From Candidatus Atelocyanobacterium thalassa isolate ALOHA (GTDB taxonomy: Bacteria; Cyanobacteriota; Cyanobacteriia; Cyanobacteriales; Microcystaceae): a DNA stretch of 32,000 bases. The notes beneath the pieces are model-generated. The model ran no database searches. It was given only the letters and a program-made list of their open reading frames with translations, and was not told the DNA's origin. This document shows, in pieces, positions 1-32,000 of the stretch (positions are counted from its first letter, which is position 1; the number at the start of each line of letters is the position of its first letter). The stretch lies in assembly GCF_000025125.1 (NCBI RefSeq), contig NC_013771.1, positions 480,001 to 512,000 of the forward strand, written 5' to 3'. The translations under genes were made by a program, and so were the position numbers.

Positions 1-458
1 TAAATGGGCTAGGAGAAGTAATTGGTATAAATACTGCTATTCGTGCTGACGCAATGGGTATTGGATTTGCTATTCCTATTAATAAAGCAAAAGCTTTACA
101 AAAAGCTTTAGTATCTGGCCAACAGGTACCTCATCCATATATCGGAGTACAAATGGTTAACATTACTCCTGAGATAGCTAGAGAAAATAACAGAAACCCC
201 AACTCTCCAATTATTATTGCTGAAGTTGAGGGTATTTTAGTTATTCAAGTAGTTCCTGACAGTCCAGCCGCAAAAGCAAAACTACGTCGCGGTGATGTAA
301 TTATAGCTGTTAACAATCAACCAGTTAAGGATGGAGGGGATTTGCAAAAAATTGTTGAGGAAACTGGAATTAATACTAATTTAAAGCTGAAGTTGTATCG
401 TGGTGATCGTCTAATGGAATTGACTGTTAAAACTAAACAACTAAAAGGAACATCATAG
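1..458 (+). CDS. HtrA/DegP-family serine protease, C-terminal part (5-prime end outside the window)
   Basis: The frame is open from position 3 (NGLGEVIGINTAIRADAMGIGFAIPINKAK), upstream of the ATG at 54 used by the track. GINTAI and GIGFAIP are typical of the HtrA trypsin fold. VVPDSPAAKAKLRRGDVIIAVNNQPV is a typical PDZ segment. Stop codon at 456-458. Confidence 0.85.
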   Translation, partial: NGLGEVIGINTAIRADAMGIGFAIPINKAKALQKALVSGQQVPHPYIGVQMVNITPEIARENNRNPNSPIIIAEVEGILVIQVVPDSPAAKAKLRRGDVIIAVNNQPVKDGGDLQKIVEETGINTNLKLKLYRGDRLMELTVKTKQLKGTS

Positions 459-460
459 TT

Positions 461-505
461 TAGGTATAGTAAATAGTTCTACACAAGGACTATTTACTAT
501 ACCTA
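461..505. terminator. Long hairpin between the convergent htrA-like and DUF92 genes (17-bp perfect stem, 11-nt loop)
   Basis: TAGGTATAGTAAATAGT (461-477) is the exact reverse complement of ACTATTTACTATACCTA (489-505). It starts 3 nt after the htrA-like stop. Confidence 0.5.
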
Positions 506-551
506 CATTGTTCACAGTTTTTGTAATAAATTAAGGTAATAAGATTCTTAT

Positions 552-1316
552 TTAAAATAAATTAGTTTCTAAAAAATATAAAAAGAAAGCTATTAAAGCA
601 CCGATCAAGGTGTTGATGATGTTAACTACGTCATTATTCATCCAACTCACTCGATTTTGCAATGTTGCCCCGATCACACTTTCTACATTTGTAGCAAAAA
701 AAGCAGAAATTACACAATAAGAAACTTCGTTTAAATTAATAAAATTAATAAAAAAACCAACTAATGCGATAAGTACTGATGCGATAAATCCTGCAAGAGT
801 TCCTTCCAGGCTAATTGCTCCTTCTGTACCTGGAGAAGCTGGCCTTAAAGTAGTAATTAAAAAAGTATTTTTTCCATAAACTTTACCTAATTCAGAAGCT
901 ACTGTATCTGATAGTTTAGTACTGATACTTGCTACATATCCTAATATAAATAATTTTGTATAAAAAGGATTGCTAAATAAAGTTCCTAAAGCACAGAATA
1001 GAGCAGTAAGTCCTGAACCCCAAACATTTTCAGGCCCTCTAGTTCCTGATCTTTTCTCAGCGATTCCTGCCTTTTCTTTTTTTGATATGCCAACATATGT
1101 AATAGCCGAGCCAATTATGAAATAAGACATTATTAAGATATATCCTTGCCATCCCAATAGCCACCAAATCAAAACTCCTAAAAGCCAAGCATGTAGATAC
1201 CCTGAAAAGGTTAAAAGTTTTTTAGGTATAATCATAGCAAAGCCAAGTAATAAACTATTTAGTATGATACTAATCAACCAAGATCTATCTAAATATGACG
1301 TGATCATCGTTTGCAA
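552..1316 (-). CDS. DUF92/TMEM19-family integral membrane protein, the family of plant VTE6 phytyl-phosphate kinase
   Basis: 254-aa multi-pass membrane protein with the conserved block KLSDTVASELGKVYGKNTFLITTLRPASPGTEGAISLEGTLAGF, characteristic of COG1836/DUF92. Assignment is from remembered family features. Confidence 0.65.
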   Translation of the reverse strand: MQTMITSYLDRSWLISIILNSLLLGFAMIIPKKLLTFSGYLHAWLLGVLIWWLLGWQGYILIMSYFIIGSAITYVGISKKEKAGIAEKRSGTRGPENVWGSGLTALFCALGTLFSNPFYTKLFILGYVASISTKLSDTVASELGKVYGKNTFLITTLRPASPGTEGAISLEGTLAGFIASVLIALVGFFINFINLNEVSYCVISAFFATNVESVIGATLQNRVSWMNNDVVNIINTLIGALIAFFLYFLETNLF

Positions 1317-1535
1317 TTCCTTATATAAGTAGAAGCATTCGTCTAATTCTTTGATTTCTATTTTAATCGTTAAAGGCTGTAAGTATACGATATGTCCAAA
1401 ATATATATATATTTCGAAAGAATATAAAATAATTTACAATTTATCAAATAGCAATAAAAATATTAAATAAGATAAAATATTAATACTACAAAAACTCCCA
1501 CAACCACTATAATTTTTTAAAGGCTACTATAAATC

Positions 1536-1892
1536 ATGACAGAAACAAATCAAAATCAATCCACAGGAATAAACTTAACAGAAGCTGCTCTTGAGCATGT
1601 CTTAAAATTAAGAGAAAAACAAAATAAGGATCTGTGTTTACGTGTTGGAGTTAGGCAAGGAGGATGTTCTGGTATGTCCTACATAATGGAATTTGAAAGT
1701 TCTGAAAATATAGAAAAACAAGATAAAGTATTTGAGTATGATGGTTTCCAACTTGTGTGTGATCCTAAAAGTTTTCTCTACCTTTATGGATTAGTCCTTG
1801 ATTATAGCGATGCCATGATAGGTGGCGGATTTGAATTTACAAATCCTAATGCTAACCAAACTTGTGGGTGTGGAAAATCTTTTGGCGTTTAA
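1536..1892 (+). CDS. A-type iron-sulfur cluster carrier (IscA/SufA/HesB family)
   Basis: 118 aa with the internal GGCSGMSY cysteine and the C-terminal CGCGKSFGV motif, the three-Cys signature of A-type carriers. Confidence 0.85.
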   Translation: MTETNQNQSTGINLTEAALEHVLKLREKQNKDLCLRVGVRQGGCSGMSYIMEFESSENIEKQDKVFEYDGFQLVCDPKSFLYLYGLVLDYSDAMIGGGFEFTNPNANQTCGCGKSFGV

Positions 1893-1920
1893 ACATATCT
1901 TAATTGAGGATATGTTTAAA
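1888..1920 (+). terminator. Hairpin overlapping the iscA-like stop codon (12-bp stem, 9-nt loop)
   Basis: TTTAAACATATC (1888-1899) pairs with GATATGTTTAAA (1909-1920). There is no strong U-tract after it, so a terminator role is tentative. Confidence 0.3.
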
Positions 1921-1966
1921 ACTAATTTCTTCCTACTAATTAATAAGATCTAATGAAACTTAAGGT

Positions 1967-2392
1967 ATGACAAATTTATTCGAGACTGATTTTGAAGAAG
2001 GATTGGAAAGATATAAGCAAGGTGAAAAACCTGAAGACCTGATTGTCTATTTTAAAAAAATTTGTGATCATTCTCCTAAACATGCGATCGCTTGGACTTG
2101 TCTCGCTTGGTTATATTTACTTGCCGATAAACCATATAAAGCCCTAGAAGCTGCTAAAAAAAGTGTTAAAATCGATAGTAAGTCACCTCAAAGTCGAATC
2201 AATTTAGCCTTAGCAATGTTAGAATGCAATGTAACAGGTGTTCGCTCTCACATTCAAGTAGCAGAGCAGGTGATGTCTTTAGATAAAGAAACTTATCAAG
2301 AGGTTTTAGATAACATAGAAGACGGTTTAACTAGAAAACCTAACTGGGAAAATCTAAAGAACATCCAAAAATGGTTATCATTACCCAGTTAA
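1967..2392 (+). CDS. Hypothetical protein with TPR-like helical repeats
   Basis: 141-aa ATG ORF. The AWTCLAWLYLLADKPYKALEAAKKSVKIDSKSPQSRINLALAM region has a TPR-like pattern. No specific family recognised. Confidence 0.45.
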   Translation: MTNLFETDFEEGLERYKQGEKPEDLIVYFKKICDHSPKHAIAWTCLAWLYLLADKPYKALEAAKKSVKIDSKSPQSRINLALAMLECNVTGVRSHIQVAEQVMSLDKETYQEVLDNIEDGLTRKPNWENLKNIQKWLSLPS

Positions 2393-2534
2393 CTATAGTT
2401 ACTTACATGTAGCTACTTATACTATTTTATTTTTATATAAAATGATGTTGCCATATTGTGTTTTATATTATTACAATATAATCTTTAACTTGTTAAAAAA
2501 TATAAAACGCAGTATGGTATTGAGCGGACTTTAT

Positions 2535-2616
2535 GGGCGGATGGCGAAATTGGTAGACGCACCACACTCAAAATGTGGCGACTTCGGTTGTGGGGGTTCG
2601 AGTCCCCCTCTGCCCA
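2535..2616 (+). tRNA. tRNA-Leu (anticodon CAA), class II with long variable arm, no intron, CCA not encoded
   Basis: Acceptor GGGCGGA/TCTGCCC with one G-U pair. Anticodon stem CCACA/TGTGG with loop CTCAAAA. T-arm GGGGG-TTCGAGT-CCCCC. Discriminator A at 2616. Confidence 0.9.
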
Positions 2617-2902
2617 CTAAACACAAAAATGCGTAATACTTTAAAGACATCGCATGACTTATGTTTCTCATTAAGTTAGTATTCAAATGAATATATATAT
2701 AATAATAAATCGAATGGTATTTGATCTATTACACTTTATGAGTAAAATATCAATAACTCATCAATTATAAATACGTAGTTATTTGATAGGTTAACTTTTA
2801 AAATTCATTCTAATTTTTTTAGTAGTTCGTAAATAAGATATAATTTCGAGTTGAAACTAAATTTTAGATTGCTCAATTGCAGCCGACCATTAGGTAGATT
2901 CA

Positions 2903-3736
2903 GTGGACTTGATTCAAATTTTTAACACAACAAAGCCAATCATTGGTGTTGTTCATCTGTTACCTCTACCCACATCAGCACGGTGGGGAGGTAGTTTAAC
3001 TACAGTTATTGAACGGGCCGAACAAGAAGCTACTGCTCTTGCAGCAGGAGGAGTACATGGTATTATTCTTGAGAATTTTTTTGATACTCCGTTCACAAAA
3101 GATAAAGTTGATCCGGCAGTCATAAGTGCTATGACTTTAATTGTTGATCGAATTAAAAATTTGGTCGTCATTCCTGTCGGTATTAATTTATTGCGTAATG
3201 ATTCCATTGGAGCCATGGCTATCGCTTCAACAATAGATGCTCAGTTTATACGCGTTAATGCTTTAACAGGCATTATGACTACGGATCAAGGCTTTATTGA
3301 AGGTAATGCTCACCAACTATTAAGATATAGAAAAGAATTAGGAGCAAACGTAATTATATTAGCAGACGTTTTAGTTAAGCATGCTCGCCCACTAGATACT
3401 ATTAATTTAACGGATGCTGTAAAAGATACTGTAGAAAAGGGACTTGCAGACGGTATTGTTTTATCGGGTTGGTCTGAGAGTAGTCCTCCTAGTATTGAAG
3501 ATTTGAAATTAGCTGCTACGGTTGCTGAAGGAATTCCAATTTTTGTAGGTAGTGGAGCTAATTCAAATAATATTAGCAACTTAATGAATGTAGCAGATGG
3601 AGTTATTGTAGCAAGGTCATTAAAACGTCATGGAAAAATAAGTGATCCTATTGATCCAATCCGTGTGGCTCAATTTATTGAGGTAACCAAGCAAAATATT
3701 TATTTACAGGAGAAATTGGATTATAGTAGTTCCTAG
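2903..3736 (+). CDS. btpA: BtpA/SgcQ-family protein (photosystem I biogenesis protein BtpA)
   Basis: 277 aa with a GTG start. The N-terminus KPIIGVVHLLPLPTSARWGG and overall TIM-barrel-like pattern match remembered cyanobacterial BtpA. Confidence 0.8.
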   Translation: MDLIQIFNTTKPIIGVVHLLPLPTSARWGGSLTTVIERAEQEATALAAGGVHGIILENFFDTPFTKDKVDPAVISAMTLIVDRIKNLVVIPVGINLLRNDSIGAMAIASTIDAQFIRVNALTGIMTTDQGFIEGNAHQLLRYRKELGANVIILADVLVKHARPLDTINLTDAVKDTVEKGLADGIVLSGWSESSPPSIEDLKLAATVAEGIPIFVGSGANSNNISNLMNVADGVIVARSLKRHGKISDPIDPIRVAQFIEVTKQNIYLQEKLDYSSS

Positions 3737-3797
3737 AGTTAAAATAATAAAAACATTTTTAAGATCCAGAATAATTATATTTTAGTAAAAAATCACT

Positions 3798-4778
3798 ATG
3801 ATAAATAAACGTTCCACTCCTATGATTTATCGCTGGTCACGATATATTATTGGTATGATTGCAATATCTGGTACGATCTTAACGGCCTATTTAACCATAA
3901 CCAAACTGACTGGAACAAATGTATATTGTGGTGTTAATGATGCTCAAATTCTAGAGGCAGGTTGTAAAAGTGTTCTTAATAGTCGCTATGCAACAGTTTT
4001 TAATCTACCCTTGAGCTTGTTTGGTACCCTGGCCTACGCTAGTATGTCTATCGCCTCTCTAGGCCCATTATTATTAAAAGCTGAGAAAAATAAAAATTTC
4101 ATAAAAAAAATTAACGAATGGACTTGGCAGTTTCTTCTGATAGGAGGAATCGCTATGGCAATGTTTAGTAGCTATTTAATTTATATTTTAAATACAGAAT
4201 TACATTTAGTTTGCTACTATTGCATAAGTTCTTTTATCTTTTCTTTTGGTTTAATGATTTTTAGTATCCTAGGAAAAGAGTGGGAAGATGTAGGTCAAAC
4301 TTTATCTATTTCGATTATTGTTGTGATAATAACTTTAGTCGGAACTTTAGGGATATATGCTGATACTGAAAAACCCTTAGTAGAAGGTCGTATCGTAGTC
4401 AAGCAGGCGAGAACGGCACCAACTGCTCCTAATGGATGGCCTATAACTTCTAAATCTGGAGAGTCAGAGGCAAAATTAGCAGAACATTTGACATCTATTG
4501 GAGCTAAGATGTACGGCGCTTTTTGGTGTCCTCATTGCCACGATCAAAAACAACTTTTTGGTTCAGAAGCATTTCAGAAAGTTGATTATATTGAATGTGA
4601 TCCTAGAGGGAAGGCACCTCAGCCTGATATATGTATTTCTTCCAATATAAAATCTTATCCTTCATGGAAAATTAACGAAGAGCAACTATCAGGAGCTCAG
4701 TCTCTTGATAAATTAGCAGAAAGATCTAACTATACAGGTCCTACTAATTTCAAATATATAATTCCTGAGCATAAATAA
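3798..4778 (+). CDS. Vitamin K epoxide reductase (VKOR) homologue fused to a thioredoxin-like domain (disulfide-bond formation)
   Basis: N-terminal multi-TM domain with loop cysteines (CGVNDAQILEAGC) and a membrane CYYC active site. The C-terminal soluble domain carries WCPHC. This is the known cyanobacterial VKOR-Trx architecture. Confidence 0.85.
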   Translation: MINKRSTPMIYRWSRYIIGMIAISGTILTAYLTITKLTGTNVYCGVNDAQILEAGCKSVLNSRYATVFNLPLSLFGTLAYASMSIASLGPLLLKAEKNKNFIKKINEWTWQFLLIGGIAMAMFSSYLIYILNTELHLVCYYCISSFIFSFGLMIFSILGKEWEDVGQTLSISIIVVIITLVGTLGIYADTEKPLVEGRIVVKQARTAPTAPNGWPITSKSGESEAKLAEHLTSIGAKMYGAFWCPHCHDQKQLFGSEAFQKVDYIECDPRGKAPQPDICISSNIKSYPSWKINEEQLSGAQSLDKLAERSNYTGPTNFKYIIPEHK

Positions 4779-4851
4779 ATACAATCAATTACGAATATAT
4801 TTCAAATTCATACCATTTTAATTTATAGATAACTGAGCCTTATTCTAAGAA

Positions 4852-5832
4852 CTAGGAAAATAATATACATAATTCCAAGATTTTATTTTTTAGGATTTTT
4901 TCTGAATCATATCCTTTTTTTAAATTATTTTCCAAGTCTAATAGAATAGGAAAAGCCTCTAATAAATCTTCACTTTTAATATTCTTTATTTCTTTTCTCA
5001 AAAAAAACAAACGATTAGGATTTGATACTTCAGCGGCTTTGGCTATCACTGTATTATCATTCTCTCCTGTTTCGATTTTTAATTTAATAATAGTCCAAAT
5101 ACGAAACTGTCCTACTAAAGTTGTTAGTATTTTTAAAGGATGCTCGTTATAAGATAATAATTTTATAGTTATTTCTAATGCTTTTTCTTTATTACCCTGA
5201 GATATAGCTTTAGCTAACTGCAAACTACTATAATTACTAATATTTACGATAGAAGATACTGTATCCTTGCTTACAGGCTTTTCTTTTTCATAATTATAAA
5301 GACTTAATTTCTCTAACTCATTCCATAACAGTCGAGTATCATTTCCTACAGACTCTACTAATAAGTTTAGAGCTGATGAAGATAAATTGACTCCAATTTC
5401 TTCAGAGAATTGTTGAGCCTTAGTAATTAATTCATCTATTTTCCAGGGAAGAATTAAGCTAAACTCACGCATATCTGCATATTTTTCAAAAAGTTTTGTT
5501 GATTTTAATTTTTTATTAGGTCTTTTACTCGATGTTAAAACAAAATTCGAATCATTAGGAATAGCTGCTATGAAAGGTTCTATTTTAGTAAAAATATCAT
5601 CTGAACATTGCTGAAGAATAGAAGATCCTTCAAGCCATATAAGCTTTTCTCCTGTTCCAAGCACAGGAGTCATAACTTGATTTAGAGCTTCTAATATACT
5701 GTAAGTATTTTCTTCATGTATTTTATGGTAATTAAATTGTATCCACTCAGGATTAATAACTTTCTTTCTTAGTTTTTGGATAGTCTGAATAATTCTAAAA
5801 TTATCTTCACCCCAAAAAAAATAAATTCCCAT
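4852..5832 (-). CDS. holA: DNA polymerase III delta subunit
   Basis: 326 aa. The N-terminus MGIYFFWGEDNFRIIQTIQKLRKKVINPEWIQFNYHKI follows the conserved cyanobacterial HolA opening (IYLYWGED...FNY). Length is typical. Confidence 0.75.
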   Translation of the reverse strand: MGIYFFWGEDNFRIIQTIQKLRKKVINPEWIQFNYHKIHEENTYSILEALNQVMTPVLGTGEKLIWLEGSSILQQCSDDIFTKIEPFIAAIPNDSNFVLTSSKRPNKKLKSTKLFEKYADMREFSLILPWKIDELITKAQQFSEEIGVNLSSSALNLLVESVGNDTRLLWNELEKLSLYNYEKEKPVSKDTVSSIVNISNYSSLQLAKAISQGNKEKALEITIKLLSYNEHPLKILTTLVGQFRIWTIIKLKIETGENDNTVIAKAAEVSNPNRLFFLRKEIKNIKSEDLLEAFPILLDLENNLKKGYDSEKILKNKILELCILFS

Positions 5833-6136
5833 ACTAAAACATTAAGGTAGTTTTATAGATTTTTTGTATCATAGCTTTAATACATAGCATATATAGAGCA
5901 ACTATGTACTATCTTATTTTACTTTTATAAGAATATAAATTTTAGATGCTTTTAATTTTTTTAAAAGAAATTGATATGTTTTTGAAGGTAAAAAATCTAA
6001 TAAAAAACTACAGCACCATTCTTGAGATTAAAGTGTAAATGAATATGATATGAAGTACTTAAAAAGTCATGCTATGAATTTTATCAAATATGTTTTTTAG
6101 TGAAGTAAAATAAATTAATATTTTTAATTTAATTAT

Positions 6137-6718
6137 ATGATTGTAGAAAAATACTCGTTGTTACCAGAGTATAACTTAGCAACAATTTTTGCTATGGATA
6201 ACATTCTTTCTACCCAAGGCATTATGGTTATGCTATTAGTAGCTTATGGATTAGCCATGTGGACTTTTCTTACTAATGCACCCAAAGTCTATACAGTTAT
6301 GGTGTCTGATATTAAAATTGCACAAAAGTTTTATGAAGGTTTATTAAAACTAAATGCAGCAGACATTCCCTTGCATTATTACTATACACCCACAAAAAAT
6401 ATAAGTACACCGGCGACAGTCGATCCACTACATATGTCAGTGGATTATACAAGCATGGGTGGTATGGATATGGATACAAAATATGGATTATGGTATCAAC
6501 TTAAAAAGAATACTCAGCTACATATTATTAGTGGAGCAAGTTATGGCTATAATAATCGTCAGCGCCATGTATGTTTTGATAATCATTGTTTGAAAACTAT
6601 TCTACTTAAGATTCAAGCAAAAAGGTTAAGGTATAAAGTCCGCTGCAAGCAACCTCTTAATTTTTTAGTCAAAGATATTGATGAAAGAACTATTGAAATA
6701 GTGGAAGTGAAGAATTAG
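6137..6718 (+). CDS. Hypothetical protein: N-terminal TM helix plus a possible glyoxalase/VOC-like fold
   Basis: 193-aa ORF. A hydrophobic helix (IMVMLLVAYGLAMWTFL) is followed by VSDIKIAQKFYEGLLKL and LHIISG, which are reminiscent of VOC-family beta-alpha-beta units. The true start may be an internal Met. Confidence 0.4.
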   Translation: MIVEKYSLLPEYNLATIFAMDNILSTQGIMVMLLVAYGLAMWTFLTNAPKVYTVMVSDIKIAQKFYEGLLKLNAADIPLHYYYTPTKNISTPATVDPLHMSVDYTSMGGMDMDTKYGLWYQLKKNTQLHIISGASYGYNNRQRHVCFDNHCLKTILLKIQAKRLRYKVRCKQPLNFLVKDIDERTIEIVEVKN

Positions 6719-6758
6719 TTACAATAAAACAGCTCTTATTGAATAAGATTTAATTATT

Positions 6759-7541
6759 TTATGGAATAACTTTTACGCGTTGAGTAATCATAGTAATGCC
6801 ATCGTTTCTAACCAGGATAGAGGATAGCCAATGATCTTGAAGATTATCCTTTATAGATATTCTTTTAAATAGACCCCCAGATTTCAACAATTTTAATGGC
6901 ATTTTAGGAGGGTTTAAATAATTATTAGTATCAACTTCTCCTGAGATCGCCATTCCAGCCAGAAGATTATCACCTAAAGGCTCGCTAAGAATAACATCAA
7001 AGTCAAATGTTTCTCCAATTTTTACAGTTGTTGGTAAATTAACAATCACGGTTGGTGGTTGTTTCCCAGTAGTTAATTTTGTTATTTCACTTAAAATTTC
7101 TTGTTCGACTATCTTATTTTTTTGAAGAGATTGGTAAGATTTTATTGTTGACTCTAATCTAATTTCTCTTCCATTACTTATACTGTTCCCTGAAATTTTC
7201 GTTAAAGTTTTTACCAACCAACTTTTATCTTTTTTTTCCCAAGATAATATTTTTGTTTGATATCTTAAATTAGGATACTCTATCCATAATTTACTAATTC
7301 CTTCAGCAAGTTTATTTAATGTTAATCCATCAGTTGTTATATACTGATCACCATAAAAAGATTTTACAGATTTTAAATTTTTTGAATTAGCTGCATCATC
7401 AACTTTTGCAATAAATTCTTGAAGTTCCATTGGAATATCATTGGTCTTTACTGCATAAACTGGCATATATCTTCCTAAGCTTAATCCGCAACCAAGTATG
7501 ATAGAGAGGAACCAACGTTGATAAATCATACGTTTATTCAT
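6759..7541 (-). CDS. Hypothetical lipoprotein or secreted protein
   Basis: 260 aa with an N-terminal signal sequence and a lipobox-like ILGC. The rest is soluble with no recognised catalytic motif. Confidence 0.5.
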   Translation of the reverse strand: MNKRMIYQRWFLSIILGCGLSLGRYMPVYAVKTNDIPMELQEFIAKVDDAANSKNLKSVKSFYGDQYITTDGLTLNKLAEGISKLWIEYPNLRYQTKILSWEKKDKSWLVKTLTKISGNSISNGREIRLESTIKSYQSLQKNKIVEQEILSEITKLTTGKQPPTVIVNLPTTVKIGETFDFDVILSEPLGDNLLAGMAISGEVDTNNYLNPPKMPLKLLKSGGLFKRISIKDNLQDHWLSSILVRNDGITMITQRVKVIP

Positions 7542-7602
7542 ATTAGGGCATTCCGATTAATAGTACAGAATCCAATCTAAATTATAGCGAATTTTTATTT
7601 TT

Positions 7603-8583
7603 ATGATACGTTTACTTATAGCTGCAAGTGGTACCGGAGGTCATGTTTTTCCTGCTTTAGCAGTAGCAAAAAAATTACCTAATTATGATGTTCACTGGCT
7701 AGGCACATCTAATCGCTTAGAACAAAGTCTAGTAAATGATTTATATCCTTTACATACAATACCTGTTGAGGGATTTCAAACCAGATCTATTCTGAAAAAT
7801 ATAAAAATTTTATTTAGATTACTCCAATCAGTCTTCTGGATCAGAAAATTACTCAAAGAAAAAAAGATTGATGTTATTTTTACTACCGGAGGATATATTT
7901 CTGGTGCTGTTACTTTAGCTGCTTACATATTAGGAATTCCTGTGATATTACACGAGTCTAATTACATTCCAGGAAAAACAACAAAATTACTAAGTTATTT
8001 TTGTCATGTTACGGCTTTAGGATTTAAAGAAACAGAAAAATATTTACCATGGGCTACTACCACCTATTTAGGAACACCTATTAGAGAACAATTTAGTATT
8101 TCTCAATATTTAGATTTGAATATTCCAGAAAAAGCATTTCTAATAATTGTGATTGGTGGATCCCAGGGAGCAGTCTCAATTAACAACTTAGTACGTCAAT
8201 GTGCTTTAGATTGGATCAACTCAGGTGCATATGTTGTTCATTTAACGGGAAACAATGATACGAAAGTTAAAACTATTAATCATACTCAATATATTACACT
8301 ACCTTTCCATAGCAATATGGCTGCGCTTTTGCAAAGAGCAAATTTAGCGATTAGTCGTGCTGGTTCGGGAACATTAGCAGAATTAGCTGCTACTCATACA
8401 CCTGCAATTTTAATTCCTTATCCTTTTGCTGCAGAAAACCATCAATTTTATAATGCAGATTTTTTTGTCAAAGCTAAAGCTGCTTATTGTTATGAACAAA
8501 AAAAATTAACAAGAGAGCAATTAAAAATTGCTGTGTTAGACCTAATAAAAGATCCAACAAAGCTAAAAAGAAATGGCATATGA
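7603..8583 (+). CDS. murG: MurG (UDP-N-acetylglucosamine--N-acetylmuramyl-(pentapeptide) pyrophosphoryl-undecaprenol GlcNAc transferase); the reading frame breaks about 28 codons before the expected end
   Basis: The N-terminal SGTGGHVFPALAVA motif and the GGSQGA and RAGSGTLAEL blocks are typical of MurG. In-frame stop at 8581-8583. The conserved tail MAYEMSKLTTKDSAEKLAELINNSLKN continues in the +1 frame at 8573-8656. Confidence 0.85.
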   Translation: MIRLLIAASGTGGHVFPALAVAKKLPNYDVHWLGTSNRLEQSLVNDLYPLHTIPVEGFQTRSILKNIKILFRLLQSVFWIRKLLKEKKIDVIFTTGGYISGAVTLAAYILGIPVILHESNYIPGKTTKLLSYFCHVTALGFKETEKYLPWATTTYLGTPIREQFSISQYLDLNIPEKAFLIIVIGGSQGAVSINNLVRQCALDWINSGAYVVHLTGNNDTKVKTINHTQYITLPFHSNMAALLQRANLAISRAGSGTLAELAATHTPAILIPYPFAAENHQFYNADFFVKAKAAYCYEQKKLTREQLKIAVLDLIKDPTKLKRNGI

Positions 8584-8926
8584 AATGTCAAAACTAACAA
8601 CTAAAGACAGTGCAGAAAAGTTAGCAGAACTAATAAATAATAGTTTAAAAAATTAATCACTAGATGCTTTCTTTTAAAGATTTACTATAAAAAAATATCA
8701 TTTGTTATGTTATTTTTAGTATTTTTATATTCAATTAGGTAAGAAAAAATATACTCTCAACTTTAATCATAATAAAATTGTATATATCTATGATTAAGAA
8801 ATATTGCGAAAAGAAAATAAATAAGTCATAATTATTGGTGTAATACCTACATGTATAAGACTTTAGAATTATTTTCAACCAAGATTATTCTTGTTATTTG
8901 TGTTTTAGAGGCATTAGTAAAAATTT

Positions 8927-10609
8927 GTGACTTGGCAAACAGCAAAATTACATAACTTAAATTTAGAGATTAGAAGACAAAAAAAATATGATGCTCATGA
9001 GATTGCACTGTATTATCGCAGCCGTCCTTGGCGGGTAATTAAAAGAACAATCTCTATAGTATGGTCTTTTGGTTGGTTCTTTATTAATATTCAATGGGAT
9101 AAATTTACTCATAAAAAAAATAGTAAAAAGAAACGTTCTATTCAATTACGGCAAATTCTTACTAATTTAGGGCCAACATTCATTAAAGTAGGACAAGCTT
9201 TATCTACTCGGCCAGATTTAATTCATCCAGATTTTTTAGATGAATTAGTAAAACTTCAAGATCAATTACCTTCTTTTGATAATAAAATAGCTTTTTCAAT
9301 CATAGAAAAATCATTGAAAGTCAAGATTGATAAGGCTTATAAAGAAATTTCACCTAACCCTGTTGCAGCAGCAAGCTTAGGCCAAGTATATAGGGCTATT
9401 TTATATACAGGAGAAGAGGTAGCAGTAAAAGTTCAAAGAGCTAATCTAGAATCTATATTAACTTGTGATCTTTTCCTAATGCGCTTGGTAGCTTCTAAAT
9501 TATCTAGATTTTTACCTCTTAATCTAAAACATGACTTAACATTGATCGTTGATGAATTTGGAAGCAAGCTTCTTGAAGAAATAGATTATGTTAATGAAGG
9601 AAAAAATGCTGAAAAGTTTGCATCTAATTTTCAAGATGATGCTGATGTAAAAGTTCCTAAAATTTATTGGGCTCTTAGTAGTGATCGAATATTAACTCTC
9701 GAATGGATTCAAGGGTATAAGTTAACGAATACTGAGCAAATTAAAAATGCAGGATTAGATCCATACTCTATTGTAAAAATTGGAGTCATATCAGGTCTAA
9801 AACAATTATTAGAACATGGTTTCTTTCATGCAGACCCCCATCCTGGAAATTTATTTGCTACTCATGATGGTCGTATGGCGTTTATCGATTTTGGCATGAT
9901 GGATCAGTTAGACAACTCTACAAAAGAGATTATAGCTGATTCAGTAGTTCAACTTATAAACGAAGACTATGATGCTTTAGCTAAGGATTTCGTAAAGCTT
10001 GGATTTCTGACTCCAGATACAGATATTAAGCCAATAATACCTGCCCTTGAGAAGATTTTAGGTAATGCTATTACCAAAAACGTCAATGATTTTAACTTTA
10101 AAACAATTACTGATGATTTTTCAAAATTAGTTCATAAATATCCTTTTCGTCTCCCAGCTAAATTTGCTCTCATTATTAGATCATTAATCACGCAGGAAGG
10201 ATTAGCTTTAAGCTTAGATCCGAATTTTAAACTTGTTGAAATTGCCTACCCATATGTAGCCATGCAACTTTTAGCAGGAGGAACTTCTCAGTTAAGAAAT
10301 AGACTGTCAGAAATCTTAATAAAAGATAATAAGTTCCAATGGAGTAGATTAGAAAATATGCTTGCTATAGCTTCTTCCGAAGAAAAGTTTAATTTGTTAC
10401 CGACTGCACAATTAGGTTTACAGTATTTGTTCTCGGATGAAGGACAATATCTAAGGCATAAATTATTATTAGCCCTAACAGAAGATGATAAATTGCACAT
10501 TGAAGAAGTTCAAAGAGTTTGGTCTATTATAAGCAATGATTTATATCCACAACAATTGATGATAATTATGATTAATGTATTGCAAAAACTGATTGCAACA
10601 AAAGCATAA
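8927..10609 (+). CDS. ABC1/UbiB-family atypical protein kinase
   Basis: 560 aa with a GTG start. Carries AAASLGQVY, VAVKVQR, HADPHPGN and DFGMM, the ABC1 kinase signature blocks. Confidence 0.85.
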   Translation: MTWQTAKLHNLNLEIRRQKKYDAHEIALYYRSRPWRVIKRTISIVWSFGWFFINIQWDKFTHKKNSKKKRSIQLRQILTNLGPTFIKVGQALSTRPDLIHPDFLDELVKLQDQLPSFDNKIAFSIIEKSLKVKIDKAYKEISPNPVAAASLGQVYRAILYTGEEVAVKVQRANLESILTCDLFLMRLVASKLSRFLPLNLKHDLTLIVDEFGSKLLEEIDYVNEGKNAEKFASNFQDDADVKVPKIYWALSSDRILTLEWIQGYKLTNTEQIKNAGLDPYSIVKIGVISGLKQLLEHGFFHADPHPGNLFATHDGRMAFIDFGMMDQLDNSTKEIIADSVVQLINEDYDALAKDFVKLGFLTPDTDIKPIIPALEKILGNAITKNVNDFNFKTITDDFSKLVHKYPFRLPAKFALIIRSLITQEGLALSLDPNFKLVEIAYPYVAMQLLAGGTSQLRNRLSEILIKDNKFQWSRLENMLAIASSEEKFNLLPTAQLGLQYLFSDEGQYLRHKLLLALTEDDKLHIEEVQRVWSIISNDLYPQQLMIIMINVLQKLIATKA

Positions 10610-10824
10610 TTAGCCATGGAGAATTATTTTAAGAGGATAAATAATTATTTTGCTTTTATAGATATTTTATATATGTCGATATACTAATTACTGATAAAAA
10701 ATTGGATAACCTATATTTAAAGTAGTATTACTAAAAATTCTATGAACAAAAATCTTGCTAAGGTACTATATTAAGATTAACTATAGAATATTCGACCTGA
10801 CTTTTGAGTTAGAGAAAGCCAATA

Positions 10825-10989
10825 ATGAATAAAAGTAAAGTATTAGCTATCGTTACTGGATTAATTTCCATATTGCTAGCAGTAGCTTACCTCGTTATCG
10901 TTCAGCTATTAGACTTTCGAGGAGAAATGCTTCCTGCTCCGATTATTGAAAATATTGTAATCTTTCTAAATTTGTTAAATTATTTTTAA
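10825..10989 (+). CDS. Candidate 54-aa single-pass membrane protein (below the ORF-track length cut-off)
   Basis: ATG ORF MNKSKVLAIVTGLISILLAVAYLVIVQLLDFRGEMLPAPIIENIVIFLNLLNYF. A basic N-terminus is followed by one clear TM helix. A purine-rich GAGAAAG lies upstream, and the stop is 16 nt before the sbcC ATG. Confidence 0.3.
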   Translation: MNKSKVLAIVTGLISILLAVAYLVIVQLLDFRGEMLPAPIIENIVIFLNLLNYF

Positions 10990-11005
10990 TTATTAAACAA
11001 GCATA

Positions 11006-14000
11006 ATGATTCCTTTGAAATTAACACTTAAAAATTTTTTAAGTTATCAAGATGTAACTCTTGACTTTCAAGGGTTGCACACTGTCTGTATCTGCGGCGC
11101 TAATGGTGCAGGTAAATCTTCTTTATTAGAAGCAATAGCTTGGACAGTTTGGGGTCAGGGTAGGACAAGTAGCGATGAAGATGTTATTCACGCAAGCGCA
11201 GACTATGTAAGAACTGATTTTGTATTTATTTGTTATCAAGAAGTTTATCGTATTATTCGTAGTCGTCAACGAAACAGAACAAATTCTCTAGATTTTCAAA
11301 TAAAGAGTTCTGAAGGATTTACTCCTTTAAGTAGAAAAGGAGTTAAGGCAACTCAAGAATCTATTATTTCTACTTTAAAGTTAGATTACGAGACCTTCAT
11401 TAACTCAGCTTATCTAAGACAAGGTAGGGCAGACGAGTTTATGCTACGTCGTCCTACAGAGAGAAAAAAAGTTCTTGCAGATCTTTTAAAACTTGATCAT
11501 TATGAAAATTTATCTATTAAAGCTAAAGAATTAGCACGTCAATATAAAGGGAAATCTGAACAAATAAAATTAAATATTGAAGCAAACAAGAAAAGATTAA
11601 TTAAAGAAAAAAGTATTAGAATTCAGCAAAAAATGATTCAAGAAAATATTGAAGTATTAAACATTTTGCAGAATAAAAATGAGAAAGTATTTCAATTTAT
11701 TAAACAAGAAGATAGTGATCGTAAAAGTTGGCTAGATAAATTACTCTGGAATCAAGAGCGGCTTAAAAACCTGCAACAAGAAATATTTAAATTTAGGCAA
11801 GAAAAAGAAGAATTAAGTAGAAAAATTTATAGTTACGGAAATTTAATTAATCAAGGGATAAAAGTTTCTAGAAAGTACAAGAAACTTCTTTTTTTTCGTA
11901 ACCAAGAAGAAAATTTAGCTAACCAATTCAATATCTTCCAAGAATTTCATAAAAAAAAGCAAGATTTGGAGAAGCAACTATTAGATGAAGACAATAAATT
12001 ACAATTAAAAATTCATCAGCAGAAAATTGGTTTAGAACAATTAGAAAAAGAAGAAAAAGAATTGAAAAATTTCTTAAATAATGCTGAGGATTTAAAGTCA
12101 GCTTTGAAGACATTTGATTTTTATAATCAAGAGTTAAAAAGATTAGATAAATTACGTTGCAAGGTTTCCCCACTATTTAAGGAAAAACAGGAATTAACAA
12201 ATCAAACTTTAAAGATTCAAATAGATTTTGAAGCAAGGTTAGGGCAACTATACATATCAGAAGTCAATTATTTAAAAGAATTAGGTACGATTCTTCAAAA
12301 ACGGAAAATATTATGTAGTTTGAATGATGATATTCATGATTTAGAGGATGAAAAAGGACACCATAAACAAATAAAAGATAAAATTCAAGAAAAGAAAATT
12401 GTTCAAGGTAAATTGTTTATTGATAAGCAAAATAATATAAAGGAGATAGATAAGTTACAGCAAAAAATACATGAATTAAATATCTATCATTCTAACTGTC
12501 CTTTATGTGAACAAAAACTAGATAGGAATCGACGTCATGATGTTATTAAAAAGATAGCGAGACAATATAAAAACATTCAAAAGCAAATATATAAAGTACA
12601 AGAGAAAGTTGATATTCTTGAAGAAAATATTAATCTATTTATTTTTAAGGAAAATTTTTTAGCTGAGAAACTACAGTATTTGAACAAAATACAACAGAGA
12701 TTTTGTCAAATCGAAACGCAACTAAATAGGTCAGGAGAGATAAAAGATAAGTTAAATTCTGTAATAAAAGAAAAAATAAGAGTTGAAAAAACAATTAAAT
12801 CTGAATCTTTTGATTTAACTTTACAAAATAGGTTGAAGAATATTGAAAAAAAATTAGCAGAACTTAACTATACAGAAGAAAATCATATATTAGTAAGAAA
12901 TAAAGTTGACGAATGGCGTTGGGCTGATATTAAAAACTCTAAAGTTAATGATTTAATTTATAGACAAGATCAAATCTCTCAGCAAAAATCTGATTTAGTT
13001 CAACAAATTAATCAATTAGGAAAACAAGAAGAAAAACTAAACAACATTTCAAGATTAAAAAAAAGAATTAATCTAGTAGAAAAAAGAATTAAAACCTTGA
13101 ATTACGATAAATCTGCTCACGAGCAGATTTCTAATTCCATTCGTAGTTCTCAACAATGTGTTATTACTTATGAAAAACTACAAAATGCGAAAAAGTCTTA
13201 TCCCTTATTACAAAAATATTTAAAATTTACAGAGGATAAATTAAGGAATAACTATGAAGAACAAAATAATATTGTTAAAATTATAAATCGCTTATCCGAC
13301 AAGCTTAGCATTACAATAAACTATGATAAAGAAATAGTTAAACTAACAACAACTCTTAAAATACAACGACAGAATTTAGATAAGTTGTTTGGGAAACAAG
13401 GTAGATCTGAGCAAGCAATATCTGAATTTAAAATATTACAAAACGAAAAAAGAGAATTACAAGCATCATATAACAATACTTGTAGACAGTACCGTATACA
13501 TCTAGAACTAACCAAAGCTTTTAGTAAAAATGGTATTCAGCTACTAATGATTGAGAATGTATTGCCTCAATTAGAAGCAGAAACAAATAAAATTCTGACG
13601 CGTTTGACAGGAAATGAGCTGCACATCCAATTTATTACTCAAAAATTAGGAAAAGGCATCACTATTCGCAAAAAATCGACGAAATTGATTGATACTTTAG
13701 ATATTTTAATTGCTGATACAGAGGGTACTCGTGTATATGAAACATATTCAGGAGGAGAAGCTTTTAGAATAAATTTTTCTGTACGTCTGGCTCTAGCTAA
13801 GTTACTAGCGCAAAGAGCAGGCGCATCATTGCAAATGTTGATAATTGACGAAGGCTTTGGTACTCAAGATACTGAAGGTTGCGAGCGTCTAATTGGAGCA
13901 ATCAACAGCATCGCTTCCGATTTTTCTTGTATATTAATAGTTACACATATGCCCCAGTTTCAAGAAGCTTTTCAACATCGTATAGAAATTAGCAAGACCC

Positions 14001-14032
14001 ATCAAGGCTCACAAATAAATATAATAAACTGA
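11006..14032 (+). CDS. sbcC: SbcC/Rad50-family double-strand-break repair ATPase
   Basis: 1008 aa. N-terminal Walker A GANGAGKSS and AYLRQGRADEFM. A long K/E/Q-rich coiled coil with a central CPLC zinc hook. C-terminal YSGGEAFR signature and LIIDEGFG Walker B. Confidence 0.85.
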   Translation: MIPLKLTLKNFLSYQDVTLDFQGLHTVCICGANGAGKSSLLEAIAWTVWGQGRTSSDEDVIHASADYVRTDFVFICYQEVYRIIRSRQRNRTNSLDFQIKSSEGFTPLSRKGVKATQESIISTLKLDYETFINSAYLRQGRADEFMLRRPTERKKVLADLLKLDHYENLSIKAKELARQYKGKSEQIKLNIEANKKRLIKEKSIRIQQKMIQENIEVLNILQNKNEKVFQFIKQEDSDRKSWLDKLLWNQERLKNLQQEIFKFRQEKEELSRKIYSYGNLINQGIKVSRKYKKLLFFRNQEENLANQFNIFQEFHKKKQDLEKQLLDEDNKLQLKIHQQKIGLEQLEKEEKELKNFLNNAEDLKSALKTFDFYNQELKRLDKLRCKVSPLFKEKQELTNQTLKIQIDFEARLGQLYISEVNYLKELGTILQKRKILCSLNDDIHDLEDEKGHHKQIKDKIQEKKIVQGKLFIDKQNNIKEIDKLQQKIHELNIYHSNCPLCEQKLDRNRRHDVIKKIARQYKNIQKQIYKVQEKVDILEENINLFIFKENFLAEKLQYLNKIQQRFCQIETQLNRSGEIKDKLNSVIKEKIRVEKTIKSESFDLTLQNRLKNIEKKLAELNYTEENHILVRNKVDEWRWADIKNSKVNDLIYRQDQISQQKSDLVQQINQLGKQEEKLNNISRLKKRINLVEKRIKTLNYDKSAHEQISNSIRSSQQCVITYEKLQNAKKSYPLLQKYLKFTEDKLRNNYEEQNNIVKIINRLSDKLSITINYDKEIVKLTTTLKIQRQNLDKLFGKQGRSEQAISEFKILQNEKRELQASYNNTCRQYRIHLELTKAFSKNGIQLLMIENVLPQLEAETNKILTRLTGNELHIQFITQKLGKGITIRKKSTKLIDTLDILIADTEGTRVYETYSGGEAFRINFSVRLALAKLLAQRAGASLQMLIIDEGFGTQDTEGCERLIGAINSIASDFSCILIVTHMPQFQEAFQHRIEISKTHQGSQINIIN

Positions 14033-14156
14033 TATATATAAATCATAAATTCCCTTCATTTTCTTTTAAATTTAATTTGTACAAGATTAATAATACATTT
14101 AGGATTAAAAAATAAGCTCTAATAGTTAATGTTTCTCAGAATAACAATATTGAGTA

Positions 14157-15491
14157 TTAAAAGTAATTAGAATTTGCTTGCATATTTAAAAATTTAGTTA
14201 ATTCTGCCTGGAAAAGTAATTTAACAGTTCCAGTAGGGCCGTTACGATGTTTCGTTAAGATAAGTTCAGTAACTCCTTTATCTATTGTTTCAGGATTATA
14301 ATACTCATCTCGGTATAACATCATAATTAAATCAGCATCTTGTTCAATAGAGCCACTTTCCCGTAAATCTGACATCATGGGACGCTTATTGTTTCTGGCT
14401 TCAACGCCCCTGCTTAACTGTGATAGCGCGATAACAGGAGCTTTTATCTCACGTGCTAATCCTTTTAAAGAGCGAGTCATTTTTGATAATTCTTGAACTC
14501 GATTATCTTTCTCTGCTCCTTCCATTAATTGTAAATAGTCAATTAGAACTAATCCAAAGTCTCCTTTTTTTTCTGCCAATAATCGACGTACTTGAGAACG
14601 TACCTGCATAACTGTAACATTTGCAGAATCGTCAATATAAATTGGTAGGTTAGATAAAGTACCTATTGCAGTACTAATTGTACTGTAGTCATCTTGTACA
14701 AATCTTCCTGATCGCAAGCGATTACTTTCAATTTCTGCTTCCGATGCTAATAACCTCATAGAAAGTTGTTCTTTTGACATTTCTAGGCTAAATATTGCTA
14801 CTGGTAAATTAAAATTTTTAGCAATATGTGCTACTAGTCCTAATCCAAAAGCAGTTTTCCCCATTGATGGTCTTCCGGCAATGATAATAAGATCTGAACG
14901 TTGCAACCCCCCTGTCATAGCATCTAAGTCATAAAATCCTGTCTCTATTCCAGGAAGAGCCGTCTGATTATGTAATTTTTCTAATTCATTAAAAGTTTGG
15001 ATAATTGTATCCGAAATTGGAACTAGTCCTCCTTGTGGCCTTTTTTGAGTTAAACCAAATATTTTTTTTTCTGATTCATCTAAAACTATTTCTAAATCTC
15101 TAGTCGTTTCAAATCCTAAAGAGACAATCTCATGGCCAGAACTAATTAGTTGACGACGTAAGTACTTATCCATAATTAATGCCGCATAACGATCAATGTT
15201 AACGGCAGAGACTGTTCTATCAAGCAATTGAGTTAATTTATCAATTCCACCTATTTTCTCTAATAATAAATGATCTTCTAAAACACTTTTAACTGTTAAA
15301 AAGTCAGTAGGCTTTCCTTGACTATGTAACTTTAAGGCAGCTTCATAAATTTCTTGATGTGCTCTTACATAAAACGATTCTGGAGTTATTAGGTCTACAA
15401 TTCTTCCCATAGCTTCAGGATCGAGTAAGATTCCGCCTAGAATAGACTCTTCAGCTTCGATATTTTGAGGAGGAATATTGTTATTAGTCAT
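14157..15491 (-). CDS. dnaB: Replicative DNA helicase DnaB (no intein)
   Basis: 444 aa. PPQNIEAEESILGGILLDPEA N-terminus, Walker A GRPSMGKT, LIDYLQLM and SQLSR motifs. The length excludes an intein. Confidence 0.95.
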   Translation of the reverse strand: MTNNNIPPQNIEAEESILGGILLDPEAMGRIVDLITPESFYVRAHQEIYEAALKLHSQGKPTDFLTVKSVLEDHLLLEKIGGIDKLTQLLDRTVSAVNIDRYAALIMDKYLRRQLISSGHEIVSLGFETTRDLEIVLDESEKKIFGLTQKRPQGGLVPISDTIIQTFNELEKLHNQTALPGIETGFYDLDAMTGGLQRSDLIIIAGRPSMGKTAFGLGLVAHIAKNFNLPVAIFSLEMSKEQLSMRLLASEAEIESNRLRSGRFVQDDYSTISTAIGTLSNLPIYIDDSANVTVMQVRSQVRRLLAEKKGDFGLVLIDYLQLMEGAEKDNRVQELSKMTRSLKGLAREIKAPVIALSQLSRGVEARNNKRPMMSDLRESGSIEQDADLIMMLYRDEYYNPETIDKGVTELILTKHRNGPTGTVKLLFQAELTKFLNMQANSNYF

Positions 15492-16075
15492 AATTAATAA
15501 GAGTATAAGCGAATTAATTTTATTGGACTTCAGTTATTTATATATAAATCTCAAATAATTATCATCGAAACTAAATTGATTAAACCACTTGAATGAAAAA
15601 TATAGATTAATATTATTCAGATATAAACTTAATTAAGTGTTAATCAATTCATTCTTAAAATTGGACTTCATAATCTAAGCTTAAGAAACTAGAAATTTGA
15701 CAATAGAAATTTTTAAAATGTCATAACTGGTTAAATAGTAACAGAGTTATAAATAGTATACTAAAGGTTCTTGAAGTATGAAAAAACTATTTTGGCAACT
15801 TTTTAGAGCAAAAATTGTAAAATAGTTTAGTAGTAGATTATCATGATTTTAATAAGATTAGTTTCTCTAACAAAGATAATTCTCAACAAGCTTGTCATAT
15901 AAAGAATTAGTAAAAAAATTATTAATTTTTTAGTTACTACTATCTAACTCCAGAGCAATAATTCTATAAAGGTTATTTCAAATAATAAGAAATATCATCA
16001 TAAAATGCTTATACATAAGCTATTAATTCGTACGGTAAATTTGAATGATTAAGTAATTGTTCTAAAAGTCTTTAA

Positions 16076-18010
16076 CTATTTAGATTGATTTATTCCTGAT
16101 AAAAAATTACGAACTAAGCGAGCCATAGTTTTCTGTGCAAATCCATCAATAATTTCTGCTCCTATTCGTTTAGTCTCTTGTTTTTTTAGTAGTTTAATTA
16201 ATAAAGAAGACACATGTATAGCTTTAAAATCAGGTAAATCATTTAAGATTATCAGAATATTTTTTAAATGCTTTAAACTATCGTCATTTTTTAATTGCTG
16301 AACACTATTTTGCCTTGTTAGACCTATCTGTTTACGGATTATCATAGATAAATCAAACCAGATTCGATGACTGAGAATATCTACAGAATCAATTATTTCA
16401 TGAATTAATCGTTCTCGAATAAATTCTCCTTGTGGAGAAAAAATAAAATCTGCAATTTGGTCAAATACTAGTTCAATATCATCGCTTTGAAAATTTTGTG
16501 CATTTATCATTAGACTCTCTAACCTATTCCAACGTAGATTTCCGTCTTTAAATAATAAATCTTTCAAAGATATTCTTAATTCAGGTGAAGAATCAGTTAA
16601 TAGACGTTTAGCAACATATGAATATGCTTTACTCAATACTTTGAAGTTAGGATCAATTCCAATCGCTATACCTTCAAGGGTTACCATTGATCTTAAAATT
16701 AATGCATAATAAGCAGGAACTTTAAAAGGAAAGTCATACATTATATTTGACATCTGATCAGTAATGTTCTTGAAGTTCAATTCAGCTACACTTGAACCTA
16801 AAGCATTACTAAATATTTCTTTTAAAGCAATTGTGATGGGAGTTAAATCTACTTCAGGCTCCAAAAAACCTAATTTTACATAATCATGAGCTAAAGCATC
16901 AAAATCTCTATTGACTAAGTGAACAACTGCTTCTATAAAACCATATCTTTGATAACTCTCAATACGACTCATCATTCCAAAATCAAGATAAGCTAATTTA
17001 CCGTCTTTCATTGCTAGTAAATTACCAGGATGAGGATCTGCATGAAAAAGACCATATTCGAGCAACTGACACAAAGAACAATGAACGCCTATCTCTACTA
17101 AATGTGTTGCTTCAATTCCTTGAGCCTGAATTTCTTCTATATGAGTTAATTTTGTTCCTTCAATCCATTCCATTGTCAACACCCTTCTGGCCGTATACTT
17201 CCAATGAATTTTAGGAACATAGATCTCTGGTAAATGACTATAATGCCTAGCAAATTCTTCAGCATTATTTCCTTCTTTAACATAATCAATCTCTTCAAAA
17301 ATACGTTCAGCCAATTCATCCGTAATAGCTACTAAATCAGAATGAATAAAAGAGAAATGATTCTGTAACCAATGAGAAATATGTCGAAGAATATAAATAT
17401 CTAGTGTAATGCAGTGAAGTAGTCCGGGTCTTTGTACTTTAATCGCAACTAGCTCTCCTGTTGCTAATTTTCCTTTATATACTTGGCCTAATGAAGCAGC
17501 AGCTATAGGTGTATCTGATAGCTCTTGATAAATTGATTGAGCACTATGGCCTAATTCTTCCTTGATGAAACGATAAGCTATTTCATCAGGAAAAGATGGC
17601 AGTTTATCCTGTAAACAAGTTAACTCATTTAAATAAACTGGAGGAACTAAGTCAGGTCGAGTGGACAAAGCCTGGCCAATCTTAATATAAGTTGGACCTA
17701 ATTTAGTTAAAATTTCTCTTAAATGAATCGCCTGATTAATATCTTCTTTAATATTTTTGCCTATTAATCTGCCCCACCATAATTTAAAGGTAAAAGATGA
17801 AAAGGAAGAAAGAAGAAGAATCAATCGTTTAGCAACCTTAAAGATGTGTTTGCGATAATATTTATTGATTGCTTCTGGATTATACCGGTAGTTTTTCTCG
17901 ATATAATTATCTAAATCTTCTTTACTTTCTTTAAAGGGATGATTAGAGTATATGTTTATTTTAGCTATTTTAAAATTCAAGTTCTCTAGAAAAAGAATTG
18001 AATGGAGCAT
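16076..18010 (-). CDS. ABC1/UbiB-family atypical protein kinase (second paralogue)
   Basis: 644 aa with AAASLGQVY, VAIKVQRP, HADPHPGN and DFGMM. The C-terminal extension differs from the copy at 8927-10609. Confidence 0.85.
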   Translation of the reverse strand: MLHSILFLENLNFKIAKINIYSNHPFKESKEDLDNYIEKNYRYNPEAINKYYRKHIFKVAKRLILLLSSFSSFTFKLWWGRLIGKNIKEDINQAIHLREILTKLGPTYIKIGQALSTRPDLVPPVYLNELTCLQDKLPSFPDEIAYRFIKEELGHSAQSIYQELSDTPIAAASLGQVYKGKLATGELVAIKVQRPGLLHCITLDIYILRHISHWLQNHFSFIHSDLVAITDELAERIFEEIDYVKEGNNAEEFARHYSHLPEIYVPKIHWKYTARRVLTMEWIEGTKLTHIEEIQAQGIEATHLVEIGVHCSLCQLLEYGLFHADPHPGNLLAMKDGKLAYLDFGMMSRIESYQRYGFIEAVVHLVNRDFDALAHDYVKLGFLEPEVDLTPITIALKEIFSNALGSSVAELNFKNITDQMSNIMYDFPFKVPAYYALILRSMVTLEGIAIGIDPNFKVLSKAYSYVAKRLLTDSSPELRISLKDLLFKDGNLRWNRLESLMINAQNFQSDDIELVFDQIADFIFSPQGEFIRERLIHEIIDSVDILSHRIWFDLSMIIRKQIGLTRQNSVQQLKNDDSLKHLKNILIILNDLPDFKAIHVSSLLIKLLKKQETKRIGAEIIDGFAQKTMARLVRNFLSGINQSK

Positions 18011-18456
18011 AAGATCTATCCCACGAAATTATAGGAATTATTCCGTAAACTATTGTAACAATTTTTGTTTATTAATTAAAACTATTAAGAAAGTTTAATC
18101 TTTCTTCAATATTTATGATTACATAAATATTGGTTTAAGTCTTTTTATAGCTTTGATGCTAGAGTTGGAATAATGTTAGGAAATATAAATTTTCCGTCGA
18201 TTTTAAGTAACTGTCTTTGGTTAAACAATTCTTGCACTAATATTGTTAGTAATGTAAGAATTGTTTTTTATGTTATTGAAACCGTAAATAATTTATAGTT
18301 TCTTTACATACATTAAAAATTATTTATTTACATCTCTCAAAGTATTATTAAATAAAACAAAAAGATTATTATGGATATTCCAAAAAAATAATAACCTTAT
18401 CATTTTTTTTGAAAACCATTTTAATAATAAAAAAATACATCATAAAGAAATAAAAC

Positions 18457-18945
18457 ATGGTTAAACGAACATTATTACAAAGAAAAGGTGTCTTAATTAT
18501 CTGCATGATTTTTTTGCAACTATTTACTTTAAAGTATTCGCCGAAAATAATTGCTCAATCTTCTTCTACAGAGATTGATGACAGTGTTGTTATTAAGGAT
18601 GAACAGCTAAAAAAATTCACTGTAGCTATTAAAAGCTTACAAATAATTGATAAAACAACTCAACTAGAAATACTGAAAGTTATGGAAAAGATGGAAATGT
18701 CTCCAGAAGAATTTATGAAAATTGGGCAACAAGAAAAAAACAAACTCAGCCCTAATATAGAAAAACAAACTAAGTTTGAAGAAACCCTCAATATCATTAA
18801 AAAAATTAATGAAGAAGATCGTTTAAAGAAACGAGAAGCTATAAAAAATGCAGGGTTAGAAGTTTCCCAATTTAATAAAATCGGGAAACTGGTTGAAAGT
18901 GATCCGAAATTACAGAAGGTAGTTGTAAGACTTTTAGGAACTTAA
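18457..18945 (+). CDS. Hypothetical secreted protein (possibly DUF4168-like)
   Basis: 162 aa. Signal-like N-terminus (LIICMIFLQLFTL...IAQSSS) followed by two similar K/E-rich helical units. The family call is from memory only. Confidence 0.45.
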   Translation: MVKRTLLQRKGVLIICMIFLQLFTLKYSPKIIAQSSSTEIDDSVVIKDEQLKKFTVAIKSLQIIDKTTQLEILKVMEKMEMSPEEFMKIGQQEKNKLSPNIEKQTKFEETLNIIKKINEEDRLKKREAIKNAGLEVSQFNKIGKLVESDPKLQKVVVRLLGT

Positions 18946-18975
18946 GGCTGATTTAACAATAATTAGGAAATATAA

Positions 18976-19047
18976 TGGGTCGCCTGGGATTCGAACCCAA
19001 GACCATTCGGTTAAAAGCCGAGTGCTCTACCGCTGAGCTAGCGACCC
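18976..19047 (-). tRNA. tRNA-Lys (anticodon UUU), CCA not encoded
   Basis: Minus strand reads GGGTCGC-TA-GCTC-AGCGGTA-GAGC-A-CTCGG-CTTTTAA-CCGAA-TGGTC-TTGGG-TTCGAAT-CCCAG-GCGACCC-A. The cloverleaf is canonical except for a C27-A43 mismatch. Confidence 0.9.
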
Positions 19048-19150
19048 TATTACTTTTGTAACATTCACAAACATAACACAATCTTTTGTAAATAACAATA
19101 GCTATCTAAGAAAATTTTATCGTTTTTAGCTTACTAAACAATAACCAAAT

Positions 19151-19843
19151 CTATAAATTAGTTAAATAAAAAGATATATATGCACTACCTAGGGGAACCG
19201 TTAAGTTATCAATCCCAAAGCTGGAAAATATTTCGAGTACTGTGGCAACTATGGAAGTGATTAGAGATATTGTGAAAATTTTTGAAGACGGCTCCCCTAC
19301 AAAAAAGAGGACTATACTACAAACAACAAAGCTTACCCCCATCATTGCAAGAGATCCTTCCCAACTTTTGTTAACATTTAATATCTGGTAAGTATGTTTC
19401 CCAAATTTTTGTCCAATAACGGCTGCCATACCATCACCCCAGGTCATTGTTAGAATACCGATAACTACATACTGGATTTCTTTTTGATGCCAGAAGAAAT
19501 AACTTAAAATACCAATGCTACATGCATAGAACAATGTTCCAAAACTTATTCTTTTTATGTCATTTATACTAGGAAAAAGAGAAGAAACATAAGAGGTTAG
19601 AACTAATATCATAGATATTACAGAACCTATTATTAATATCCATGCAGGTAGTTGTGATTTCCATGCAATTAAAATTACATTACCAGAAGCAATATGGACA
19701 ATTTTTCTAGTAATTTCCGTTCTTATATTCCAAGAATGTTTTAAAAATTCAGCTATTGCAAGTACAGTGATTAAATAAGAAATAATTAGAAAGATAGGAA
19801 AGCAAAAGGGATATAAAGCATCAATAAAAGAAGAAAAATACAA
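19151..19843 (-). CDS. Phytol kinase-like membrane protein (VTE5 / dolichol kinase / CdsA superfamily)
   Basis: 230-aa polytopic membrane protein with RKIVHIASGN and WGDGMAAVIGQKFGKH...KSWEGS blocks, typical of cyanobacterial phytol kinase homologues. Confidence 0.65.
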   Translation of the reverse strand: MYFSSFIDALYPFCFPIFLIISYLITVLAIAEFLKHSWNIRTEITRKIVHIASGNVILIAWKSQLPAWILIIGSVISMILVLTSYVSSLFPSINDIKRISFGTLFYACSIGILSYFFWHQKEIQYVVIGILTMTWGDGMAAVIGQKFGKHTYQILNVNKSWEGSLAMMGVSFVVCSIVLFFVGEPSSKIFTISLITSIVATVLEIFSSFGIDNLTVPLGSAYISFYLTNL

Positions 19844-20125
19844 AATAATCTGAATTTAATTTTTAATCTCTTACGTATTATAACTAAGTAAAGTAGTATA
19901 TTTATAAACATATATAAATACGACTATTTGCACATGTTTATAAAACATCTATAAAAGTATTGATGAATTTGCTATTCAATATAAAACTAACTTTTAATAA
20001 GTCAGTTAAAAATATTAATCTTTTTAAAAGAATTAGGAAATGATATCAATTATTGTAATAGTAGTCCTGTTTATCTAAAAAATAAAAAATATACAAGATA
20101 TTCAATCTTGACACTTGCCGTTAAC

Positions 20126-20710
20126 TTAATTAATAAAAAAGCAAGTATTATTCAATGCTTCGCATAAAAGCCTTTTATATTCATTATTATTTATCACATA
20201 CGAGCCAAATCTTTCTAAGTGATTATTCTGTAATTGAACATCAAATAATGTGAATTTTACAGATCTTAAATGCTCTACTAATTTAACCATCGCCACTTTG
20301 GAACCATTTGGTATACGGTAGAACATTGATTCTCCTATAAAAGCGCTTCCAATCGCAATTCCTAAAATTCCTCCAGCTAATTGATCCCCCTGCCAAGTCT
20401 CAAAACTATGAGCAAAACCATTTAAGTGCAATTGGTAATAGATTTGAATTAATTCAGGAGTTATCCAAGTAGTTTCTCTTTCCGCACAACCTTGACAAAC
20501 TTCTAAAAATTTTTTATTAATTGAAATTGAAAATTGCTCTTGATTCAAGATACGTTGTAAAGACTTAGGATATCGAAAACGCTCATCTAAAGGGATTAAA
20601 GTTCTTTGATAGCTTGAATACCAATTCAATACTTTAAACTCATCACCCATTAAAAAATACCCTTGAGTGTATCCCTTTATAATTAGCTCTAAGTTGTTAA
20701 TAAGCTTCAT
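20126..20710 (-). CDS. aat: Leucyl/phenylalanyl-tRNA--protein transferase
   Basis: 194 aa with GYFLMGDE near the N-terminus, the AHSFETW...LAGGILG block and the GESMF motif of L/F-transferases. Confidence 0.85.
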   Translation of the reverse strand: MKLINNLELIIKGYTQGYFLMGDEFKVLNWYSSYQRTLIPLDERFRYPKSLQRILNQEQFSISINKKFLEVCQGCAERETTWITPELIQIYYQLHLNGFAHSFETWQGDQLAGGILGIAIGSAFIGESMFYRIPNGSKVAMVKLVEHLRSVKFTLFDVQLQNNHLERFGSYVINNNEYKRLLCEALNNTCFFIN

Positions 20711-20939
20711 CGTATACTTTCATATTTGATTTCTAGCATATGATGAATAAGAGTTTTCTATTTGTAAGGAAAACTCTATGAGACGATATACTGTATTAAA
20801 ACGATTAATAATATTATTCAATAATAAATACTATTTGAAGAATGATTTAATCATTAATTGAATATAAGTTTCTTTAAACTTTTACTTTGCTAGATTAACG
20901 ACAGATTTAAGTATGATGTAATATCTACTAAAGATTTAG

Positions 20940-20961
20940 AGGGTATATTTTCTTATACCCT
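20940..20961. terminator. Hairpin AGGGTATA-TTTTCT-TATACCCT just beyond the rpsN stop; the U-tract lies on the plus strand
   Basis: The 8-bp stem at 20940-20947 pairs with 20954-20961. On the plus strand it is followed by TATTTTTAT; on the minus strand there is no T-run. Confidence 0.3.
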
Positions 20962-20977
20962 TATTTTTATCTAAGGA

Positions 20978-21281
20978 TTACCAACTAGATTTAACAACTC
21001 CAGGTAATAGTCCTTCATGAGCCCATTCTCTTAAAACGTTACGCGATAAGCCAAAGTCTCTATAGTATCCTCTTGGACGGCCAGTAAGCCAACAGCGGTT
21101 CCGATGACGTGTAGGAGCACTATTTCGAGGAAGACGTTGAATTTGGCGGTGAATTTCAATTTTCTCCTCATAATTTTCTGCATTATGAAAAGCTTCTTTC
21201 AAAGAGGCTCTTTTCTCAGCATATTTCTGAATCAGACGTTCTTCTTTTTTTTTCTCGTTCGATCATGCTTTTTTTAGCCAT
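20978..21281 (-). CDS. rpsN: 30S ribosomal protein S14, interrupted by a single-nucleotide frameshift in an A9 tract
   Basis: The minus-strand ATG at 21281 opens [12 protein letters not shown]. After the A9 run (plus-strand T9 at 21245-21253) this frame stops at 21218-21216. The remainder, [23 protein letters not shown]...[41 protein letters not shown], is open in the neighbouring frame down to 20978. Reading A8 gives a canonical 100-aa S14. Confidence 0.85.
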
Positions 21282-21415
21282 AAAACTTCTGATGTAATTT
21301 TTCCATTTTAAAATGTACCGTCTCTAATATATCAAAAAATTACCAATAGAAAAGCTTATTCTTATTCTTTTATTAAAAACTTTCTACATTTTAAGTTGTC
21401 TTAATGGATTTTTTA

Positions 21416-22723
21416 CTAAATACTTGAAGTATTTAGTAAAATAAAATCTTTTGATATGGGGATAATATGTTCTCGCAAGACAGAAAGAGCTTTAATATAC
21501 TGAGGATCTGCTTTAGTTCCTACTAAAGTTGGATCATTTTTTAGACGAACTTGTTCTTGCACAGTTAAATCCAAATAAATATTTGGAGTAATTCCTTTAT
21601 AGTTAATGTCTTTACCACTAGGTGGATAGTAACGAGCAATAGTAACTGCCAAGCCTGAACCATCAGATAATGAATGAACTGATTGTACAGTCCCTTTCCC
21701 ATAGGTTGTGGTGCCAATTACAGTAGCACGATTATTTTCTTTTAAAGCACCAGCTAATATTTCACTAGCACTTGCAGACCATTTATTAACTAAAACAACT
21801 AAAGGTAAACTTGTTAAAGATGTACCGTTGGCTGAAAAATTTTGATTGCCTCCTTTACGATCAATTGTACTGACAATTTTTCCTTTTTCAAGCCAGAGAC
21901 GAGCAATGTTGACACTCGAAAACAGTAAACCACCAGGATTTCCTCTCAAATCTAAAATAAATCCAGAAACTTCTTGTTTTCTAAGCTCATCAATTGCTTG
22001 TTTCATTTGCTCAGTTGCATGCGAACTAAATTCATCAAGCTTAATATATCCTATGCTATGAAGCCTTTCTTCTTGGAGATGATAACTTACAGAAGCAATT
22101 TGTATTTGAGTACGTTTAAGAGTAACTTGGAAAATTCCTTTGTCACGACGTGATAATTGTAAGTTAACTTCAGTTCCTAGCTTTCCAAAGATAGCTTCTT
22201 GGGCTTGTTCTAGAGTCATTAATGCAGTTGGTTGACCATTAATACGAATTAGACGATCACCACGTTTAAGTCCTGCTTCCATGGCAGGAGAGCTTCTAAT
22301 TGTTTCTACTACGTATAACTCACTAGTTCTTCTGTCAATTGCCAATCTAATACCAATTCCTGAAAGCTCTCCTGATGTCTGGCTGGTAAGCATAGAGAAC
22401 TCTTGAGGAGGTAAAAATCGAGTATATGGATCTCCTAACTTTTTTAAAGCTTCACTAATAATTTTGTATGCTTGTTTAGAGTTTTTATATTTTTGAGACA
22501 ACAATTCTTGTCTTTTCTCTTTCCAGTTAATTCGGTTAAATTCTAAATCTACAAACTCATTGTTCACAATTTGCCAAATTTCGTCTATTACAGCTTTGGG
22601 ATTGTCCTCAGGGATATCGAAGCCTAAACTAGGAGAAATAACTATCAATGTGGATAATATTCCTACGGTACTACTCCATAACAATGACTTATAAGCATGT
22701 AATGATTTTATTGAATATTTCAT
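21416..22723 (-). CDS. Carboxyl-terminal processing protease (peptidase S41, Ctp family)
   Basis: 435 aa with an N-terminal signal or anchor and a PDZ region (GIGIRL...SPAMEAGLKRGDRLIRINGQP). The catalytic serine context is NKWSASASEILAGALK and the lysine context is TYGKGTVQ. Confidence 0.9.
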   Translation of the reverse strand: MKYSIKSLHAYKSLLWSSTVGILSTLIVISPSLGFDIPEDNPKAVIDEIWQIVNNEFVDLEFNRINWKEKRQELLSQKYKNSKQAYKIISEALKKLGDPYTRFLPPQEFSMLTSQTSGELSGIGIRLAIDRRTSELYVVETIRSSPAMEAGLKRGDRLIRINGQPTALMTLEQAQEAIFGKLGTEVNLQLSRRDKGIFQVTLKRTQIQIASVSYHLQEERLHSIGYIKLDEFSSHATEQMKQAIDELRKQEVSGFILDLRGNPGGLLFSSVNIARLWLEKGKIVSTIDRKGGNQNFSANGTSLTSLPLVVLVNKWSASASEILAGALKENNRATVIGTTTYGKGTVQSVHSLSDGSGLAVTIARYYPPSGKDINYKGITPNIYLDLTVQEQVRLKNDPTLVGTKADPQYIKALSVLREHIIPISKDFILLNTSSI

Positions 22724-22896
22724 TTTATAGAATTATTTACATGGTATGAATTTAGTATTGAATAAAAATTAGATAAATTAGTTATGTTGATTATTAAGTA
22801 TGAGCAGACAATATCTAACTACTAATAATTGTGCAGTACGCTTTTTATTATGTTACATACATGTTATTTCTGGAAATTAAATATTACTTTTTTGTA

Positions 22897-22970
22897 TCGG
22901 GATGACAGGATTCGAACCTGTGACATCCTGCTCCCAAAGCAGGCGCGCTACCAAGCTGCGCTACATCCCG
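22897..22970 (-). tRNA. tRNA-Pro (anticodon UGG), CCA not encoded
   Basis: Minus strand reads CGGGATG-TA-GCGC-AGCTTGGTA-GCGC-G-CCTGC-TTTGGGA-GCAGG-ATGTC-ACAGG-TTCGAAT-CCTGT-CATCCCG-A. All stems are perfect. Confidence 0.9.
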
Positions 22971-23003
22971 TAGTATCACCTTTTGTATTATAACTAATTT
23001 TTC

Positions 23004-23507
23004 TTAATTAGGGTACCAAAACATTCCTTTTATTCCTTCTGGTTCAATTACGAATCCTAAACGACAGTAAAAATCAACTACTTGAGGATCCGCAAAAAGT
23101 GTAATATTACTAATATCTTCATTTTTTAAATGTCTGATCATATAGCTTATCATTCCTTTGCCTAATCCTTGACTTTGAAATCTAGGATGAATAACTACAT
23201 CCCAAATAGTTGCATTAAATGCATGATCTGAAGTTGCGCGAGCAAATCCAATTAGACGTCGCTGGTTTTTTCTAATTTCCCATGCAGAAACTATTATGAA
23301 ACTGTTTTTTAGCGCTCTTTGGATCTTTCGAAGAGGACGACGGCTCCATCCTACAGAATCGCAAAGTTCTTCTAAATCATGTAAATCAATTTTTCTTTCT
23401 TTTGTAAAGAAAATACGAGATTGGACTGTGTTCTTTTTTCTCAAATTTATTTTTTTCGATAACGAGGTGGATTTAGTCTCAATATTTGAATTGATATTAT
23501 TAAACAA
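23004..23507 (-). CDS. GNAT-family N-acetyltransferase (Ycf52-like)
   Basis: 167 aa. The acetyl-CoA binding motif is [11 protein letters not shown]. The conserved ending [32 protein letters not shown] resembles cyanobacterial and plastid Ycf52 proteins, recalled from memory. Confidence 0.75.
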
Positions 23508-24058
23508 TCGTTTCTAAAAGAACATTAAACGGGAAATAAAGCTTTATTTTAAGTAAGTATCTAACGCAAAATTAATAATCTATAGTAACAACTTTTAGTT
23601 TATTAATTTAAGAATATTTCAATAGTATTCTGTAATATCTTTATACCATAAAATTGATTTTATGGTACAAAACATCTATCTTTTATAAATAATAGTAGTG
23701 AACACCTACATAAGTAATATTGATATTACAGTGTGAATATAAGCAAAATCTTTTTTAACAGTAATCAAATATCGATTAAGCTAAGATAAAAACGCTTTTT
23801 CTGGCGAATACTAAATATATAGTTCTTAATGTAAAATAATTTATATTATCTTTATTTAAGGATATGAAATTACGCTAATTTGTAAAAATATTTTGAGTAA
23901 TTATTTAATAGCGTCTTAAATAAAATTCTAAGAATGTAAAGTCAGCAATATGTTAATAATCAATCCTTGTAAAAAGACGTTTTTTATAATCTATTTTTTA
24001 TAAAAATATGATATCGTAATGGACAATAAATATAATTACTATATTTTTAAGAATTAAT

Positions 24059-24379
24059 ATGAAACATTTTAAAGAAGAATGGATCGAAGACTGGTGTGAG
24101 CAAAATGGTTGGACTGATTTAACAAGAGAAAGTCAAACTAGCTATTGGGCTTTTCCCCCTAGTGCAGTGATGCCAGAACCCATACCTTTTAATGTGTTAC
24201 AGTCGATCAAAAACAATAATGGATTTTGTTCTGAAGAAAAACTTTGGTTATTTTCAGCTATTACAATTTCACTAGTATCTGTTTTTCTAAGTTATTGGAT
24301 TAAAAGCCCTGTACCAGCACTTTTAGCTTTCGCCTTTGATGCTTTCATTTTTGCTAACTTAGAATTTGAAGAATTTTGA
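24059..24379 (+). CDS. Hypothetical small membrane protein
   Basis: 106-aa ATG ORF. A soluble Trp-rich N-terminus (EEWIEDWCEQNGWTDL...YWAFPP) is followed by two hydrophobic helices. It ends upstream of a strong bidirectional terminator. Confidence 0.5.
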   Translation: MKHFKEEWIEDWCEQNGWTDLTRESQTSYWAFPPSAVMPEPIPFNVLQSIKNNNGFCSEEKLWLFSAITISLVSVFLSYWIKSPVPALLAFAFDAFIFANLEFEEF

Positions 24380-24510
24380 TGAATCCAGATTTAATTAAAT
24401 CCTAGAAAAATTATTCAGCTCTGTTAATTTTTGTCTCCGACAGTTTCAATATTAAAATTTTTCTGCAAATTTTAATCGAATACTTATTTGTTTATTCTTA
24501 CTATTTTCAA

Positions 24511-24544
24511 TAAAAACAGACAGATCTTAATCTGTCTGTTTTTA
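24511..24544. terminator. Bidirectional intrinsic terminator between the hypothetical gene (+) and petA (-)
   Basis: Core stem CAGACAGAT/ATCTGTCTG with loop CTTA, flanked by AAAAA on the left and TTTTT on the right, so either strand gets a hairpin plus U-tract. It lies 30 nt beyond the petA stop. Confidence 0.7.
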
Positions 24545-24573
24545 AAAACTAATTAACTTGTTTTTAAACAATT

Positions 24574-25560
24574 TTAAAAGTTCATATCAGCTGCTTGAAC
24601 TCGTTCTACTTGCTTCTTCTTAATAACTAAGAGAATTTGTACTAACATTATTCCAGCTAGGAAAAGCATTAGACCTTTTATACGATCTGGATTTTGTAAA
24701 ACAACTTCCGTATCTTTTTGTCCAAAGCCACCTACATTTGGATTGTTAGTTAGAGGTTGTCCAGCTTCAACTTCATTTCCTTCGGAAACAATTAGTTCAG
24801 GCCCTGCAGGTATTTTTTCCTCAATGTTGCCGTCAGAAGTAGCAATAGTTACGTTATGTCCACCATCTTCTTGATCGATAATTTGAGTAATATTTCCTGC
24901 TTGTGAAGCTTTGAAAACATTATTGTTACTTAATTGTCCAGTTGGATATACTTGTCCACGACCACGATTAGCACCTAGATGAACTTGATACTTGCCGAAA
25001 TGGATATTTTTATCAACAGCAGGACTAGGAGATAATACTGGAAAAATAATTTCCTGATATTCTTCTCCAGGCAGAGGACCTACAAGAACAACATTTTCTT
25101 GATCTTCACGATAGCTTTGAAAGAAGACACTACCCATTTCTTCTTTAAGTTCTTCAGAGATTCGTTCAGGAGGAGCAATTTTAAAACCTTCTGGTAACAT
25201 TAAAACAGCTCCTACATTAAGTCCTCCTTTAGAACCATCCCCAAGTATCTGTTGTGAATTTAGATCATAAGGAATTTTAACAACAGCTTTAAAAACTGTG
25301 TCAGGTAAAACGGAATGTGGGATTTCTACTTCAGCAGGTTTTTGTCCTAGATGGCAGTTAGCACAGACAATTTTTCCTGTAGCTTCTCTAGGAGTCTCTG
25401 GAGCAGTTTCTTGGGCCCAAAAGGGATAAGCAGTTGCAGTTTGAGTAAAAACAAAACAATTACAAATCAGCAAAACAATTGTCGTCACTCCTAATAAAAA
25501 TGACTTTAGTAAAGTTTGCTTACCTGTAGACCAAATTGCCGAAAAATCGGATATTCTCAT
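24574..25560 (-). CDS. petA: Apocytochrome f
   Basis: 328 aa. A signal peptide is followed by the mature N-terminus YPFWAQE, the CANCH heme-binding motif and a C-terminal TM anchor (LMLFLAGIMLVQILLVI). Confidence 0.95.
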   Translation of the reverse strand: MRISDFSAIWSTGKQTLLKSFLLGVTTIVLLICNCFVFTQTATAYPFWAQETAPETPREATGKIVCANCHLGQKPAEVEIPHSVLPDTVFKAVVKIPYDLNSQQILGDGSKGGLNVGAVLMLPEGFKIAPPERISEELKEEMGSVFFQSYREDQENVVLVGPLPGEEYQEIIFPVLSPSPAVDKNIHFGKYQVHLGANRGRGQVYPTGQLSNNNVFKASQAGNITQIIDQEDGGHNVTIATSDGNIEEKIPAGPELIVSEGNEVEAGQPLTNNPNVGGFGQKDTEVVLQNPDRIKGLMLFLAGIMLVQILLVIKKKQVERVQAADMNF

Positions 25561-25609
25561 TGCTCAGTCAAATTATATAATTCTTAAACAGTAAAATGGA
25601 AACTTAAAT

Positions 25610-26152
25610 TTAAGTCCACCATGGAGATTTGTCAGTACGAAAATCAGTTTCTGCCCAGTTAGAGAACATGACTTTATCATCTTCGTCCACATTAACGTGA
25701 GCTAATGCTAGTGAAAGAGGAGCAGGACCACGAACTACTTTACCTCTGGCATCGTACTGAGAGCCGTGACAAGGACAAATAAATTTATCTTCGCCAGCAT
25801 TCCAAGGAACAACACAACCTAAATGGGTACAAACAGCATTAATACCATAACTTGAAATCGTGTTATCTCCTTCAATAACAAGATACGTAGGATCACCTTT
25901 TAAACCCTGGCTTAAAACACGGTCACCTACTTTATGGCTGGAAATAAATTCAGTAGCAACGATATCATTTCCTAAAGCATCTTTAGCAACAATACCACCA
26001 CCACTCCCTCCACTAGAAGGAGGAACAAAGTATTTAACTACAGGATATAGTGCGCCAGCAGCTACTCCTGTAATTGTTCCAAAAGTGAGTAAGTTCATAA
26101 ATTGGCGACGTCCCATATCGGGGACATCTGATGAACCAGATACTTGTGTCAT
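25610..26152 (-). CDS. petC: Cytochrome b6f Rieske iron-sulfur subunit
   Basis: 180 aa. [12 protein letters not shown]-terminal anchor, Rieske boxes CTHLGC and CPCHGS, and the C-terminal end SPWW. It lies 49 nt upstream of petA on the same strand (petCA operon). Confidence 0.95.
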
Positions 26153-26819
26153 AACATTTTTTAGATGATCTAGGTTAATTTGTAGATTGAGAGATTAATC
26201 TCAATAACGCTTTAGGTAGTACGCTATAAGAAAATATAGTGATGAACATACCTTTTAGAAAGATAAAGTTACCAAAATCTTCATATAAATAAATTAAAGA
26301 CTTTTAGTAATTTACTAGCCCATATTAAATTATGGCAGAAATTGTTGACAATGTATAAGGTACTTTTAAGGAAACCAAATATTTATATAAAGATTTTTGA
26401 TCTTAATTTATCCTCTTAAAACATTTTATTGAAGATTATACTCTTACCTTTAAATACTTTATATGTTGAATTTATAAGAAAGAGTATAATTAATTTGGTT
26501 ATGAAAGATTAGATAAAAGATTAGCAGTTTTAATTTGTAAATTAATTTTTTTGGGTAACAACTTCTGCTTAGTGTCTAGTAGAAGTTCATTAAGTGTCAT
26601 GTACTATATTTATAAAAAAAATTTAAAGGACCAAAATAATTTTTTTATAGATAACGAAATATTGTTAAGATTGGTTTTAGAAAATAACTTCAAGATTCTC
26701 ATGTAAGTGATATTTCAAAATAACAACTAGATTCTTTAACAGATCACTAATTACAATTTTTCTTCTAAAGAAGAAACAAAAAAAATAAACTAAATATTAA
26801 ACTAATAAAGCCTAGGTTT

Positions 26820-28298
26820 ATGAAATCTTCACTTATCATTTTATATCATCGTGAACCTCATGATGAAGTGATTGAAAACGGTACTATAAGGTATATTCCT
26901 CATAAGAGTCCTAATGGCATTATTCCAACCTTAAAAAGTTTTTTTGCTAATAATTTTCAAGGAACTTGGATAGCCTGGAAGCAAGTCTCAGAAAAGCAGA
27001 GAAGTGATTTTAGTGAAAAAGTAAGTGTGGAAAATGATGAAAATTATCATGTCTTTCGTATACCTTTGAGTCCTGAACAAGTAAAAAGCTTTTATTATAT
27101 AACCTCGAAAGAGGCTTTTTGGCCTATACTTCACTCTTTCCCCTATCACTTTACTAGCAAATCTTCAAATTGGAGTAATTTTGTAGAGATCAATTGCCTT
27201 TTTGCTGAAGCTGCTTGTAAATATGCAAGAGATGACACCTTAATTTGGATACATGACTATAATCTATGGCTAGTCCCCTATTTCATAAGACAAAAAAAGC
27301 CAAATATTCGTATTGCTTTTTTTCATCATACACCTTTTCCTCCTGCAGATATTTTTAATATTCTTCCTTGGAGAGAGTCAATTATAGACAGTTTACTTAG
27401 CTGTGATTTAGTAGGCTTTCATATTCCCCGCTATTCTGAAAACTTTATTAATACCATTCAAAGTTTACGTTCTATTGATATTGTAGAAAAGAAACAAGTT
27501 CCAAAACACCTAACTTCCATGGGGACTGCTTTAGCACAACGAGAATTTACAACTAAAATAAAGTGTAATAACCAAATTATTAAAATTGATGCATTTCCAG
27601 TAGGAACTAATCCAAAAGATATTTTACAGGTTTTGTACTCTGAATATGCAGTAAAAAGATTCAGAAAAATTAAAGAAAGTTTTCATGGCTGCAAAACAAT
27701 CATCGCAGCTGGACGAGTTGATTATGTTAAAGGAAATACTCAAAAGCTAGAAGCTTTTGATCGTTTATTAAAACGTCGTCCTGAATTACATGGAAAAATT
27801 AAATTTGTACTTACCTGTGTACGAGCAGCTACTGAAATTAGGATATATAAAGAAGCACAAAATCAAATCGAGCAATTGGTAGGTGCAATTAATGGTAATT
27901 ACTCTAGCTCAAGTTGGACACCAGTTACATTATTTACTGAACCTGTTTCTCTATTAGATTTATTTTGTTATTACAAAGCTGCTGATATCTGCTGGACAAC
28001 ACCTCTAAGAGATGGACTAAATCTTGTTGCGAAAGAATATATTATCGCCCATGAAGGGGTTAACGGTGTACTGATATTATCAGAATTTGTCGGAGCAGCT
28101 ATTGAATTACCTCAAGCGATTTTAGTAAATCCTTATTCATCTGAATTAATGGATCAAGCTATTGACGAGGCTTTAGGCATGCCTGAAGAAGAACAAAGAG
28201 AAAAAATGGCTAAAATGTATGAAATTGTTAGTACCTATGATGTTCAATATTGGGCAAATCGTTTTTTACATCACTTTAGCAATAATCTTAAAGCGTGA
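26820..28298 (+). CDS. ggpS: Glucosylglycerol-phosphate synthase (GT20, OtsA-like)
   Basis: 492 aa. The N-terminus SSLIILYHREPHDEV...KSPNGIIPTLKSFFA...WIAWKQV closely follows remembered Synechocystis GgpS. Length is typical. Confidence 0.8.
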   Translation: MKSSLIILYHREPHDEVIENGTIRYIPHKSPNGIIPTLKSFFANNFQGTWIAWKQVSEKQRSDFSEKVSVENDENYHVFRIPLSPEQVKSFYYITSKEAFWPILHSFPYHFTSKSSNWSNFVEINCLFAEAACKYARDDTLIWIHDYNLWLVPYFIRQKKPNIRIAFFHHTPFPPADIFNILPWRESIIDSLLSCDLVGFHIPRYSENFINTIQSLRSIDIVEKKQVPKHLTSMGTALAQREFTTKIKCNNQIIKIDAFPVGTNPKDILQVLYSEYAVKRFRKIKESFHGCKTIIAAGRVDYVKGNTQKLEAFDRLLKRRPELHGKIKFVLTCVRAATEIRIYKEAQNQIEQLVGAINGNYSSSSWTPVTLFTEPVSLLDLFCYYKAADICWTTPLRDGLNLVAKEYIIAHEGVNGVLILSEFVGAAIELPQAILVNPYSSELMDQAIDEALGMPEEEQREKMAKMYEIVSTYDVQYWANRFLHHFSNNLKA

Positions 28299-28459
28299 AT
28301 ACATATTGGCGTATTGACTATACTGCTTGACGTATTTAATTGAATATTTATATTATCTCTGCCATGTAATAGAAACTAAGCGTCTATAGGATATGAATAT
28401 AATTTGAATTTTACATGATAGAGGAATATATACTAGATTTAGTGTTTGTCTAGTTTATT

Positions 28460-28624
28460 ATGTCTATTTCAAAATCTATTATTCGTAAGTCTCTTAGTAC
28501 AAATCTTCGAGAACAACCAATTAAAGAAAAATCAAATAAAGATATTGTGTGTTTACACTGCAAAAGAACTACTAGTAATAATGTTAAATGTAAAGGTATT
28601 TGTGTTTCAGATAGTGATTATTAA
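28460..28624 (+). CDS. Candidate 54-aa four-cysteine protein (CxxC...CxxxC), an alternative frame to track ORF 28446-28628
   Basis: ATG ORF MSISKSIIRKSLSTNLREQPIKEKSNKDIVCLHCKRTTSNNVKCKGICVSDSDY. A basic, polar N-terminus is followed by a compact 4-Cys module. The overlapping track ORF needs a TTG start and is low-complexity and hydrophobic. Confidence 0.35.
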   Translation: MSISKSIIRKSLSTNLREQPIKEKSNKDIVCLHCKRTTSNNVKCKGICVSDSDY

Positions 28625-28698
28625 GTAAAGTTTATCTTTTAAGTAAATTTTATTTTAAAATAGGCTAGCTACAGGTGATTACATGAATTTACTAAAAA

Positions 28699-29029
28699 TA
28701 TAAATTAATATAAAAAATATTTTTGTACAAAATTACAACCCAGGTATGTACTTTTTTTCATATTATATAATAATTAAGAAAATGATTAGTTTTATAGTAG
28801 TGCTTAAAACATATAAATTAATAATAAAAGTGTCTTTACAAAACTTTTATCGTATCTATTCGTTTTAAAAAAAACTTTGATTATCTTAATTTTTATTCTT
28901 AAATTCTGCCTTCTATTTAGTATTTTTATTGAAACAAATCTTTTAAAGTAATTGCTTTGTCTTTTAAAATTTCACGATATCTATAGAACATTCTAGTATT
29001 TTGAAAAGTCTTAAATATATAAATTAATA
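28699..29029. repeat. Three exact direct copies of the 12-mer TATAAATTAATA in the spacer upstream of ORF 29167
   Basis: Copies at 28699-28710, 28812-28823 and 29018-29029, all in the same orientation. I did not see the 12-mer elsewhere in the window by eye. Confidence 0.8.
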
Positions 29030-29166
29030 TTTATGAGTATAAACTTTATATGTTTTATTTGCTTTTTGTCCTAATTATCTAATTTAATGTAAATTTGTTA
29101 CAAAAATAATTAATTTTTACAAACTTTTTGCCATATTTTTATTATTTATAAACTATATAAACTCTT

Positions 29167-30204
29167 ATGAAATTTGATCCTTTTTCTTCTAATGATATTC
29201 GTAATGCTATTAGCAATTCTGATGTTTTCAATTTTAAGTTACCTAATCCAGAAGATATTGGAATTGAAGAAATAGATTTTCAAAAACAATTGAACATGGT
29301 GTGGGAAGTTTGTGATCATTTTGATTTACAAACAGATATTTGGCGAGGCAGAATTTTAAGAGCAGCTCGTGATCGCGAAAAAAAACAAGGTGACAATGTA
29401 AAAATAGGATTTATACATTGGTTGAAAGAACGCGAGATTTCAAAAAATCAAGCTTATAGATTAATTCAGTTGGCAGAAAGTGCTGATAAACTTCTTGAGG
29501 AAGGAGATCTATCTATTGATTCCATTAATAATTTTAGTAAGCGTGCTTTTATAGAAACAGCGAAGTCAAAAACAGAAGTACAAAAAATAATTAGTGAAGC
29601 GGCAAACAATGGTGACCATATTACTTGCAGAGAAGTTAAACAACTATCAGATGAATGGAATGCTATGAGTTCTGATTTGTTGCCCAATACAATTAAAGAA
29701 AAAATTGAGCAGGGAGTATTAATGTCTCATCATGTAGCGCCGCTAGTTCAAGCGATGGAAAATTTACCTGATTTTCACTTAAAGACTATTCAAAAAGAAA
29801 TTTTTAAAAACTCTGAAATAGATAATATTAAACTATTAACTGCAGATTCAAAGACCTTGATTCAGTATTTAAATGTTACTGAACAACTGCAAACTTTAAA
29901 AAATGCAGAAGTTGTTCTCAATATGGAGATGGTATTAGAAGAATCAATAAGATTAGAATGTCTGAATACTACATTGGATTTGGTTAAGCAAGCTTCTCAT
30001 CTGGAGCAAATAGCAGTAAAGTTTTACATGGCTTGGAAACGTTTAGGCAATATTTCAGAAAAATTATACATAAATTCCGGAGAAAGTAGCCCTAATCTAA
30101 GAGCTATGCTGACATCTCTAGAATCATTAAGTGGAGAAATTGTAGAAGTACCACTCAACGAATTAAAAGATAAGGTTATTAAATTAGGTGTTCTTAATGA
30201 ATAA
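29167..30204 (+). CDS. Hypothetical protein with a ParB/KorB-like helix-turn-helix pattern
   Basis: 345-aa ATG ORF. The region WRGRILRAARD...ISKNQAYRLIQLAESADKLLEEGDLSIDSINNFSKRAFIE...ITCREVKQL resembles the HTH plus following helices of ParB-type DNA-binding proteins. This is pattern-level, from memory, not an alignment. The C-terminal half is helical with no motif. Confidence 0.5.
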   Translation: MKFDPFSSNDIRNAISNSDVFNFKLPNPEDIGIEEIDFQKQLNMVWEVCDHFDLQTDIWRGRILRAARDREKKQGDNVKIGFIHWLKEREISKNQAYRLIQLAESADKLLEEGDLSIDSINNFSKRAFIETAKSKTEVQKIISEAANNGDHITCREVKQLSDEWNAMSSDLLPNTIKEKIEQGVLMSHHVAPLVQAMENLPDFHLKTIQKEIFKNSEIDNIKLLTADSKTLIQYLNVTEQLQTLKNAEVVLNMEMVLEESIRLECLNTTLDLVKQASHLEQIAVKFYMAWKRLGNISEKLYINSGESSPNLRAMLTSLESLSGEIVEVPLNELKDKVIKLGVLNE

Positions 30205-30255
30205 GTAATATTAAAATTATCTGACAATTCTAATATTAAGAACTACTAAATGTAC

Positions 30256-30301
30256 TTAACCATAGAATATATTTGTAATTACAAATATATTCTATGGTTA
30301 A
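30256..30301. repeat. Perfect 46-bp palindrome (23-bp arms, no spacer)
   Basis: TTAACCATAGAATATATTTGTAA (30256-30278) is followed directly by its exact reverse complement TTACAAATATATTCTATGGTTAA (30279-30301). Confidence 0.9.
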
Positions 30302-30305
30302 AACT

Positions 30306-30359
30306 AAATAAGTTAAAGCATCTTTGACTTAAGAAAAAGACACTTTAACTTATTTTTTT
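30306..30359 (+). terminator. Intrinsic terminator after ORF 29167-30204, abutting the 3-prime end of tRNA-Phe
   Basis: AAATAAGTTAAAG (30306-30318) pairs with CTTTAACTTATTT (30343-30355). An inner helix TCTTT/AAAGA follows a 2x2 internal loop, and the T-run extends to 30359. Confidence 0.5.
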
Positions 30360-30360
30360 A

Positions 30361-30433
30361 TGCCAGGAGGCGGGCTTGAACCGCCGACACGAGGATTTTC
30401 AGTCCACTGCTCTACCAACTGAGCTATCCCGGC
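30361..30433 (-). tRNA. tRNA-Phe (anticodon GAA), CCA not encoded
   Basis: Minus strand reads GCCGGGA-TA-GCTC-AGTTGGTA-GAGC-A-GTGGA-CTGAAAA-TCCTC-GTGTC-GGCGG-TTCAAGC-CCGCC-TCCTGGC-A. It has one G-U pair in the acceptor stem and a U28-U42 mismatch in the anticodon stem. Confidence 0.9.
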
Positions 30434-30460
30434 ATAAGATTTATTTGTGTGGCATTGATA

Positions 30461-30489
30461 ATAATAGCAAATTTTTTTCCCTGTTGCAA
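30461..30489 (-). promoter_or_regulatory. Sigma70-type promoter for tRNA-Phe
   Basis: Minus strand reads TTGCAA (30489-30484), a 17-nt spacer, then TATTAT (30466-30461). The -10 element ends 27 nt upstream of the mature tRNA 5-prime end. Confidence 0.4.
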
Positions 30490-30896
30490 TAATATTTATA
30501 ATTTTTTATGTATAAAAATATTTTCTAGAGTTTTAAAGATCAAACATAAGCTAGAGATATAAGAAAATAGACCTTACAATATTAAAAAAAGGGAATATGT
30601 AGTTATTACTAATAGTTAAGCTTCCATAAATATATTATGATTAAAATCAAGTAAATTTTTATCATGAATATCCAAGAATATTAAATTTGGGCATAAAGCG
30701 ATGATAATATCACGTAAATAAGACGTAATATTAATATCTCAATAAGGTTTTAAAAGTTTATTTTTTTAATGAATTAGTAATTATGCTTATTGTGATTAAT
30801 GAATTTATAACTTTTTATGATGGGTTCCTCTAATTAGAAACGTTTCTTATTGTAAATTTAGAAGTAAGACTAAAGTCATTTTATTGGATTAATATT

Positions 30897-31241
30897 ATGA
30901 ATGGAGACAAAATTGGCACAGAGAATAATGATTGGATAAGACAACTGGTGCTTATGGGTATTGGTACGACTTCAATGGCTGCTGAAAAATTAAAAGAAGC
31001 CAGCGAAGAATGGGTGAAAGAAGGTAAAATCAACCCTGATCAGGCTCAAAGTTTTGTTGATGAACTTTTAGGTCAAATAAAAGTTGGACAAAATAATTTT
31101 GAAATAAATATGGAAAGAGAGATTAGGAATATCCTAAGAGATTTAGGTGTTCCAAGGCAGGCAGAGATAGATGAATTAAGAGGAAGGATTGATAGATTAG
31201 AACATCAAATTAGAGATTTAGAAAATAAATCATGGCGTTAA
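30897..31241 (+). CDS. Hypothetical coiled-coil protein, phasin-like (COG3937-type pattern)
   Basis: 114 aa. The MAAEKLKEASEEWVKEGKI...QSFVDELL and ending AEIDELRGRIDRLEHQIRDLE follow the pattern I recall for the PHA-granule regulator/phasin-like family. Not verified. Confidence 0.45.
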   Translation: MNGDKIGTENNDWIRQLVLMGIGTTSMAAEKLKEASEEWVKEGKINPDQAQSFVDELLGQIKVGQNNFEINMEREIRNILRDLGVPRQAEIDELRGRIDRLEHQIRDLENKSWR

Positions 31242-31266
31242 AAAGAATTAAACTATTAATAATAGC

Positions 31267-31307
31267 TACATACAACAAAACTATTATTAATAGTTTTGTT
31301 GTATGTA
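31267..31307. terminator. Near-perfect 41-bp palindrome (20-bp arms around one central T) after the phasin-like gene
   Basis: TACATACAACAAAACTATTA (31267-31286) and TAATAGTTTTGTTGTATGTA (31288-31307) are exact reverse complements. It starts 26 nt after the stop. There is no strong U-tract. Confidence 0.45.
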
Positions 31308-31444
31308 AGTCATATATCTATAATTAATTTTTATTTTCAATAAAATTAACCTTAATAATTCAAGGATTTATTAGTTTAATAACTTTTCAAAACAACATAT
31401 ATATTTATAATGTATTTAATATTGTTAATAGGTGGCTGAAAAAT

Positions 31445-31798
31445 ATGAACTTAGAAAAAACTATTACCACTACTTCAGGATTGCAATATATTGATATTAG
31501 AGAGGGGGAAGGAGTTGAACCTAAGGCTGGACAATTTGTCTCTGTTCACTATGTGGGTACTCTTGAAAATGGTAAAAAATTTGATAGCTCTTACGATCGT
31601 AAACAACCTTTCTCTTTTAAAATAGGTGTTGGACAGGTAATTAAAGGTTGGGATGAAGGAGTCTCTTCTATGAAGGTTGGAAGTCAAAGAAAATTAATTA
31701 TCCCATCTAATTTAGGATATGGATCAAGAGGAGCAGGAAATGTTATTCCTCCTAATTCTGTATTGATTTTTAATATTGAATTATTAAGCATAGAATAA
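31445..31798 (+). CDS. FKBP-type peptidyl-prolyl cis-trans isomerase (domain-only, no signal peptide)
   Basis: 117 aa with SGLQYIDIREGEG, VHYVGTLENGKKFDSSYDR, GQVIKGWDEG and IPPNSVLIFNIELL, the complete FKBP_C signature. Confidence 0.9.
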   Translation: MNLEKTITTTSGLQYIDIREGEGVEPKAGQFVSVHYVGTLENGKKFDSSYDRKQPFSFKIGVGQVIKGWDEGVSSMKVGSQRKLIIPSNLGYGSRGAGNVIPPNSVLIFNIELLSIE

Positions 31799-32000
31799 TT
31801 GTGAAAGTATTTATCAAGATTAGAACAAGAGTAATTTCTACTAGTTATTCGAATCTTGATTTAATATTTTCAACCTACAAAGGTATTGAGCTATTAATTA
31901 AGCGATCTTAAAATATAAAAGTCATGTAAAATTATTTGCAAAGTATTAAATCAATTATTCTGTAATAGAAAATAATAGTAATGATTGTTTACCAAAAATC

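Follow-up and report, generated by a model that had tools for sequence, protein, structure and literature searches.

The split of the rpsN gene (ribosomal protein uS14) in the ALOHA reference genome of UCYN-A1 (Candidatus Atelocyanobacterium thalassa), a marine symbiont that fixes nitrogen, is very probably a single-base insertion error in the reference consensus, and the organism's own rpsN, as read from the aligned sequences, is in all likelihood intact and encodes 100 aa (...GVVKSSW). An error is inferred because the reference disagrees with the other assemblies of this lineage. The split is judged to reflect neither slippage rescue nor a pseudogene, but to be an artefact and no real feature of UCYN-A1. 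The stretch of the reference that was analysed, referred to as the window, has a length of 32,000 nt and a GC content of 30.1%. The features of the rpsN locus in the window are as follows.

20978..21281, minus strand: rpsN (ribosomal protein uS14); window copy 304 nt long, vs. 303 nt in all other assemblies
21245..21253, minus strand: native in-frame A9 tract, read as GAA AAA AAA AGA (E K K R); the error site is elsewhere
21242..21243, minus strand: AA doublet where all other assemblies have one A; by assembly comparison, one of the two bases is the presumed spurious insertion
21216..21218, minus strand: premature TGA in frame 0, produced by the extra base (from translation)
21200..21202, minus strand: internal TTG, which encodes Leu27 in the true protein and is the false start of the 74-aa fragment ADB95187.1 (from translation and look-up)
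20939..20962, unstranded: palindromic, terminator-like hairpin, 16 nt 3' of the rpsN stop (from a consensus scan)

Translation of the window reproduced the split S14 described in the first-pass annotation. On the minus strand, the S14 ATG at 21281 opens an N-terminus of the canonical cyanobacterial type, which runs into the nine A residues at 21253-21245 (T9 on the plus strand). Frame 0 then reads RRTSDSEIC and ends at the TGA at 21218-21216, and the adjacent frame is open for the remaining part of S14 up to the TAA at 20980-20978. The 304-nt span exceeds a 100-aa gene by one base. That the annotated 74-aa ORF begins at an internal TTG at 21202, as had also been pointed out, was likewise recovered by translation. 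Once one base is taken out, the translation has a match to the Pfam family PF00253 (Ribosomal_S14) with E=3e-27 and 94.5 bits (cut-off 27) over residues 46-99.

The 74-aa fragment is identical to GenBank entry ADB95187.1 of isolate ALOHA, annotated as 'SSU ribosomal protein S14P' (exact protein match). Its neighbors in ALOHA are CtpB (ADB95188.1) and the Leu/Phe-tRNA protein transferase Aat (ADB95186.1). CtpB and Aat have RefSeq accessions (WP_012953853.1 and WP_012953851.1, respectively); the S14 fragment is found only as GenBank and UniRef entries. The missing WP_ accession is consistent with a RefSeq re-annotation that discarded the fragment as a frameshifted pseudogene.

The window was compared with five independent sources of UCYN-A1 sequence, namely ERZ17174936, ERZ907918 (Tara PRJEB4352), GCA_051971645.1, TARA_SAMEA2621337 and ERZ17174979. 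Each of them covers 9-21 kb of the window and differs from it by only 1-8 substitutions over the covered part. Judging from project and contig naming, these other assemblies appear to be Illumina-based. All five encode a 100-aa S14 and are devoid of the extra base in rpsN. Four of the five rpsN genes are identical to that of the window apart from this base; the fifth (L088) carries one additional SNP. In the alignment, the A9 tract is read as GAA AAA AAA AGA GAA CGT, i.e. E-K-K-R-E-R, in every one of the five sources.

The comparison also locates the surplus base. The window has A9-G-AA-GAACG where the other assemblies have A9-G-A-GAACG, which on the plus strand corresponds to C-TT-C-T9 vs. 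C-T-C-T9. Because A9 is common to both versions and the doublet differs, the surplus base is one of the two A residues at 21243/21242. The first-pass annotation had placed the extra A inside the A9 tract; this placement is contradicted by the independent UCYN-A1 assemblies, which keep A9 in frame and differ from the window just downstream of it. The repair it had proposed, the deletion of one A, does restore the full-length frame, but a deletion within the tract yields EKKEERL, whereas the real protein reads EKKRERL. Its option of an assembly error is supported by the intact gene in all independent assemblies examined, but the accompanying prediction of an A8 tract is not, the native tract being A9.

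The intact protein is widespread. The collection has 129 contigs, drawn from NCBI, JGI, Logan, ENA and Tara, that encode the 100-aa form with EKKRERL, among them a metagenome-assembled genome from Station ALOHA itself (MCH2543193.1), and a 95-aa form of the intact S14 with an alternative start is found on 78 further contigs. An identical 435-aa product of the adjacent ctpB gene is encoded by many metagenome contigs, which are listed in 213 blocks of the collection.

A frameshifted contig with the same downstream sequence would receive the same 74-aa call, since there is no ATG, GTG or TTG upstream in this frame. In a collection-wide search for exact protein matches, the 74-aa call was found outside the reference on two short scaffolds only, both of which were rejected as support for the frameshift. 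The first begins inside rpsN. The second (L004, TARA_SAMEA6015953 scaffold_178758) has a foreign 5' end and contains the intact A9-GAGAACG, so that A9 with an intact frame is found here as well. Within positions 1-40 of L004, the first ~35 nt (CACACAACACCAACTATAGCGAATAAAAAAAAA...) are unlike the UCYN-A sequence upstream of rpsN. This 5' end is junk or chimeric and gave rise to the spurious 74-aa call, which matches the fragment of the reference exactly. Altogether, the extra A was found in none of the five independent UCYN-A1 assemblies (0/5) and in none of four UCYN-A2 loci (0/4). Neither a gapped pattern across the indel site, which did work on known loci, nor a fixed 36-mer just 3' of it had a match in JGI metagenome contigs, and the two scans yield no population count. 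No relevant mention of S14, rpsN, a frameshift or 454 was found in the comparative-genomics papers on UCYN-A that were examined, and none of the titles and abstracts on Atelocyanobacterium and frameshifts points to a problem with S14.

The gene is also intact in the sister lineage. In UCYN-A2 assemblies, including the complete AP024987.1 and SIO64986, rpsN is intact, encodes 100 aa and lies between ctpB and aat in the gene order of UCYN-A1, and the UCYN-A2 protein is only two residues apart from the corrected S14 of UCYN-A1. Crocosphaera S14 shares 93% identity with the corrected protein and is the best among the matches listed for UCYN-A1 S14 in species-representative genomes. The other listed matches are from other cyanobacteria; no Atelocyanobacterium record is among them, which says nothing on the absence of the gene. 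The corrected gene is an ordinary long-form cyanobacterial uS14 gene, standing alone between ctpB and aat. It shows no notable difference from its ordinary counterparts. In the tract itself, UCYN-A2 and Crocosphaera have A7 at the position of A9, with AAG for the second Lys, and a synonymous change from AAG to AAA in the conserved EKK(R) extends A7 to A9 in UCYN-A1. No A run of more than 8 is found within the first 60 nt of 80 other rpsN genes from cyanobacteria.

The whole 32-kb window was compared with the same independent UCYN-A1 contigs, and substitutions and indels were found to behave differently. The reference allele is also found elsewhere at 16 of the 17 substitution sites and is private to the reference at one (1/17). 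Substitution alleles that are present in at least one other assembly can therefore be regarded as ordinary population SNPs. Single-base indels were found at six sites, five of which are reference-private (5/6; Fisher exact test for private indels vs. substitutions, p=0.001). All other covering assemblies oppose the reference at the private indel sites, at 21242 this being five of five sources. The window has an extra base in five of the six cases, and four of the six sites are intergenic. The six sites are listed below.

1930: T to TT, one base after TTT; intergenic; reference-private
8565: A4 to A5; in murG; reference-private
15925: T7 to T6, base missing in the window; intergenic; reference-private
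21242: T to TT, one base before T9; in rpsN; reference-private
28423: G to GG; intergenic; reference-private
28888: A to AA; intergenic; polymorphic, L089 agrees with the window

Some of the four intergenic indels could be genuine variants. The second genic site lies in murG (Glyco_transf_28), which extends over 7603-8656 of the window. Here, an extra A at 8565 precedes the apparent stop by 18 nt; the ORF in the window (7603-8583) ends with ...KLKRNGI and comprises 326 aa, and in two independent assemblies the protein reaches 350 aa, its C-terminus being longer and of another sequence (...KLKEMAYEMSKLTTKDSAEKLAELINNSLKN). Both rpsN and murG are broken by private insertions in an otherwise near-identical background, which points to a technical problem in one record. 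The 54 A/T runs of at least 7 nt in the window show no difference in length to the other assemblies. Classic miscalls of long homopolymers are therefore not rife in the reference, and the type of error proposed for rpsN is the rarer, near-homopolymer one.

As the origin of such an error, a carry-forward/incomplete-extension (CAFIE) phase error of 454 pyrosequencing is proposed; the platform of the ALOHA reference was presumably 454 Titanium. On the plus strand, the true sequence would be C-T-C-T9. Strands that had passed the C one flow too early would add part of the nine-base signal to the flow of the single T. On the opposite strand, molecules lagging in A9 would add signal to the next A flow. 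The singleton would hence be called as two in both sequencing directions, and since this overcall would be systematic, the error could outlast consensus building.

PMC3382182, which cites Tripp et al. 2010, states that the UCYN-A genome comes from flow-sorted cells whose DNA was whole-genome amplified and then read by next-generation sequencing such as 454. Insertion errors by carry-forward and by incomplete extension within 454 reads were described by Huse et al. 2007 (PMC2323236), from which the criterion applied here is taken: C-TT-C-T9 in place of C-T-C-T9, as found at the rpsN site, fits the pattern of a carry-forward insertion as defined there. In Gilles et al. 2011 (PMC3116506), insertions were the most frequent type of Titanium error, and the CAFIE phase effects were explained. 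Luo et al. 2012 (PMC3277595) reported that frameshift errors persist in 454 consensus sequences, that they are biased towards A/T, and that low-GC genomes are affected worst. The insertion in rpsN resembles these errors in several respects. It is the same base as that of the long homopolymer and one base away from it; it is an A/T insertion in a genome with 30% GC and creates an artificial frameshift in a gene; and it is accompanied in the window by further private single-base indels, mostly insertions. In contrast to the published cases, the long homopolymers of the window are correctly sized, and the mechanism is deduced here from the consensus sequence.

The extra A might instead be a real mutation in the sorted and amplified ALOHA cells, either a rare or transient allele or an artefact of amplification from few templates. 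No special rescue mechanism would then be involved, and the allele would not be representative of UCYN-A1. Such an origin is improbable, though it fares best among the alternatives. The reference stems from an environmental sample that was sorted and whole-genome amplified (PMC3382182), and a real minority allele and a base-calling error look alike when seen without reads. Against a real mutation stands the absence of the extra A from every other assembly, including the one from Station ALOHA. Moreover, four more private single-base indels are found in 32 kb of the reference, one of which truncates the essential murG. Several private indels including the one in murG argue for a systematic technical cause rather than for multiple independent, lethal-looking mutations.

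Rescue of poly(A)-tract frameshifts by transcriptional slippage in endosymbionts was reportedly described by Tamas et al. in 2008, and rescue of this kind had been suggested for rpsN in the first-pass annotation. The frameshift would be real, and either the loss of one A on A9 during transcription or ribosomal frameshifting would compensate for it, giving an S14 with the exchange R13E. The setting is suggestive in that the extra base has an A9 run 1 nt upstream of it and an mRNA lacking one A would encode a full-length S14 with one residue changed. The remainder of rpsN shows no decay, as would equally be expected of an artefact. Rescue on poly(A) tracts has been reported for endosymbionts with AT-rich genomes (PMC3017870, PMC5009743), and UCYN-A1 rpsN shares with the slippage genes of Buchnera and Blochmannia the AT-rich, reduced genome, the adjoining run of nine A, and the status of an essential information-processing gene that is otherwise undegraded. 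In Buchnera and Blochmannia, however, the rescued genes have their indel inside the tract, and separate populations or species have the frameshift in common (PMC3017870). In rpsN it lies outside the tract, beyond the following G; the tract is A9 in frameshifted and intact alleles alike; and the frameshift is absent from the other UCYN-A1 populations and from the sister lineage UCYN-A2. The peptide EKKEERL, which deletion of a tract A would produce, has no occurrence in a collection of 15 billion proteins, although a product arising at the mRNA level is not expected there anyway. Taken as an explanation of the reference sequence, slippage or frameshift rescue is thus very unlikely, and the earlier suggestion is not upheld. 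There is equally little reason to expect that the extra A is truly present in cells at Station ALOHA and that these survive by RNA polymerase slippage on the native A9; if they did, no cyanobacterial symbiont or nascent organelle would have provided an example of poly(A) slippage rescue before.

The probability that this rpsN copy is a true pseudogene, with S14 supplied by a second gene or by import from the haptophyte host, is close to nil: such an organelle does import host proteins, but a pseudogene would gather further changes and its lesion would recur in other UCYN-A1 assemblies, whereas this copy is otherwise identical to the intact ones and the gene is intact everywhere else, and a second copy is superfluous as an explanation because the gene is intact in nature.

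With a consensus error as the preferred explanation, UCYN-A1 has a normal S14 gene and the split of rpsN is biologically of no weight. The value of the result lies in an erratum for a widely used record, concerning ADB95187.1 and murG, and in a caution. The ALOHA record serves as a reference in later genome work on UCYN-A, e.g. in PMC8679911. Five reference-private indels were found in 32 kb, and two of them disrupt the essential genes rpsN and murG. By extrapolation, the 1.44 Mb genome would contain on the order of two hundred reference-private indel sites. If the rate holds genome-wide, such sites could be mistaken for pseudogenes, gene loss, indels of a length not divisible by three, or recoding in comparisons of UCYN-A1 with UCYN-A2. 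Independent assemblies should therefore be compared first when recoding is claimed for AT-rich symbiont genomes.

The native, in-frame A9 of the essential rpsN could cause some transcriptional slippage of its own. If such slippage is measurable, it would burden or tune the expression of S14 in UCYN-A1. Downstream of the gene, the hairpin between rpsN and aat has the arms GAGGGTATA...TATACCCTT, which form a 9-bp stem, and a T-rich tail on the plus strand. The hairpin may serve to terminate transcription, possibly in both directions.
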